Shown: one piece after another, positions 1-56,533 of the stretch
Numbering within the stretch: the stretch's first letter is position 1
Layout: each line of letters begins with the position of its first letter
DNA from: a virus
Reading direction: 5' to 3' (one strand)
IMG/VR virus record: IMGVR_UViG_3300043811_000163
Span: 1 to 56,533 of that record
DNA: 56,533 nt
Translations under genes and position numbers: made by a program
Notes under the pieces: model-generated
Databases searched by the model: none
What the model saw: only the letters and a program-made list of their open reading frames with translations
Told to the model about the DNA's origin: nothing

Positions 1-230
1 TTCGCGCGCAGTGTGTCGCGCGTTACTCTCCCAATCGAACCGACAGCATCGTACGAACCATGTCGAGCACGTTTCCGGCGCAGACTGTCGGTTCCATGTC
101 GACTCCCGCGGCGCGTGCGACCCAAGGCTCGGCTGCCTTCAGAGCGGCACGAAGTCCGTCAATGTAACTGGCAGTGGCCTTCTCTGCGAGCACGTGCCCG
201 CAGTCGCAGAACGGCTCATGACCGTAGAAA

Positions 231-488
231 TCACCGCCGCCGCAGCATCTCGGCGCCGTTGTCTGCACGTCTTCGTTCATTGCCCGTGATCCCTTCCTGT
301 TCGCGCGCAGCGTTTCGCGACGCGTCGCTTGACGGGCCCGGTGGCCGAGGCATTTCCGTTTCCCGGATCAGCCGATCGACTACCGCGGATCGGCTCTCGC
401 CCGAGCGCGACGCGATCTCGACTAGGCGCGCGATGGCGTCCGGCGAGAGGGTGAGGTGGACGAGGGGGCGTAGTCGGCCGGGGCTCAT
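231..488 (-). CDS. Ribbon-helix-helix (CopG/Arc-like) DNA-binding protein
   Basis: VHLTLSPDAIARLVEIASRSGESRSAVVDRLIRE fits the RHH pattern; ATG at 488 overlaps the upstream stop (ATGA). Confidence 0.65.
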   Translation of the reverse strand: MSPGRLRPLVHLTLSPDAIARLVEIASRSGESRSAVVDRLIRETEMPRPPGPSSDASRNAAREQEGITGNERRRADNGAEMLRRR

Positions 489-694
489 CCTCGATACTCG
501 CTGTTCTTGTCCGCCGGTTGGGCAGCCAGAAACTCCACCTCTTTGCCCTCTCGCCACGCTTGCTGTCGGGCAGCGAGCCACGCTCGGCAGCGAGCCTCGG
601 CCGCATAGTCGCGCTCAACCTTACGAGTTTCGTCGGTTTCTACCCATGTCGGGTTGTGAAAGGCGCGCTTGTTGTGAATTTCGTTTGCGTTCAT
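485..694 (-). CDS. Hypothetical phage protein
   Basis: ATG at 694 lies just downstream of a TTGACA-N17-TACAGT promoter; ATGA coupling to the next gene. Confidence 0.55.
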   Translation of the reverse strand: MNANEIHNKRAFHNPTWVETDETRKVERDYAAEARCRAWLAARQQAWREGKEVEFLAAQPADKNSEYRG

Positions 695-1028
695 GATTCT
701 AACTGTAGCCGCAGTGTAGCCGCATGTCAAGTGCGATTCTTGGTGGCGCGCGCCGTTTTCGGTCCGGGTCGCACGCGGCGCGCATTATGTCTAGACTGGC
801 GGTCTGAATTTGCCACAACGTTTGCACACGAATCCGTTGTCGATCTCAAGCCACTCGAGTCGATATCCGGCTTTGGCCGGATTCTTCAGCCGGTGCGGAT
901 AACAGCTCCACGGTCGCTCTTTAGCCGACTCTCGCCCAGCCGCAAACGCCGTTACGCTTGCGATGATGGCTAAGGTGAAACAAATCAGCGGTGTCATGGC
1001 CACCTCCGGCGCGCGCATTGTTGCGACT

Positions 1029-1301
1029 CTATTCCTCGAACGGCAGTGGGATCCCACGTGCTCGGCACCAGTCATTGATCTTGGGCTGCTGCAGGAAGTG
1101 CGGGAATTGCCTACCGTGCGCCCACCTCCAGATCTGCATCGGTGTGACATTGAACTCCGCGGCAAGCTTTGCCACGGTTCCGATTTCCTTGACCATGGTA
1201 AGCCACGGCTCGGGCATCGTGCAGTTGGTGCCGGGCCTCTTTCGCAGGTTCTTCTTGACGTCGTCCTCGAAAAGTGACGCCATGGTCTTTGCCGGCTGCA
1301 T
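1029..1301 (-). CDS. Cro-like helix-turn-helix protein
   Basis: GTVAKLAAEFNVTPMQIWRWAHGRQFP is an HTH signature; GAGG RBS before ATG 1301. Confidence 0.6.
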   Translation of the reverse strand: MQPAKTMASLFEDDVKKNLRKRPGTNCTMPEPWLTMVKEIGTVAKLAAEFNVTPMQIWRWAHGRQFPHFLQQPKINDWCRARGIPLPFEE

Positions 1302-1593
1302 GGTTCGCCTCATTCCTTGGATCCGAATCCGCTCGGTTCGAGCTCGCGGTACGCAATTGCTCGGCGCAGATAATCCTGCATCTCGTCGAGCACGTGCGCG
1401 CACTCCGCGAGCAACGCCAATCGAGTCTCCTCCGAGACCTCCGCCTTGGCCTTCTCGAGCCCGGCATAGCGATCGATCGCGTCGCGCGCCTTGCTCACGC
1501 TGGCCAAAAGCTCAGACGTGCTGAGCTGTCGCATCTCGGCTTTCGCCTTCGCGACGCTCTTCTTTTGGATCGGCGGCTGCGAGTATCGGTCGG

Positions 1594-1791
1594 TCATCGG
1601 GGGCCTGCCTTCGTCTCGTCGGTCGAAAAGTTCATGATCCCGTCTGGCGGCTCGCGACGGCGACGCGCCTCGATCACGCTGTCGGCCGTGCCAAGGCACA
1701 GCTCGGTCGTGTTTTGAGGATCCGAGGCCAGCATGGCGGCCACGAATCTATCCCAAGCGATTCGCTCATCGGCATCTCGGAACTCGATCAT
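1594..1791 (-). CDS. Hypothetical phage protein
   Basis: First gene after the operator-promoter at 1803-1830; AAGGG RBS. Confidence 0.5.
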   Translation of the reverse strand: MIEFRDADERIAWDRFVAAMLASDPQNTTELCLGTADSVIEARRRREPPDGIMNFSTDETKAGPR

Positions 1792-1802
1792 TTCCCTTCA
1801 CC

Positions 1803-1815
1803 ATAACCTCAAGTT
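1803..1815 (-). promoter_or_regulatory. Early promoter/operator copy 1 (ATAACCTCAAGTT)
   Basis: Repeat shared with six other intergenic sites; overlaps a -10-like TATGGT on the minus strand. Confidence 0.65.
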
Positions 1816-2297
1816 TGAAAACTGCAACGTTCACTTCGCTTTGAGCCACGCGCGCACCGCGCTGAGTGCCAGGTATTCCGTGTGCACTTGCGCGGTCACC
1901 GCGCGCTCAAGACGCGTCAGCTCGGCCGCGCTGTACTTGTGATCGCCGAGGTCGGCCGCGTCGCACTCGATCGCGGCCTTTTTCGCGGCCACGAGCGCCT
2001 CGATCACGCTTCCGGGGAGTTCGGCAGTTCCCATCGCTCAAGACTCTGCGAGTAGCTGATTTTCGGAACGATCACCACGTACTCGTGGCGGCGACCGTCG
2101 GGAGAAAGAAGCGTACGTCTCCGGACCTCGACGCGCGCACCTTGCGCGAGCGGCCCGCACGGGAGCGCGATCATGGCGTGCTCTCCCGGAGAAGGACGAC
2201 GACAGGACCGTTTCGGTACTCGCCGGTCGGCGTCAGCATCACGCCGTCCATGGCATCGCGATCCTCGTTCGACAACGGGAATCGGTCGCGATTGAAT

Positions 2298-2468
2298 TCA
2301 GGCATCGGTCTCTTCTCCTTCCGGCTCGCCCTCCACCATGCCTTCGCCGTCGCAGGCCGGGCAGACAGGGCCTCCATCGCATTCGCAGTAGCCCGCGTCG
2401 CATTTGCTGGTCGTGCGGCGGCAAGCCGTGGAACCATGGCCGTCGCACGTGTCACATTCGACCATCAT
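2298..2468 (-). CDS. Small DnaJ-type zinc-finger protein
   Basis: CDTCDGHG and CPACDGEG (CxxCxGxG) motifs. Confidence 0.5.
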   Translation of the reverse strand: MMVECDTCDGHGSTACRRTTSKCDAGYCECDGGPVCPACDGEGMVEGEPEGEETDA

Positions 2469-2927
2469 CGGGGGCCCTCGGGAACCAGACGAACGGCCAT
2501 GGCGTAGCCAGCCTCGGTCACGTTGTAGCCCCCGTCGCCTTTGCCAGACCGAACCAGAAATTCGAAACCGGCCGATGCTAGCGTTCGAGCCACGTTGATG
2601 CGGCTCGCGCGCGGGAAGTACCATCCGATCTCCTTTTCCTGGGCAATAGCGTCTCGGAGCGTTCTCTTCTGCGCCAGCGTCAGTTGATCGGGATGAGTCA
2701 CGAGAAGGATCATGACAGCCCCCACGTCATCTTCGGGAGTAACCGTAGCATCGAGACATCATCGTTCGCCGGCACTCCGAACACGCCGAGCTGGCGACCC
2801 GCGACGTACGCGGATCTCAACCGAGCGAATTCGACGAAGGTCATCGTGTCGAACTTCGCCTTCGGGATCCGCATAGCGCGCCTCATCGATTCCAATCTGA
2901 CGCGAACATCGACGCGGATTCTCTGGA

Positions 2928-3182
2928 TCATGGGCTCACCCCAGTCTGAGAGAAGCCCTTCATGTCCACGCCGTTGACCTCGACGCGCACGCCGTCTCGA
3001 TCCATCCCGGCGACGATGTCCCGGCAGCGATTGCCGCCTTCGCAGTAGACGCCTCCATTGCTGGTCGGCGTTCGCTCACCCTTCGAGAGAAGCCGCTTCA
3101 TCCACTTGCGCCCTCGTACCGTCAACGGGTCGATCGAGTAGAGGCCCATGCGGCCGGAGATAATCACGTCCAAGTTTGCCAT
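2928..3182 (-). CDS. Hypothetical phage protein
   Basis: Strong AAGGGAG RBS directly after the promoter at 3207-3231. Confidence 0.6.
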   Translation of the reverse strand: MANLDVIISGRMGLYSIDPLTVRGRKWMKRLLSKGERTPTSNGGVYCEGGNRCRDIVAGMDRDGVRVEVNGVDMKGFSQTGVSP

Positions 3183-3202
3183 CGCGTGCTCCCTTCACTC
3201 TT

Positions 3203-3231
3203 CAATATAACCTCTAGTGCGGTTTGGTCAA
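3203..3231 (-). promoter_or_regulatory. Sigma70-like early promoter with operator copy 2
   Basis: Minus strand TTGACC-aaaccgcACTAGAGGT-TATATT. Confidence 0.8.
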
Positions 3232-3416
3232 GACCTCGGCGGTGAGCTGTCCGGTCTCGACGTAGAGCTTCTGGACGGCAGCGACGTCGCCGTGCCTGGG
3301 ACACTGGCCGTCGGTCAAGGCGAACCAGCAGCGGCCCACGGGCACGCCGTCCGCGGTCTTCTCGAGGATCGCGCAGTTGTTCGCGAACGTGCGGCGCCAT
3401 TGCTTGGTGTGGATGC

Positions 3417-3776
3417 TCATGGTACGCGAGCTTTCTTCATCGCCTTCTCCATGGCCCGAAACGACTCGAATACTGGTGCGGCCATGTTGAGCTTCCGGCG
3501 ATCGTACATTCCCAACCGTTCCGCGATTCGCATCATTTGCGAGGGTCGACCGATCTTCTCGAGCAGGATCAGGGCGCCCGCGCAATGAGATTCATTGGTC
3601 ACGTGGCGTATGGGTTCTCCGTCGTCGTCGTACTCGACGGTCTTGTGGCAATGGAACTCACCGCGCACGAGCGATTGGTCGATTTCCCGCACACGGGCAG
3701 CGGTAAGGAAGGGCGGGATGTCCGATCGAAACGGACACTGAGGACACGGCGAGGTCATGGCGTATTGCTTGCTCAT
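3417..3776 (-). CDS. Cys/His-rich conserved phage protein (DUF6283-like)
   Basis: PCPQCPFRSD...FHCHKT...HCAGAL motif set. Confidence 0.55.
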   Translation of the reverse strand: MSKQYAMTSPCPQCPFRSDIPPFLTAARVREIDQSLVRGEFHCHKTVEYDDDGEPIRHVTNESHCAGALILLEKIGRPSQMMRIAERLGMYDRRKLNMAAPVFESFRAMEKAMKKARVP

Positions 3777-4241
3777 CGATACCTGCCTTCATTGCATCGG
3801 AGATCTCCACAGGTCGTATGGCCGTCGAGCGCGGGAAGTCCACAGCCAGGACAGAGCGGCCAGCCCGCGGGGTAATTAAACTGCGGAGCCTGCAATCGAT
3901 AGACGGGCCGGACCATCGGGTGATCTGGACAGGGATCGAAGGCCACGCCGATCCTGCTCTCGGCGCGCGCGAGCTCCTTGCCGCACTCGGAGCATGTCGG
4001 CGGGAATGCGGGGCCGCTCATCGGCGCACGTCCATGAATTCGGCCGTGATACCGGTCGCGTCATGGAACTTCGGCCGAGCCAAGGAGACGATCCGCTCAT
4101 CGAGCATGCCAGTTACAGCAGCCTCGATGGTCTCATCGGCTGGAGCCTCTTCTTCGGCGTCTGCGGGCCCAATGTCGATCTCGAGCTCGAAGCATACGCG
4201 GTAGACCGCGCGAGCCCGGCGCTCCCGCTTCGCTGTCGTGG

Positions 4242-5018
4242 TCATGACGCGATCCCTCCCACAATTCGCTGCGCCTCATGCCAGGCCCAAGGTGAAGGCA
4301 TTCTCTGCCAGACGCCTTCCGAAGGTGCCCACCGAAAGCCGGATTGCTTGAGCGACGTGCGGACCTCCGCGCTCGGCTTGAACGGGAACCGGATGCGTAC
4401 GCGGTTCTCGGCTTCGTCGACGACGACCACGCCTTGCGCGGTTGCGCAATTCCACGGCTCTTTCGCGGGTGCTGTAGCACGCGACTCGAGCTGGGCGATC
4501 CTGAGTTTGCAGCGGCGGATCTCGGCGTTGTTGTTCGACAGCTGGTAGTTCGCGAATCCGATGCGCCCGCAGAAGTCCGGCTTTTTGAGCTCGGCGCCGA
4601 CCTGGTCGCCGACAAGCGCGAAGAGCGCGACGTCATCGCCCTTGCGGATCGCTGCATTCGCAGCCTTCATGGTCGCCTGGTACTTCTCGAGCCCGGCGAG
4701 CTTCTCACGCAGCTTGGCGACCGCATCGGGGTCATCCGACGAGATCGACGGATTGATCTCGGCCGAGTTCGCGCGCCGCTCGAGATCGTCGGCGAGCTTC
4801 GAGAGCTCGAACGACTTGCGCGTGGCTCGGTCGATTCGCTCAAGATCGCGCTTGTGACGGCGGTACGAATGATGGCCCGGAAGTAGGGGGGTACCGTTCA
4901 TAACGTTCAATAGCGCGTCGTACTGATGATACTTCGCGTCCGCAAGCGTCTTGAGCTTGGCCGCTCGGGCTCGCATGCGTTCGATGCGGGATTCTCTCTT
5001 CTCTTCGTATGCGTTCAC
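4242..5018 (-). CDS. DUF3560-like protein
   Basis: YEEKRESRIER, GTPLLPGHHSYRRH, ISSDDPDAVAKLREKL, LSNNNAEIRR, NRVRIRFPFKPS...LKQSGFRWAPSEGVWQR; GTG start at 5018 with RBS. Confidence 0.85.
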   Translation of the reverse strand: MNAYEEKRESRIERMRARAAKLKTLADAKYHQYDALLNVMNGTPLLPGHHSYRRHKRDLERIDRATRKSFELSKLADDLERRANSAEINPSISSDDPDAVAKLREKLAGLEKYQATMKAANAAIRKGDDVALFALVGDQVGAELKKPDFCGRIGFANYQLSNNNAEIRRCKLRIAQLESRATAPAKEPWNCATAQGVVVVDEAENRVRIRFPFKPSAEVRTSLKQSGFRWAPSEGVWQRMPSPWAWHEAQRIVGGIAS

Positions 5019-5035
5019 GTGTGCCCTTCCTTCTC

Positions 5036-5368
5036 TCAGAAACTGAAATCGTGGTAGCGCTCGCGCCGGCCGACCATCACTCGCGCGCCCTTGAGAATCT
5101 TCCAACCTTTCGCCGTCAGCCGCGCGACCTTGACGGGCGCAGTCGTGTCCGGCGTGTATGTATACACCTGCATCTCGCTCATGCCGTAGCTGTCGGTGCG
5201 GTCGGCCCTGTCCTCTTGCAGGTGAATCGTCTTGCCGGACTTGCTCACGTACACGACCGTGGCCGGGAATCGATCCGTCCAGCTGAGGATAGTCGCGCCG
5301 TCCCCCACCTTCGGTGCCGCGGACTTCGCGTTCGCCATCATCAGGTTGTTCAAGCTTCCGAACTCCAT
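5036..5368 (-). CDS. Conserved hypothetical phage protein
   Basis: PKVGDGATILSWTDRFPATV...GRRERYHDFSF; first gene after the promoter at 5390-5415. Confidence 0.7.
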   Translation of the reverse strand: MEFGSLNNLMMANAKSAAPKVGDGATILSWTDRFPATVVYVSKSGKTIHLQEDRADRTDSYGMSEMQVYTYTPDTTAPVKVARLTAKGWKILKGARVMVGRRERYHDFSF

Positions 5369-5385
5369 CTCATCACCTCGACCAC

Positions 5386-5415
5386 TAACATAACCTCAGG
5401 TTATATTGGCGTCAA
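5386..5415 (-). promoter_or_regulatory. Sigma70-like early promoter with most symmetric operator (copy 3, ATAACCTCAGGTTAT)
   Basis: Minus strand TTGACG...ATAACCTGAGGTTATGTT; 15-bp palindrome with a free centre base at 5390-5404. Confidence 0.85.
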
Positions 5416-5792
5416 GGTTGCCTCATCGGCCGGCAGGCCGAGGCTCTCCCGGGCAAACGCGACGGCTTCCGCTTGCGACTTGATCCCTTTACGGATCCCG
5501 AACGACTCGGCCGCGTCGTCATCGCGAAGCACCACGATCCACGTGGCGTCATTGTCCGAGCGGATGCTGGCCGAGAGACCGTCGGCTTCATTGCGGATCG
5601 TCTGCACCTGCCAGGACGTCCGCAGCACGCGAAGCGCGGCCATCGGCAAGTCGCGTTCGGCTTGCCCGGTCGCGATGAGATTCTCGGCCATGGCAAGCGG
5701 CATCGGGAACATGCGATAGCCGTAGCCTCGCTCGTACGCGCGCTTGCGGCCTCGCTTGTCGACATCGAACGAGATGAAACGGGGAACCGAAG

Positions 5793-6644
5793 TCACGACG
5801 CGCCTCCTTCTTCGAGCTTCACGACTTTGCACCTTGTCAGCGTGGTCTGAGCCTCGCCGTTGTAGTCTCCGAGCTTCTTGACGGTGCCCTTGATCGACAC
5901 CCATTTGCCGAGATCCTTGCCCATGAGAGGGCAGGCATTCGAGAACCACACGAGGCATTCGCCGGTCTCGGCGCGGAACTTGTTCATCCAGGTCGGGAAA
6001 GGCCCATCGATGCCCACCTTCAGCGCGAACTCGAACAGCGCGCGTTTGATCTCGACCTTGGCACCGACAGCGCCCGCGTGCTTCGAGTCGGGCAGGCTCG
6101 CCTTGATGCCGGCGATGCGCAGCGTCTCCGCGTCCTCGGCATCAGGCTCCGTCCAGCGCGTGCCCTCCGTGATCGCCGTGATGTACCGGGCAGCGCGCTC
6201 CTTCTCGAACTTGCTGCAGTGGTTGCTCGACACGATGGCGCGGTAGGTCCGTAGCTCTTCGGCGTGCTCGATTTCGGCGCGCGCGGCACGTTCGGCCTTG
6301 CTCTCGCGCTCGACGCGCTCTCGCTCCATGCGCTCCCGGTACTCGGGGCTCGCGCGATACTGCTCGAGTTCATACTCCTTTTCGGCCCGGCGAATCTCCG
6401 CGAGGTCGGGTCCGCCTTCGAGCGTCACGGCGCAATCGCGCCCGACGTCCATGACTTGTCCCTTCTCGCTCTTGACCCGAACGACGTAGCGGATGCCGGC
6501 TCCGCACTTGTCGCAGCACGAGCCGGGAACGACATGCGCGTCGGGCGTCCCTGCCGCGACGACGAACGCGCTCTCTCGAAATCCGATGACTTCCCACCGG
6601 ACCGGTGCTTCCTTGGTTCCGTACAGCGGCGTGGCGGCGTTCAT
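5793..6644 (-). CDS. Phage protein with N-terminal Zn-binding motif and C-terminal OB-fold-like domain
   Basis: CDKCGAGIRY...VGRDC; C-terminal VWFS...IKGTVKK...YNGEAQTTLTRCKV. Confidence 0.6.
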   Translation of the reverse strand: MNAATPLYGTKEAPVRWEVIGFRESAFVVAAGTPDAHVVPGSCCDKCGAGIRYVVRVKSEKGQVMDVGRDCAVTLEGGPDLAEIRRAEKEYELEQYRASPEYRERMERERVERESKAERAARAEIEHAEELRTYRAIVSSNHCSKFEKERAARYITAITEGTRWTEPDAEDAETLRIAGIKASLPDSKHAGAVGAKVEIKRALFEFALKVGIDGPFPTWMNKFRAETGECLVWFSNACPLMGKDLGKWVSIKGTVKKLGDYNGEAQTTLTRCKVVKLEEGGAS

Positions 6645-6664
6645 CACCTGCTCCCTTCAGCTAC

Positions 6665-6693
6665 TAATATAACCTCGGGTTCGATTGCGTCAA
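6665..6693 (-). promoter_or_regulatory. Sigma70-like early promoter with operator copy 4
   Basis: Minus strand TTGACG-caatcgAACCCGAGGT-TATATT, followed by an AAGGGAG RBS. Confidence 0.8.
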
Positions 6694-6854
6694 GGTCCAG
6701 GGAGCCGATGTAGATACACCGCGGTGTGGGTCGGTCGCCCTCCTCCCAGGCGACATCGATCGCGTCGGTATCGAGCTCGGGATAGTGGCGGAGAAGCAGC
6801 CGGGCGCCTGCCTCCACAAGCGCCCGGATCTCAGGGTCGGTCGAGTACACTGGC

Positions 6855-7598
6855 TCACTCCGCGGCCGCGTCTTTGGACCAGCCAAGTGCATCGGCGACG
6901 GATTCGCCGGCTTTCGCTTCGGCCTTCGGCTCTACGGGCGTCATGTCGCCGGGAAGCCTGGCGAAGTCCTCGAAGATGGCGCGCGCGGAGACCACGCCTT
7001 CGGCCGCTTCCGGTTCGCGCATCGGCATGACGATGACGAACAGCTCGGGCACGTTCGCGCTCGTGATCACGATGGGGCCGCGGTCTTTGGTCGGACGGAT
7101 TCGAATCGAGGCTCCCGTTCGCTCGGATCCCAGCGATTGAAACGCCTTGGCCGCGTCCGCGATATAGAGCGCGTTCGCGTACGACAGCGTGTTCGACGTG
7201 TCGTCCGGGAACACTTGCGGCAAGGGCGGGAACGTGGCCTGGACCGCGCGAAACTTCACGGCCGCGTTGCCCGCGGTCAAGGTCCCGTCGCTCTTGCCTT
7301 CGGTCAGTTCGACCTCAGCGAACGCCGGTTTCTTGCCCGCAGCCTTGACGAACGCGTTGACGTCTGCGAGCGAGATCAGAAACTGCGTTCGGACGTCGCC
7401 CTCGATTCGGAACGCGCTCTCGACGAATCGATAGAGCGCCAGCCTGTGGCCGTCGGTTCCTGCGAGGTCCAGGCTCGGCCCGTTCAGATCGACGCAGACC
7501 GAATTGAGCTGCGGCCGGGTTTCATCCCGGCTCACATGGGTCGCGACGGCTTTGAGCGCCGCGATGAATCGAACAGGATCATTGAATGACAGTTTCAT
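6855..7598 (-). CDS. DNA polymerase III beta-clamp (DnaN)-like protein, two-domain fragment
   Basis: VSRDETRPQLNSV...GTDGHRLA, FPPLPQVFP, NALYIADA, FVIVMPMR resemble clamp domains 2-3; AAGGAG RBS before ATG 7598. Confidence 0.8.
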   Translation of the reverse strand: MKLSFNDPVRFIAALKAVATHVSRDETRPQLNSVCVDLNGPSLDLAGTDGHRLALYRFVESAFRIEGDVRTQFLISLADVNAFVKAAGKKPAFAEVELTEGKSDGTLTAGNAAVKFRAVQATFPPLPQVFPDDTSNTLSYANALYIADAAKAFQSLGSERTGASIRIRPTKDRGPIVITSANVPELFVIVMPMREPEAAEGVVSARAIFEDFARLPGDMTPVEPKAEAKAGESVADALGWSKDAAAE

Positions 7599-7794
7599 GA
7601 TTGTCTCCTTCAGGGTCAGACGCATTCGCGTCGGTAATATCCGAGACCCGCCGTCTTCGACGGCTCGGGCGTCTTCGGCTCGTTCCATTCGTGCCCGCAC
7701 TCCGTGCAGCGCTTGCGAAGCGCTGTGGGTCGTACATAGACGAGCTCGATCGTGTCGCACCCGCATTCGGGGCAGTGGCCGTCCCAGGCTCGCA

Positions 7795-7974
7795 TCAGTC
7801 TCTCTCCACAGGCGCTTGCCGCGCTGCTTTGGGGTCACCGAAGTCGATGTCCGAGCCGCCGCACTTGGGGCAGCCCGAATCGCCGAACGAGGCCCGTTCC
7901 GCCGCCTTGACGGTCCGGAACGCGTGCCCGCATTCCTGACAGTAGAATCCGCATCCGTTGGTCTTGGTGGCCAT
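7795..7974 (-). CDS. Small zinc-ribbon protein
   Basis: Hand translation: MATKTNGCGFYCQECGHAF...CPKCGGSDID; AAGGAG RBS after promoter copy 5. Confidence 0.6.
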   Translation of the reverse strand: MATKTNGCGFYCQECGHAFRTVKAAERASFGDSGCPKCGGSDIDFGDPKAARQAPVERD

Positions 7975-7998
7975 CTTTCGAGCTCCTTCCTACGCCTC

Positions 7999-8061
7999 TA
8001 TCATAACCTCTAGTTCGACCATCGCAAGGGCCCTTGCGCGAATCAAACCTCGGGTTATATT
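7999..8061. promoter_or_regulatory. Divergent promoter pair with operator copies 5 and 6 (transcription switch)
   Basis: ATAACCTCTAGTT (8003-8015, leftward) and AACCTCGGGTTATATT (8046-8061, rightward), each with a TTGCG -35; gene orientation flips here. Confidence 0.8.
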
Positions 8062-8083
8062 GATGGGTGAGAGGAGAGACGAG

Positions 8084-8395
8084 ATGGGAACCAGGACCCC
8101 TTGGGGGACAGCGGATCACGTGAAGCGGTACGCCGAGGGCGTCACCTTCTACGGGACGCCGAGCCATGGCGGCTTCAAGCTGGCGCCCCAGCAGAATGCG
8201 AAAGTGCCCGAGGCTCTTCGCAGGGCCAGCTTCTGCGGCAATGGAGAGCGCGGCTGGTACGAGGAAGACTGCGACTGGAACATCGTCGCCTTCGTCTTCC
8301 CGGAGCTCTTTACTCCCGCGGAAGCCGTGGGAGCTCGCGAGTACGTCAAGAATCACTACCCCGCCGCGTTCGCGGCGATCAAGGAGGCATCGTGA
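8084..8395 (+). CDS. DUF7007-like protein
   Basis: TPWG...GVTFYGTPSHGGFKL...WYEEDCDW motif; GAGGAG RBS. Confidence 0.75.
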   Translation: MGTRTPWGTADHVKRYAEGVTFYGTPSHGGFKLAPQQNAKVPEALRRASFCGNGERGWYEEDCDWNIVAFVFPELFTPAEAVGAREYVKNHYPAAFAAIKEAS

Positions 8396-9735
8396 AAACG
8401 CTCGGAGGGAGAAAGGCTGCGATCAGCCGTAAGCGGCTTCTGCTCGGCAGCCAGGGAGTTCGAGCCTGGCAGGTATTCGACGGACTGACGAGTCGCTGGA
8501 TGTACGGCCAGTATTCACAAGTCGAGGCCCGCACGTTCGCCAGCAAGTTGAACCGCGAGCTGGCCTTGCGCGGAGAGCATCCGCGCGATCGGTACAGCGC
8601 GAGGTCGAGCGCCGAAGTCGGCGAATGGGATCCCTGGCAATTCGGCCGGGGGCCCTCGTTCAGCGAAGCGTACGCAGCGTGAAAGGAGACATCGTGAGCA
8701 ATCTTCTTCTGAACCGACACGGAAGCGTTTTCACAGCCACGCGCCAGGACGCGCGCGCCATTGTCTCGCGACTGCGAGCCTTTCTCGACTGCCGCGATGT
8801 CTGGTTCAAGCGCGTACAAGTAAACGAGGGCGGGACGACCGAATACGATTGGGTCGCGCTCGTTCTGCCGGCGAAGCACCACGTCGCGGCGCGCGCGTTC
8901 GTCGAGGGCTGGACGTCCGGTCGATCGGACGGGCTCGATCTGCACTACGGACGAGGCTATCGTCTCACGGAGATCGCGGAAGAGAACGCCACGCGTCCGT
9001 TCGAGAAGCCGAAGGGTGAGGTTCCGACTGTCGCGCGCCGGCCCACGCTGGCGATGATTCGCGCTCTCGCGGCTGCCCAGGACAAATGGCTCGTGCCGTG
9101 GGACTTCGGCTCGGCGACGATCTCCGCGCTCAAGAAGAGCGGATGGATCACTCCGCGCACCAACGAGAACAATGGGGGAACGCAGTACGGCATCACAGAA
9201 GCGGGCACCAAAGTGCTCGCAGAAGCGAGAGGACAATCGTGAGCACGGACAGAGAAACGAGCATACCGCTCGGACCAAGGCTCGCGGACCGAGAGGTCAC
9301 CATGTTCGCAGGAGACGGAGGCGGCCGGCGACAATCGGCGTTTTCGATCAATGGCCTTCGGATTTCAGTCACTCCGAGCGACGACGAGGACAATGAACGC
9401 GCCTTCGAGTACGCCTGCGAGCTCTCGAGGCATGACGCTTCGATCGCCGATCTCTGTGCGACCGTGCAAGACCAGGCGAACGAGATCGTATCGCTCAAGC
9501 TGAAGCTCCCTGGACGGCGCAAGGTGCGCTTGCTCGGGCGAGGCTTCGTCCGGTTCGACGACTGGGGCACCCTCTGGCTCTTGAACAGGCAAGATCGCGG
9601 CTTTGGCGAATGGGGAATCTCGTTCGAGGACTGGGACGTTCTCTTTCGTCGGTACGATGTGCGTGTCGTCGAGCACGGTTCCGATGCGCACGGCATGTGG
9701 TGGGCTGTAGAGAACTTCGAACGAAAGGCAGACCG

Positions 9736-10185
9736 ATGAATTCAACCGCCCGCAGTCCGTCATCTCCCAGGCTCCGCGTCGTTCCGAAGGAGCCGCGCGC
9801 GCGGCGCGAGCTCGGCGTAGTCGGTCAGGTCCGAGCCGCACTCAAGCCGCGTAACAGGCTAGCCACGGCGCTCGGTGCTCTCTTGGGTGGAGGCGTGCCG
9901 ATGGCGAGCTGGCAGCTGGCTCACCACGAGGTCGACGCGACCTTGCCTATCTACGCCCAGCTGCCGGCGTGGCTCGTCGTGGGAGGTCTCCTGTTCTCCG
10001 CATTGACCGTCTGCCAATGGGCGATGGAAGCCTTCGGCTCGCCGTGGAAGGCGCTTGGCTTCACGGTGCTTCTCGAGGGGATTCTGACCTTTGCACATAC
10101 CCCGTGGCTGAGTGTCGCCAGCGTCTGCTACCTAGTGGCGATCAATGCCACGGCAACGGGCGTCCGGCTCTCGAGGACGGCTTGA
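9736..10185 (+). CDS. Multi-pass membrane protein
   Basis: About four hydrophobic segments; ATG 9736 overlaps the upstream stop. Confidence 0.6.
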   Translation: MNSTARSPSSPRLRVVPKEPRARRELGVVGQVRAALKPRNRLATALGALLGGGVPMASWQLAHHEVDATLPIYAQLPAWLVVGGLLFSALTVCQWAMEAFGSPWKALGFTVLLEGILTFAHTPWLSVASVCYLVAINATATGVRLSRTA

Positions 10186-10209
10186 CAGAATCGAACTAGA
10201 GGTTATGTT
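10182..10209 (+). promoter_or_regulatory. Sigma70-like early promoter with operator copy 7
   Basis: TTGACA-gaatcgAACTAGAGGT-TATGTT. Confidence 0.85.
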
Positions 10210-10231
10210 ATAGGTGAGAGGAAGAGAGAGC

Positions 10232-10780
10232 ATGGCCACCGTGAGTTACCTCGCTGATTTCTGCAAGCCTTACCTCGTTCATACGAGCTGCGGCCACCTC
10301 GTCGTGCGCAAGATGCGAGAGTCGACCGCGGGCGTTACCTGGACCGAGACCACAGTCCTCGAAGCGCCCAATGGCGCGCCCTGCGATGTATGCGCGGCAG
10401 AGCAGAACGCTCAATTCGAAGCGCAATCGGCCGCCGCGCGTGAGACCGTGAAGCCGGTCGACGAGCGGCATCACCGCAACGTGACCGAGATTTGCAAGAT
10501 CATTGCGGCCGCTCTGAAGCGTCGCAGCGGTCGTTCCTGGTCGGTGACGCACGGCCGCGGTACAGCGTACGGATGGATCACGATCTCGTCGCAGCCCAAG
10601 GCGCGCGTGCACGGCAGCATGTCCGAGAAGGACGCCATCGAGCTCGCCGCGCTTCTCGGGCTTGACCATGCGCATCATCAGGGTGTCGATGTGCCCGCGA
10701 GTTCGGACTATCGCCGCGAGTACATCGAGCGCGCCGAGACCGGAACGGCGACGACGTTCGGCAAACCGTACTGGGATTGA
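10232..10780 (+). CDS. Hypothetical phage protein
   Basis: First gene after the promoter; purine-rich RBS; SGRSWSVTHGRGTAYGWITIS motif. Confidence 0.65.
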   Translation: MATVSYLADFCKPYLVHTSCGHLVVRKMRESTAGVTWTETTVLEAPNGAPCDVCAAEQNAQFEAQSAAARETVKPVDERHHRNVTEICKIIAAALKRRSGRSWSVTHGRGTAYGWITISSQPKARVHGSMSEKDAIELAALLGLDHAHHQGVDVPASSDYRREYIERAETGTATTFGKPYWD

Positions 10781-10815
10781 AATGAGAGAAAGACTATGGT
10801 AGGTAGTATCGAGAT

Positions 10816-10848
10816 GGCCGGCGGCGCTACCAACGCCCCGGCCCTGGC
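10816..10848 (+). promoter_or_regulatory. Structured 5' leader hairpin (motif copy D)
   Basis: GGCCGG-C-GGCG-CTACCAA-CGCC-CCGGCC-CTGGC has the same architecture as the three endonuclease leaders; TAGTAT -10 just upstream. Confidence 0.6.
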
Positions 10849-11287
10849 GCAAGGCTGAAAGGAGCCCCGCACATGAGCAAGCCTATCACGGTCATCGATC
10901 TCTGTTCAGATCCACTCTGCGGCAACGAAGCCACGCACACGATGATCTCGCGCGTGCCGGGACACCGCACGAAGGTCTGCGCTAACCACCTCGCGCAGGT
11001 CCAGACCGCCGCCGAGAAGGCGGGGCTCGGTGAGCGCGTCAAGCTCCTCGACATTCGGCCGATTGAGATGCAGTCGTGAGCACACCCACCGTGGTCCTTT
11101 GGGACCCGTGTCCGTCGCATCCTGGATACGAGAACATTGAACGAGGACCATCGCATGAATGCATGCGTGGCGAACTCCGATGCGTATATTGCGGCGCGCC
11201 TATCGACCCGGTGCAGTGCAACGGTTGCGGCCGATTCATTTCGATTGCCGAGATCAACAAGTACGAGTCCCGTTGCGCGGAGTGCGC

Positions 11288-11698
11288 ATGAGCGACGCCC
11301 TCACCAAGCCCCCCTCGGCCGGGTCAATGGACCGTGTGGCCGAGCTCAAGGCGCGAGTCGACGATCTCAAGGCCAAATGTCGCGAAGCGCAAGACACCCT
11401 AACCCTCATAAAAGGGACCGCAGATCCGTCTGGCCGCAACAACTACTGGAAGCGCTTCCACGCAGCCAAAAAGCATTGGAACGATTGTGTCCGTCAGCTC
11501 CAGGAGGCAAAAACAGACCTCGTTCGCGCCACCGGAACGACTGGTAGCGATCCACGATGGCACCTGATTGCCGAGGCGTGGAGGCTATTGCAGCGGCTCG
11601 AGGACCACGGAGTCGATCTGGGAGAAGATGGCCGAAAACTGCTGGACGAGATCGAATTCCACATCCCGACATCCAAGCTCACAGGTGACTCCACATGA
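11288..11698 (+). CDS. Hypothetical coiled-coil protein
   Basis: ATGA-coupled ORF (MSDALTK...) with a heptad-like segment. Confidence 0.5.
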   Translation: MSDALTKPPSAGSMDRVAELKARVDDLKAKCREAQDTLTLIKGTADPSGRNNYWKRFHAAKKHWNDCVRQLQEAKTDLVRATGTTGSDPRWHLIAEAWRLLQRLEDHGVDLGEDGRKLLDEIEFHIPTSKLTGDST

Positions 11699-12279
11699 AT
11701 CCCGTCGAGAAGGACGCGATCTGGTCGATGTCCTCGACGCCCTTCGGCGGCCGACACCGATTCCGTATTCTCTCGATCCGAGGTACGGTCGCGATCATCA
11801 AGCTCGAGGGAACTGGAAGAGAGACCACGATCGCGCTATCGGTATTGCATCGAGGAAGCCGGGGCTCTCGCATCGAGGTCACGGCAGACGGAAAAGTGAT
11901 CGACCAGGCCGCGCACCAAGCGCAAGTCACCGCGAATCGGATGCGAAGACGGAACGAGAAGAGAGCGAGACCATGCGCCAAGCAACGCGAAAGCAAGAGC
12001 ATGTGAACTCGCTACTCGGGCGCATCGAGTATCTGCGAGGGCGCGTGCGCGCACTAGCGCAAGAGAACAGAGAACTGCGAGAAGACAATCTGCGATTGCG
12101 AGCCGAGAGGAGAATTCGATGCGACCGAAAGCCAAGCGCTGCCTTGCCGACATCCTGAAGGCGCTCGATGCCGCGGAGGTCGGACGCGACATCTCGAAAG
12201 AGGAATGGCGCGAGATTCTCGAGGAGGTTGGAAGTGCTGTCGAGATACGAATCGATTGCCTCAACGAAGAGGAGTTAGC

Positions 12280-12819
12280 ATGAGACTGGACGCTACCGCG
12301 CTCTTGCCGTTTGGGTTCGACTCGGGGGCCACCTTCAGCGAGTGCCGCAAGTACAGGTACCGCCTCTGGCGAGCCTGGGGCGATCGAGAGCATCGGTGCG
12401 TCTTCGTCGGTCTCAATCCGTCCACTGCTGATGAAAACGTGGACGACCCAACGATTCGCAAGTGCGTGGGCTTCGCGAAGCGCTGGGGCTTCGGCGCGAT
12501 CGACATGGTGAACGTGTTCGCTTGGCGATCGACGGATCCCGACGGCCTTCTTTCGGCAACGCCGAATCACGTGGGGCCAGACAACACAGAGACGCTGGAG
12601 CGCGCGTTCAACGACGCGCACCGCATCGTGTGGTGCTGGGGCAAGCACAGCGCTCGTGTTCGGCGTCTCGTGCAGTGCGCGCAGCAGGAGTTAGGCTGGT
12701 TCACGACTCCAAAGCGATGCGAGGTCGGCACGTTTGGGCGAATGGCTGATGGCTCACCGAGGCATCCACTCATGCTGGCATACGTGACTCCTTTCGTTCC
12801 GGAGCCGGTTCATGAGTGA
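12280..12819 (+). CDS. DUF1643 family protein
   Basis: GATFSECRKYRYRLWRAW, VFVGLNPSTADENVDDPTIRKC, NVFAWRSTDP, GSPRHPL. Confidence 0.9.
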   Translation: MRLDATALLPFGFDSGATFSECRKYRYRLWRAWGDREHRCVFVGLNPSTADENVDDPTIRKCVGFAKRWGFGAIDMVNVFAWRSTDPDGLLSATPNHVGPDNTETLERAFNDAHRIVWCWGKHSARVRRLVQCAQQELGWFTTPKRCEVGTFGRMADGSPRHPLMLAYVTPFVPEPVHE

Positions 12820-13009
12820 GCCCGCGCACCGCCTTATCGTGAGCGCCATGGTGACCGCCGTGATCTTCAGCATGCTCACGGTCGCCGTTCGCGCTTCCCC
12901 CGGATCATCTTGCCAGCACACGCCGCAGTGTGGACACGGCGAAGTCTGCCTGGCGGACGGACCATTTGCTACTGTCGGGCACTGCGTAAAATTGAGGATA
13001 CTTCCGTGA
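12812..13009 (+). CDS. Small exported Cys-rich protein
   Basis: Hydrophobic N-terminus, then SCQHTPQCGHGEVC...GHC. Confidence 0.45.
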   Translation: MSEPAHRLIVSAMVTAVIFSMLTVAVRASPGSSCQHTPQCGHGEVCLADGPFATVGHCVKLRILP

Positions 13010-13497
13010 AGCCATCGCGCATCCGCCGTCACGTCTGGGGCGAGGACGACGTCTGCATCCAGTGCGGCCTGGCTCGAGACGGCTTCACGATCGATCGTGC
13101 AACCTCGACGCGAACGAGGTACACGAACTTCGAAGGCTTCGTGTTCGCTGCAGCGGGAGAGTGCAAGCCGCGCAGCACAGAAGAAGTGGAAGCGTCGCGC
13201 GTCGCGGCGCAGTACAGGCGAGCGAAGTCATGACCATCGGACGAGAGAAAGGCACCGTCATGATCGATATCGACGTCACGATCGAGATTCGGGCCCGCGC
13301 GCAGTGCAGCGAGTGCGGGCGATCGATCGAGACGCGGCACGAACTCGACGAGGTCGAGGCCCAGCGCATGTCAGTCAATCTGCTCGGTCACGTCGTGAAG
13401 GACGTACGCGAGAAAGTGGACCAGGAGATGCAGTGCCGAGGCTGGCGCGAGGTTTGCGGTCGATGTAGAGACAAGGACGTACCGGGAGACGGAAGCC

Positions 13498-14037
13498 GTG
13501 GACCTTCGCAGTGATCTCGAGCAGCGCGCGGCGGATTTCGCGACCGCGGCGCACAGTCTGATCGGGCAGACTCGCAAGTACACGGGAGAGCCATACTGGA
13601 CGCACTGCCGCGCCGTGGCCGAAATCGTACGAACCGTGCCGCACTCCGAATCCATGCTGTCGGCCGCTTGGCTTCACGACACAGTGGAAGACGTCGGGGT
13701 GCCGCTATCGTTGCTCGAGGCGAAGTTCGGGCGGGACGTGGCCGAACTCGTCGAGATGTTGACCGACGTGTCGAAGCCGAGCGATGGCAATCGCGCAGTT
13801 CGCAAGCATCTCGACCTAGCGCACACCGCGCGCGCGAGCCCGTCGGCAAAGACGATCAAGCTGGCCGATTTACTGGATAATACCCGGTCGATAGTCGACA
13901 GAGATCCGAAGTTCGCCACGGTCTACCTTCCTGAAAAATTGGCCCTGCTCGAGGTCTTGCACGAAGGCGACGCCACGCTCTGGGCCCGCGCACACAAGTT
14001 GGCCCTGGACGGCTTGGCCAAACTGAGGGAGACTTGA
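13498..14037 (+). CDS. HD-domain small alarmone hydrolase (Mesh1/SAH, RelA/SpoT hydrolase-like)
   Basis: AH...QTRKYTGEPYWTHCRAV, AAWLHDTVED, FGRDVAELVEMLTD, IKLADLLDN are the hallmark SAH motifs. Confidence 0.85.
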   Translation: MDLRSDLEQRAADFATAAHSLIGQTRKYTGEPYWTHCRAVAEIVRTVPHSESMLSAAWLHDTVEDVGVPLSLLEAKFGRDVAELVEMLTDVSKPSDGNRAVRKHLDLAHTARASPSAKTIKLADLLDNTRSIVDRDPKFATVYLPEKLALLEVLHEGDATLWARAHKLALDGLAKLRET

Positions 14038-14040
14038 ACC

Positions 14041-14478
14041 ATGGCCGAGGAAGAAACCAGATTCTACGACTTCGATAACATGCCAGCCTTCGTCAAGGGC
14101 GGCGCGTTCCGACTGGTCACGCCTGCCGGCGAGAAGCGTATCGAGGACATCGCGCGATTCCTGCAAGACGCCCAGCCTATTTCGAAAGAGCAGTTCGATC
14201 GGCTGTGCGCGGGGGGTCGAGCCGATGCGGGCGAGTCGAAGAAGGCTGGACTCGAGCCGCTGAAGGACGAGAAGGCCGATGCGGTCCCTGGCCCAGGTCT
14301 CGACACGGTTGTCATCGATGACATCATCGCAAACCCAGGCAAGTACCGAAAGCAGTGGGCCGAAGACACGCAGCATCAGTATCCTGGCAAGTACACGCAA
14401 GAGCAGCTCGACGCATCGTGGGATCAGCTGGCGCATCAGGTCGGATTGCCGACTGCGAAAGAACTCGACGCGCGTTAG
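14041..14478 (+). CDS. Hypothetical two-part acidic protein; candidate immunity protein
   Basis: Starts 3 bp after the HD gene; its stop overlaps the stop of the portal polyprotein (convergent). Confidence 0.6.
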   Translation: MAEEETRFYDFDNMPAFVKGGAFRLVTPAGEKRIEDIARFLQDAQPISKEQFDRLCAGGRADAGESKKAGLEPLKDEKADAVPGPGLDTVVIDDIIANPGKYRKQWAEDTQHQYPGKYTQEQLDASWDQLAHQVGLPTAKELDAR

Positions 14479-17400
14479 CCTTTCGGCGGCGTATAACTCA
14501 TCGTGTAGTAGCTAGGGTGGTCGAATTCCTTGTAATCCCATCCATTGGCCGCGTACTCTGGATTGAACGAGTTCTCGGATGTCGGTTTGAATCCGACCGA
14601 TTCGTAGAGCTTGTTCAAACGCGGGCCGTAGCACTCGACGTAGTTCACTCCGGCATTGCGCACGACGTGGTCGAGTAGCTTGAGCCCGGCGCCCTTCTCT
14701 CCACCCTGGTTGAATAGCGCGGTCGCCTCGACGCGACCATCTCCGTGATCGTGAACTGCAACGCCGGCTTTGCCGTCGGGCGTCGTGAACAGTTTCATGT
14801 GCGCGAGGTCGTCTTCGCTGTAGTGCGAGACATGATTCGTGAACTTTGAGCCTTCGAACGCCTTATCGAAGGCGGCCTTGAACTCGTGGGGGCTCGCGGT
14901 CTTTGGCGTGAACGAAGTCGCAGGAGACGCACTGCCGCCCGCGCCGAATCGGCCTTGCTCGTCGCGAGGATGCTTGCCCTCATCCCAATCGCCCGCATCC
15001 TGCCGAACTTTCGACCAGACACCATCGTATAGAGCTTTCGACTTGGCGGTTTCTCGATCCACGGTCGCGCGTTCGTCAGGCGTGAGGTCGCGACCTTTAG
15101 CAGCGGCTTGGATATTTCGAATCGTCTCGTACATTCGATGCCCAGGGCCATTTTTCGCAGCGAGCAGTGGTTTCAAATGGACCTGCAGTTCGCCAATGTG
15201 CCCGCTCGGATATTTGACGTTCATCATCACGTCGCGATAGCCGAGTGCTGTCGGGTTGCTCATCCGATCTTTGGGCATGCGCGCGAGCGTGATGCCTTTC
15301 TGCTTCATGGCCTCAATTACGCCGCGAACGTCCTTGACCGAGTCGACGGCCACGGTAGCGCGGACTACGTCACCAAGCTTGCTCCAATCGCCATTGTAGT
15401 CGGCATTGACCTTTTGCTCGGCACGCGCTTCGTGCTTGATGGGTCCGATCCCGACAACGGGCCCGGGATGACTGAGGTCGAGTTTGTCGTTGAACTCTTG
15501 CTCGCTCATGTTGAGGTCGCCACGAACGACTTTCGCACCGATGGCTTGGGCGACGCCTTTGCCGCGGTCGAGCAGATCCAACTGTTCTTCATGAATGGCA
15601 GGTGCCGCCTTGAAGAGTGCTTCCTTCGTGCGTTCGGGCTGCGCGAACTCTTTCGGGACGCTTGCGAGCTCGCTCTCTTTGAAGAGAGGCTCGCCGTGGA
15701 TGCTTTCGGCAGGCGATGCGCTGCTGCCTCCCGAGCCGAATCGCCCGCGCTCGTCTCGTGGCTGGTCGGCATCGAAATCGCTGCGCGTGCTGTCGCGTTT
15801 TGGTACTCCTCCGTAATCCGAGATTAGAAACTTCCCGGACTGTCCACGACCCCACTGGTTCGAATAGGCGAAGTCGGAGAGATCAAGCTTCGGAAGCTTC
15901 GAGCTTAGCTCCTTCATGGCGGTCAAGAATTGGCCAGCGGACTTCATCTTGTCGCCGGACTTGCCCCCATGAATCGCCTGATACGTAGCCGCGAACAGCC
16001 AGTCCTTGCCGTGAACATCTTGATCCCCGCCCCAAGGGTCTTTGATTGTGACCGTGTACGATTTCTTTTGGTCGGCCTTCGAGATGCCAAAGTGATCGGC
16101 CAATTGCGCCGATGTCACCGGCTCCACTTTCTCCTGCCGTACCCAAGAGTAATCTGGTGCGTGCTCTGTGATCTTGGCTAGGATATCGCTCTTGCTCGAA
16201 GCCTCTGCTTCTGCTCGATTGTCTTTCTTGGCTTTCGCGTTCTTGGCGACCTTGATGACAGTGTTCCCATCTTCATAGACTTTACGGGACGCGCCTTCGC
16301 CGAGGACTTTGAGTTTCGAAGTGTCAGGATGCTCGGAGACGGTACGGGGCTCTGTGCTACCGCCACCTTCCCCAAACTGTCCGTTGGCGGCGCGCGGCTG
16401 ATCGTCCGAGTAATCAGCTTTTGGGGTCGAGCCTTCGCTCTCACCTCCGGCGCTATCGATGAGCGCCTGCAGCTTGTCCTCGTCGAGCGAGTCGAGGTAG
16501 TCCGCTGCAGCTTCCGTCACGAGCTGCGCCAGCCATTCTTCGGGATCCGCGTCCGCATCCGAATCGTATCGGAGAGCGTCGATCGCGTCGTGAATAGCAC
16601 CACCGAGGTCTTCACCGAGATTGTATCCAGCGAACGACAATCCCTTCTCGGTCATCTTCTCGAGCGCGTGGTGCGCGATCTGGTGAGCGATCTTTTCGGA
16701 GACGAGCCTGACGGCTTCATGGCCGATCGCCTCGAGAGGCAGCAATCCGACCACGTGGCCGGCGACCACGCTGGCAGCGATCCCAATCGCGACCTTCGCG
16801 ATGGCGTGCTTCTGCTCTTTGGTCACCGGCTGTCGCGTCACGAAATTCTTCACCCCGACAATGGCGTTCTTATACTCGCCGATCTTCTCTTTGACCTCGT
16901 GCAGCGCGGCCTTTCCGATCTCTTTCGCTCCCGACCGTAGCACGGAGCCGACATGCTTCAGGCTCTCCTTGAGTTTGGTCAGGTGAATGCGCGTCAGACG
17001 AGATTGCGCGGCGTGTTCGTGTGCGCCGGATCGCTCTGGCTTGACGCGGCTGGCTGTACCACCCGATCCGCCCGCGGAGAACTTGCCGGTCTCGTCGCGC
17101 GGATGGTCTTCCTCGACGAAGTCGTCGGCGCGCGTCTCCGGCAAGATCGCTTGCACGGTCTTTCTGAAAGTGTGCGCGCCCGACAGAAGCTCTCCGCTCG
17201 ACAACCACATCACGGTGGTATTCGGTTCTGCCGCAAAGGCTTCTCCCACGAACTCGAGCGCCTCGAACACATTGACCTTGCGACCGTCGACCGGAGACAG
17301 AACCGACGGCAGCTTGCGGAGCTTGGTCGCGGTCACCCCGGTTTCTTCACGCAGTTCGCGGATCGCCGCGTGCTGCGCGGTCTCACCCTCGTCGATCATT

Positions 17401-19820
17401 CCGCCCGGGAACGCGAACTCGTGCGGGAACTCGGGACGCGTGACCGTCAGATATTTGCCTTGCTCGTTTTTCACCACGACGATCGAGGCTTGCCCCTCTC
17501 GATCATCGGCTGCGTCATTGGTCGCAAACGGATTGTGCATGGCGTGCGCGCCGGCTTTGGCCATGTGATCGTTGGCGATCTGGAAATGGCGCGCGGAGGC
17601 ATCGGAATGCCGGGCTCGATCGTCCACGGACACGCGATGCCCGGATGCCATCGCTGCGCGTCTATTGCCTTCGCGAATGTGCGCGACGCTGGCTTCCATG
17701 TGGGCGGCTGCAGCTTCCCGGTGCGCAGGCAAGGTGCCGAGCTTGTAGGCCAGTTCGGACGCTTCATTTGCAGCCTTGGTCCCGTGATCGATCCACTGCT
17801 TCGATCCAGGATCTCTCGACTGGTCCGGGTCGTGCGCGTCGAGCGCATCCTTCTGTATGGGCTCCTGCGGAGGCTTCGGCGTCAAAGCTTCGGCCTTGCC
17901 GATGTGCTTGGCGGCTTCTGCCGTGTTTCCTACGCCGAGATGGGCATTGGCTGCACGCAAATGGAGCTTGGCGAGATTGGTGGCTTTCTGCGGAGGCGTG
18001 AGCGGTCCAGGCTTCTTCGGAGCCACTGCGGGGCCCACAGCGGGCTTCGCCTTGACCTCCGGAGGGATCGGTTCCTTCTTCTTCTCGTCTCCGGCGCCCG
18101 GGGCTTGATCCGGCTGCGATTCGTCCTCGGCCGGATTGCCGGCTCCCTTGTCGGGCGGCGTTCCCTGGCCTTCCCCTGCGGGAGCCACGACCGAATGAAG
18201 CGCACTTCCGGGCAGAGGCACAGTGGGCGATTGACCTTCCGGAGTTCCACCCCCGGCGCCCCCACCCAGCGCCTGCACTTGAGCCGATGCGGAAGGATCG
18301 TTCTCGTACGGATCGAACTTGGTCTTCTCTTCGATCTCTTCTTCGATTTCCTCGACGTCGATCGACTGGTAGATGTCGCTGAGCGTGAGCGCGACTTGCT
18401 CGGCGGTCACGACCTCGTTTTGGATGTAGATCTGATCGCGCTGCGCGTTGGTGAATCGCGTCTTCGCGAGCTCGTCATCGGTCGGAGCGTAGAGCGGATG
18501 GAAATGGACCTTGAAATCGACCGGCTGTCCCTTGAAGGGAGAATCATGGGCGAGCGCGATGAGTCGGTAGAGCCGTCGGATTTTCGGAGCAAGGAAGTTG
18601 ACTTGCTCGTTGGCGATCGTGTCGTACCACTTGATTCGATCCGACTCTCCGGTCGCGTTCATTCCGGCCGGGCTCATGCCGAAGAGTTCGGTCAACGGCA
18701 TATCGAACGCCGCAGCGAGCCGCTGCATGATGCGGTCGATCGCGTCGGGGATCCCCGTCATCGGGGTCACCACGCGCGTGAAATCTTCTTCGCCGCCCGC
18801 ATCGAGCGCCACGCCGTGCATGACGCTGCGCGTGCGCTCCATTAGCTCGAGACGAGCTCGGAGCTTGCCTTCCTGGCCCGCTGTGATCGCGTTGAAGAGG
18901 CCCTTGAGTTTGAAGATGCCTTGCGACGCGTCCGAGATCAGATACGCGAGAGCATCGAAGGATCCATCGCACTGCCGGAGCACTTCGTAGCCGCGCTGCA
19001 GTACCGACCAGGACCAACCCGCGAGCGTTTGCCGCGTGATGATGTCGGGCTCGACTCCGTCGAATCGAATCAGGCGGCTCTCGTGGACGTTGAGAATCGA
19101 GGTTGCGATGTTCGCGAGCTTGGCCTTGCTCTTGGTCTTGTAGCCGAACTTGGTTCCGTCGGAGCTTCGGTACGACGAGGTCGCGACCGCGTTGGCGATG
19201 AGATACGTTCTCGGCTGCCCATACTTGGGCTGCATCGGGTCGGAGTAGTAGTCCTGAACGTACGCGAACCTTCGATCGATCTGATTGATGAAGTCGAAGC
19301 TCTTGATGTTCTTTTCGTCCAGCGGCTCCCACGGCTCTCGTCCGTCATCGATTCCCAGGATGAGCAGCGCGCCGCCGTACTGCCGGCCGAAGGTCAAGCC
19401 TTGGTGCAGCCGCAGATCGCATTGCAATCGCTCGGTCGCGTATTCGCTCAGGTCTTGAATCTTCGACTTGTCGAGCTCTCCGGCCTTTTTGCTCTCGAGC
19501 TCGTAGCCGCGCCGGAACATCTCGTTCGGACGCTTCTCCACGGCTTTCGCGGCGAGATCGTTGCCGGAGACGAGATCGGTGATCTCGACGTCGTTCAGGC
19601 GCCAAGGCGTTTCGAAGTACCCGGCTCGGGTCTTGTCCGCGATCGTGCCGAGCCCGGTCTGGTAGTTGACCCAGCGGTCTAGCTTTTGCTCGAGAGCGAA
19701 GATGCGGGTTTCCGCGTCCTCTCTAGAAGCAAGCGTCTGCGCGGCGGCTCGGCGCAGATCCGATCCGTCATTGGCCGGCGATGCCGCCGGGACTGCGGCT
19801 TCGGCCGGACCATGCTCCAT
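14475..19820 (-). CDS. Portal protein (DUF1073-like) fused to Nudix, kinase-like, RelA/SpoT and GNAT domains (polyvalent protein)
   Basis: Portal: DRWVNYQTGLG, GRQYGGA, VHESRLIRFDG, MPLTELFGMSPAGMNATGESD. Nudix box GGMIDEGETAQHAAIRELREETGV. Kinase-like LGEGASRKVY..VIKVAK..DYG. Synthetase KHEARAEQK, DVVR, GYRD, ELQVH, HRMYE. GNAT-like KGAGLKLL..LYESVGF. Confidence 0.9.
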   Translation of the reverse strand: MEHGPAEAAVPAASPANDGSDLRRAAAQTLASREDAETRIFALEQKLDRWVNYQTGLGTIADKTRAGYFETPWRLNDVEITDLVSGNDLAAKAVEKRPNEMFRRGYELESKKAGELDKSKIQDLSEYATERLQCDLRLHQGLTFGRQYGGALLILGIDDGREPWEPLDEKNIKSFDFINQIDRRFAYVQDYYSDPMQPKYGQPRTYLIANAVATSSYRSSDGTKFGYKTKSKAKLANIATSILNVHESRLIRFDGVEPDIITRQTLAGWSWSVLQRGYEVLRQCDGSFDALAYLISDASQGIFKLKGLFNAITAGQEGKLRARLELMERTRSVMHGVALDAGGEEDFTRVVTPMTGIPDAIDRIMQRLAAAFDMPLTELFGMSPAGMNATGESDRIKWYDTIANEQVNFLAPKIRRLYRLIALAHDSPFKGQPVDFKVHFHPLYAPTDDELAKTRFTNAQRDQIYIQNEVVTAEQVALTLSDIYQSIDVEEIEEEIEEKTKFDPYENDPSASAQVQALGGGAGGGTPEGQSPTVPLPGSALHSVVAPAGEGQGTPPDKGAGNPAEDESQPDQAPGAGDEKKKEPIPPEVKAKPAVGPAVAPKKPGPLTPPQKATNLAKLHLRAANAHLGVGNTAEAAKHIGKAEALTPKPPQEPIQKDALDAHDPDQSRDPGSKQWIDHGTKAANEASELAYKLGTLPAHREAAAAHMEASVAHIREGNRRAAMASGHRVSVDDRARHSDASARHFQIANDHMAKAGAHAMHNPFATNDAADDREGQASIVVVKNEQGKYLTVTRPEFPHEFAFPGGMIDEGETAQHAAIRELREETGVTATKLRKLPSVLSPVDGRKVNVFEALEFVGEAFAAEPNTTVMWLSSGELLSGAHTFRKTVQAILPETRADDFVEEDHPRDETGKFSAGGSGGTASRVKPERSGAHEHAAQSRLTRIHLTKLKESLKHVGSVLRSGAKEIGKAALHEVKEKIGEYKNAIVGVKNFVTRQPVTKEQKHAIAKVAIGIAASVVAGHVVGLLPLEAIGHEAVRLVSEKIAHQIAHHALEKMTEKGLSFAGYNLGEDLGGAIHDAIDALRYDSDADADPEEWLAQLVTEAAADYLDSLDEDKLQALIDSAGGESEGSTPKADYSDDQPRAANGQFGEGGGSTEPRTVSEHPDTSKLKVLGEGASRKVYEDGNTVIKVAKNAKAKKDNRAEAEASSKSDILAKITEHAPDYSWVRQEKVEPVTSAQLADHFGISKADQKKSYTVTIKDPWGGDQDVHGKDWLFAATYQAIHGGKSGDKMKSAGQFLTAMKELSSKLPKLDLSDFAYSNQWGRGQSGKFLISDYGGVPKRDSTRSDFDADQPRDERGRFGSGGSSASPAESIHGEPLFKESELASVPKEFAQPERTKEALFKAAPAIHEEQLDLLDRGKGVAQAIGAKVVRGDLNMSEQEFNDKLDLSHPGPVVGIGPIKHEARAEQKVNADYNGDWSKLGDVVRATVAVDSVKDVRGVIEAMKQKGITLARMPKDRMSNPTALGYRDVMMNVKYPSGHIGELQVHLKPLLAAKNGPGHRMYETIRNIQAAAKGRDLTPDERATVDRETAKSKALYDGVWSKVRQDAGDWDEGKHPRDEQGRFGAGGSASPATSFTPKTASPHEFKAAFDKAFEGSKFTNHVSHYSEDDLAHMKLFTTPDGKAGVAVHDHGDGRVEATALFNQGGEKGAGLKLLDHVVRNAGVNYVECYGPRLNKLYESVGFKPTSENSFNPEYAANGWDYKEFDHPSYYTMSYTPPKG

Positions 19821-19829
19821 GCAATCGCA

Positions 19830-19857
19830 AACGTAGGTACGAGCCTACTTTCGCGGC
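19830..19857. promoter_or_regulatory. Back-to-back -10 boxes for the portal (left) and protease (right) genes
   Basis: TACGTT on the minus strand (19835-19830) and TACTTT on the plus strand (19846-19851) within a 37-bp intergenic gap. Confidence 0.6.
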
Positions 19858-22101
19858 ATGGCGGAAACTGTCGCTGACGCACCTCTCTCGGCCAAAGAGA
19901 CCGAGGACATGCCCGAGGCCCATTTCGCGGATCCGGAAGGAAAACGCTTCCCTCTATACGATCCGAAGACCAAGGCGCTCAGCGCGGAGCACGTCAACGC
20001 AGCGGGTTCCTACGCGGAAAAAATGCACAATTCTGGTGAGATCTCCGATGCGAAATACAAGGAGATCATCGCCAAGGTCAACAAGGCGAAAAAGACGCTG
20101 AAGATCGGCGATTTCGCGGACGACAAGAAAGACTACGACCGCACGCAAGCCGCCAATCCCGTCGAGGACGAGGCCGTTCAGAAATGGACGGCGGCCTCGA
20201 AAGACATCCACCGCGCCGACAATCCTCCGAGCTGGGTCGATGATGAAGCCACGTGGGAGAAGGCCAAGGAGGCGGTCGGCAAGGACTGGGACAAGTACGA
20301 CGATCCGTACGCGGTTGTCGTCTCGGTCTACAAGAACATGGGCGGATCGATCGGTGGCGGAGGCAAATCCGACCATGCCGATGCGGGTGAGCATTTTGGC
20401 GACACGGGGCTCGACCAACCCGGTTGGGAGCATGTCCGCCGCGTCGATTTGGCCTCGGGTTCAGTCGGCGAGTCCCGGACGACTCCGCAAGGCGGCATCA
20501 TCGCGCGCGCGAACCTCACTCGGACAGGGGTCTTCGACTACCGCCAGCCGGACGGCACGATCCGCCGAGAACTGAGACACCCCGACGAGGTCTTCGACAA
20601 GAAGAGCCTCGATTCCTTGGCTCATGCGCCGCTCACGATCGATCACCCCGACAAGGTCACGCCGCACAACTACAAGCGCGTCACGGTCGGCCATGTCGCG
20701 GGAACCCCGCATCGGGCAGGCAAATTCGTGCAGCAAGACGTGCTCGTGCAGGACGCGGATGCGATCGATGCGGCCAAGAAGGGCAAGCTGCAGGAGCTCT
20801 CGTGCGGCTACGAGTGCGCCATTGATCCCACGCCGGGCGACTACAACGGCGAGAAGTACGATGCGATCCAACGTCGCATTCGGTATAACCATGTAGCCGC
20901 GGGTCCGGCAGGCTGGGGAAGAGCCGGCCCCGAAGTGCGCATGCACCTCGACAGTGGTGCGGCCATCAGCTTGGCGCCCGATGCGGCTGCGTCGCCATCG
21001 GCCATGGCGCGCGAGGATGCCTCGCCTGGCAGTACGCACTCGGCGGCCGCGAATGCTCGAAGCGCAGAAGTCAAAGCCTTCGAAGATCATCTGCAGCCCA
21101 AATCGAAGACGGAACACAAGAAGGCGGCCGATGCCCATATGCAGGCTGCAGAAGCCCACGATTACGCGGCGATTCACGGCGATCCGTCGATGAAAGCCGA
21201 TCACGAAAAGGCCGCTGCCGATCATCGACAAAAGTCCGCAGATCACATTGCAGATTGCAATAAGCTCGACGAGGGTCACGCCGATCCCCGACCCGATCCA
21301 GGGTATGGGACTACGGCCGATAGTCGAGCGCCCTACGTTCGCGCTATGCCCGTCGAAACCGACGAAGAGAAGCGCCGCAAGGCCGAAGAGGAAGCGCGTG
21401 CAGAGAGGGTGCGGATCGACTCCGAACTCGCTCAGCTGCGCAGTGACAACGAACGACTCCGCGGCGAGAACACCGCGATGAAGTCGTCTAGCACGAGCGC
21501 CACGCTCGCCGCACAGCAGCAGATCGAAGCGCAGCGCATGGACGCCGCGTTCGACGAGATGTTCGCCGCGGTCGATGCAGGCACGCGCTACGTGAAGGAC
21601 TTCAACCGGTACCGCGCCGATGGCTCTCGCAAGAGTGTCTCGGACATCCGGCGCGAAGTCGTTGCGGCGCTCAAGCCGTCGATCCGGATCGACGCCAAGG
21701 AGACCGACGCGTTCATCGCGGGCGTCTTCTCCACGATCGTGCAGGAGAGGGAAGCAGCGGACCGAGGACGCGCCGCGATGGCGTTCGCGTCTTCGCCGCT
21801 CATCACGCCGGCCATGTCCCACGCCGACGCGGGTCGAAGAATGGGCATGAAGAAGCCCGATCGCGCCGCGGACCCGGACGACGAACCGGACGACGACGAG
21901 CCCGACGCCGAGACCAAGAAGGCGCAGGACAAGATGTTCCAGAAAATGAAGGACGCGTACAAGACCCGCGACAAGGGCGGGATGTCGCGCTTCTCGGCTC
22001 GGGATCGTCGCAAGGGAGACGGCCGCGCTCCCAATCCGACTCCTGCCTTCAACGGTGGGAATCAGGGCGACTTCAACGGCGGCTTCGGCGGAGGAATGTG
22101 A
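19858..22101 (+). CDS. Prohead protease (DUF2213-like) with N-terminal extra domains and a C-terminal scaffold
   Basis: TPQGGIIARANLTRTGVFDY, RHPDEVF, PLTIDHP, ELSCGY, NHVA...GRAGPEVR. Confidence 0.88.
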   Translation: MAETVADAPLSAKETEDMPEAHFADPEGKRFPLYDPKTKALSAEHVNAAGSYAEKMHNSGEISDAKYKEIIAKVNKAKKTLKIGDFADDKKDYDRTQAANPVEDEAVQKWTAASKDIHRADNPPSWVDDEATWEKAKEAVGKDWDKYDDPYAVVVSVYKNMGGSIGGGGKSDHADAGEHFGDTGLDQPGWEHVRRVDLASGSVGESRTTPQGGIIARANLTRTGVFDYRQPDGTIRRELRHPDEVFDKKSLDSLAHAPLTIDHPDKVTPHNYKRVTVGHVAGTPHRAGKFVQQDVLVQDADAIDAAKKGKLQELSCGYECAIDPTPGDYNGEKYDAIQRRIRYNHVAAGPAGWGRAGPEVRMHLDSGAAISLAPDAAASPSAMAREDASPGSTHSAAANARSAEVKAFEDHLQPKSKTEHKKAADAHMQAAEAHDYAAIHGDPSMKADHEKAAADHRQKSADHIADCNKLDEGHADPRPDPGYGTTADSRAPYVRAMPVETDEEKRRKAEEEARAERVRIDSELAQLRSDNERLRGENTAMKSSSTSATLAAQQQIEAQRMDAAFDEMFAAVDAGTRYVKDFNRYRADGSRKSVSDIRREVVAALKPSIRIDAKETDAFIAGVFSTIVQEREAADRGRAAMAFASSPLITPAMSHADAGRRMGMKKPDRAADPDDEPDDDEPDAETKKAQDKMFQKMKDAYKTRDKGGMSRFSARDRRKGDGRAPNPTPAFNGGNQGDFNGGFGGGM
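21346..22101 (+). CDS. Putative nested scaffolding protein (internal in-frame start)
   Basis: CCTACGTT-6nt-ATG inside the protease gene, in frame at Met497; charged coiled-coil product MPVETDEEKRRK... Confidence 0.6.
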   Translation: MPVETDEEKRRKAEEEARAERVRIDSELAQLRSDNERLRGENTAMKSSSTSATLAAQQQIEAQRMDAAFDEMFAAVDAGTRYVKDFNRYRADGSRKSVSDIRREVVAALKPSIRIDAKETDAFIAGVFSTIVQEREAADRGRAAMAFASSPLITPAMSHADAGRRMGMKKPDRAADPDDEPDDDEPDAETKKAQDKMFQKMKDAYKTRDKGGMSRFSARDRRKGDGRAPNPTPAFNGGNQGDFNGGFGGGM

Positions 22102-22109
22102 GCTAGGCC

Positions 22110-22736
22110 ATGCCCCAGACCAACGTCAACCTCACCCCGAACCCGGCGCAACCGGGCCAGCCGCTCTCGAACGATCGCACGAGCTACCTCGTTCGCTGCG
22201 TTCCTGCCGGAGTCGTCGTCCCGTTCGGCGTGCTCTGCGAGGTCTATGCGGCCTCCAACGGTCAGGCCCTGTGCCGTCCCGTGCAGGACGCGACCACGGG
22301 ATCCTCGTTTCTCCCGCTTCTCGGCGGCATCTCGATGCTCGACGCGTTCGCGGTGGAAATGGGATACACCACGTACTCGGTTCCGCCGAGCACGACGGGA
22401 TCGTCGTCTGCGGGCTACCCGATCGGCTTCTCGGTTCCGCTCGTGTACCGCGGCGGAATCTGGGGAGCCTGGGACGGCAATACTGGCACAGCGCTCCCGC
22501 TCACGGGCGGCATCCAGGTCTGGCACTCCAGTGACGGGTCGCACTCGCAGGGCGTGTTCACCACGCTCTCCGCGCAGACCACGCTGCACCAGGAGATCGA
22601 CGGACCCTTGCCGTACATCACGGTGTGGGATCCCTTCCTGAAGAGCGGCGCGTACACGGATTCCTTCGGGAACGTCGTGGACATTGTCGCTCTGCAAATC
22701 AACCTGCCGGGGCTTCTGACCCCAGGAGTCGTCTGA
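22110..22736 (+). CDS. Capsid decoration/minor head protein
   Basis: Located between protease and major capsid; VPFGV and YRGGIW motifs typical of this slot. Confidence 0.65.
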   Translation: MPQTNVNLTPNPAQPGQPLSNDRTSYLVRCVPAGVVVPFGVLCEVYAASNGQALCRPVQDATTGSSFLPLLGGISMLDAFAVEMGYTTYSVPPSTTGSSSAGYPIGFSVPLVYRGGIWGAWDGNTGTALPLTGGIQVWHSSDGSHSQGVFTTLSAQTTLHQEIDGPLPYITVWDPFLKSGAYTDSFGNVVDIVALQINLPGLLTPGVV

Positions 22737-23917
22737 TGGGTCGCGAACGCGGACAAGTGCAGCTCTCGGCGGACAACCCGTACGCGGGCATGGCCACCGC
22801 CAAGGTCTTCTCGGATCACAATCCGTTCGAGGGCTTGCCGAAGTACGACTCGCGCTTCGCTCGATCGTACGCGCGAAACATCCTGCAGACCAACGGCTAC
22901 TTCGCCGAGCTCGCGCAGGAAATGCGCCAGGACGGCTACCTGCGTCACGACGCCGGGCTGTCTCTCGCCTTCGCCCGTTCGCTCGAGTGGATCATCCGCA
23001 AACCGTACGAAGCGGAGTACCCGGAGCTCCGAGCCGCAGAATTCCTGCCGCTCATGACCGAGGTCCCGCCCGAAGCGGCCACCTTCACCTACCGCATGCT
23101 CGACAAGGTCGGGCAAGCCGCGGTGATCCAGGAAAACGGATCGGACGCGCCCAAGGTTTCGCTGAAGGGATCGGAGTGGCAGAGCCCGATCGTGACGATC
23201 GGGGCGAGCTACGACTACACGATCCTCGACACGCTGCGCGCCGGCAGGATGAACATCCCGCTCGAGGCGTACAACGCGGAAGCCGCACGATTCGCGTGCG
23301 AATACCTGCTCGAGAACATCGCGGCTGTGGGACTTCCGAACTCCGGCGTTCCCGGATTCACGAATGCCCCGGGCGTCTCCGGTTCCGCTCAGGTCTCCAC
23401 GGGCGGCAACTGGATTGCCCAGATCGCCTCGATCGCGCAGGCGTCCACGACCAACCCGACCCCGCCAGCGGTTGCCGTCACCCAGGCCATTGCGGGCGAC
23501 ATCAACGCCGCCATCAAGAAGGTCTTCGTGGCCACCAAGGGCACGCATCGACCGGACACCGTGCTCGTGGGCTACAACGCCTACGGCGCGCTCATGACGG
23601 CGCCGCGAAGCCCCGGATTCACGGGCGACACCATCCTCGACTACCTGGAGAACCTCTGCCAGGTCAATATCGAGTGCTGGCCGCAGCTCGACACGGCGGG
23701 CTCTGTGACCACGACCTACGCAGGCCAGAACTACAACGGCCGCGTCATGGTCTACAAGAAGGACCCGAAGCTCCTGAACCTCGTCGTCTGCCAGCCGTTC
23801 ACCCAGCTGCCTCCGCAGCCGATCCGGATGGCGTGGGAGGTTACCACCTACATGCGCACAGGTGGGGTGACAGTGCGCTACCCTCTGACAGTTACCTACA
23901 TCGATTCTGTGTCCTGA
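22736..23917 (+). CDS. Major capsid protein (DUF2184-like, HK97 fold)
   Basis: FARSLEWI..KPYEAEYPELRA, FTYRMLDKVG, VMVYKKDP, FTQLPPQ, RTGGVTVRYP; TGATG coupling at 22734-22738. Confidence 0.9.
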   Translation: MGRERGQVQLSADNPYAGMATAKVFSDHNPFEGLPKYDSRFARSYARNILQTNGYFAELAQEMRQDGYLRHDAGLSLAFARSLEWIIRKPYEAEYPELRAAEFLPLMTEVPPEAATFTYRMLDKVGQAAVIQENGSDAPKVSLKGSEWQSPIVTIGASYDYTILDTLRAGRMNIPLEAYNAEAARFACEYLLENIAAVGLPNSGVPGFTNAPGVSGSAQVSTGGNWIAQIASIAQASTTNPTPPAVAVTQAIAGDINAAIKKVFVATKGTHRPDTVLVGYNAYGALMTAPRSPGFTGDTILDYLENLCQVNIECWPQLDTAGSVTTTYAGQNYNGRVMVYKKDPKLLNLVVCQPFTQLPPQPIRMAWEVTTYMRTGGVTVRYPLTVTYIDSVS

Positions 23918-23944
23918 TCCGGGGCTCAAGAAGGGAGCTCCACG

Positions 23945-24349
23945 ATGGAAGAAGAACTCACGCCGCCCGCGCCGGGCAAGTCAAAGAAGGCGGAAGCTGC
24001 CAAGGCTCTTCCGCTCAAGCCTTCCGAGCGCTACGCGATCGTCAAGGACGATCCCAAGCTGCTCGACAAGCACAAGGCGCTCATCAGCCACTTCGAGAAG
24101 CTCGGGCTTCAGCCGTACGCGTGCGTGCTCTTCGCCAGTCACGTCATCGTGACCGAGGACGATGCGGCGCATTTCGGAGCCAGTCAGACGGCCAAGTGGC
24201 TCGACACGTTCTCGCGGATGTACCCGGTTCCGTACTGCGACGCGAAAAATTGCAACTTGATGGCGTTCGTGCAGAAGATGAAGCTATCCGGTCTCGATTG
24301 CGTCGAGTTTCCGGAATACCAGCAGCTGGCGGCGGCGCTCAGCGGTTGA
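23945..24349 (+). CDS. Hypothetical protein after the capsid gene
   Basis: AAGGGAG RBS, typical codon usage. Confidence 0.6.
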   Translation: MEEELTPPAPGKSKKAEAAKALPLKPSERYAIVKDDPKLLDKHKALISHFEKLGLQPYACVLFASHVIVTEDDAAHFGASQTAKWLDTFSRMYPVPYCDAKNCNLMAFVQKMKLSGLDCVEFPEYQQLAAALSG

Positions 24350-24362
24350 CCGGGGGCCAGTT

Positions 24363-24980
24363 GTGGCCCTGCTCGCCGTTCTTCAGATCGGCAACGCGCT
24401 AGCGAGTGAATCCACCGCGAGCGTGCTGACGGGCAATTCTGTCCTCTGCACGCTGACCACGTTCGACAGCGAAACGCAGCTCGAGACCAACGCGGACGCG
24501 AGCTCGACGCAGGTTCTGTGCAACTGCACCTTGAGCGCCGGCACGTACGCGGCCGGCTCGCTCATCGCCGTGGTTCCTGGTGCGTCGCCGTCGGTTCCGT
24601 ACGCCAATGTCAACCCGGTCACGAGCTCCGGGGGAGTCGTTACAGGTGTTCTCTTTCAGGCTCAGGTGCCTGGGCCCACCGCAGCGCTTGCGCCGAGCAC
24701 ACTCACCCAGGTCGCCAGCGGTACGCCCGGATTCACGGCCGTGACCAATCCGGCTGCTCAGAGTCAGCTGGGCGCGTACAGCGTGACCGCGGTTCTATTT
24801 TCACCGCTGGGTAACCAGACCGCGATGACCGTCACGAGCCCTTCTATCGGAGTGTATCAAGCGACCACGCCGCCGTTGACCATTGACGGCACGTACGCGG
24901 TCCAGTTCTCCGGAACATCGGATAGCGGTGCGTTCGATTTCGTGACGCAAGGCGCTGTCAACGCGACGGCGGGAACGTGA
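24363..24980 (+). CDS. Beta-rich virion protein containing a baseplate-J-like internal segment
   Basis: Ser/Thr/Ala-rich; internal segment aligns by eye with part of the baseplate J protein at 50647. Confidence 0.6.
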   Translation: MALLAVLQIGNALASESTASVLTGNSVLCTLTTFDSETQLETNADASSTQVLCNCTLSAGTYAAGSLIAVVPGASPSVPYANVNPVTSSGGVVTGVLFQAQVPGPTAALAPSTLTQVASGTPGFTAVTNPAAQSQLGAYSVTAVLFSPLGNQTAMTVTSPSIGVYQATTPPLTIDGTYAVQFSGTSDSGAFDFVTQGAVNATAGT

Positions 24981-24987
24981 GGTCGAA

Positions 24988-27453
24988 ATGACCGCGCCCG
25001 CGTCTGTCGTTCTCCAGTATCCGATCACGGTGCTGACAGCGCCGTTTACGATGCCCGCCGTGGGTTCGACGGTCGACGTCACAGTTGGGGCCACGCAATG
25101 GATGGTCATTGGGGCCACCATATTTGTGCAGGGCGCCGGAACGCTCCTTGTCTCGAATGTCACTGGAACCACAACAGCCATTCTCGAGAATCCGTCGCCT
25201 GCCGTGACGGGCAATGTCTCGCCTGGAACCGTCATTCCGATCGACAATTCGGTCGGAGTCGCCCCAGGCATCAATGGCCCTACAGGTCCATCGGGAATCA
25301 CGCAGACGACGCTCGAAGCTTCGTATACGCAACCCGCGCCGGGAACGCCCGTCACGATCGCCGTGGCGACTTCCGTATTGGCTGCGGCAGGCTCGTTCGT
25401 GACTGTGGCTGGAGCCGGCTCGAACAATTCTCCGGGAGGTCACTATTTCGTTCTCTCGGTACCGGACGGAACGCATCTCACGGTGTCTCCTACGAGCGAA
25501 GCGGGGAACTGCGCTCAAGGGACGCTCATCGCATCGGGTGGCGCGGTCACCTTGTCTGGTTCGTCGGGTCTCGCTCAAGACGCTTATGGAAACGCGGTCA
25601 TTCCGGCGTCAGGCTATTCCTGGCAGATTTCTCCGACCGCGTTCGGCTTCGAAATAGGCACGGATTGGGGCGCCACGGCGATTGCCGGCGATGGCCAGTG
25701 GCATACGATCGCGACGATTACGCCAGCGGTCAACGCAGATGAAATCGTCGAAATGTCCGTGCTGGTGGTGTTGCGAAATCTCGCGGAAACCCCTGGATTC
25801 TCTCGGTGGCGCTGGTTTTTTTCCGTGCAGAACCAGTCCGGCACGCTCACAGAAGCGGACGGCACGCAGCTCCCCACCTTGGTGGATATCAAGTCTGGTT
25901 CTTCATCGCCGCCGTCGGGCAATACGCAGCTCGTCGTCTCGGGCACGAATATTTTGGTCCAGGTTCAGGCTCTCTCTTCGTTTTTCGCCCGATGCGCGGT
26001 CAGTATCGATCGAGCCCAGGCTCCGGGAAATCCGGTCGTCACGGCGATCTTGCCGTCGTTCGACAGTGTGGGGGCCACCGCGGCTGTCACGATTTCGGGC
26101 GCCGTGCTGGGCCGAGTCACAGCAGCGGGTATCAAAATTGGCGGAGTCAAGTATCCGCTGACCAATTTCGTTCTGTCCGGATCGACCACGATCACGGGCA
26201 ACATCAGCGCATCGACTCCGATCGGGAAAGGTTTCGTCTACGTCACGGTCAGCTCATTCGATTTCGTCACGACGGTGCCATTCTGGTCGCTCGGATCTGC
26301 TCCCGCTGGTCTCGTGATTTCGCCCACATCTGGCAGCGACATCGGAGGAACCGCGTTGACTTTGACAGCCAGCAGCGGACTGACCGGAATCGATGCGCCT
26401 GGAGGTGGCCTGACACTCAAGGGAGCCGCAGCGACAGGCGTCACCTATATCAGCGATACCGATGCCACGGCGACGAGCGGCGTGGGTACGGCTGGACTCG
26501 GAAATGTGGTGGCCACCACGCCGGCCGGATCGGGAACGATCCTCAATGGATGGACCTATACGGCTCCCCCGGTCCCGACACTCACAAGCATCGGCCCGAA
26601 CATTGCCCGCTCCGGCGACATTATCACGCTGCACGGCAGCGGATTCACTGTATCGGCCCCCGTGGTAGACTTCAATTCGACACCCTCGCTCAGCGTGATC
26701 GTGCTCAGCGATACAAAGGCCACGGCTCTAGTCCCTTCGTTGACCGCCTCGGCAACGCCGTTCTCCGTGACTATCACCACGTTGGGCGGCACGACCAGTG
26801 GGGTCAATTTCTACTGCGCTCCGTCGAGTCTCACATACCTCTGGGTGCCTTGCCCAGATACGCTCGTCGTATCGAGCAGCAATATCAGCTCGTGGATCGA
26901 TAATTCCGGCCAGTTTGCGATGACGCAAGGAACCGGTGCGAACCAGCCGACCGAGAGCACGTCCGCATTCTCGACAGGCGCTGTTTCTGCCCACTTCAGC
27001 GGAAATCAAGAGCTCATCTATTCCACAGCCACATTGCCAGGTTTGACGGTCCCATTCACGCAAGGCATGTCGGTCAATGGACCGGCAAGCAGTTCCGGCG
27101 ACCATATCGTCATCTCGAACCCGTCCGGCACCACGTTCTTTGGCTTCTTCAATGCGGATGTCACGGCAGGATCGACGTCCGTTCTGAACGACACGAGCTG
27201 GACCGGCGGGTCTCATCTCGTCACGTGCGTGTTCGAGGCGACCGGTGCGATCTCGATCGACAACGGGACTGCGTTCACAGGCGCGCTCGGCAACAATTCC
27301 TTCACGAGTGGCGTGCAGGTCGGTTCCTACGGAGGAAACAGCCTGTTCTTCAGTGGCGATCTGGGAATGTTCTTCCTCGCCGACGGCACACTATCGACCG
27401 GTGACGCGGGAATAGTTCATGGGATCTCCCAAGCAGTTTATGGGACACCGTGA
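24988..27453 (+). CDS. Large virion decoration/fibre protein with IPT/TIG-like repeats and a C-terminal LamG-like domain
   Basis: PVVTAILPS, ISPTSGSDIGGT, PTLTSIGPN...GDIITLHGSGF; ISSWIDNSG...TQGTGANQP. Confidence 0.7.
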   Translation: MTAPASVVLQYPITVLTAPFTMPAVGSTVDVTVGATQWMVIGATIFVQGAGTLLVSNVTGTTTAILENPSPAVTGNVSPGTVIPIDNSVGVAPGINGPTGPSGITQTTLEASYTQPAPGTPVTIAVATSVLAAAGSFVTVAGAGSNNSPGGHYFVLSVPDGTHLTVSPTSEAGNCAQGTLIASGGAVTLSGSSGLAQDAYGNAVIPASGYSWQISPTAFGFEIGTDWGATAIAGDGQWHTIATITPAVNADEIVEMSVLVVLRNLAETPGFSRWRWFFSVQNQSGTLTEADGTQLPTLVDIKSGSSSPPSGNTQLVVSGTNILVQVQALSSFFARCAVSIDRAQAPGNPVVTAILPSFDSVGATAAVTISGAVLGRVTAAGIKIGGVKYPLTNFVLSGSTTITGNISASTPIGKGFVYVTVSSFDFVTTVPFWSLGSAPAGLVISPTSGSDIGGTALTLTASSGLTGIDAPGGGLTLKGAAATGVTYISDTDATATSGVGTAGLGNVVATTPAGSGTILNGWTYTAPPVPTLTSIGPNIARSGDIITLHGSGFTVSAPVVDFNSTPSLSVIVLSDTKATALVPSLTASATPFSVTITTLGGTTSGVNFYCAPSSLTYLWVPCPDTLVVSSSNISSWIDNSGQFAMTQGTGANQPTESTSAFSTGAVSAHFSGNQELIYSTATLPGLTVPFTQGMSVNGPASSSGDHIVISNPSGTTFFGFFNADVTAGSTSVLNDTSWTGGSHLVTCVFEATGAISIDNGTAFTGALGNNSFTSGVQVGSYGGNSLFFSGDLGMFFLADGTLSTGDAGIVHGISQAVYGTP

Positions 27454-29252
27454 TGCGTGGCGTCACTGGCACCTCCATGGGTCTCGTGCCTGCGGCTCCA
27501 CAAGCGATTCCTTCAAGCCTCGCGATCTCCCAGACAGGATCTGAGGCGACTGGATTTAGCGGGTCGTCCTATTTCTCCGTCACGGGAAGCGGATTCGCGT
27601 TCGGGAACAACACCACGATTGCGATCGGCTTCGATCTGCATACGTTGCCCGTCGTTCCGCAAACAATCGTACAGGATGCTCTGGCCGCCACCAATGGCTG
27701 GCAGGTGCAGATTGATTCGACAGGGCAAATTCTGATCGCATTCCCTGGTGGAGGGACGACCATATCGACCACGCTCCTCGCGAGCATCGGATTCAACTCG
27801 GTCGTCATCACCAAGGATGTGGCGACCACCGACAAGGTCCGAGTCAGTCTCAACAATCTGTCGGAAGGCATCTTTACGATTCCGGCGTCAGTATCGACCA
27901 ATTCGTCGAGCATCTGTCGGATCGGCAACGACGATACGGGCGCCACACCGTTCTCGGCGGGGGCCGTGCTGTGGTTTCAGGGTTACAGCGTCGTTCTGTC
28001 CGACAGCGACATGAACACGAAGGCTGCGATGGGACAGCAAAACCGATGGATTCCCGTGCCGTCCTCACAGGAGTCATCGCTCGTGGTCGACTGGGAGGTA
28101 GGCGCCTCTCGAGACTGGAATGGAATTGCCTCGACCACGACGAGCCAAGGAAGTGTGCCGGTCACCTGGACGGTCACGGGCTCGGGCCTGTCACTCGCCC
28201 CGCTTCAGGAGCTCTATTTCCCTTGGTCCGCGATCCAGCCATACGCGCAGGACAATGCGTACTCGACCTCGCCCTACGGCACGTATCTTCGTCTGATCTT
28301 CGGGTCGCAAGACCAAGCGATCTACGTCGACACGACCGTCGGAGATATTTTCGAGTCTTCTTCAGCCCTATTCTCGGCTCCGGTGTGGAGTATCTCTCAA
28401 CACAATATTGCGACATTCTGCGGGGCCACGTACGGCTCCCTTCAGGCCGGAGTGCGCGGGTGCATGCGAGTAGCGACGCCTGGCTCCGGATTTGGGCGGA
28501 CCATCGAAGTGTGGAGCGGGCCGCAAACGATCAGCGGCGGTGTCGGTCCAGTGTACGGAACGACCATTCAGGCCGTACGGCTCCAGACCGTTTCCGGGCA
28601 AGCCGTCAATCCGATACCAGCGCCCTCCAACGTGCTCAACATTTTGGGCGATTCGATCACGGCGGATGGTCTAGTAGCCACGCCGGTAGGCCAGTTCGGT
28701 AGTGCGTCGATCTACCGAAACGCCGTCCGTGGGAAAGCGAACGTTGTGGTCGATGGCGGCGGCAACTCGAGTCTGTTCGAGAACTGCACGATATTTTTTG
28801 CCACGCCCGCCGCATACGCCGCGCATGTAGCTGCCACGATTGCCAACGTGAACGCGGGCGGATTGCAGGTCGTACTCGTGGCCATCATGGTCAACGACTA
28901 CCTTTTGGCCCAGCAGTCCGCGGCGTCCTACGGGACCATGTTGACGACGTTCATGAACGCGCTGCACACGGATGCGCCAGCCGCCACGATCATTGTGCAC
29001 GGTACGACCCTTCTGGGCGGCAGCTACGAAACCCTACCCAACAACACCTATGGAAACATTCCAGACGACTATCGCAATGCTGCGGCCGCCGCAGTCAGTG
29101 CGATCGGCGCGTCGTGGGCGAAATATTCGAACTACAAAAACGTGATTATGACCGCGGACATCTCGACGCTCGACAACATTCACCTTCTGAACTCGGGACA
29201 AGCCAAGGTGGCGGCTCAGTATCAGGCGGACAAGTTCTTCGGGACGTTCTGA
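27450..29252 (+). CDS. LamG-like plus SGNH/GDSL hydrolase structural protein
   Basis: ILGDSIT (block I), MVNDY (block III), LDNIHL (block V DxxH); beta-rich N-terminal half. Confidence 0.75.
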   Translation: MMRGVTGTSMGLVPAAPQAIPSSLAISQTGSEATGFSGSSYFSVTGSGFAFGNNTTIAIGFDLHTLPVVPQTIVQDALAATNGWQVQIDSTGQILIAFPGGGTTISTTLLASIGFNSVVITKDVATTDKVRVSLNNLSEGIFTIPASVSTNSSSICRIGNDDTGATPFSAGAVLWFQGYSVVLSDSDMNTKAAMGQQNRWIPVPSSQESSLVVDWEVGASRDWNGIASTTTSQGSVPVTWTVTGSGLSLAPLQELYFPWSAIQPYAQDNAYSTSPYGTYLRLIFGSQDQAIYVDTTVGDIFESSSALFSAPVWSISQHNIATFCGATYGSLQAGVRGCMRVATPGSGFGRTIEVWSGPQTISGGVGPVYGTTIQAVRLQTVSGQAVNPIPAPSNVLNILGDSITADGLVATPVGQFGSASIYRNAVRGKANVVVDGGGNSSLFENCTIFFATPAAYAAHVAATIANVNAGGLQVVLVAIMVNDYLLAQQSAASYGTMLTTFMNALHTDAPAATIIVHGTTLLGGSYETLPNNTYGNIPDDYRNAAAAAVSAIGASWAKYSNYKNVIMTADISTLDNIHLLNSGQAKVAAQYQADKFFGTF

Positions 29253-29253
29253 C

Positions 29254-30096
29254 ATGAAACAAGCTATTCGCACGGCCTCGATGTTCATTCTGCTGACGTG
29301 CGCGCTGTTTGCGATCGGATCGCGCAGCGGTACATGGATCGAAGAGCCCGCCCATGCGATGCGCCTTGGCGAGGGCATCGGCCTAAGCAAGCAGCCCACC
29401 CAATCGGCAGCGTGGACGCCGATCTCGCTACAACCAACGGTGTGGTTCCGAGCGGATAAGGGGATCACGCTCAACGGTTCGAATGTCAGTGCATGGGCCG
29501 ATCAGAGTGGCAACGGAAACAGCGCGAGCCAAGGGACCTCTGGGGATCAGCCGGCGTTTTCGGCGACTGGCAATCCGCTCGGTGGCGCCTCGGTCGTCTG
29601 GGGCGGCGGGGTCAGTGGCGTGTCGACCAATGCCATGACAATTGGAGCGTTCAGCGCGCTCAGCACGGGCGCGGTGGTCGCGACCGTCCAATACGCGGCC
29701 ACGCTCTCGTCGATCCGCCAGCTGGTCAATGGCCTGGAGAGCGGAGCCAACGGAGACTGGGAAGTCTGGACGCAGAGCAGCAAGACACAGTTTTACGCGG
29801 GCGCCACGAAGGCATCGGGCAGCACGTTCACGGGCAGCACCTGGCATACGATCGTTGCCAATTTCGCGGCAAGTGCATCGTCTCAACTGTTTGTGGACGG
29901 TGTCTCGCAAGCGACAGGGACGGTCGGGACCAACTCGTTCGGTGGAAGTGGGTTCACGCTCGGCAATACCGTGACTCCTACAAGTGCCGGTTGGCACGGG
30001 GGCATGACCGAGTTTTTGATCGTGCCCACGACCCTGACGACCGCTCAGGTCGCCCAGTATTCCACGTGGGCCACCGCGCAGTGGGGCGTCAACTAA
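29254..30096 (+). CDS. LamG/concanavalin-like protein with an N-terminal signal peptide
   Basis: WFRADKGIT...VSAWADQSGNGN...QP; hydrophobic N-terminus. Confidence 0.7.
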   Translation: MKQAIRTASMFILLTCALFAIGSRSGTWIEEPAHAMRLGEGIGLSKQPTQSAAWTPISLQPTVWFRADKGITLNGSNVSAWADQSGNGNSASQGTSGDQPAFSATGNPLGGASVVWGGGVSGVSTNAMTIGAFSALSTGAVVATVQYAATLSSIRQLVNGLESGANGDWEVWTQSSKTQFYAGATKASGSTFTGSTWHTIVANFAASASSQLFVDGVSQATGTVGTNSFGGSGFTLGNTVTPTSAGWHGGMTEFLIVPTTLTTAQVAQYSTWATAQWGVN

Positions 30097-30106
30097 AGGA
30101 TCGGCT

Positions 30107-30985
30107 ATGAAAAGCTACGTTTGCCTCATGCGAAACGCGCTTCTGTCCGCCACGATCGCCCTGAACTTGGTCGGATGCCGCGGTTGCCATCCCGCTGCTT
30201 CCGTTCGGTCGGGACCGATCGGCGCGCAATCCACGCTGAGTGCATATTCGGCGGGTGGCGGCGCCCAGGCGATTGTTCTGCAAAATGCCACTGTGACTGC
30301 GGCCGGATCGGTCGTCGTCACGAACATGCCGATCGGCGCGACCAAGCTCACGGTCAATGTCTCGGGCACTGCGACCGGGTCAATGACTTTCACGATCACC
30401 GAGGTCGATTCGGGAGATCGCGCGACCGCGCTGGGATCTCCCGTCAGCACGTCGGCGATTACGACCACGGGCGCCACGAGCGCGTCATTGACCCTGGCGT
30501 CGTCCGGAACGGTTCTCGTCAGCTGGACCGCGACGAGCTCTCCGAGCTTCACCGGGGTGTGGGCTAGTCTCACCTCGACGGGACTTGCCACGACCGGGGG
30601 CGGTTCAGGCAGCGCGTCGACCGTCTCGATCTCGAGCCCGGTTGCGGCGGCGGGAGCTGTCCCGACGGTCGCGTGGGCACCGGTCGAGGTCAGTCAGGCT
30701 CCGCAGTCGAACTGCCCGGACCAAGGCGCGTTCGTAGGTGACGCTGGTGCGACCGGTTCCGGGTCCGTTCTCGTCGATGCCTCGATCACGACGACGGGTG
30801 TGGCGCGTCGCATTTGGGTCGGCACGGCCGGTACGGTTTGTTTGACCCACCTGAACGACACGAGCGCCAGTACGTGCACGTGTTACCTGAATGTTGCGGC
30901 TGGCACGTATCTCGACGGCGTGTTCACCGCGATCTGCGGAGCCGATGCGGGAACCACGGCAGGGTCCTTCGTTCTCGAGCGATAG
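30107..30985 (+). CDS. Putative lipoprotein-like structural protein
   Basis: ALLSATIALNLVGC lipobox; Ser/Thr/Gly-rich; C-terminal ARRIWVGTAGTV domain. Confidence 0.6.
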   Translation: MKSYVCLMRNALLSATIALNLVGCRGCHPAASVRSGPIGAQSTLSAYSAGGGAQAIVLQNATVTAAGSVVVTNMPIGATKLTVNVSGTATGSMTFTITEVDSGDRATALGSPVSTSAITTTGATSASLTLASSGTVLVSWTATSSPSFTGVWASLTSTGLATTGGGSGSASTVSISSPVAAAGAVPTVAWAPVEVSQAPQSNCPDQGAFVGDAGATGSGSVLVDASITTTGVARRIWVGTAGTVCLTHLNDTSASTCTCYLNVAAGTYLDGVFTAICGADAGTTAGSFVLER

Positions 30986-31004
30986 AAGAAGCTACCTTCA
31001 CGCC

Positions 31005-31376
31005 ATGCCCGTGGAAGCCGCCGTGAACGAACCGCCTAGCGCAGAGCCGGCTCCGGAGCACGTAGAGCCAATCGCAGAGACAGCGCCGCCCGAAGAGGCC
31101 AAGCCGTGCGAGGATCCGAATCATGGGCCGCCGGCCTTGCGCGGATCCGAACAGCGAGGGATCCAGATGCACACGTGCCCGAAGTGCGGACTGGAAACCG
31201 TGACGCGAGTCGGTTTGGCCGATGGCGTCAAGGTCACGCGTTCGCCGCAGCTCAATGAGCGCGGTCGTCCGACAGGCTCCACGATCGTGCGCGTCGATTC
31301 GGTGCCCACCGGCCAGGTGATTTCGTCTCCGCCCGCGCGTCGCCGAGGCCAGCCCACGGTTCGATTGTCCTCGTGA
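31005..31376 (+). CDS. Hypothetical protein with a CPKCG motif
   Basis: Leaderless-type start CTACCTT-6nt-ATG at 31005. Confidence 0.5.
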   Translation: MPVEAAVNEPPSAEPAPEHVEPIAETAPPEEAKPCEDPNHGPPALRGSEQRGIQMHTCPKCGLETVTRVGLADGVKVTRSPQLNERGRPTGSTIVRVDSVPTGQVISSPPARRRGQPTVRLSS

Positions 31377-31476
31377 GAGGCTTTTCGTTCTACGTATTCG
31401 GTCTCGTCGCGCTTGCCGTTCTCTCTATACTCGCCGTGCGGTAATCCCGCACATGGCAGGCCCTACGTTCACGGGC

Positions 31477-32004
31477 ATGAAGCGAATCGCTCTGGCCCTC
31501 GCCATTCTCGCGCTGCCCATTCTCGCGCTCGTCGCGAGTTCTGCCTGCTACCCGCAGTCCAGTCCTTCGCCGAGCAAGCTTGGTGGAAACGCGACGTGGG
31601 GTCCGCAAGGCCCGACAGGTCTGAGCGGCGATGCCGCCTCGTCGATCCCGCTGACCGGGACCTTCGGCCAGCAGAAGACGCTGACCGTCGAGATCTACAA
31701 CACGGACGGCGCGGCCTGGACCGGAACCATCAACTTTCAGGGGTCGAATGACGGTACGAACTGGAATGCCGTCCCGTGCGTGAACCTCGGCGGTACAGTC
31801 GGAGCGATCGGCGCGGTAGCATCTTCGACGACCGCCAATGGGCTCTGGCAGTGCAATGTCTCCGGACTCGGGTACTTCCAAGCGCAAGGCGTTACGATCT
31901 CGACTTCAGCGAACGTGACCTTCAACCTCGCCGATTCGAACTTCCCGATCAGTTTCACTTTGGTCGATGCTGCAACTGGCGCGGTCATTCGCACGAGCTA
32001 CTGA
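31477..32004 (+). CDS. Putative lipoprotein-like structural protein
   Basis: MKRIALALAILALPILALVASSAC signal/lipobox; GTINFQGSNDGTNW motif; CCTACGTT-7nt-ATG. Confidence 0.65.
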   Translation: MKRIALALAILALPILALVASSACYPQSSPSPSKLGGNATWGPQGPTGLSGDAASSIPLTGTFGQQKTLTVEIYNTDGAAWTGTINFQGSNDGTNWNAVPCVNLGGTVGAIGAVASSTTANGLWQCNVSGLGYFQAQGVTISTSANVTFNLADSNFPISFTLVDAATGAVIRTSY

Positions 32005-32030
32005 GCGTTCGGAGCGGCTAGCTTCGTCGC

Positions 32031-32402
32031 ATGGATGTGGCGGCCTTCAAGCTGCAATTCCCGGAATTCAAAAGCGTTCCGCAGGATTACGTTCAGGCTC
32101 TTCTCATCCGATCCACGATCCGAATGGGTGGGCTCACGACCGCCACGAGCTCAAGTCCGGATGCGCGAATTTGGGGTTCGTACGGCGCAGCTGGGCAGCC
32201 GCTAACGCTCGCCGACATCGCTCAAGCCTGCTGGACCGCGCACTTGCTAATCTGCTCTCCCTTTGGCTCGGAAACGCGGTTGAATCCAGAGACCACCGAA
32301 TCGACTTACAAGGCGCAATGGACCGAGCTGGCTGAAGCAGTGTACGGCGGCTTCATTGTGTCTGGCAACGGTGGCTGCGGCTGGCCCGGTAGACCGTTCT
32401 GA
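32031..32402 (+). CDS. Head-tail connector (DUF4054-like)
   Basis: MDVAAFKLQFPEF...WG...TAHLL...STY. Confidence 0.75.
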   Translation: MDVAAFKLQFPEFKSVPQDYVQALLIRSTIRMGGLTTATSSSPDARIWGSYGAAGQPLTLADIAQACWTAHLLICSPFGSETRLNPETTESTYKAQWTELAEAVYGGFIVSGNGGCGWPGRPF

Positions 32403-32893
32403 TGGCCGGCAAGGTCAAGATCACCGACAAGGACCACGGGTACGCGGCCTTGGTCAAGCGCCTCTACGGCGAGACCAAAGCGCGCGTCGAAGTAGGTATC
32501 CTCGCCGGGGAAGGACATGCGGATGACGAGCACGGCGAGGGCACGACGCTCATCGATGTCGCGACGTGGATGGAGTTCGGCACGACCGACGCGAACGGAA
32601 ACATCCATGTCCCGGAACGCAGTTTCATTAGGGAGTGGTTCGACTCCGCAGAAGCAAAGCTGCGCGATGATATGATTATATTGATGCAGTCTGTTGTGCG
32701 CGGGGAACGAACCAAGGATCGGGCGCTTGAACTGCTCGCGCTGCGTTGTGTAGGCCAAATTCAGGATCGCATTTCGAGCTCGTTGCCGCCCCCTAACGAT
32801 CCAGAAACAGTGCGCCGCAAAGGTTCAAGCACTACTCTCATCGATAAGGGTCAATTGCGGGCTGGTATTAGTTCGCGGATCACCAACGGATAA
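32402..32893 (+). CDS. Neck/virion morphogenesis protein
   Basis: VEVGI, ATWMEFGT, VPERSFIR, PPNDPETVRRKGSSTTLIDKGQL. Confidence 0.8.
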   Translation: MAGKVKITDKDHGYAALVKRLYGETKARVEVGILAGEGHADDEHGEGTTLIDVATWMEFGTTDANGNIHVPERSFIREWFDSAEAKLRDDMIILMQSVVRGERTKDRALELLALRCVGQIQDRISSSLPPPNDPETVRRKGSSTTLIDKGQLRAGISSRITNG

Positions 32894-33562
32894 CGCGCGA
32901 TCGAGATACCTCGCTGCGGCTCGCAATCTCTTCGGGTCGTCTTTCATATGGCCGATCCCAAGATTACAGTTCCCGCAGAGAATGCCGCGGACCGCACCGG
33001 TCTTGTGGTCATGATCGATGTGGCGCTGTTTCATGTGCTTGGTCCGGCAGATGGCACATCGGCGGCCTTGACGTAGAAACATCGCCTCGACCTCTCCGGC
33101 AGTCATGCGGTATTGTCTTTTCAGTCGCACTGCGCGATTGATCCTAGCCGCGCGCTCTTTATCGCGTTCATAGTACGCTCGCTTGATCTCGGCTGTTCGC
33201 GCTTTGTACCGCGCTCTGAAGTCGGGATCGGATGCCAATCGAGCCTTCAGGATCGCATATTTCTTCTGACCATATTGCCGTTGCCATTCTCTCTTTCGCT
33301 GTTGACGCGCCTTGACTTTGTCTGGGTTGCGACGGCGCCACTCTCGATGTATTTCACGGCTATGTACGGTATTGGCTGCCTGCCACGATTTCGAGCGTGC
33401 TCTCCTTCTGTCTGCTCTGACTGCAAGGTCTTCGTCTGATACAGGCGGGTAGCAATTTCGTCGGCATTTCTGCCGCCGTTTGAACTGGCATGGGTACTCG
33501 TCTTCACGTCGGGTCAATTCCGTGCCGCATCCGGAACACTTTCGCGCTACGCTCTCATCCAT
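32825..33562 (-). CDS. Endonuclease VII-family HNH nuclease (free-standing)
   Basis: QGRRCAIC...HIDHDHKTGAVRGILCGNCNLGIG...DDP. Confidence 0.9.
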   Translation of the reverse strand: MDESVARKCSGCGTELTRREDEYPCQFKRRQKCRRNCYPPVSDEDLAVRADRRRARSKSWQAANTVHSREIHREWRRRNPDKVKARQQRKREWQRQYGQKKYAILKARLASDPDFRARYKARTAEIKRAYYERDKERAARINRAVRLKRQYRMTAGEVEAMFLRQGRRCAICRTKHMKQRHIDHDHKTGAVRGILCGNCNLGIGHMKDDPKRLRAAARYLDRALSVGDPRTNTSPQLTLIDESSA

Positions 33563-33578
33563 CGGGGGTCACTCCCTG

Positions 33579-33612
33579 GTCAGGCCCCCGGACGGTGACA
33601 CGTCGCGGGGGC
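33579..33612 (-). promoter_or_regulatory. Structured leader hairpin (motif copy A)
   Basis: GCCCCCG-C-GACG-TGTCAC-CGTC-CGGGGGC-CTGAC upstream of the endonuclease ATG. Confidence 0.7.
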
Positions 33613-33631
33613 GCTATTTTCATAGCACGAA

Positions 33632-34276
33632 ATGACTCAGCCTGCCTATTCTGTCCAGCCGTCTCCACGGATCCCAAAGCAGACCCTGCTTCAGCTCATT
33701 GCGACGCTCTCGGGAGTCCAGACGTTATGGAGAAGCGACCGAGCCCCGGCAATCCCCGGCGAATCGCCCGGCCTCGAGCACGCACGCATCTGGCTCAAGA
33801 TCACGACGTACGCGAACAACGGCACGGACGAGCAGCGGCTCCAGTACGATGCCGCGGCCGACACCAACGACCTCTTGAATGTGGGACAGAGGCAGTTCAC
33901 GCTCTCGATCCGGGCGGAGTGCTTCAACCCCATTTCCGAGATCGAAGCGTACGATCTCTGCGAGCGCATTCGGTTTCGACTTCGAACGGCCACGGCAAGA
34001 TCCATTTTCTCGCCCGCAAATCTCGCGCTACGCGACGTCCAACCGATTGCGGCCTTCGAGCAGAAGGTCGACGTCGGGGGCACTTCGCGTATGATTCCTT
34101 GTGCCACGATGGATGTCCGATGGAACTGGGTGGCGACCGGTGACCCCAATCCGCAAGACTCGATGGAGGGAAACTGGATTGAAGGCATCGACGGACTCAC
34201 CGCGCCATTCACCAACAGCAACGCGCCTGGCGTCATCGGCGACAGCATCATTCCTGGCACGCTGAACGAGCCCTGA
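33632..34276 (+). CDS. Tail terminator/neck protein
   Basis: Position before the sheath; GQRQFTLSIRAEC, ATMDVRW. Confidence 0.65.
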   Translation: MTQPAYSVQPSPRIPKQTLLQLIATLSGVQTLWRSDRAPAIPGESPGLEHARIWLKITTYANNGTDEQRLQYDAAADTNDLLNVGQRQFTLSIRAECFNPISEIEAYDLCERIRFRLRTATARSIFSPANLALRDVQPIAAFEQKVDVGGTSRMIPCATMDVRWNWVATGDPNPQDSMEGNWIEGIDGLTAPFTNSNAPGVIGDSIIPGTLNEP

Positions 34277-34279
34277 ACC

Positions 34280-35029
34280 ATGGGCGTCAAGGTCTACGAC
34301 TTCAAGTTTCGCTCGGGAAAGCACGCGTGGGCTGTGCAGTGTCCGGCATGCGGACATTCGCATTCGTTCGACGATCGCTGGACCTACAACGGCAACGCGT
34401 CATCCCCGACGTTCGCGCCGTCGATGCTGGCCGACCAGGGTGGCCCGGCGCGCTGCCACTCGTTTCTGCGCGCGGGCGTCTGGGAGTATCTCAGCGACTG
34501 CAAGCACGCCATGGCAGGCAAGCGAGTGCCCGCGCCCGACTGGGATCCCGCGCCGACCGTCCAGGCCGACACGACTACTCCGGCGTCGGCACCGGAACCA
34601 GCGCCGCCAGCGCCCGCGATCCAAGCTTCATCTCCTACATTTCATGTAATGCAAATGCCGACGTTGGAAGAGCAGGAAGCCTTCCGTGCGAGGACCGCGC
34701 GGCTATTTGCGGCGCTCCAAGCGTACGAGGTCGCACTTCCCGTCGAAGGCGCCTCTCTGCTCTGCGCGCATCTCTTCGCGACGTCGGAAGCGTCCCATCA
34801 CATGGGCGCCACCGAAGCGATTGTCTGGACTCGCGGATTCAAACAGCGCTACCCCAAATGCTGGCACTGGCTGCGGCTTTACCAGGTCGAAGCGTTCGCG
34901 AAAGAACTGCTCGACAGCGAGCTTGATTCGGTTTCTCCAGAAAGGCTCGCGGTCATGGCCTGCGTCATCCGCGGGGCCAACCTCCCGACGATCGAAGAAG
35001 AAGAGTCGGAACCCGTGGCGGCCCCGTGA
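34280..35029 (+). CDS. DUF6527-like Zn-binding domain fused to an unknown C-terminal domain
   Basis: CPACGHSH..RWTYNGN..PTFAPS..RCHSFLRAGVWEYLSDCKH. Confidence 0.7.
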   Translation: MGVKVYDFKFRSGKHAWAVQCPACGHSHSFDDRWTYNGNASSPTFAPSMLADQGGPARCHSFLRAGVWEYLSDCKHAMAGKRVPAPDWDPAPTVQADTTTPASAPEPAPPAPAIQASSPTFHVMQMPTLEEQEAFRARTARLFAALQAYEVALPVEGASLLCAHLFATSEASHHMGATEAIVWTRGFKQRYPKCWHWLRLYQVEAFAKELLDSELDSVSPERLAVMACVIRGANLPTIEEEESEPVAAP

Positions 35030-35409
35030 CCACGGAACAGCGCATTGTCGAGGGCATCGCGGCGTTCTGCATACTCTACTGGACGTCGACCGCGCTCTGG
35101 CTTGGCTGGAGAGTCGTGGACGCGCTGGAAGGAATTCGCAGACACCTTCTCGGCGTCAGCATTGCCCGAAGCGAGCGCGCGACGCCTCCAGCGAGAAGAG
35201 TGCCGATAGCCCCGGGTTCCGAAGAGGACGCCGACGAAGAGCCCACCGTGGTCACCAGGCGCCGCGATGGGTGATCTCGACCTCATGAAGCTCGTGCGCG
35301 AGACCAAGCTCTCGACGAAAGACGCCGTCGAAATCGCGCTGCTCTATCAGGATTTGCGTCGTCCGAAGTGGAAGCGGCTGCTACGCTGGCTAATTTGGGG
35401 CCGTACGCG

Positions 35410-36156
35410 CTAGACGTGCTTCCAGGTCAGGCCGCGAGCCACGCTGAAGATTGCGCCTTCGCTGACGCCAAGTCGACGCGCGATGGAAGTCTTCGGTTCG
35501 CCACGAGCGAGGGCGGGGCGGACCTCGTTGACGACGAGTTCGGCCGTCAGTTTAGACATGCCGTGACGCTCTCCGCGAGGGATACGCTCTGGTCTAGTGA
35601 CGGCGGAGTGTCGATTCTTCTCTACCATGTCAACGCTGTTTTCTTCAGCGGTGCCCTCGAACAGATGGTCAGGTCGCACGCAACCGGCTGGACCGCTGTC
35701 GCATTTATGTAGACACCACGGATGTGGCCAGCGGCCGTGTTCCAAGAAGAATGATACGACGTGGCCGGAGATCTGGTGCTCACCGACCCATAGTTTGCCG
35801 CCGTAGGCGCCAACGCGAATCCAGCAAGGTCCAAGTTCAGGACGATGTGAAGGCACAGGTCCGTTCTTGTCGACCTTCTCCCAGAAGCGATCCGACAATG
35901 GTGCGCCGGAAATGCATCGCCTTGAGCAGCGATTGCGCCGATTGAAGTTGCTTAGATGCTCGCCCTCCCGGCGCACCAAGTCTTTGCCGCAGGTGAGACA
36001 CTTGCGACCCGTCGGGCACTGCCTCCGTGAGTCGACTGCGCATTTTTTGCACAGGAGACCAGAGAGCCGAGCGATGGCCGACGCATGCGCAGGGATGTTG
36101 ATCAGTCGCATCGTGCCGCATTGCCGACACGGAAGTTCGAAGCTACTCTCAGGCAT
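35410..36156 (-). CDS. HNH homing endonuclease with a C-terminal HTH
   Basis: RFWEKVDKNG..CW, LHKCD..CVRPDHLFEGT..NSVD, GERHGMSKLT, IARRLGVS; ATG at 36156 with a GGAGG RBS. Confidence 0.9.
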   Translation of the reverse strand: MPESSFELPCRQCGTMRLINIPAHASAIARLSGLLCKKCAVDSRRQCPTGRKCLTCGKDLVRREGEHLSNFNRRNRCSRRCISGAPLSDRFWEKVDKNGPVPSHRPELGPCWIRVGAYGGKLWVGEHQISGHVVSFFLEHGRWPHPWCLHKCDSGPAGCVRPDHLFEGTAEENSVDMVEKNRHSAVTRPERIPRGERHGMSKLTAELVVNEVRPALARGEPKTSIARRLGVSEGAIFSVARGLTWKHV

Positions 36157-36175
36157 CGGCGCGCCTCCCGCGCTG

Positions 36176-36209
36176 GTCAGGACCGCGGCGCCTGCAAGCG
36201 CGCGCGGTC
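36176..36209 (-). promoter_or_regulatory. Structured leader hairpin (motif copy C)
   Basis: GACCGCG-C-GCGC-TTGCAG-GCGC-CGCGGTC-CTGAC. Confidence 0.7.
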
Positions 36210-36261
36210 GCCTTATTTGTAGCACGGCGTCACGTCGACCGCTCGCCCTACTTTCGCAGCG

Positions 36262-38118
36262 ATGGGCGTTACCGATTCGGTCAGCGTTTCGATCAGCGTC
36301 AGCTCATCGCCAGCGGTTGCCATTGAGAGTCTCCAGACTCCCCTCGTTTGTGCGTTTCACAATAACTACCCGCAGCGATTCAAGTTTTATTCGGGTCAGG
36401 GCGGCGCCGGCTTGGCGCAGATGGTCACCGATGGTTTTTTGGTCACGAGCCCAGCGTACAAGGCGGCTTCTGCGATCTGCGATCAGTCGCCGTGTCCCGC
36501 AGAATTCGCCATTGGGCGACGAGCTCTGCCCCCCCAGCAAACGCTCACGCTCACGCTCACGGACGGCACCCCAAACGATTCGTACAACCTGACGATTGTC
36601 GGAACCGACGGAGTGAGCCACGCGATCTCGTACACGATCGCAGCCAGCCCTGGTTCGGCGCTCGCGTCCTCGGCGACCACGAACGTCACGAACGGTTCGG
36701 CCGCGGTCACGTTCTCGGCCGCGCAGACCTTGCTCAAGGGCGGTGCTCTGGTCTTCGGGACCGGAGCTCAGCCGGGAGTGTTCTACTTCCTGAGCGCGAA
36801 CGTCACGGCCTCGACGTCGGGCACGCTCACTGGCAACTACCTCGGGACCTCGGACACGACGGCGCCAACCACGTACACGGCGCCGCTCACGGGCACGTTC
36901 CACACGACCGCGGGATCGAATCTCGTGCCGTCGACGAGCTCGCAAGTGGGTGTCGTAGCAGTCGGCGACGCGATCATGTTCGCGACCCAGCCGAACGTGT
37001 TCTACACGGTCACCGCGGTCTCGGCGACCGTCGTCACGCTCTCGTCGAGCTACACGGGAGCAGGATCGACGACGGACAACGCGGTCGATGTTTCGCCGGT
37101 CACGTACGCGGCAACCCAGCTCGAGACCTTGATCGCCGCGCTCACGAACGTCGGAACCGTATCCGTCACGGGCGCGGTCATCACGATTCAGCGACCCACG
37201 CCGGACGGAAAGCTCGTCGACATCCAAAGCTGGCTCACCAACGGGTTTGCGAACATCCAGCTTGCGGACACCACGGCCGATCCGGGGATCGCGACGGATC
37301 TCGCGGCAATCTACGCCGCCGATCGGCTCGACTGGTACGCGCTCGTCCTCGACTCGAACTCGGCGGCCGAGATCAAAGCGGCGGCCGCCTGGATCGAAGC
37401 GACCGGACAGGGCGGCAAGGTCTTTTTCGCGAACAACTCGGACTACGCGAACACGCTCAGCACCAGCACGACCGATCTCTTCTCGAGCCTGCAGACGTCG
37501 GGCTACAAGAAGACGCACTGCCAGCAGAACAACCAGCAGCTTCTCTGCTACGCGGGTGCTGCAGCGGCGGCCTGGGCTCTGGTGCAATCCCCGGGCTCGT
37601 ATGCGATTGCGCAGGGCGCGAATCTCATCGGCGTGCCCATCGACACCGACATCACGCTGCCGGAAGCCCTCGCGCTCGTGCTCAACGACTACACGGCGAG
37701 CAACCCGACCCTGGTCGGCAAGAGCGGCAACTTCTTCCGGCTCACGGCCAACGTGAGAGCGTCGTTCTGGGGAGTGACTCCGTCGGGCCAGTACATGGAC
37801 CTGACCATTTTCATCGACTGGCTGCAGCTCAACATGCAGGCGGACGTCTTTGCCGTGCTTGCGAGCCTGCCCAAGGTTCCCTTCACGGACATCGGGATTG
37901 GACTCATCGGCGACGCGATCGACACGCGGCTGCACATCGCCTCAGCCCCTCCGTACAACGCGATCGACCCGACCCAGCCCATCGTGGTCAATGTACCCAC
38001 GGCCGCCTCGGTCCCGACCGCGAACAAGGTCGCGCGCAATGTCCCGAACATCACGTGGTCGGCGACCTACACGAGCGCGATCGAGAGCGTGACCATCCAG
38101 GGAACGCTGGTGGAGTAA
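36262..38118 (+). CDS. Tail sheath protein (DUF3383-like) with an inserted duplicated beta domain
   Basis: DGF..TSPAYKAA, DWYAL, AAAWIEA, GQYMDL..FIDWL, KVPFTDIGI, AIESVTIQG. Confidence 0.85.
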   Translation: MGVTDSVSVSISVSSSPAVAIESLQTPLVCAFHNNYPQRFKFYSGQGGAGLAQMVTDGFLVTSPAYKAASAICDQSPCPAEFAIGRRALPPQQTLTLTLTDGTPNDSYNLTIVGTDGVSHAISYTIAASPGSALASSATTNVTNGSAAVTFSAAQTLLKGGALVFGTGAQPGVFYFLSANVTASTSGTLTGNYLGTSDTTAPTTYTAPLTGTFHTTAGSNLVPSTSSQVGVVAVGDAIMFATQPNVFYTVTAVSATVVTLSSSYTGAGSTTDNAVDVSPVTYAATQLETLIAALTNVGTVSVTGAVITIQRPTPDGKLVDIQSWLTNGFANIQLADTTADPGIATDLAAIYAADRLDWYALVLDSNSAAEIKAAAAWIEATGQGGKVFFANNSDYANTLSTSTTDLFSSLQTSGYKKTHCQQNNQQLLCYAGAAAAAWALVQSPGSYAIAQGANLIGVPIDTDITLPEALALVLNDYTASNPTLVGKSGNFFRLTANVRASFWGVTPSGQYMDLTIFIDWLQLNMQADVFAVLASLPKVPFTDIGIGLIGDAIDTRLHIASAPPYNAIDPTQPIVVNVPTAASVPTANKVARNVPNITWSATYTSAIESVTIQGTLVE

Positions 38119-38122
38119 GCAA

Positions 38123-38581
38123 ATGGCTGATTTCGCGGTCACGATCTCGGACAGCGATTCGTGGCGAGTGACCTTCGCCGGAGTCGCGCTCACGCGCGGT
38201 GCGGGCGCATCCGGTCTCGCCGATGGAGTCTTCTTCAAGGGAAGCGCAGAGAAGCCGTCCTTTACTGTCGTCGAAGGCACCGATGGGACCGTTGCGCGGT
38301 CGAAGACCAATTCGCGTCTCTACCACGTCGAGTTCCACGTCCTTCAGACCAACTCGGTCACCAACGGGTTTCTCTCGTCGATGCTCACGGCCGACGAGAA
38401 CAACCCGAACGGCGCGGGCATCGGCTCATTCGTCGCGCAGGATCTGAACGGCACTTCATACTTGAAAATGGTGAAGTGCTGGTTGGAGAAGTGGCCGGAT
38501 GCCGAACTCGATCGCACGGCGAAAGAGCGCGTCTGGCTCTTCACAGGGGTGAGAACGAAGTATATCCAGGGCGGGAACTGA
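38123..38581 (+). CDS. Tail tube protein (DUF3277-like)
   Basis: GTDGTVARS, LQTNS, DLNGT, KWPD, RVWLF; directly after the sheath. Confidence 0.85.
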   Translation: MADFAVTISDSDSWRVTFAGVALTRGAGASGLADGVFFKGSAEKPSFTVVEGTDGTVARSKTNSRLYHVEFHVLQTNSVTNGFLSSMLTADENNPNGAGIGSFVAQDLNGTSYLKMVKCWLEKWPDAELDRTAKERVWLFTGVRTKYIQGGN

Positions 38582-38682
38582 CCTACATCTCTTGGCGATA
38601 GCTCGCCGTTAGCTTTGCGTCAGGGTGATCCCACCTGGCGCGTATCCAAGAGAATCCGACGCGCGAAGAGCTCGCGGTCTAC

Positions 38683-39171
38683 ATGCCGCTGGTGTTCATG
38701 GCCGCCAAGCGTGCGATCCGGCGGCTGCCGTCGAGCGTGCAGTTCGATGATCTCGTCGCGGCGGGCACGATTGGCCTGCTCGACGCGATGCGACGATCGC
38801 CCAATCGGGGTTCTTCCTTCAGCGCATACGCGCGCGTCAGGATTCGTGGAGCCATCCTCGACGAGCTCCGATCCCAGGACTGGCTGAGCCGTAGAGCGCG
38901 CAAGCGCCTACCGGACACGGTCTTTCTCGAACTGTTAGATCACGCAATCGAAGACTCTCCGCAAGAGCGGGCCGTGCTGCGCGCATCCATTGCCCGTGCG
39001 ATCGTCAAGCTTCCCTTGCGGGAAGCCGAGATCGTTGCTGGCTACTACATCGAGGGCGTCTCATTTTTGGAGATCGCCAAGCGGCTCGAGATCAGCCAGG
39101 CGAGGGTCTCGCAGTTGCATTCGCAAGCGATGGATCGATTGCGGGCCGAACTTGCGCGGGAGGATCGCTAG
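38683..39171 (+). CDS. Minimal RNA polymerase sigma factor (FliA/WhiG-like regions 2 and 4)
   Basis: PLV..RLPSSVQFDDLVAAGTIGLLDA, FSAYARVRIRGAILDELRSQDW, LPLRE..YYIEG.SFLEIAKRLEISQARVSQLHSQA; the true start may be slightly upstream. Confidence 0.85.
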   Translation: MPLVFMAAKRAIRRLPSSVQFDDLVAAGTIGLLDAMRRSPNRGSSFSAYARVRIRGAILDELRSQDWLSRRARKRLPDTVFLELLDHAIEDSPQERAVLRASIARAIVKLPLREAEIVAGYYIEGVSFLEIAKRLEISQARVSQLHSQAMDRLRAELAREDR

Positions 39172-39180
39172 CTTGATGGC

Positions 39181-39390
39181 ATGCGCTGGTCGATTCTCGC
39201 GTTCGCGGACCGCCCGATCGCACCTCTCTCGCCCGTTCCGCCATCGCTCGAGGTGATCGAGCACGAGCCTCTCGACATTCTCACCAAACGCGAGAAGCTC
39301 GGAGCCGAAGCCAGCCGGCTGGGCGTCCGACCCGTGTTCAACCGCGATCCGTTCAGTCGCGACTACGGCAAGCTGCTAGGAGTGCGGTAA
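39181..39390 (+). CDS. Hypothetical protein
   Basis: CTAGCTT-6nt-ATG leaderless-type start. Confidence 0.5.
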   Translation: MRWSILAFADRPIAPLSPVPPSLEVIEHEPLDILTKREKLGAEASRLGVRPVFNRDPFSRDYGKLLGVR

Positions 39391-39391
39391 C

Positions 39392-39649
39392 GTGTGCCAA
39401 TGTCGTCCTAATCTTAGAACGATCTGCTGTGGCAGCACGCTCTGTCACAAGCTTGCAGGGCTCGCGCATGGCGAAGCGTGCTCCTGGTGCACTTCGCCAT
39501 CGAGCCTCGTCCTGGCCCCCAGCGATTGCGTGACGTGTCCGACGTGCAAGGGCCGTGGAACGGTGCCGCGACCGCGCAGCGTGCCACCAGGAAGCGCGGA
39601 AGGAAACTTTCGGTACGACCGGGCCTCCGAGCCGCCTGACGCGTCCTAG
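39392..39649 (+). CDS. Cys-rich small protein
   Basis: Several CxxC motifs including CPTCKGRG. Confidence 0.45.
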   Translation: MCQCRPNLRTICCGSTLCHKLAGLAHGEACSWCTSPSSLVLAPSDCVTCPTCKGRGTVPRPRSVPPGSAEGNFRYDRASEPPDAS

Positions 39650-39940
39650 CGCCTCGTGGGCGGCCTGCCGACGTGCGGGCTCCGGTCGGTCGATTTCCAG
39701 CGGCACTGTTTGACCGCGACGCGCAAGTTGTCGATGCGTGCGGTCTTCTCGTGGCCGCATTTTCGGCAGCGCACGGTGAGCCAGACATCGGAAACGTGAT
39801 CTCTTCGGACCCGTAGTACGATCCAGTCGCCAATATGCTCGCCCGCGCGGGTCTTCGGAATAGTCACCTGTCTGTCACTAAACGTAGTGGAAATTCCCTA
39901 CCTTTGCGGCACGATTAGCGCGAGGGCCGGAGCACCACCC

Positions 39941-40384
39941 ATGAAAAAGAATGCCGAGATTTCGATCGACGGTCAGCGTTACCGCCTGACGCAGCCGGGC
40001 GCCGAGACCATTGCCGAGCTCGGCGAGAAAGTGATCGAGGCAGCGGCCATGACGATGCAGGGCAAGACGGGGCTCGCGGTCGTCTTGCGCGAGGTCCGCA
40101 CCGCGCTCGTCGGAGCCTGCCAGGTGCTCGTCATCGACAGCGAAGACGAGAAGAAAAAGGCTCGCTACGTCGAATTGGCGCTCGTCTTTTCCGATCACTT
40201 CGCAGGGGATCAAGCCAAGAGTCTCGGAAAGTGGTTCGTGTGGGCCGCGAAGGAGTCCGGGTTGACCGCTTTTTTAGGTGGAATGCTGAGCGGGACAGTC
40301 CCGTCGCTGAAGGACAAACTACCTTCCGTATTCCGGATGGATGCTGCTGGTTCCTCGACCGACTCGTCTATTCCGAGCGCATGA
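39941..40384 (+). CDS. Tail assembly chaperone; -1 frameshift product extends to 40536
   Basis: Upstream of the tape measure; in-phase slippery T_TTT_TTA at 40270-40276; open -1 frame to 40536 encodes ELERDWSAEDV..MLD. Confidence 0.75.
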   Translation: MKKNAEISIDGQRYRLTQPGAETIAELGEKVIEAAAMTMQGKTGLAVVLREVRTALVGACQVLVIDSEDEKKKARYVELALVFSDHFAGDQAKSLGKWFVWAAKESGLTAFLGGMLSGTVPSLKDKLPSVFRMDAAGSSTDSSIPSA

Positions 40385-40539
40385 AGGTGCACTCGCGCGC
40401 CGAGCTCGAAAGAGATTGGAGCGCCGAGGACGTGATCGGTTCGCACCATATGCTCGACGCGATGGAGAGAGCGGAAGCGCGCGCCGCCGCGGAAGCCCGC
40501 ATGCGAGCCGGTGAAGGCCGCAGAAGGCCGAGGTGAACT

Positions 40540-42210
40540 GTGGGCGCGTTGCGGGAAATCCTGGCCGTCTTCGACATTCAAGTCCCTACAGAGGCTCTTG
40601 AGCACGGCGAAAAGAAGATCGAGGGCTTCAAGGACAAGCTGCTCGCGATCACCGGAGTCGTCGCGGAAGCCTTCGCGATCGAGAAGGTTCGCGAGTTCGT
40701 CCAAGAACAAGTCGAAGTCACGACCGCGCTCGAACGCGAATCGCAAGTCTTGGGGATCACGACCGAGGCGCTCGAGGTCTTCCGGTACGCGGCGGGCGAC
40801 GTTGGTGTCGCCACGGAATCGATGGACACCGCGATCCGGTTTTTGAACCGCAACATCGGCGAAGCCGTGGCCAAGGGCGGAGAGACTGCGGCCATTTTTC
40901 AGAAGCTACACATCGTGCTGAAGAACGCCGACGGCACGACGCGAGATACGGGCGACGTCATGGCCGATCTCGCCGACAAGGTCGCGCAGATCCCGAACGC
41001 GTCGGAAAAGACGCGGATCGCGATGGAGCTGCTCGGTCGACAAGGCGCCCAGCTCATCCCGGTCCTGAACAAGGGGCACGATGGATTTCAGGAAGCCAAG
41101 CGAGACCTCGACGAGCTCGGGGGCCCGACCTCGAAAGCGTACATTGCGGCCGCGAAAGGGATCGAGGAGTCGCAGCATCGGCTTACGGTCGGTTGGGACG
41201 CGATCAAGCGATCGATCGCGATCGAACTCTTCCCGGTCGTCAAGGGCCTGACCGATCTCTTCGTCAAGCTCGTCAAAGAGGGCATCGAGCTCACGCGGCA
41301 CACGTACATTTTGCAAGAGGCATTGGTCGCGCTCGGAGTCGTATCGACCTACAAGGCCGGCCTCGGCGTCGTCAGTCTATTGCAGAAGTTCGGTCTCTTG
41401 AAGCCGACCGTGATGGAGAACGTGACGGCTTTGCTTGGCGTCGCGCGCGCGGTGATCCCTTGGCTCGTCTTGGCTCTGATTGCCGAAGACTTTTTCGTCT
41501 TCATGAAGGGCGGCAAATCGATCATCGGCGACATTCTCGATCAGCTCTTCGGAATCGGATCCGCGGCTGCCGGCGTCATTCTGATCAAGGCAGCTTTCGC
41601 GGATCTTGTGGATGGATTGAAAGGTTTGGCAGAAGTTCTCGTGGCGGCCATGATCACGCCGCTCATGCACGCCTGGGAGATCATCAAGGGTATCGCCACG
41701 GTCTTCTACGATATTGCGACGCTCAATACGAGCCACATCGGGCAAGATCTCAAAAACATGAGCCGGGAGCTTGCCGAGACCACCTTGGCAGCGAAGAAGT
41801 CCTTCCAAGAAGGCTGGGGCATGATGACCGGGGAAGGCGGATCGCATCTCGCCAAGGGTATGGACGACGCGGCGCAGGCTATCCTCGATGCGAGAAAAGC
41901 CGCGCAGATGGACCAGCAATATGGTCCCATGTACGGGGCGAATGGAGTGTCCGGCGCGGTCGGAGTCGGAGCGATCAAGTTCAGCGGCGGACGAGGCGCG
42001 GGCCATGTGCGCGAGCCCACATCGTTCGGCTTCGGCCGTGGTGGCGAAGCGCAGAGACCGGTCGTGCATCAGCATATCACCAACAACGTGCAGATTACCC
42101 CACCGAAAGATGCCGACATCAACGAAGTCGGGGATGCACTCGGGCAAGGCGTGGCGAAACCGGTCGAGCGCGCGGCCGCGAACGCGTACACGGCAGGCAA
42201 CAAGAGCTAG
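40540..42210 (+). CDS. Tape measure protein
   Basis: ALREILAVFD start, long helical Ala/Leu-rich body, ELLGRQGAQLIPVL, EDFFVFMKGGKSIIG. Confidence 0.85.
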   Translation: MGALREILAVFDIQVPTEALEHGEKKIEGFKDKLLAITGVVAEAFAIEKVREFVQEQVEVTTALERESQVLGITTEALEVFRYAAGDVGVATESMDTAIRFLNRNIGEAVAKGGETAAIFQKLHIVLKNADGTTRDTGDVMADLADKVAQIPNASEKTRIAMELLGRQGAQLIPVLNKGHDGFQEAKRDLDELGGPTSKAYIAAAKGIEESQHRLTVGWDAIKRSIAIELFPVVKGLTDLFVKLVKEGIELTRHTYILQEALVALGVVSTYKAGLGVVSLLQKFGLLKPTVMENVTALLGVARAVIPWLVLALIAEDFFVFMKGGKSIIGDILDQLFGIGSAAAGVILIKAAFADLVDGLKGLAEVLVAAMITPLMHAWEIIKGIATVFYDIATLNTSHIGQDLKNMSRELAETTLAAKKSFQEGWGMMTGEGGSHLAKGMDDAAQAILDARKAAQMDQQYGPMYGANGVSGAVGVGAIKFSGGRGAGHVREPTSFGFGRGGEAQRPVVHQHITNNVQITPPKDADINEVGDALGQGVAKPVERAAANAYTAGNKS

Positions 42211-42219
42211 TTTTGCGCT

Positions 42220-43362
42220 GTGCCGCTCACGCAGCCCGCATCGACCCAGCCGACGGTTTACCAAGAAGCCTTCGTCCAGTACGTGGACGCGACAGGCGCG
42301 ACGCAGACCATCGTGTTCGATGCCGTTCTGACCGAGGATTGGCCGCAAGGTACGACAGTCACGGAGCACCCCGTCGAGCAGGGCGCCAACGTGGCCGATC
42401 ATGTCCGGGTCAAGCTCATCACGTGCAAGCTGAAGATCCGCGTCACGAACGAACCGCTCGATTCGAATCAGTTCACCGATCCGATTGGTGGCGCGGGCAA
42501 CTTCAGTCCTCTTGCGCTTCAGGTCCCTTCCCCGCAGCAGCAGCAGTTCGACGGCGTCGTCACGGTTCCCACATGGAACAATGGGCTCGATCAAGCCGTC
42601 CAGATCGGCACGATCGCGGGCGCTTCGAGCGATATTGCCTCTGCAGCGGCCGACGCCATCGCGAACGCGACTCCACTCGGCAATCTCTTCGGTCTCGCGC
42701 TCAAGCCGTACATCGTGGTCACGCAGACCGGAAACGAGCTCATCGCGTACCCGGACCCGGCTCTCGATGTGCCTCCCGCCATTGCAGGCTCACCGATCCG
42801 AAGCCTCGGCGATGTCGCAGGCAATGCTGTCTTCAACGCAATCGATTCTCTCGTGCCGGCCGGAGTCGAGGTCGACGAAGTCGTGCAGACCACGGCGGGA
42901 TTGCCACCGACCGCTCCGATTCCACCGATCACGGCGCAAACGATCCAATTCGATCCGACCGCGGACTACGCGCAGGCCATGATTGCGCTTCTTGGTCTTC
43001 TGAAAAATCAAGCCATGACCTTCACGGTCTACGGATCGAAACAGACGCAGCCATCGATGGTCATCGAGGATCTCACGCTGCACAGGGGAGCTCCCGAAGA
43101 AACAGGAACTGGCGCAGACATCGAGATCGGATTCAAGCAGGTTCGCATTGTCAGTACGCAAACCGTCAATGCACCACTACCCACCGTGCCGAGAGCTCAG
43201 ACACCAGTGAACAACGGTGCTCAGGATCCGGTTCCATTGACCGACCCGACCATTCAGTCGTTTCTGCATAAGACCACCACGGGCGCGATCAACTTCTTCT
43301 CGAGGGGCACGACCCCTACTCTGGGCGGACTGCCGTCGAGCGCGCAAGGGTTTACGCCATGA
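42220..43362 (+). CDS. Tail tube initiator/Dit-like baseplate protein
   Basis: FDAVLTE..TVTEHPVEQGANVADHV; MVIEDL..FKQVRIV. Confidence 0.75.
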   Translation: MPLTQPASTQPTVYQEAFVQYVDATGATQTIVFDAVLTEDWPQGTTVTEHPVEQGANVADHVRVKLITCKLKIRVTNEPLDSNQFTDPIGGAGNFSPLALQVPSPQQQQFDGVVTVPTWNNGLDQAVQIGTIAGASSDIASAAADAIANATPLGNLFGLALKPYIVVTQTGNELIAYPDPALDVPPAIAGSPIRSLGDVAGNAVFNAIDSLVPAGVEVDEVVQTTAGLPPTAPIPPITAQTIQFDPTADYAQAMIALLGLLKNQAMTFTVYGSKQTQPSMVIEDLTLHRGAPEETGTGADIEIGFKQVRIVSTQTVNAPLPTVPRAQTPVNNGAQDPVPLTDPTIQSFLHKTTTGAINFFSRGTTPTLGGLPSSAQGFTP

Positions 43363-44036
43363 GCGGCGTTCTCATCCAGACCACGAACAGCGCGTTCTAC
43401 GTGCAGACCACCACGCTCGAGGGTGTGCTCTACACTCTGTCGTTTCAATATAATCAGAGAGTGTCGGCTTACTACCTATCGATTGCAGACGCGAACGGGG
43501 TGGATATTTACAACGGCGTGAAGCTGGTCTGTAACCAGCGCCTGCTCCGAAAATGCGCGGATCCGCGCAAGCCTCCGGGTGATTTCTGGGTGATCACTTC
43601 GACCAATGATTCTTCACCTCCGCAGTTGAACGATCTCGTGATCGGGACAGGAAGATGCTCCCTCGTCTATTTCACCTCGGATTGGGTGGGTCTGATGACG
43701 GGGATCCCGCCGGGATCGTTCTCTCCGGTCGGCGACTCCGCGACCGTGCCGAGCTCATACAACCAGACCGGGATCATCCTACCGGGCGATTTTCTATCAT
43801 TCAATGGTGGCAGCCCGAGCAATCCCTACCAAGTCTCCGGCGTGACCGCGTCGGGCATCTCGCTCGCGAACGCATATGTAGCCCCGGCGAATGGGGGAAC
43901 CGGACCTGTGCGCGCGATCTGGAATAGCCCGAGCCTGTCCGTTCTTCAGGGTCGCATCCTGCAGCAAGTGCAGACCAATACGACGACCGGCACAGCGAGT
44001 ACCTACGGCAGCGGCAGTGGACAGGCACAAGCATGA
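43359..44036 (+). CDS. Baseplate protein with an appended beta domain
   Basis: QTTTLEGVLYTLSFQYNQR..YLSIAD..GVKLV; synteny. Confidence 0.7.
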   Translation: MSGVLIQTTNSAFYVQTTTLEGVLYTLSFQYNQRVSAYYLSIADANGVDIYNGVKLVCNQRLLRKCADPRKPPGDFWVITSTNDSSPPQLNDLVIGTGRCSLVYFTSDWVGLMTGIPPGSFSPVGDSATVPSSYNQTGIILPGDFLSFNGGSPSNPYQVSGVTASGISLANAYVAPANGGTGPVRAIWNSPSLSVLQGRILQQVQTNTTTGTASTYGSGSGQAQA

Positions 44037-44977
44037 CGCAGCCTGTTGGGACTCTCACGATACCGGAGATCGTCATTCAGGGCGCGGCTCCATCGACGAT
44101 CCTGTTCTCGCGCGCTTCGCGCATCACGGTGGGCACGCGACAGATCTCCAACTTCGGCCAACAGATCGGGCTCGACGTCTGGTTCTCGGTTCGACGATCG
44201 CTCAAACCGAACGAACCGAACACGTGCGACCTCAAGATCTGGAACCTGTCGGACTCGACGCGCAAGGTGCTCGAACAGAGCTCACAGATCATTCCGAGTA
44301 TCAGCTCCGCTCCGGGCGCTCCCAACACGGGAATTCCAGTCAAAATCGAAGCTGGTTACGTGGGGAATATCTATACGATCTTTCTCGGCTACATGCGCAG
44401 CGGCCAGACCGTGCGCGACGGCGACGACTTCGTGACCGAGTTCCAAACTGGCGACGGCGATGAGGCGCAAGCCATCGCGCGGATCAATCAACAGCTCGGC
44501 CCCACGAACGCGTACACAGTCGCGCAAGCACTACTCGCGGCCATGCCGAGCGTGGGCCAGGGCAATCTTTCCGCGGTCGCCGACATCTTGAAAGGGTCCA
44601 CGCTCTACCAGCAAGGCGTACTCCTCAAGGGCAACCCGAAAGAGATGCTGACGGACCTGTGCGCGTCGGTGGGACTTGAGTTCACGATCCAAGGACAGCA
44701 AGCCTTGTTTCTCTCTCTAGGGCAACCTCTCTCCGGGAGCGCGTACAAAATCTCAAGCAATACCGGTCTGGTGGGTGAGCCCAGCGTAGACACAAAGGGG
44801 ATCCTCAGCTGCGTCGTGCTGATGCTTCCCGGACTGAGGCCAGGCCAGCCGATCGTGATGGATTCGGAATTTGTACAAGGTACGTTTCGCATCACGAGCA
44901 TGACGACGGTCGGGGAAACGGCAGGAAACGAGTGGTGTCACAGACTCGAATGCAAACGTTATGGTTTGGCGGCATGA
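44033..44977 (+). CDS. Baseplate hub protein
   Basis: FSVRRS..PNTCDLKIWNLS, IEAGY, TGLVGEP, LRPG. Confidence 0.8.
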   Translation: MTQPVGTLTIPEIVIQGAAPSTILFSRASRITVGTRQISNFGQQIGLDVWFSVRRSLKPNEPNTCDLKIWNLSDSTRKVLEQSSQIIPSISSAPGAPNTGIPVKIEAGYVGNIYTIFLGYMRSGQTVRDGDDFVTEFQTGDGDEAQAIARINQQLGPTNAYTVAQALLAAMPSVGQGNLSAVADILKGSTLYQQGVLLKGNPKEMLTDLCASVGLEFTIQGQQALFLSLGQPLSGSAYKISSNTGLVGEPSVDTKGILSCVVLMLPGLRPGQPIVMDSEFVQGTFRITSMTTVGETAGNEWCHRLECKRYGLAA

Positions 44978-45015
44978 TGTGCTACATTGGGCCGATCAGC
45001 GCGGGAGGCGAGCCG

Positions 45016-45498
45016 ATGCCTCGAGTGTACATCATCAGGCCAGTTACAGAGAGATTTTTGGACCACATCGACTACAATGGGCCGATTGTAAGGCCGGATC
45101 TGGGACCGTGCCATTTGTGGATTGGTGCGCTCGACCGTCACGGTTACGGAGAGATCTCGTTGGGCCCTACGTCGCGACCAAGAGTGGGCGCTCATCGGGT
45201 GGCATTTTTGGCGCATTATGGCCGATGGCCGGAGCCAAATGCGCTCCATCGATGCGACAATCCTCCGTGCGTGCGCTGGGAACATCTCTACGAAGGAACA
45301 CATGCCGACAATAGCGAAGACATGGTAAGAAAGGGTAGAAGTGTAGCGAAAGTGACCTCGGAACAGGTCAAAGAGATACGCAAACGATACGCCTCAGGAA
45401 AGGTGACGCAGGTCCAGCTTGCCGAAGAATTCGGTCTCAGACAGACACAAATCAGCAACATAGTTCGCTATGTTCAGTGGCGATGGAACGGCAACTAA
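45016..45498 (+). CDS. HNH homing endonuclease with a C-terminal HTH
   Basis: CHLWIGA..GYG, AHRVAF, LHRCDNPPCVRWEHLYEGT..N..DMVRKGR, QLAEEFG. Confidence 0.9.
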   Translation: MPRVYIIRPVTERFLDHIDYNGPIVRPDLGPCHLWIGALDRHGYGEISLGPTSRPRVGAHRVAFLAHYGRWPEPNALHRCDNPPCVRWEHLYEGTHADNSEDMVRKGRSVAKVTSEQVKEIRKRYASGKVTQVQLAEEFGLRQTQISNIVRYVQWRWNGN

Positions 45499-46139
45499 CG
45501 GACACAACCGTGCACAACGCACGGGATGCTGCGCTCAGGAATAGCATATATGGATGTTATCCAGGGAACATTGTCACCTACGACTCGACGCAGGAGACGG
45601 CCTCGGTCCAGATCGGTACGAATGACGTGCGGAAGGACGTGGACACGGGCGCGCGCGTGAGCGAGCCGTTCCCGGTGATCTTCGGTGTGCCAGTTGCGTG
45701 GATGCGGTTCGGCGGGTTCGTGATCAAGGGTTCGCTAAACCCGTACGATCCGGTCATGCTGATCGCGATCGATCTCGATCCGGCTCCATGGCGCGCGGCG
45801 GGACGAACGCTTCGACCCGTCGACCCGGGCGACATTCGGCGACACGGGGGTGGTTACTGGTGGGCCATCCCGACCGACATCACGCTGAAGCGCACGCCGT
45901 CGAGCCCGACCGGCACCCTGTCGATCGGAGTCGAGGGAGGGCAGCCGCTCATCGAGATCACGGCGGCCGGGATCAATCTCGGAGCATCAGCCAGCAACTT
46001 TGTCGCGCTATCAAATCTCGTTGCAACGCAGCTCGGGCTTATCTCGACCGCGTTTGATACGGTGGCGACCGCGCTCAGTATTCCAAATCCGTACGCAGTG
46101 CCTGGGCCTGTCGCTGCATCGCTCACGAAGGCTCAGTGA
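45483..46139 (+). CDS. Baseplate central spike (Gp138-like)
   Basis: PGNIVTYD..ASVQ, VPVAW, RRH; synteny. Confidence 0.75.
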   Translation: MERQLTDTTVHNARDAALRNSIYGCYPGNIVTYDSTQETASVQIGTNDVRKDVDTGARVSEPFPVIFGVPVAWMRFGGFVIKGSLNPYDPVMLIAIDLDPAPWRAAGRTLRPVDPGDIRRHGGGYWWAIPTDITLKRTPSSPTGTLSIGVEGGQPLIEITAAGINLGASASNFVALSNLVATQLGLISTAFDTVATALSIPNPYAVPGPVAASLTKAQ

Positions 46140-46764
46140 CGCGGTAGCGTTTCGGACGATCCGTCTTCGGGACATATCGACGTCGATCGTAGTCTCGGCG
46201 GCACGATTTGCATTCTCTGCGACCGGCACGAGACCCCGTCGTCCGCACGAAGAGGTTTTCGCCAGCGTACGGATGGCCTTTCGGACAGTGCGTCCTCAAT
46301 GAACAAAGGCTTACGTCCGGAACGTTCTGCCGCCCCTTTGCGATCATGTCCTGTACGTTGTCGCTAAAAGTTCCTTCGAACAAGTGGTCCCAACGCACAC
46401 AGCCGATCGGACCATTGTCGCATTTATGAAGACAGCACGGCTCCGGCCATCGGCCCCATTTCAAGAAAAATGCAACGCGGTGAGCGGCCCTCGACATAAT
46501 TTTGGTGCTCACGTACAGCATGCCACCGTACCGGCCTGGACGGACCCAGCATGGACCGAGCTCGGGACGATGCGCAGGAACTGGCCCGTTCTTGTTGACC
46601 GTAGCCCAGAAACGCGAAGCGAGCGGCGTCGAATTTGACCCATAATGTCTGCAATATCGGCATAGTTGGAGCTTTTTTTTGGCGATACGGCTCGGTAGAT
46701 CGTACGTGATTCGATTACGCCCGCACTTCGCGCATGGCACGTTCGTGGTACGCTTCGTTGGCAT
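46123..46764 (-). CDS. HNH homing endonuclease
   Basis: RFWATVNKNG..CW, AHRVAF, LHKCDN..CVRWDHLFEGT, RTHCPKGHPY..N..RECKSC. Confidence 0.9.
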   Translation of the reverse strand: MPTKRTTNVPCAKCGRNRITYDLPSRIAKKKLQLCRYCRHYGSNSTPLASRFWATVNKNGPVPAHRPELGPCWVRPGRYGGMLYVSTKIMSRAAHRVAFFLKWGRWPEPCCLHKCDNGPIGCVRWDHLFEGTFSDNVQDMIAKGRQNVPDVSLCSLRTHCPKGHPYAGENLFVRTTGSRAGRRECKSCRRDYDRRRYVPKTDRPKRYRVTEPS

Positions 46765-46785
46765 TGGCGATCTCCAGTCGCTAGT

Positions 46786-46829
46786 GTCAGGCCCCCGGCC
46801 GGTTGCACGGCGCGGGGGCTTCTTTTTTT
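46786..46829. promoter_or_regulatory. Structured leader hairpin (copy B, minus strand) that is also a likely intrinsic terminator on the plus strand
   Basis: Minus: GCCCCCG-C-GCCG-TGCAAC-CGGC-CGGGGGC-CTGAC; on the plus strand the hairpin is followed by TTCTTTTTTT. Confidence 0.7.
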
Positions 46830-46862
46830 CCTACCTTATCGGTGGAGTCTTGCCAACGAACC

Positions 46863-47708
46863 ATGACGACTTTGTGTCGGACAAATTCTGGCGACATCGC
46901 CATTCCTCTTTCCATACAGACGGATCCGGGAACATATACTTCATGGAAAATACAAGATGAGCTTGGACTTTGGCTTGGGGAATGGTTTATTGACGTAACA
47001 GTTGGATTTCCTTGGGTAAATAGGGTTATCGGTTTAAAGAATCCGTCTCTCTCCCAAATCCGCGCTCTTCTTCGCCAGGCCATCCTCGAGACGCCGCTGG
47101 TCGTGTCACTCGTCGATCTGAATCTGTCGCTCAATCCGAAAACGCGCGCACTCGCGTACGCGTTCAGGGCGTTTCTGCAGAACGGGGCTCAAGTCACGGG
47201 CGGCACGGGCGTTCCCTTCATCGTCAACGGCGGGGCTCCAGCGCAGAACTTCGGCAATGTCCCGGTCGGGCCCGCGGGCCCCGCGCCGTGCATGAATGCG
47301 TCCGCGCCGTGCGGATGCACAGAGGGTGAACAGGGACCGCCTGGACCCGCTGGGCCGGCAGGAACCAATGGCGGTTTGACGCCTTCGTACATTGCGGGCC
47401 CGACCACGTTCAGCGCGGTTGCGGGCTTCTTCTATGTGATCGATCTGACCGGGCCCGTGGTGATGAATGTGCAGACGCTGCCCGTGGCGTCATCGGCAAG
47501 CAGCGGCACAGGATTCATTCTGGTCGGGGCAACGCCATCGTCCGGCGCGAGCCTAACTGTCAACGCTCCGGCGGGAGTCGCATTCGCTCCGCCTCCACCC
47601 AACAACGACACAACTCTATCGAGTCTTGTGTTCAACACGGCAGAGGACGCAGGCGCGAGTCTGAATATCGATAACTACAACGTACCTGGTGTGTACGCCA
47701 CGAGTTAG
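46863..47708 (+). CDS. Baseplate wedge/sheath initiator fused to a short collagen-like linker and a C-terminal beta domain
   Basis: LWLGEWFIDVTVGFPW..ILETP; GEQGPPGPAGPAG. Confidence 0.7.
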   Translation: MTTLCRTNSGDIAIPLSIQTDPGTYTSWKIQDELGLWLGEWFIDVTVGFPWVNRVIGLKNPSLSQIRALLRQAILETPLVVSLVDLNLSLNPKTRALAYAFRAFLQNGAQVTGGTGVPFIVNGGAPAQNFGNVPVGPAGPAPCMNASAPCGCTEGEQGPPGPAGPAGTNGGLTPSYIAGPTTFSAVAGFFYVIDLTGPVVMNVQTLPVASSASSGTGFILVGATPSSGASLTVNAPAGVAFAPPPPNNDTTLSSLVFNTAEDAGASLNIDNYNVPGVYATS

Positions 47709-47734
47709 GGATCAACGTGTTTCCAGGTCTTTCT

Positions 47735-50605
47735 ATGAGCAGGCATCTGTCAAGATGGTATTCGGTGTTGCTCTGCGTTTTCGCCGCAGCGTGCACTGTT
47801 CGATCGAGCCCTCTTCCCGATCCGAAGCTCGGCGGCGGCAATTTCGCATTCCCTGTCGGCCCAGCCTCGGGAGATCTCGGTGGCACCTACCCAAATCCCA
47901 CCGTCACGGGAATTCAGAGCATTCCTGTACCTACGCCGACGGGAACCAACACGGTCCCGACCTTCAATGCCGGCGCAATCGCTTGGGCGACCGCGGGCGG
48001 AGGCTTCTCGGTTACTGGGACCGGATTTCCGATCGTCATCGGTTCTACGCTTCAGACGACCGCCTACACTCTCTCGGGCGACGTATCTTCCGGTACGCCA
48101 TCGGCCGGGAATATTCCGACGACGGTCCTGGCGCTCCAAGGTTTCTCCGTCGCCACGACGACGCCGACGAGCGGGCAAGTTCTCGAATGGAACAGCGGCA
48201 CATCGAAGTGGACGCCTACGGCTCTCCCCGCAGGGACATCCGTCACCGGTACAGGCTACTGGCACAACACGGGAGGAACGCTCGACAGTGCCGCAAGCAT
48301 TGGGACCGCCGACCAGCTGACAGACACGAATCACGCCGGTACCGCGACGGAATGGTTCACGCTCGGCGGGGATTGCGGCTTTCTGAGTCACAACATCACG
48401 TGCACCAAGATCAACGGCACGAGCGTTCCTGCCGGTGGATCTCTCACGACTGGAAATGTTCTTCAGGTGAGCGGCGCGAGCGCGGCGACGTGGGCGGCGA
48501 TCAATTTGGCGGGTGGGTCGAACTTCGTCACGGGGACATTGCCGCTTGGCAACGAAGGGGCGCCCACTGGCACCGGGATCGCGCACGTCGCATCAGGGTC
48601 TTGGTCGGCGGCGGCCTCGCTCGGAACGGCCGGACAGTTCCCCGTTGTAAACTCCGGCGCGACCGATTACGCGTGGCAATCGATGTCCGGCGACGCGACG
48701 CTCTCGTCGTCGGGCGCGATCACCTTCGCGACGGTCAATTCGAACACCGGCTCCTTCGGTTCGACGACCACGATCCCGACGTTCACGGTCAACGGAAAAG
48801 GTCTTATCACTGCAGCGAGCTCGGTCTCACTCGCGGCATCCGGACTGCCAACGATCACACTGACGGGCGACGTCACCGGCTCGGCGAGCGGAGGCTCGAT
48901 CGCTACGACCGTTGCGGCAATCTCAGGGTCGACTCCAATCAACATCACGCCAGCTACACTGCAGTGGCTCAAAGGGACCGCCAGCCCGACCCTCACTGTT
49001 GCCACCCAAACGACGGACACGGCACCTCCTAAGCTCACGCTCGGATGCGCCGCCCCGCTCTCCAGCGCATCGACCAATATCACGGCGGGCAACTGCGTCG
49101 TCAACATTCCGGCGAACGCGAGCGGCACGTCGAAGTACGGCGCGCTCGAAGTGGACTATGGGGGCGCCCCTGTCAGCGGCGCATTCCCGATCGCATACAT
49201 CCAGCTTGATCCGAATACGTCGAACGTCGGCTCCATATTCCTCGGGAAGAACGTCACGATCGACGACAATCACATGGCGCTCGGTGGTGACGGGAGCACG
49301 TTCACTCAGCTAGAGGCACCATCTAGCGGGACACTCTACGCGTACGTAGGAGCGACAGAGATCTGGCAATCGACCACGTCGACACTCACGCTGGAACTGT
49401 CACCTACGGTCGTACCACTTGCCGGTACCGGCTCTCGTCCGGTCGTTGCGAGCAGCGCGGGGCTGCTCTCGGCACCGACCAACCTGACAGTTGGTCAGGG
49501 CGGCACCGGCGACACGACGCTCACAAGCAACGGCGTGCTCTACGGTCAGGGCACGAGCGCGATTGCGGCGACCGCGGCCCCGACGACCGGGCAAATCCTG
49601 GGTCAGTCTGGCGGCGTCCCGACCTGGGTAACGGCGCCCGTTTGGCACACCACGACATTCTGCTCGTCCGGCTGCACCCACACGTCCGGCAGCACGTACA
49701 CGCCAAACTCGTCCACTGCCCTTCTGTACGTGAGCGGATGCGGCGCGGGCGGCGGCGGCGGCGGCGGTGCGATGGGCCAATCGGTGACCGGCGGCCATGC
49801 AAACCCTGATGGGGGCGGTGGTGGCGGCGGCGAGGGCTTGTGGCATTCGTCCGTTCCAGTTCAGTTATCGTCGAGCTCCGCGATCACCGTCAATGACGGG
49901 ACGGGCGGTTCGGGAGGTCCGGGCAGCACATCCTCTTCGCCAGGGACGAATGGCAGCAACGGGACGGGCTCGACGCTCGTGCAGAGCTCCACAAATCTCG
50001 TGGTGTTCGGTGGGGCCAGCGGGGGTACGGGCGGGGCGCAATCGAACGCATTTGCTGACTTGAATCTCGCGGGTGGTGGAGTCCCGACGCTCGCGTCAGG
50101 CAGTCCGCAAAACTTCCGTTACGTGTTCGGACTGCCAGCGGTCCCTGGCGCAGGCGGCTACGGGGGCGGAAATGACGTGCTGGATTCTATCGTCGATCAA
50201 GCGACGGCAGGGGCAGACTCCGTGGTGGTGCTGAGCACGAGCGGAGAGGGTGGCGCCGGTGGGGCGCAGGGCTCCGGCACGGGTGGTTATGGGGGCGGCG
50301 GCGGAGCCGGCAGTGCTCTCGGGCTTGGTGGGGCTGGCGGAGCGGGCGGGAATGGGACGACGCCCGGCGCAGGAGTCGCCGGATCGAACGGTACGGGCTT
50401 TTGCGCCGGCGGGGGTGGCGGCGGAGCCGGTGGAGACTCGGCGCTCAGCACGGGGGCCGCGGGCGCCGCTGGTGGCAACGGGACCTCTGGGTATGTGCAA
50501 ATCGACGAGCTTTTCCGCTGGCTCGACCTCGCCGCCGCCGCGAACGACAACGCGCGGCCGTGGAAGCCGTGGGCCCATACCTTCGCGAGAGCGGAGAATT
50601 TCTAA
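47735..50605 (+). CDS. Tail fibre-like protein with an N-terminal lipobox and a C-terminal glycine-rich domain
   Basis: GPASGDLGGTYPNPTV, LSGDVS/LTGDVTG repeats, GQVLEWN, VGQGGTG, GAGGGGGG...GYVQI; N-terminus VLLCVFAAAC. Confidence 0.8.
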   Translation: MSRHLSRWYSVLLCVFAAACTVRSSPLPDPKLGGGNFAFPVGPASGDLGGTYPNPTVTGIQSIPVPTPTGTNTVPTFNAGAIAWATAGGGFSVTGTGFPIVIGSTLQTTAYTLSGDVSSGTPSAGNIPTTVLALQGFSVATTTPTSGQVLEWNSGTSKWTPTALPAGTSVTGTGYWHNTGGTLDSAASIGTADQLTDTNHAGTATEWFTLGGDCGFLSHNITCTKINGTSVPAGGSLTTGNVLQVSGASAATWAAINLAGGSNFVTGTLPLGNEGAPTGTGIAHVASGSWSAAASLGTAGQFPVVNSGATDYAWQSMSGDATLSSSGAITFATVNSNTGSFGSTTTIPTFTVNGKGLITAASSVSLAASGLPTITLTGDVTGSASGGSIATTVAAISGSTPINITPATLQWLKGTASPTLTVATQTTDTAPPKLTLGCAAPLSSASTNITAGNCVVNIPANASGTSKYGALEVDYGGAPVSGAFPIAYIQLDPNTSNVGSIFLGKNVTIDDNHMALGGDGSTFTQLEAPSSGTLYAYVGATEIWQSTTSTLTLELSPTVVPLAGTGSRPVVASSAGLLSAPTNLTVGQGGTGDTTLTSNGVLYGQGTSAIAATAAPTTGQILGQSGGVPTWVTAPVWHTTTFCSSGCTHTSGSTYTPNSSTALLYVSGCGAGGGGGGGAMGQSVTGGHANPDGGGGGGGEGLWHSSVPVQLSSSSAITVNDGTGGSGGPGSTSSSPGTNGSNGTGSTLVQSSTNLVVFGGASGGTGGAQSNAFADLNLAGGGVPTLASGSPQNFRYVFGLPAVPGAGGYGGGNDVLDSIVDQATAGADSVVVLSTSGEGGAGGAQGSGTGGYGGGGGAGSALGLGGAGGAGGNGTTPGAGVAGSNGTGFCAGGGGGGAGGDSALSTGAAGAAGGNGTSGYVQIDELFRWLDLAAAANDNARPWKPWAHTFARAENF

Positions 50606-50646
50606 ATGCTCGACGAGCGCATATCTGAAAAGATCAAGGATATCAA

Positions 50647-51978
50647 GTGCCTAGCTGGGGAATAACTCCTGCAGGATTTTCAAGTAAGCCGCTCACGCAG
50701 ATCCTCGCCGATCTGCAAGCGGCTTGGCTGGCGAACGTCGATCCGACCGCGGATCTCTCTCCGACCACGCCGGAAGGGCAGATCCTCGGCATCATCTCCA
50801 ACGCGTACGCCGAGCTCTGGGAAATCGCGCAAGCCGCGTGGAACGCGTACAACCGCGAGGACGTAGAAGGCGCCGGGCTCGACAATCTCGGTGACATCTC
50901 GGGCACGCCTCGAGACGGACCGACCTTCACGCAAGTCGTATGCAATGCCACGCTTGCGGCGGGCACGTACGCGGCGGGATCGCTCGTGGCGAACGTCCAG
51001 GGCAATACGGCTCTCACATTCTCGAACCTCAACTCGGTCACGAGTACGGGCGGAGTCAATGTCGTCCTTTTTCAGTCGACCACGATCGGGCCGACCGGAA
51101 CGATCGCGCCAGGCACGCTGAACGCGATCACGACTCCGGTGACCGGATGGACCGCGATCACCAACCCCGCATTTCAGTCGCAGCTCGGGCAAGACGACGA
51201 GACAGATACAGCGTATGCGGTTCGCCAACAGCAGGACATCGCTGGCGATGGCGGAGCGACACCGCCCGCCACGGTCGCCGCGCTCAACATCCTGCTTCAG
51301 ACCACGTATGCGAACGAGGGGGAGACGGGACCGTTTAGCGCAAGCCTGTTCGAGAACACTGGCGATTCCCCGCTCACGATCGACACGTTGACGATTCCGC
51401 CGAAGTCGTTTGCTGCCATCATTTATGATCCATCGGGAATTGTGCCGGCCACAGGGCCAGCGACGGCGGCGCCAGGCTCGGGTCAAGGATCGATCGCCTC
51501 GACGATCTGGCAAAACAAGCCCGTGGGCATCTCGTCGTTTGGGTCGATCTCCGGTGTCGTGGCCGATCCGTTTCTCGGAAATCAAACAGTCTCTTGGAGC
51601 GAGCCTACTCAAGAACCTCTATTCATCACAGCGACCGTGGCGATCTACCCGGGCCAGGTCTGGGACAACGGATCGGGCGCCGGGATCAAGTTCGCGATTC
51701 AGGCAGCGCTCGTAGCCGCTGCGATTGCGACGACACCCTCAAGCGGTATTCCTCCCACGGGCCAGCTGACGCCTGGGGCCAGCGTCATCGGCAGCCAACT
51801 TGAGGCGGTAATCCTCTCTGTGCCTGGCGCGTATGCTGTGCAAGTGCTCGAATTCGATTTCGTGTCGAGTCCGACGAACACGGCTGACATTACCGACGTG
51901 AGCCCGTTGGAAGTCGCGACCATTGCGCAAGTAACGGTCGCCACCAATGTGCTGCTGACACAAGGCGTCTTTCCGTGA
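50647..51978 (+). CDS. Baseplate J-like protein
   Basis: WGITPAGF, TPEGQILGI, GAGLDNLG, GQDDETD..R, IWQNKPVGI. Confidence 0.88.
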   Translation: MPSWGITPAGFSSKPLTQILADLQAAWLANVDPTADLSPTTPEGQILGIISNAYAELWEIAQAAWNAYNREDVEGAGLDNLGDISGTPRDGPTFTQVVCNATLAAGTYAAGSLVANVQGNTALTFSNLNSVTSTGGVNVVLFQSTTIGPTGTIAPGTLNAITTPVTGWTAITNPAFQSQLGQDDETDTAYAVRQQQDIAGDGGATPPATVAALNILLQTTYANEGETGPFSASLFENTGDSPLTIDTLTIPPKSFAAIIYDPSGIVPATGPATAAPGSGQGSIASTIWQNKPVGISSFGSISGVVADPFLGNQTVSWSEPTQEPLFITATVAIYPGQVWDNGSGAGIKFAIQAALVAAAIATTPSSGIPPTGQLTPGASVIGSQLEAVILSVPGAYAVQVLEFDFVSSPTNTADITDVSPLEVATIAQVTVATNVLLTQGVFP

Positions 51979-52835
51979 TCCCGACTCAAAACACGGCCGT
52001 CGTCGCGGAAGCGGTCAGCTTCCTGACGAGCATGTATCGCTCGAAGCCGAACATTCGCGCGATCGTGACCGCTCTGCTGTCCGAGGCGCAAACGCTCGAG
52101 AACGCACTCTATGGCTCGTATGTGGATCGCCGACTGTCGACCGCGGTGGCCGTGGTGCCTACGCCATCGTATGGCACGATCGCTACGATCAGCAGTTCCT
52201 GGTACGAGCAAGTGGTCGCGCCGTTGACGCTACCAGCAGCCACGTACGGAGCGGCCACGCTCGCGATTTCGATCGATATGTTCCCCGGATTGGTCTTCAC
52301 GAACCCATCGACATTTGTGTCGACGGGGGCGCTCGCACCAGTGCCCTTGCAGTCGACAACCAAAGTCGCGGTCGGCACCGTGCAGCAGCCGAACAGCGTC
52401 TTTGACGCGATTGGCGCGCTCGTCCAGCAGCCTCGCGGTGGTCTCGACGACTCGGACTATCGGAGCATTCTGTACCTGAAGGTCGCTGTCAATAAGAGCG
52501 GTGGCCGAACGACAGACTGGAGCGGATTCGGGCAAATCCTGCTCAAAACGAGCGGTGGGCCGATCGAATACGTCGAGGGCGCACTGGCCAGTTTCGATTT
52601 CATCGTGCTCGACATGGCGCTGAGCCCAACCGTTGTAGCGAGCGTGCTCGCGGGCGGCGTTCCCAATGGGGTCGGCGCGAATCTTGTCTACAGCACGTGG
52701 GCGGCAGCCGACACATTCGAGGTCACGAGCGCATACGGGGGCGGCACGCTGATCGGAGAAGGCTTTGGCTCCGCGTATCCTTTACCGACCGGGACCGCGG
52801 GCGGCCTGATGACAGCAGCGCAGAACATCGCGTAA
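51975..52835 (+). CDS. Baseplate wedge protein (DUF2612-like)
   Basis: YRSKPNI, FDAIGALVQQPRGGLDDSDYR..LKVAVNKSGG. Confidence 0.75.
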   Translation: MIPTQNTAVVAEAVSFLTSMYRSKPNIRAIVTALLSEAQTLENALYGSYVDRRLSTAVAVVPTPSYGTIATISSSWYEQVVAPLTLPAATYGAATLAISIDMFPGLVFTNPSTFVSTGALAPVPLQSTTKVAVGTVQQPNSVFDAIGALVQQPRGGLDDSDYRSILYLKVAVNKSGGRTTDWSGFGQILLKTSGGPIEYVEGALASFDFIVLDMALSPTVVASVLAGGVPNGVGANLVYSTWAAADTFEVTSAYGGGTLIGEGFGSAYPLPTGTAGGLMTAAQNIA

Positions 52836-52888
52836 AAAAGGAAGCGCACCACTTACTAAACCGCAAGCGGTAGGCTAGCTTCGAACCG

Positions 52889-54109
52889 ATGGGCGTCGGG
52901 ATCCCGAAATTCGGAACGTGGGCAGTCGCCGAAGTTGACTTTCCAGCGGGCGGAAATCCGTGGAATGGGCAACCAGTTATCGTCGCGCCATCGGGCGACA
53001 TTTTCACGCCAGACACATTCCCTCCGGCCGAATACTTCAATTATCTCTTCAACTTAGCGTTCGTTCAAGATGTGGTACTTCTGTCGGTCGGCGGTCTCGG
53101 GCCCGCGCGAAATTGGCACACCCCGTTCACGGACAGCGCAGGAACGTCTGGCGATCTCGTATGGAATCAGGCCGTTCGCCGATGGATGATGGTTTGGTGG
53201 AACGGCAGCAACTCCATGAACGCGGATTACTACTCCGGCGGAGACCAAGTGCGGGTGGCATCTGGTGCAACCGCGCAGGCCGTAGCAGCGATTCCGGGGC
53301 CTTCCGCTTGCGGGAGTGATGGGGTTCTTTATACGATGAGTGGAGGCACGCTATTCGGTCTCAGCGGGACCACGTGGTCGACGGTGCGAGCGCCCTTCAT
53401 TACGGCCTCGGCATGCGCGGTGGCGACCATCGGCACAGCGTGGGCTCTCGTCGTAAATGACACGAGCGGAGCCGGTTGGCAATATTGGAGCGGCGCTTCT
53501 CTTGCAGCAGGTACCAAGATTCTCGACCAGGCGGGCACCTCTCCGACCAATGGTTGGGCGATGGCGTCCAACGGCGCTACCGCGACTTTGGTCTGTTTCG
53601 TCGAGAGAGCGGCCAGCGGCGTTGTTTATACAGCATCCACTTCGGCGATTGTCAGTACAACAAACCTGACAACGTTCCTTGGAAGCACGGACGTTCCGCT
53701 CGACATCACGTGGGATAGCACGAACAGCCGCTGGCTGATGGCTGTCAGCGTTGCCGGTGGCACAACGACGGCGTTCTGGTATTCGTCGGACGGTGTGCAC
53801 TGGACCAAGGCGAGCCAGCTCACCTCGATGCGGTTTGGATTCACAGCGATCGGTGGCGTCAACCTGCGAGCGATTGGCGCTCTCATCGCAGCGACCGCTT
53901 TCGACACCGTGGCGACTTTTGCACTCTGTTACTCTACGGACGGCGGAGTCACTTGGAACTCCAGCGATACGCTCTTCGCGGGCAGCAGTTCCACCTCGGC
54001 CCAGCTACGAGCCAGCGATGTTGGCTTCGCGATCGTCTATCCGAACGAAACCACGAACCAGCTTCAGTTTTCCGACAGGTTCGGCGTTCCTACCGCGCAG
54101 CTCAGTTGA
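52889..54109 (+). CDS. Baseplate-attached fibre/receptor-binding protein with Asp-box repeats
   Basis: N-terminal PPAEYFNYLFN; YSSDGVHW and YSTDGGVTW BNR/Asp-boxes. Confidence 0.7.
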   Translation: MGVGIPKFGTWAVAEVDFPAGGNPWNGQPVIVAPSGDIFTPDTFPPAEYFNYLFNLAFVQDVVLLSVGGLGPARNWHTPFTDSAGTSGDLVWNQAVRRWMMVWWNGSNSMNADYYSGGDQVRVASGATAQAVAAIPGPSACGSDGVLYTMSGGTLFGLSGTTWSTVRAPFITASACAVATIGTAWALVVNDTSGAGWQYWSGASLAAGTKILDQAGTSPTNGWAMASNGATATLVCFVERAASGVVYTASTSAIVSTTNLTTFLGSTDVPLDITWDSTNSRWLMAVSVAGGTTTAFWYSSDGVHWTKASQLTSMRFGFTAIGGVNLRAIGALIAATAFDTVATFALCYSTDGGVTWNSSDTLFAGSSSTSAQLRASDVGFAIVYPNETTNQLQFSDRFGVPTAQLS

Positions 54110-54620
54110 TGTGCGCCCAGAGATCCGCGACGTCGTTCGCGGTGGGGCTCTCGAGGCTCTCGGACAGTATTGGCGCCATCAAGTTACCGGCCCCGATGTG
54201 AACGCATCCGAGCGCGTGCCCGAGCTCGTGACCCGCCACTATGGTCACGTCGATCGCGTAGAGGCTTGATGATCCGCGTGACAGATTTTGCAGCGCGCTT
54301 GTGAAAAGCACGATGCCCGAGCCCCATGCGTGATTTTGCTCCGCGCCGAGATCGTCGGACGAGAGACCACCGCCGCCCGTTGTCTGTGCGACCATGCAGA
54401 TTTCGTCACCTTGGCCCTGACACGCTTGCAGGACGACGTTCAGACGTAGACCAGGGATCGCGTTCTCCCAGTTCGCGGCGGCTTGCTCGACGTATGGCAA
54501 TTCAGCGGACAAAGAACTATCGACCGACACAGTGCGATCGAGAGGGCTCGTCCCGGCCGTGCTCATGGCACATCCAGACAGGCTGGCCAGCAGCAAAGAC
54601 CCAAGCAGTATCGCCTTCAT
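54102..54620 (-). CDS. Matrixin-like zinc metalloprotease lipoprotein
   Basis: MKAILLGSLLLASLSGC lipobox; HELGHALGCVH zinc motif; NLMAP Met-turn. Confidence 0.85.
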   Translation of the reverse strand: MKAILLGSLLLASLSGCAMSTAGTSPLDRTVSVDSSLSAELPYVEQAAANWENAIPGLRLNVVLQACQGQGDEICMVAQTTGGGGLSSDDLGAEQNHAWGSGIVLFTSALQNLSRGSSSLYAIDVTIVAGHELGHALGCVHIGAGNLMAPILSESLESPTANDVADLWAHIN

Positions 54621-54715
54621 TGCTCTCACCATCTACAATGTAAGGCTGAGCCCATATCCTCGAAACTGACCGCGCGTGTAGTACGCAAGTGTGCGATTCC
54701 CCTAGCTTCTGCGGC

Positions 54716-55204
54716 ATGACCGATTCGGAGAATCTGCGAGCGGCCACGGCGATCTATGAGGGGAACGGGAAGGTGCTCGAAGCCTACACGCCGCAGACGC
54801 CGTTTGAAGCGGCGGTGATGTACGTGCTTCGGGAGACCAAAGAGGAGTTCAAGAAGCTTCACCACGCGATCGACGACGCGAAGCTCGAACTGTACACGGA
54901 GATCGTCGATTTGAAGGGTCGCGTCGATGTGCTCGGCGCGGCGGCCATGGATGCGAGAAACGACGCCATCGAGATCGGCAAGAAGTACGATGCGCTGGTC
55001 GAGCGGGATCGATTGAACGGAAAAGCGCAAGCGCGAAGCGAAGCCCCCTCGTCGCCCGAATTGCCGAAGCACCGCGCGACCGATCGGAGCGATGCGCGAT
55101 TCGAATCAGACTCACCCCCCGCCGAAGATTGCGCAGTGCGACCTACGCGGGCCCCCCTGATGGGAGACTTTGCACCGACGCCCGACGACGAAGAAGAGCC
55201 GTGA
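54716..55204 (+). CDS. Hypothetical coiled-coil protein
   Basis: CTAGCTT-7nt-ATG start at 54716. Confidence 0.55.
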   Translation: MTDSENLRAATAIYEGNGKVLEAYTPQTPFEAAVMYVLRETKEEFKKLHHAIDDAKLELYTEIVDLKGRVDVLGAAAMDARNDAIEIGKKYDALVERDRLNGKAQARSEAPSSPELPKHRATDRSDARFESDSPPAEDCAVRPTRAPLMGDFAPTPDDEEEP

Positions 55205-55210
55205 ACACCG

Positions 55211-55690
55211 ATGCTGACCCTGCTTCTCGATGCAGCGCCTTCCGAACCACCGAGGTGGATATTTGAGCTTGGTGGCACGATTCTGTTTTCCGTCATTGGC
55301 TGGCTCATTTCGCGCGGAGTGAAGGCCAACGACGACAAATCGAAGCAGCTCGCCGAGCAGAACGCGGACCAGGGCCGGCGCATCTCGCAGCTCGAGAGCG
55401 ATCGGGCCTCGATGACGATCAAGCTCGATTGGCTGAACACGGAGCTTCAGCGACACCAGAGAGGCTGCGAGGATTCGGTCGACATGCGCCTCTTCGAAGA
55501 AAGAACGGGCAACCTCCGAGCCGATCTCGATCAGTGTCTTTTCCAGCTCGGCAGGAAACCGTCGACCGGGACCGTGCGCGCCATGATCAGCGGAAGCGAT
55601 CAGAGAGTCGAGCCGGATTCGAATCCGCCGGTTCCGCCAGCTACGCCGCAGAGGCGGCCGCCGTTCCCATCGCGACCCGGGAACCGCTAA
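55211..55690 (+). CDS. Single-TM coiled-coil protein (lysis-module candidate)
   Basis: WIFELGGTILFSVIGWLI hydrophobic segment followed by a heptad region. Confidence 0.5.
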   Translation: MLTLLLDAAPSEPPRWIFELGGTILFSVIGWLISRGVKANDDKSKQLAEQNADQGRRISQLESDRASMTIKLDWLNTELQRHQRGCEDSVDMRLFEERTGNLRADLDQCLFQLGRKPSTGTVRAMISGSDQRVEPDSNPPVPPATPQRRPPFPSRPGNR

Positions 55691-55709
55691 AGTTCCCTAC
55701 CTTCTTGGC

Positions 55710-56533
55710 ATGAAGGTCAAAATGTTCGTGCTCGCCATTTTCGCCGCGAGCCTGACGGCGGTCTGCCTGTTTTCCTGTCCCGCGTTCGCGCAGACGCCAG
55801 GTCCAGCTCCGGATCCGTCCGTCCTGTTCAATGCGATCTACTCGCACCAATGGGCCGTCGTGGTCGGATTCGTTCTGTATTTCGCATTTGCGCTGACCAA
55901 GCAAGGCTGGTTTGGTACCTGGCTGCAAGCGAAGTTGCCCAGTCAGTATTACTCGATCGTCGTGCCGCTCTTCGGCGTACTCGGGACCGAAGCGGTCGCA
56001 CTCGTGCAGGGCACGCCGTGGACCACAGCGCTGCTGAATGGATTGCTTTCGGGAATCACCGCGGTCATGGCTCACGAATCCGTCGTCGAGGCTGTCCGGG
56101 GCGGCAGAGAAATCGTCCCGGCGAAGTCGTCAAGCAAGTCGAATGGCGGAGGTCCCGCGAGCGTGAAGCCAGTGGCTCCTCCAGCAGCACCTCCGCCGCC
56201 TCCGCAAGCACCTCCGCCCGCGGCCGCTAGGGTCGGCCTGGTACTTCTCGCGCTGCTCGCTTCAGGCTGCCTCTCCGTCCCGACCGTCCAGGTCACTCCG
56301 CAGAACCAAGCTGAAGTCAGTGGCTGCACTCAGAACGCAAATTGGCACAACGCGTCATGGATCGCGGCGGGTGGCCTGGGCGCGGCCGGCGCGGGTCTCG
56401 GAGCCGCGGGTGCCCTGACCAACGACACGAACACGCAGCACGTGCTTGCCGGCGTCGGAATCGGGGTCGGCGTGGTTGCTGTCGGAGCCGCCGCCGTAGA
56501 AGCCGTGACCGCCGCGAACTACACGGGCGCGAA
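55710..56533 (+). CDS. Holin-like multi-TM protein fused to a lipoprotein-like C-terminal part (runs off the window)
   Basis: Hand translation is open to the window end: signal peptide, three hydrophobic helices, Pro-rich linker, RVGLVLLALLASGC, Gly/Ala-rich hydrophobic tail. Confidence 0.6.
   Translation, partial: MKVKMFVLAIFAASLTAVCLFSCPAFAQTPGPAPDPSVLFNAIYSHQWAVVVGFVLYFAFALTKQGWFGTWLQAKLPSQYYSIVVPLFGVLGTEAVALVQGTPWTTALLNGLLSGITAVMAHESVVEAVRGGREIVPAKSSSKSNGGGPASVKPVAPPAAPPPPPQAPPPAAARVGLVLLALLASGCLSVPTVQVTPQNQAEVSGCTQNANWHNASWIAAGGLGAAGAGLGAAGALTNDTNTQHVLAGVGIGVGVVAVGAAAVEAVTAANYTGA

Follow-up and report, generated by a model that had tools for sequence, protein, structure and literature searches.

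Introduction

In phage T4, the internal proteins and Alt are packaged, processed by the head protease and later injected; their capsid targeting sequence is cleaved by gp21. Polyvalent proteins, as described in the available text of PMC5512222 and PMC9503650, bring several conflict enzymes together in a single chain associated with the head, and their repertoire takes in RelA/SpoT, Nudix and GNAT domains and a kinase without its C-lobe; the same text names portals fused to a PBECR, 2H, InPase, Nudix or ART domain and predicts that such fusions are head-packaged, injected effectors. Portal-fused effectors have thus already been predicted in print, and the class is less new than the first-pass annotation of the DNA analysed here suggested. 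In the MuF Apk2-Tis1-Aph1 triad the gene of a head protein carrying a Tas1-like synthetase is followed by two others, one for a small partner and one for an HD hydrolase (PMC10083569, available text), and the C-terminal cargo of MuF toxins varies among relatives (PMC5576092, available text). Such toxins are reported in temperate phages (available text of PMC5576092 and PMC10083569), and the packaging and injection of MuF- and portal-fused toxins is stated to be an open matter in the accessible part of PMC10083569.

Here we analyse a stretch of 56,533 nucleotides from a soil phage (the window; IMG/VR record IMGVR_UViG_3300043811_000163), in which a portal protein and six further modules form one polypeptide.

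Results

The portal gene and its integrity

The gene at 14475-19820 on the minus strand is a single ORF of 1,781 aa, in frame along the whole chain and with 0 internal stops when checked for hidden ones. Its N-terminus proved to be a DUF1073-type portal, as had been proposed, with PF06381 matched at aa 80-463 (E 1.1e-70; 238.6 bits for the chain against a cut-off of 33.8), a match to PHROG 146 (E 3.6e-92) and, as the best matches in the PDB, the portal structures 8HDS, 9B41 and 8FVH (Pam3, Pa193 and E217). In the portal core (aa 1-503; 18312..19820, minus strand), Asp35 and Asp48 each precede a candidate cut site near the N-terminus; the core is followed by a Pro/Gly-rich linker (aa 504-657; 17850..18311, minus strand), a similar stretch being present in 7 of the 74 long portals that made up the comparison set. 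After the linker the modules are, in order, His-rich, Nudix, hydrophobic, kinase-like, Tas1-like (a predicted (p)ppApp synthetase) and GNAT-like, at positions which agree with the earlier coordinates to within about 100 nt. The head module to which the portal belongs also encodes a DUF2213 protease, a cement protein and a PF09950 capsid protein; the portal's divergent orientation is shared by 5 of the 47 related loci in a non-redundant set. Relatives of the portal clade were not found in cellular genomes, and neither PF00589 nor PF00239 (integrases) was matched in the phage. An overlap of 127 bases joins the two ends of the sequence, which also contains an internal repeat of 287 bases. A scan of 11000-21000 for promoters and terminators gave results at chance level, and no RNA dataset was listed as carrying the stretch.

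The whole stretch is present in only one sequencing run, and this leaves some room for a chimeric assembly or for read-through by accident; one Logan contig spans 13000-21000 with 0 differences at a depth of 18, from a run which may itself be the source of the DNA, and two further runs held short pieces only, none spanning the portal gene. However, the His-Nudix-kinase series is found in frame in an independent homologue (P0002) and the hydrophobic-synthetase-GNAT series in three others (P0005, P0004 and P0015), and matching partner genes adjoin the portal gene. In a tree of 36 of the 74 long portals, the 19 closest formed one clade (support 100/100) carrying 18 different cargo layouts, from which we conclude that the chain is not a chimera; that explanation is largely refuted and highly improbable. 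The layouts also answer the question raised by the first-pass annotation of whether the cargo is polymorphic, as even sister pairs carry differing cargo. Elsewhere in the family the cargoes include zeta toxin, ADP-ribosyltransferase, Acb1 and Tas1-like domains, together with ParB-like and topoisomerase domains in relatives; in one portal (L053) the last module lies in a different frame, and in another (L136) the cargo is in a separate overlapping ORF.

Cargo modules

Most modules open with a tag of the form DxxxHPRDxxGxFG. The His/Ala-rich helical module (aa 658-770; 17511..17849, minus strand) has a degenerate copy at its start and recurs in 2 of the 74 long portals. The Nudix hydrolase (aa 773-899; 17124..17504, minus strand) is the only module lacking the tag; this assignment held, with a Pfam match (E 1.3e-15 to 5.5e-17) and an intact Nudix box, whose pattern we take to be GX5EX7REUXEEXGU, and the domain is found in 43 of 74 long portals. 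The third, tagged and helical (aa 900-1086; 16563..17123, minus strand), reaches a hydropathy of 2.0 in its best 19-residue segment, recurs in 8 of 74 long portals and is a candidate membrane-active effector. A shorter stand-alone version was not present among 6,051 candidates, none of the 24 stretches of the viral scan held the module, and its Atlas matches were all under 0.9. Neither it nor the His-rich module matched a family in Pfam or PHROG; both had been proposed as domains, and both recur among the long portals. A short acidic helix follows (aa 1087-1125; 16446..16562, minus strand). A profile of this helix, built from five carriers, detected it in 7 of the 8 portals that have the hydrophobic module, and none of the 66 lacking that module was matched at E<0.01; the helix is a candidate in-chain partner of the module.

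The tagged kinase-like domain (aa 1137-1343; 15792..16412, minus strand) appears to lack the C-lobe and fits the truncated polyvalent kinases described in the accessible text of PMC5512222. Its active-site motifs, recognised by eye only, and a match to PHROG 4301 (unknown function; E 8e-10) lend the kinase assignment some weak support; against it, there was no kinase profile match in Pfam and no PDB match. None of ten stretches of viral contigs carried this module.

For the tagged module that follows (aa 1349-1608; 14997..15776, minus strand), the best PDB match was Tas1 (6OX6; E 1.2e-7), the next structure being at E 0.52, and the synthetase motifs were invariant in all six aligned sequences. 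The RelA/SpoT Pfam match of the region (E 0.0031) fell short of the cut-off. The module is a predicted (p)ppApp synthetase, a Tas1/Apk-like nucleotide pyrophosphokinase nearer to Tas1 than to the (p)ppGpp synthetases. Of the RelA/SpoT synthetase originally annotated, then, the synthetase domain stands, and the module looks like a Tas1/Apk-type toxin with antidote candidates beside it more than like a signalling RelA.

The last tagged module, GNAT-like (aa 1609-1781; 14478..14996, minus strand), occurs in 6 of 74 long portals. Here the earlier assignment draws on homologues, two of five aligned members matching Acetyltransf_7 (best E 0.0095), although the window's own domain had no Pfam match and GNAT structures matched it at E 0.3-0.4 only.

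The tag, the Asp site and the head protease

We found 49 distinct copies of the tag in 26 of the 74 long portals, and even distantly related phages whose cargo differs keep it at the start of their cassettes. The motif [RKH]-x-D precedes the tag in 41 of the 49 copies, where shuffling within the segments examined gave 15.5 +/- 3.0, and the counts at five other spacings all fell far from the observed one; as the copies are related, however, the shuffle P value overstates their independence. Portals of the GenBank phages Orimi01, FP_Brigit and PhiXhv-5 also carry the site followed by the tag, and in PhiXhv-5 Ala-x-Asp replaces the basic site both at the tag and in the capsid N-terminal region. 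The extended motif [RKH]-x-D-[ASG] was observed 22 times in four head proteins against 10.6 expected, once in 15 tail and neck proteins (3.6 expected) and 11 times in 14 non-virion proteins (12.8 expected). With 19 occurrences in the portal chain, about half of them within predicted folded domains, [RKH]-x-D alone cannot define the cuts, and at two boundaries, portal/His and His/Nudix, there is an Asp-Ala but no basic residue before it. The strong claim that the tags are recent DNA repeats driving recombination was rejected, the four full copies sharing 34-43 of 69 bases. Our literature search found no paper on the tag sequence, and none, in the text available, on Asp-specific release of portal cargo.

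The candidate enzyme for such cuts is the DUF2213 head maturation protease-scaffold (19858..22101, plus strand), encoded divergently from the portal gene and matched by PF09979 (E 6.7e-40) and PHROG 530 (E 1.2e-63). Its protease domain ends in His-Leu-Asp, and at this position Asp is found in 51 of 52 cases, with [RKH]-x-D in 40. The propeptide of the major capsid protein (22736..23917, plus strand; profile match to PF09950) ends in Arg-His-Asp; its final column is Asp in all 38 capsid proteins compared, with [RKH]-x-D in 25. Published N-termini bear on this position in two phages, TLS and T1, both of which carry PF06381, DUF2213 and PF09950. The TLS capsid begins, by Edman degradation, at ASDMGIW, a site which directly follows Lys-Asn-Asp (its authors had surmised another cut site; PMC11447400, available text), and the T1 capsid model begins at residue 27 (PMC11945409, available text), directly after Lys-Gln-Asp26, which aligns with the Arg-His-Asp of this phage. 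The same Asp at the tags, at the capsid propeptide end and before the TLS N-terminus points to the DUF2213 protease as the cutter. Comparison thus supports the protease processing suggested at the outset, with a candidate enzyme and a candidate site that are anchored on published capsid N-termini.

Candidate antidote genes

A convergent gene of 145 aa (14041..14478, plus strand) comprises unit A (aa ~3-60) and unit C (aa ~86-135), with two [RK]-x-D sites between them. Unit A is fused directly after the synthetase in two other portals (L126 and L127) and unit C directly after the GNAT module in L136; at one locus (L008) unit A adjoins a portal without a synthetase. The gene is likely to be a two-part antidote, unit A for the synthetase and unit C for the GNAT-like domain. 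Next to it lies an HD_4 small alarmone hydrolase (13498..14037, plus strand; PF13328, E 2.3e-17), a candidate Aph-like enzymatic antidote which co-occurs with the synthetase in about two lineages and this phage. It would complete a layout like that of the experimentally tested MuF Apk2-Tis1-Aph1 triad.

Unit A gave no Pfam match and no PDB sequence match that would identify it as Tis1, and PF24154 was not matched in this genome. Profile comparison with the small genes beside other synthetases gave a probability of 0.3; the model of unit A (pLDDT 86) had no Foldseek match at E<=0.001, with Tis1 absent among the matches listed, and an Atlas lead toward the Tis1 fold (TM 0.30/0.56) lay under the Atlas bar. 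The analysis turned up no candidate antidote to the His-rich, Nudix or kinase-like module.

Discussion

The fusion itself, the shuffling of cassettes, the repeated tag and an Asp site common to capsid and protease boundaries are features of these sequences. The reading that we favour, and consider probable, is a portal with swappable effector cassettes that are cut by the DUF2213 protease and delivered with the DNA, adjacent antidotes protecting the producer. The portal-cargo chain is likely to be built into the prohead, where the phage's own protease would then split it into separate proteins; with a cut after [RKH]-x-D, every released cassette would start with its tag, which may serve in retention or ejection. 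In this chain the pieces would be expected to begin at residues 900, 1087, 1137, 1344 or 1349, and 1609. By analogy with E217, whose portal barrel reaches into the head (PMC10329688, available text), the portal C-terminus should face the head interior, and twelve cargo chains were calculated to take up ~1.6% of the DNA volume. Freed cassettes would enter the host with the phage DNA, and there the Tas1-like domain would make (p)ppApp. Both in late expression and shortly after entry, the synthetase and the GNAT-like domain would be neutralised by units A and C and the HD_4 hydrolase. Most likely the cargo serves to take over the host and counter its defences in a brief pulse at infection, and it would also poison co-infecting relatives without matching antidotes.

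Three other fates of the cargo should be considered. It might be cut off at head maturation and either act in the producer cell or be discarded like a scaffold, none of it being injected, with the fusion merely timing and localising late expression. Asp sites do also mark removed parts (the capsid propeptide and the scaffold), adjacent antidotes suit ordinary toxin-antitoxin logic, and MuF toxin packaging and injection are called untested in the available text of PMC10083569. However, a discarded piece would not need a tag that is kept at cassette starts in distant phages, and a toxin confined to the producer brings no clear benefit to a phage without an integrase match; we regard this outcome as rather unlikely. 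The cassettes might instead be freed but stay in the head, or remain tethered to the portal, and act on capsid contents or packaging. The portal-tail channel is narrow, and folded domains of 20-29 kDa would have to traverse it; the ParB-like and topoisomerase cargoes of relatives could act on packaged DNA; and the portal tail (529-765) is invisible in cryo-EM of the relatives E217 and Pa193, which cleavage or a flexible tether would fit equally. Nevertheless, the Tas1-like, zeta toxin, ADP-ribosyltransferase and Acb1 cargoes need cytoplasmic substrates, and T4 Alt is an established case of ejection of an unfolded head protein (PMC5512222, available text), leaving retention in the head quite unlikely.

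The frame change in L053 and the separate overlapping cargo ORF in L136 would suit a third case, in which only some portal subunits bear cargo, through ribosomal slip, early stop or partial proteolysis, giving fewer than 12 copies and leaving the rest of the model standing. Here the chain is in frame without a stop and the covering contig shows no difference, and such partial loading is improbable.

Set against described systems, the chain holds at least two conflict domains in one polypeptide of a portal-terminase phage, which is what characterises a polyvalent protein (PMC5512222, available text). It differs in having no MPTase of its own, and the accessible descriptions of polyvalent and portal-fused effectors include no six-module portal, repeated tag, Asp-specific DUF2213 release or cognate antidote gene. 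With respect to MuF toxins, in the text available, the carrier is a portal instead of a MuF protein (PF04233 is absent from the chain, and the phage's MuF is a separate, short gene of 324 aa far from the portal gene), there are many cassettes instead of one, the partner genes lie convergently on the opposite strand and not co-directionally, the small partner comprises two units and shows no detected homology to Tis1, and no integrase was found, whereas MuF toxins were reported in temperate phages. In T4 the cargo is separately encoded and its targeting peptide is removed, whilst here the portal itself bears the cargo and each released piece would keep its tag.

It is conceivable, if doubtful, that phages with a DUF1073 portal and a DUF2213 protease share a general plug-in code, a protease site plus a tag, which loads enzymes into the head and ejects them through the tail, the clade being a multi-warhead polymorphic toxin system with matched modular antidotes. 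An apparently lytic phage would then poison cells and rival phages without its antidotes. If true, this would supply a rule for where DUF2213 proteases cleave, and phage heads would offer a natural format for delivering proteins. The locus gives exact predictions (the protease, the bonds, the new N-termini and the antidote pairs), and as Orimi01, FP_Brigit and PhiXhv-5 have the site and tag, the model can be tested without this uncultured phage.

The Pbunavirus phages E217 and Pa193 likewise have a PF06381 portal (gp19, 765 aa) with a C-terminal InPase and a DUF2213 protease, their portals bearing a single cargo domain with no tag match noted. The available text of PMC10329688 and PMC11456595 leaves this cargo unidentified, and the readable supplementary files for Pa193 (PMC11456595) do not include a peptide map. 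In both phages Ala-x-Asp stands just before the visible capsid N-terminus, with Ala in place of the basic residue.

The portal chain and its genome

The minus-strand frame at 14475-19820 encodes 1,781 residues uninterrupted by a stop. Residues 80-463 match the PF06381 portal family (E 1.1e-70), residues 778-841 match Nudix and the best PDB matches are solved portals; the portal-plus-cargo chain proposed in the first-pass annotation is real and intact. A contig from a soil run, possibly the source of the same DNA, spans 13000-21000 with 0 differences. The portal gene (start 19820) diverges from the protease-cement-capsid genes (from 19858), an arrangement shared with five related loci (L005, L007, L008, L021, and L051), the other orientation being found in 42 of 47; the terminase (genome 90385-91686) and MuF (genome 108232-109206) genes lie at a distance.

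The genome is a single contig of 113,473 bases whose ends overlap by 127 bases, and genome positions 1-287 are repeated exactly at genome 110844-111130, 2.6 kb before the end. Baseplate genes of contractile-tail type are present, and no match to the tyrosine or serine integrase families was found in the genome. All 33 tRNA calls lie in its second half: 30 surround a Ro60/TROVE gene (6252-7892) at L003:5152-11914 and three are in L002, both apparently further stretches of this genome. Two phage sigma factors are encoded, at 38683-39171 and at L002:9197-10111, one of them within the tail gene region.

Cargo polymorphism and module identity

When proteins of 979-3,117 residues were searched with the portal part, 74 of the 7,999 scored candidates matched, own chain included. 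A tree built from the 36 best of these 74 groups the 19 closest portals in one clade (100/100), within which a 16-module scan, approximate in that it missed the Nudix of the long homologue P0004, distinguished 18 cargo layouts. The polymorphism that the first-pass annotation had proposed looking for is therefore present, and as related portals carry such varied cargo an assembly chimera is largely excluded. Relatives carry zeta toxin, ADP-ribosyltransferase, metallopeptidase, C39 peptidase, and topoisomerase IB domains, and the distant long portal P0073 an Acb1 anti-CBASS domain with an ADP-ribosyltransferase. On contigs from isolate-type records (L132/L133:4222-6602) the only tail of the portal is a distant RelA/SpoT-like one, and a small gene lies downstream; this is an independent fusion of portal and synthetase.

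The synthetase motifs of the region first annotated as RelA/SpoT are indeed there, invariant in 6/6 aligned homologues, and the region is closest to Tas1 (E 1.2e-7, against E 0.52 for the structure ranked second); on both grounds the module is predicted to make (p)ppApp. The kinase-like domain of the same annotation remains a candidate: by eye the usual motifs are visible and the region ends directly after a DFG-like motif, as described for kinases of polyvalent proteins (PMC5512222), and searches of kinase profiles and structures gave no match. Weak matches in 2/5 aligned members leave the terminal module a candidate GNAT. The His-rich and hydrophobic modules had no match in the family libraries searched; a short acidic helix accompanies the latter in 7/8 carriers (five being profile-building sequences) and is absent, at E<0.01, from the other 66 of the 74 long portals. 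At L001:7775-11125 (-), in a further apparent stretch of the genome, a gene resembling adenylosuccinate synthetase lies with two neighbours of no assigned function; by purine supply it could be related to an ATP-draining cargo.

A tag and an aspartate site

Cassettes of the chain begin with a tag, DxxxHPRDxxGxFG, in four full copies and one degenerate; 49 distinct copies occur in 26 of the 74 long portals. Portals of GenBank phages have it too: it precedes an ADP-ribosyltransferase in Orimi01, follows a Nudix in FP_Brigit, and is also present in PhiXhv-5. Just upstream of the tag stands [RKH]-x-D in 41/49 copies, against 15.5 +/- 3.0 in shuffles of the same windows and 4 to 17 copies at five other spacings, a count which shows conservation more than independent recurrence because the 49 copies are related.

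The same Asp ends the capsid propeptide in 38/38 capsid proteins, and in 51/52 proteins it ends the protease domain. Among phages with both a PF06381 portal and the DUF2213 maturation protease, Edman sequencing gives the N-terminus of the TLS capsid as ASDMGIW, directly after Lys-Asn-Asp, although its authors surmised a different cut (PMC11447400); the T1 capsid model begins at residue 27 (PMC11945409), directly after a Lys-Gln-Asp aligned with our phage's Arg-His-Asp; and the E217 model begins at 66, two residues past Ala-Met-Asp64. In our genome the extended site [RKH]-x-D-[ASG] is enriched in four head proteins (22 vs 10.6 expected, Poisson P 0.0014). It is rare in 15 tail/neck proteins, with 1 occurrence against 3.6, and near expectation in 14 non-virion proteins (11 vs 12.8). 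Two findings speak against the site: about half of the 19 short motifs in the chain lie within domains, and its first two cassette boundaries have no basic residue before Asp. Accessibility must therefore matter for cutting. DUF2213 proteins have long extensions (here 19858-20430) and in three relatives (L008, L051, L102) the protease chain bears the tag, which suggests that the scaffold may carry cargo as well.

Portal-fused effectors are a class already predicted in print (PMC5512222, PMC9503650). For the tag or Asp-specific release of portal cargo, a literature search mostly outside subscription journals and polyvalent-protein online supplements found no paper; nor was anything on cleavage found in the accessible part of PMC9942802.

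Candidate antidotes

Two plus-strand genes outside the interval first annotated are candidate antidotes on sequence grounds: 14041-14478, which converges on the portal stop, and the adjoining HD_4 hydrolase gene (13498-14037). A profile of unit A, the first 60 residues of the 14041-14478 product in six close sequences, was searched against 20,343 ORFs and lies after a Tas1-like domain on the same chain in two unrelated phage proteins (L127, E 1.5e-7; L126, E 5.5e-4), as it does by eye in L125; it also matches at L008, whose portal has no synthetase. Unit C, at the other end, directly follows a GNAT in L136 (E 5.7e-6) and lies alongside one in L048. Close homologues carry a different second unit, of which our product keeps a remnant; at L008 that unit adjoins a terminal module absent from our phage.

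The 69 non-redundant portal loci that have 1.5 kb or more downstream (excluding the window and shorter-flank loci such as L048) include 4 with a synthetase, all of which have the hydrolase, and 65 without, of which 1 has it. The positives represent about two lineages, and the single exception carries a diverged synthetase (L134). Synthetase, small gene, and hydrolase mirror the tested Apk2-Tis1-Aph1 triad (PMC10083569). Unit A has a confident predicted fold (pLDDT 86), and sequence, profile, and structure searches for Tis1 homology gave, apart from one lead under threshold, no match.

A model for cargo delivery

The portal ring would seed the prohead with its C-termini inside, as in the E217 portal, whose likewise portal-fused InPase tail is not resolved by cryo-EM. 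We consider it probable that the protease then trims capsid, scaffold, MuF, and portal and frees the cassettes, each with a tag at its start, and that these exit the head with the DNA; the candidate antidote genes, being on the opposite strand, could be expressed apart from the portal. By calculation, the volume of twelve chains would equal about 1.6% of that of the DNA, and MuF toxins provide a tested analogue (PMC5576092, PMC3482391). That the cargo instead acts in the producer cell we regard as unlikely, and we give less weight still to its retention in the head.

The larger phages L125, L126, and L127 have synthetase and unit A in stand-alone proteins with no portal and a different repeated helix motif, which suggests a second head-targeting code.

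What the first reader, a model, noticed from the sequence alone, without database searches (positions are those of the whole stretch)
14935..17856. Repeated D-x(4-8)-(H/Q)PRDxxG(R/K/Q)F tag at the start of cargo domains
Seen, five copies: KDALDAHDPDQSRDPGSKQW (degenerate, ~17793-17856), RADDFVEEDHPRDETGKF (~17079-17136), KADYSDDQPRAANGQF (~16372-16425), RSDFDADQPRDERGRF (~15737-15791) and RQDAGDWDEGKHPRDEQGRF (~14946-15009). The four clear copies are followed by a Gly/Ser spacer and a new domain; the Nudix domain has only an Asp-rich linker. Inference: cleavage after the [RK]xD would leave each effector with the same N-terminal peptide, as expected for a capsid-retention or ejection address tag, comparable in role to the T4 capsid targeting sequence. 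The repeats could also be recombination points for swapping cargo.
Basis: partly seen in the sequence, partly recalled or inferred. Interest (0 to 1): 0.85.

Follow-up and report, generated by a model that had tools for sequence, protein, structure and literature searches.

The report
Protease-exposed address tag on phage effectors
This phage's portal protein carries a chain of attack enzymes, most headed by a short peptide that also occurs in phage-type genes from many bacterial phyla, at a protein's start or just behind a predicted capsid-protease cut site, so it likely acts as a reusable label that keeps cargo in the virion and would send it into the next cell.

Summary
Confirmed and extended. 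Four clear copies of [FW]xExx[HQ]PRxxxG[RKQ]F, plus one decayed copy, lie between the modules of a 1781-aa portal-fused polyvalent phage protein. The modules are Nudix, kinase-like, Tas1-like RelA/SpoT and GNAT-like.

The tag is widespread: 895 protein clusters, up to 19 matched stretches per protein. Of 40 tag segments tested, none matched a meaningful Pfam family. It marks module borders: 14 of 834 alignments cross a tag, against 347 expected.

The residue just before the tag follows the phage's prohead protease. Lys precedes it in S78-type phages (38/45) and Asp in DUF2213 phages (41/48). After lineage collapse Lys holds (p=1.6e-4) but Asp does not (p=0.17). Edman data from phage TLS fit a cut after Asp. 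In 44 of 120 genome-encoded tags Met lies just before the tag.

The tag therefore likely has to be N-terminal on the mature cargo. Unlike the T4 targeting sequence, it would be kept. Its partner is unknown; retention and co-ejection with DNA is my best guess. DNA-level recombination is not supported.

The parts
14475..19820 (-). Portal-fused polyvalent protein, 1781 aa (P0001)
18432..19583 (-). Portal domain, PF06381 (aa 80-463)
   Evidence: Pfam E 1e-70; PHROG portal; Pam3 and E217 portals in PDB
17793..17843 (-). Tag copy 1, decayed, with upstream Asp
   Evidence: aligns with the QPR..G.W copy of P0002; not scored by the tag profile
17526..17792 (-). Ala/His-rich module of unknown family (helical by inspection)
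   Evidence: no Pfam, PHROG or NCBIfam hit; shared with P0002
17142..17498 (-). Nudix hydrolase domain, untagged
   Evidence: PF00293 E 1e-15; no tag directly upstream in 14 of 14 proteins
17079..17132 (-). Tag copy 2 with predicted cut after Asp899
16446..17048 (-). Module of unknown family, shared with other tagged proteins in other positions
   Evidence: Atlas best score 0.77, lead only
16374..16424 (-). Tag copy 3 with predicted cut after Asp1136
15795..16343 (-). Protein-kinase-like module (inferred)
   Evidence: phrog_4301 E 8e-10; Atlas 0.92-0.94 to clusters carrying Phage_T7_kinase (17% of members) and Kinase-PolyVal (80%); BLAST to a Kinase-PolyVal protein not significant
15738..15785 (-). 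Tag copy 4 with predicted cut after Asp1348 (or Asp1343)
15000..15698 (-). RelA/SpoT-type alarmone synthetase module, related to Tas1
   Evidence: PF04607 E 0.004, under the cut-off; PDB 6ox6 Tas1 E 1e-7
14946..15005 (-). Tag copy 5 with predicted cut after Asp1608
14478..14903 (-). C-terminal GNAT-like module (inferred from motifs by eye; no named family hit)
   Evidence: phrog_2563, unknown function, E 1e-4; shared by many tagged proteins
19858..22101 (+). DUF2213 prohead protease/scaffold precursor, the predicted processing enzyme
   Evidence: PF09979 E 7e-40; phrog_530 head maturation protease; 11 [RKH]xD[ASGD] sites vs 6.0 expected
22736..23917 (+). Major capsid protein with a conserved R-x-D|A site at the end of its leader (Asp codon 22949-22951)
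   Evidence: PF09950; Asp conserved in at least 90% of 58 rows; aligns with the N-terminal region of PDB capsids 9kmg/9kzj
13498..14037 (+). HD-domain alarmone-hydrolase-like gene, candidate antidote to the RelA/SpoT module (inferred)
   Evidence: PF13328 E 2e-17; TIGR00691 E 7e-20

Best explanation
The repeat is a conserved 14-residue peptide that heads most cargo modules of a portal-fused polyprotein and is predicted to become each effector's new N-terminus when the phage's DUF2213 prohead protease cuts after the Asp just before it; it would then likely hold the freed effector inside the head and route it out with the DNA. Shown: the motif, its place at module borders, its spread, the match between the preceding residue and the protease class, and start codons just before the tag in many stand-alone genes. 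Inferred: (1) the portal brings 12 copies of the chain into the prohead; (2) the protease releases tag-first modules; (3) the tag binds something common to unrelated head types, most likely packaged DNA or the MuF/portal DNA-pilot complex; (4) effectors act in the next cell. Step 2 I put at about 0.8, steps 3-4 together at about 0.6.
For: Protease class vs preceding residue: K in 38/45 tags of S78/S78_2 loci vs 5/48 in DUF2213 loci; D in 41/48 vs 8/45. By contig, K 15/18 vs 4/33 and D 3/18 vs 30/33. Background 4-mer rates are K 0.17/0.28 and D 0.28/0.25. GTDB replication: K 6/7 vs 0/5, D 1/7 vs 3/5. After clustering proteases at 40%, K holds in 7/8 vs 0/11 lineages (p=1.6e-4). Within multi-tag proteins the K/D class agrees in 540/568 pairs, against a shuffle mean of 0.66 and maximum of 0.77; other proteins show their own F-, L-, R-, A- or E-type sites. 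TLS, whose protease matches my DUF2213 profile (E 2.5e-28), has an Edman-sequenced capsid N-terminus that maps right after K-N-D. The window capsid has R-H-D|A at the matching place. 44 of 120 GTDB tags have Met 1-4 residues before the aromatic, 27 of them with a Shine-Dalgarno-like site vs 9% background. Borders: 14/834 alignments cross a masked tag vs 347 expected; unmasked 61/922 vs 376; 1 of 41 Pfam domains contains a tag. Tag spacing is 140 aa at the 5th percentile. Cargo is ART, Zeta, 2H, kinase, GNAT, PBECR, lysozyme. AlphaFold models a compact core (residues 11-20 pLDDT 88, short helix plus beta-bridge). MuF is found in 37/50 tag-bearing contigs and in this genome, vs about 35% of tailed phages (PMC5576092, passages; different method).
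Against: No binding partner was identified. The tag core is on average net negative (mean -1.1), which is odd for DNA binding. After lineage collapse the Asp signal is not significant (7/11 vs 2/8, p=0.17; 9/13 vs 2/9, p=0.08), and an acidic residue next to the aromatic is partly tag consensus. Exceptions exist: L005 (S78 with an Glu/Ser-type site) and L110, L164, L208 and L046 (DUF2213 without a clear Asp). The protein holds 19 [RKH]xD strings, several inside domains, and the [RKH]xD[ASGD] count is not raised overall (8 vs 7.0), so the string alone does not define a cut. Only 24 of 73 long portal homologues carry a tag, and Nudix is never directly tagged, so cargo can go without. The TLS authors surmise 45 residues removed, whereas their Edman sequence maps to 27 removed. 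MuF1 was missing in 13/50 contigs (5/18 near-complete) and in 5/5 Melainabacteria genomes with tags. Samples come from codon-restricted patterns and a profile built from this protein's copies.
Confidence: 0.55

Rival explanations
1. The tag works after delivery, in the newly infected cell: as a common N-terminal cap that protects, refolds or localises each released effector by binding a conserved host component.
For: The same tag is used across many host phyla and unrelated head types, which fits a universal partner. It must be N-terminal, as N-degron or chaperone signals are (general knowledge). The net negative charge fits a protein partner better than DNA.
Against: Cargo includes lysozyme and peptidase domains that should act outside the cytoplasm as well as cytoplasmic enzymes. 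Tags were seen in head modules or beside terminase genes in most annotated loci. No host mimic was found in Pfam or PDB.
Confidence: 0.2
2. The tag is a capsid-entry signal like the T4 CTS: it binds scaffold, MuF or portal during prohead assembly and has no role after that.
For: Stand-alone cargo genes start directly with the tag, with no leader, in SPP1-portal-type head modules and in Melainabacteria; something has to bring them in. MuF co-occurs in 37/50 contigs.
Against: Portal- or MuF-fused chains need no entry signal, yet nearly every module has its own tag behind its own cut site. Many stand-alone genes have a separate 15-35-aa leader before the cut. The T4 CTS is a processed propeptide.
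Confidence: 0.15
3. The tag is a prime-side recognition element that speeds cleavage by assemblin-fold prohead proteases.
For: It sits 0-4 residues after the predicted P1 in all protease classes examined.
Against: Capsid and scaffold cut sites lack it. It follows a start codon, with nothing to cut, in 44/120 GTDB tags.
Confidence: 0.07
4. The repeats are DNA recombination points for swapping cargo, and the peptide is incidental.
For: Modules are exchanged at tag borders, e.g. P0002 has the kinase directly after the post-Nudix tag; alignments rarely cross tags.
Against: Core identity is 16-21 of 27 nt, the longest exact match is 5-10 nt, and 16 of 33 identical-residue pairs use different codons. 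The peptide is kept in GC-rich and AT-rich genomes. Swapping may use the microhomology as a by-product.
Confidence: 0.03

Closest known systems
Phage polyvalent proteins and portal/MuF effector fusions (Iyer et al. 2017, PMC5512222; 2022, PMC9503650; passages read)
   Same: Multi-effector chain fused to a head protein; Nudix, RelA/SpoT, kinase, GNAT, ART, 2H and PBECR cargo; proposed packaging and injection; extensive domain shuffling.
   Different: In the passages read, release is credited mainly to built-in metallopeptidases, with assemblin-like peptidases noted at some C termini. 'HPR' and 'linker' have 0 hits in the 2017 main text. No per-module retained tag or protease-matched site is described there; supplements were not seen.
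T4 capsid targeting sequence of IPI/IPII/IPIII (PMC9026906, passages)
   Same: Short transferable peptide linked to prohead-protease processing of virion-delivered cargo.
   Different: The CTS is the processed 10-aa propeptide of T4-like phages. This tag lies after the predicted cut, would be kept, repeats inside polyproteins and spans unrelated head types.
MuF polymorphic toxins (Jamet et al. 2017, PMC5576092, passages)
   Same: Toxin domains tied to the head/packaging module; tags often follow a MuF domain.
   Different: Here the carrier is the portal, with several effectors; MuF is a separate gene at G000 108235-109215. 'Motif' and 'cleav' have 0 hits in that paper's main text.
DUF5681 (PF18932)-type N-terminal R-D-x-G-R-F stretch
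   Same: A similar R-D-x(1-2)-G-R-F run starts portal P0034, which carries PF18932; its link to small terminases and DNA binding is recalled.
   Different: It lacks the upstream [FW]xExx[HQ]P half, is followed by GxSGNP/GRP, and is not scored by the tag profile; 0 of 40 tags hit PF18932.

Membership tests
Phage polyvalent proteins | Two or more unrelated effector domains in one polypeptide | tested here: met
   Nudix, RelA/SpoT-like, kinase-like and GNAT-like modules
Phage polyvalent proteins | Encoded with or fused to virion head components | tested here: met
   Portal fusion; protease, cement and capsid genes adjacent
Phage polyvalent proteins | Domain shuffling among relatives | tested here: met
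Phage polyvalent proteins | Packaged and injected | not testable with these tools
   no virion proteome for this phage
T4-type capsid targeting sequence | N-terminal propeptide processed off by the prohead protease | tested here: not met
   the tag lies downstream of the predicted P1 or right after Met vs PMC9026906; the cut itself is predicted
T4-type capsid targeting sequence | Sufficient to package a foreign protein | not testable with these tools
   needs a reporter fusion
DUF2213 prohead protease substrate | Asp at P1, often Lys/Arg at P3, matching an experimentally cut site | tested here: met
   all four clear copies; TLS K-N-D|A; one experimental site only
DUF2213 prohead protease substrate | Asp preference independent of lineage | tested here: inconclusive
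   7/11 vs 2/8 lineages, p=0.17
DUF5681 / small-terminase N-terminal hook | Match to PF18932 and a GNP/GRP continuation | tested here: not met
Any catalogued Pfam/NCBIfam family for the tag | Profile match | tested here: not met
   40 tags vs Pfam, only 2 unrelated hits at E 0.14-0.23; 3 window tags vs NCBIfam, none; PHROG hits only as part of larger head-protein families

The most novel reading that the evidence does not exclude
Tailed phages of many bacterial phyla share one portable N-terminal retention-and-ejection tag, recognised by a universal partner such as packaged DNA. Each phage exposes it with its own prohead protease or a start codon, so any domain placed behind it becomes injected cargo. 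Melainabacteria appear to have taken it over for chromosomal lysozyme, peptidase and papain-fold toxin genes loaded into a domesticated phage-like particle.
Probability: 0.4. Interest if true: 0.92.

Novelty: new variant of a known kind. Interest (0 to 1): 0.8.

Why it matters
How proteins cut free inside a prohead stay there and leave with the DNA is an open question outside T4-like and jumbo phages. A 14-residue tag with cultured carriers (Xanthomonas PhiXhv-5, Pseudomonas Orimi01, Faecalibacterium FP_Brigit) makes it directly testable. The tag also works as a search handle for virion-delivered effectors and anti-defence proteins: it gives module borders for unknown domains. The residue before it would predict the cut specificity of unstudied prohead proteases.

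Tried and rejected
- Co-folding the tag with MuF, portal and capsid (earlier with the protease): the tool's queue stayed full, nothing was folded.
- Single-sequence AlphaFold of the last three modules: pLDDT 40, not used.
- Foldseek with the tag model: no match at E<=0.001.
- PDB profile searches: only weak hits, 9rku_Af at E 0.57-1.6 and cyclin-Y at E 0.24.
- T4-type protease PF03420: 0 of 49 contigs, and no control rang, so uninformative.
- The search for related loci: one locus with the portal; the tag alignment was not usable.
- tblastn of the whole protein against cultured phages: the 40 rows listed of 1175 records were portal-only matches.
- Atlas search of the module after copy 2: best score 0.77, no family.
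- BLAST of the kinase module to P0099: not significant.
- D[AS] or K[AS] enrichment in protease tails: modest only, 1.28x and 1.46x.
- An Ala-type site for the third protease class: not shown by my count (4/16), because most of those tags are near-N-terminal.
- MuF as universal partner: weakened by 0/5 in Melainabacteria; PF06152 and other MuF families were not searched.
- Literature: nine searches listed nothing describing the tag. (HPRD/HPR terms) was swamped by unrelated papers, 30 of 958 listed, so absence from print is only weakly shown.

Full report
Observation. The window is the first half of a 113,473-bp phage record with direct terminal repeats. The finding lies in one 1781-aa ORF, 14475-19820 (-). 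Four strict copies of [HQ]PRxxxG[RKQ]F start at aa 906, 1141, 1353 and 1617. They are the only ones in the genome, and 20,000 shuffles gave at most two looser matches. The fifth copy is decayed: a profile of 548 tags from other proteins misses it, but it aligns with a QPR..G.W copy in homologue P0002.

Anatomy. The protein is a PF06381 portal (aa 80-463), then a Pro-rich linker, copy 1, an unknown module, Nudix, copy 2, a second unknown module, copy 3, a kinase-like module, copy 4, a RelA/SpoT module related to Tas1 (E 1e-7), copy 5 and a GNAT-like module (by motif only). The divergent neighbours are a DUF2213 prohead protease, a cement protein and the capsid protein. An HD hydrolase nearby may neutralise the alarmone synthetase (inference). 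Such portal-effector fusions are a known class (PMC5512222 and PMC9503650, passages).

Spread. A profile of the four copies matched 895 of 1.84 billion cluster representatives at E<=0.001, with up to 19 stretches in one protein; this favours multi-copy proteins. Two codon-restricted scans of IMG/VR gave 129 and 122 loci, with about 460 and 140 stretches estimated. These loci, with the window and three cultured phages, held 258 distinct tags with consensus [FW]-x-E-x-x-H-P-R-D-x-x-G-[KRQ]-F and a Gly/Ser tail; H, P, R, D, G and F are partly fixed by the search patterns. A GTDB scan gave 108 loci from Proteobacteria, Actinobacteria, Firmicutes, Melainabacteria, Planctomycetes, Bacteroidetes, Spirochaetes and others; 97 held a tag by profile. 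Three cultured phages carry it in a portal extension. Of 73 long portal homologues, 24 have it. Forty tags matched no meaningful Pfam family, and 3 window tags no NCBIfam family.

It marks module borders. Among 99 proteins with three or more tags, 14 of 834 local alignments crossed a masked tag, against 347 for random placement. Masking favours breaks, so I repeated it unmasked: 61 of 922 vs 376. One of 41 Pfam domains in 30 scanned proteins contained a tag. Tag spacing has a median of 264 aa and a 5th percentile of 140. P0002 has the kinase directly behind the post-Nudix tag, where this protein has an extra tagged module. The copies are conserved as peptide, not DNA: at most 10 identical bases in a row.

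The residue before the tag follows the protease. 144 of 258 tags had no protease class and 5 had minor classes; they were left out. Lys lay within four residues before the aromatic in 38/45 S78-type tags and 5/48 DUF2213 tags; Asp in 8/45 and 41/48. By contig the p values were 7e-7 and 2e-7. GTDB loci repeated this on small numbers: K 6/7 vs 0/5, D 1/7 vs 3/5. After collapsing proteases at 40% identity, Lys held (7/8 vs 0/11, p=1.6e-4) and Asp did not reach significance (2/8 vs 7/11, p=0.17). That measure ignores an Asp directly next to the aromatic, as in copies 3 and 4 here. Exceptions include L005, L046, L110, L164 and L208. Within multi-tag proteins the K/D class agreed in 540 of 568 pairs vs 0.66 shuffled; duplication of whole units may explain part of this, although the upstream residues otherwise differ. 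Of 99 proteins, 93 had one dominant residue in at least 75% of their tags: K 55, A 11, L 9, R 7, D 6, F 3, E 2. That HK97-type proteases cut after Lys is recalled, not checked.

Independent anchor for Asp. The TLS capsid protein's Edman sequence (PMC11447400, passages) maps to residue 28, right after K-N-D, and the TLS protease matches my DUF2213 profile. The authors surmise 45 residues removed, which does not fit that mapping. The window's capsid protein has R-H-D|A at the matching place, with Asp in at least 90% of 58 rows. In E217 the first 65 capsid residues and the portal beyond residue 528 of 765 were not modelled (PMC10329688, passages), which fits trimming without proving it. All four clear copies here have [RK]xD within three residues of the aromatic. 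With 19 such strings in 1781 aa, chance is about 1e-5 by my arithmetic. Several of the 19 lie inside domains, so exposure must also matter.

The tag has to be N-terminal. In 44 of 120 GTDB tags a Met lies 1-4 residues before the aromatic; 27 of these have a Shine-Dalgarno-like site, vs 9% before any ATG. In the viral loci the count is 22 of 230, near background. The GTDB cases are enriched in Melainabacteria, so they are not 44 independent events. Met-start tags occur in head modules with an SPP1-type portal, Terminase_3 or Phage_min_cap2 (L261, L274, L299, L314). SPP1 itself has no prohead protease (recalled), and I did not show that these loci lack one. Other stand-alone genes have a 15-35-aa leader, then a site, then the tag.

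Mechanism. The portal brings the chain into the prohead; the protease cuts after Asp; each module emerges tag-first. The tag would be kept, unlike the T4 CTS, which is a processed propeptide (PMC9026906, passages), and portal-fused modules need no entry signal. Its job should therefore come after maturation. AlphaFold gives a small ordered core with no structural match. Unrelated capsid, portal and protease types share the tag, so the partner should be near-universal. DNA is my first guess, helped by a similar R-D-x-G-R-F run in a DUF5681-type N-terminus but hurt by the net negative charge. MuF is second: 37/50 contigs, 0/5 Melainabacteria. A host-side role and an entry-signal role remain live.

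Novelty. The carrier protein is a new member of a known class. The retained tag and its protease-matched grammar were not found in Pfam or NCBIfam, in nine literature searches (listings only, one swamped by noise), or in the passages read. I did not see the supplements of PMC5512222, which hold many domain alignments and might include it. Two earlier notes of this scan mention similar peptides in another protein; they are unchecked leads, not support. Verdict: real, widespread and probably undescribed; processing is well supported by comparison, function is untested. Interest 0.8.

Noticed in passing
L292, L295, L303, L318, L322, L281; G100-G104: Melainabacteria/Gastranaerophilales carry 1-5 profile matches per genome, as Met-start tagged genes among housekeeping genes, with lysozyme, peptidase or papain-fold toxin cargo. 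All 5 genomes have a similar Terminase_3 gene and no MuF1; in G101 three tags lie beside it. Possibly a domesticated phage-like particle.
   Followed up: partly
window 19858-22101; L006, L046, L069, L155, L164, L165: The window's DUF2213 precursor has about 200 extra N-terminal residues with Asp sites but no tag; in other phages the protease precursor itself carries tags.
   Followed up: partly
window 14475-19820 vs 19858-23917; G000 108235-109215: Unusual head-gene layout: the portal is transcribed away from protease and capsid, and MuF lies about 19 kb away round the circle, with its own R-E-D|A candidate site.
   Followed up: partly
window 13498-14037 and 14041-14478: An HD alarmone-hydrolase-like gene and a 145-aa unknown ORF converge on the portal gene's end; possible antidotes to its effectors.
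   Followed up: no
window 16410-16565 (-): An acidic, probably helical segment between R-Y-D|S (aa 1086) and copy 3 could be a discarded scaffold-binding leader.
   Followed up: no
L003, L013, L014, L018, L022, L047, L051, L053, L056, L072, L078, L079: A phage group with giant genes beginning with a conserved short leader ending WGTxEELL before the tag, right after a phrog_21470/18402-type protease gene.
   Followed up: no
PDB 9rku chain Af, residues 83-98: A 'putative tail biosynthetic protein' has a tag-like QPRD..GRF stretch (E 0.57-1.6); whether it is resolved in the map was not checked.
   Followed up: no
L256 5088-6062 (phage TLS capsid gene): The published Edman sequence maps to 27 residues removed, not the 45 the authors surmise.
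   Followed up: yes
P0113, P0168: Proteins of 7334 and 5313 aa with 18 and 16 tags, mostly behind Phe-type sites; a rich source of unknown effector modules.
   Followed up: no
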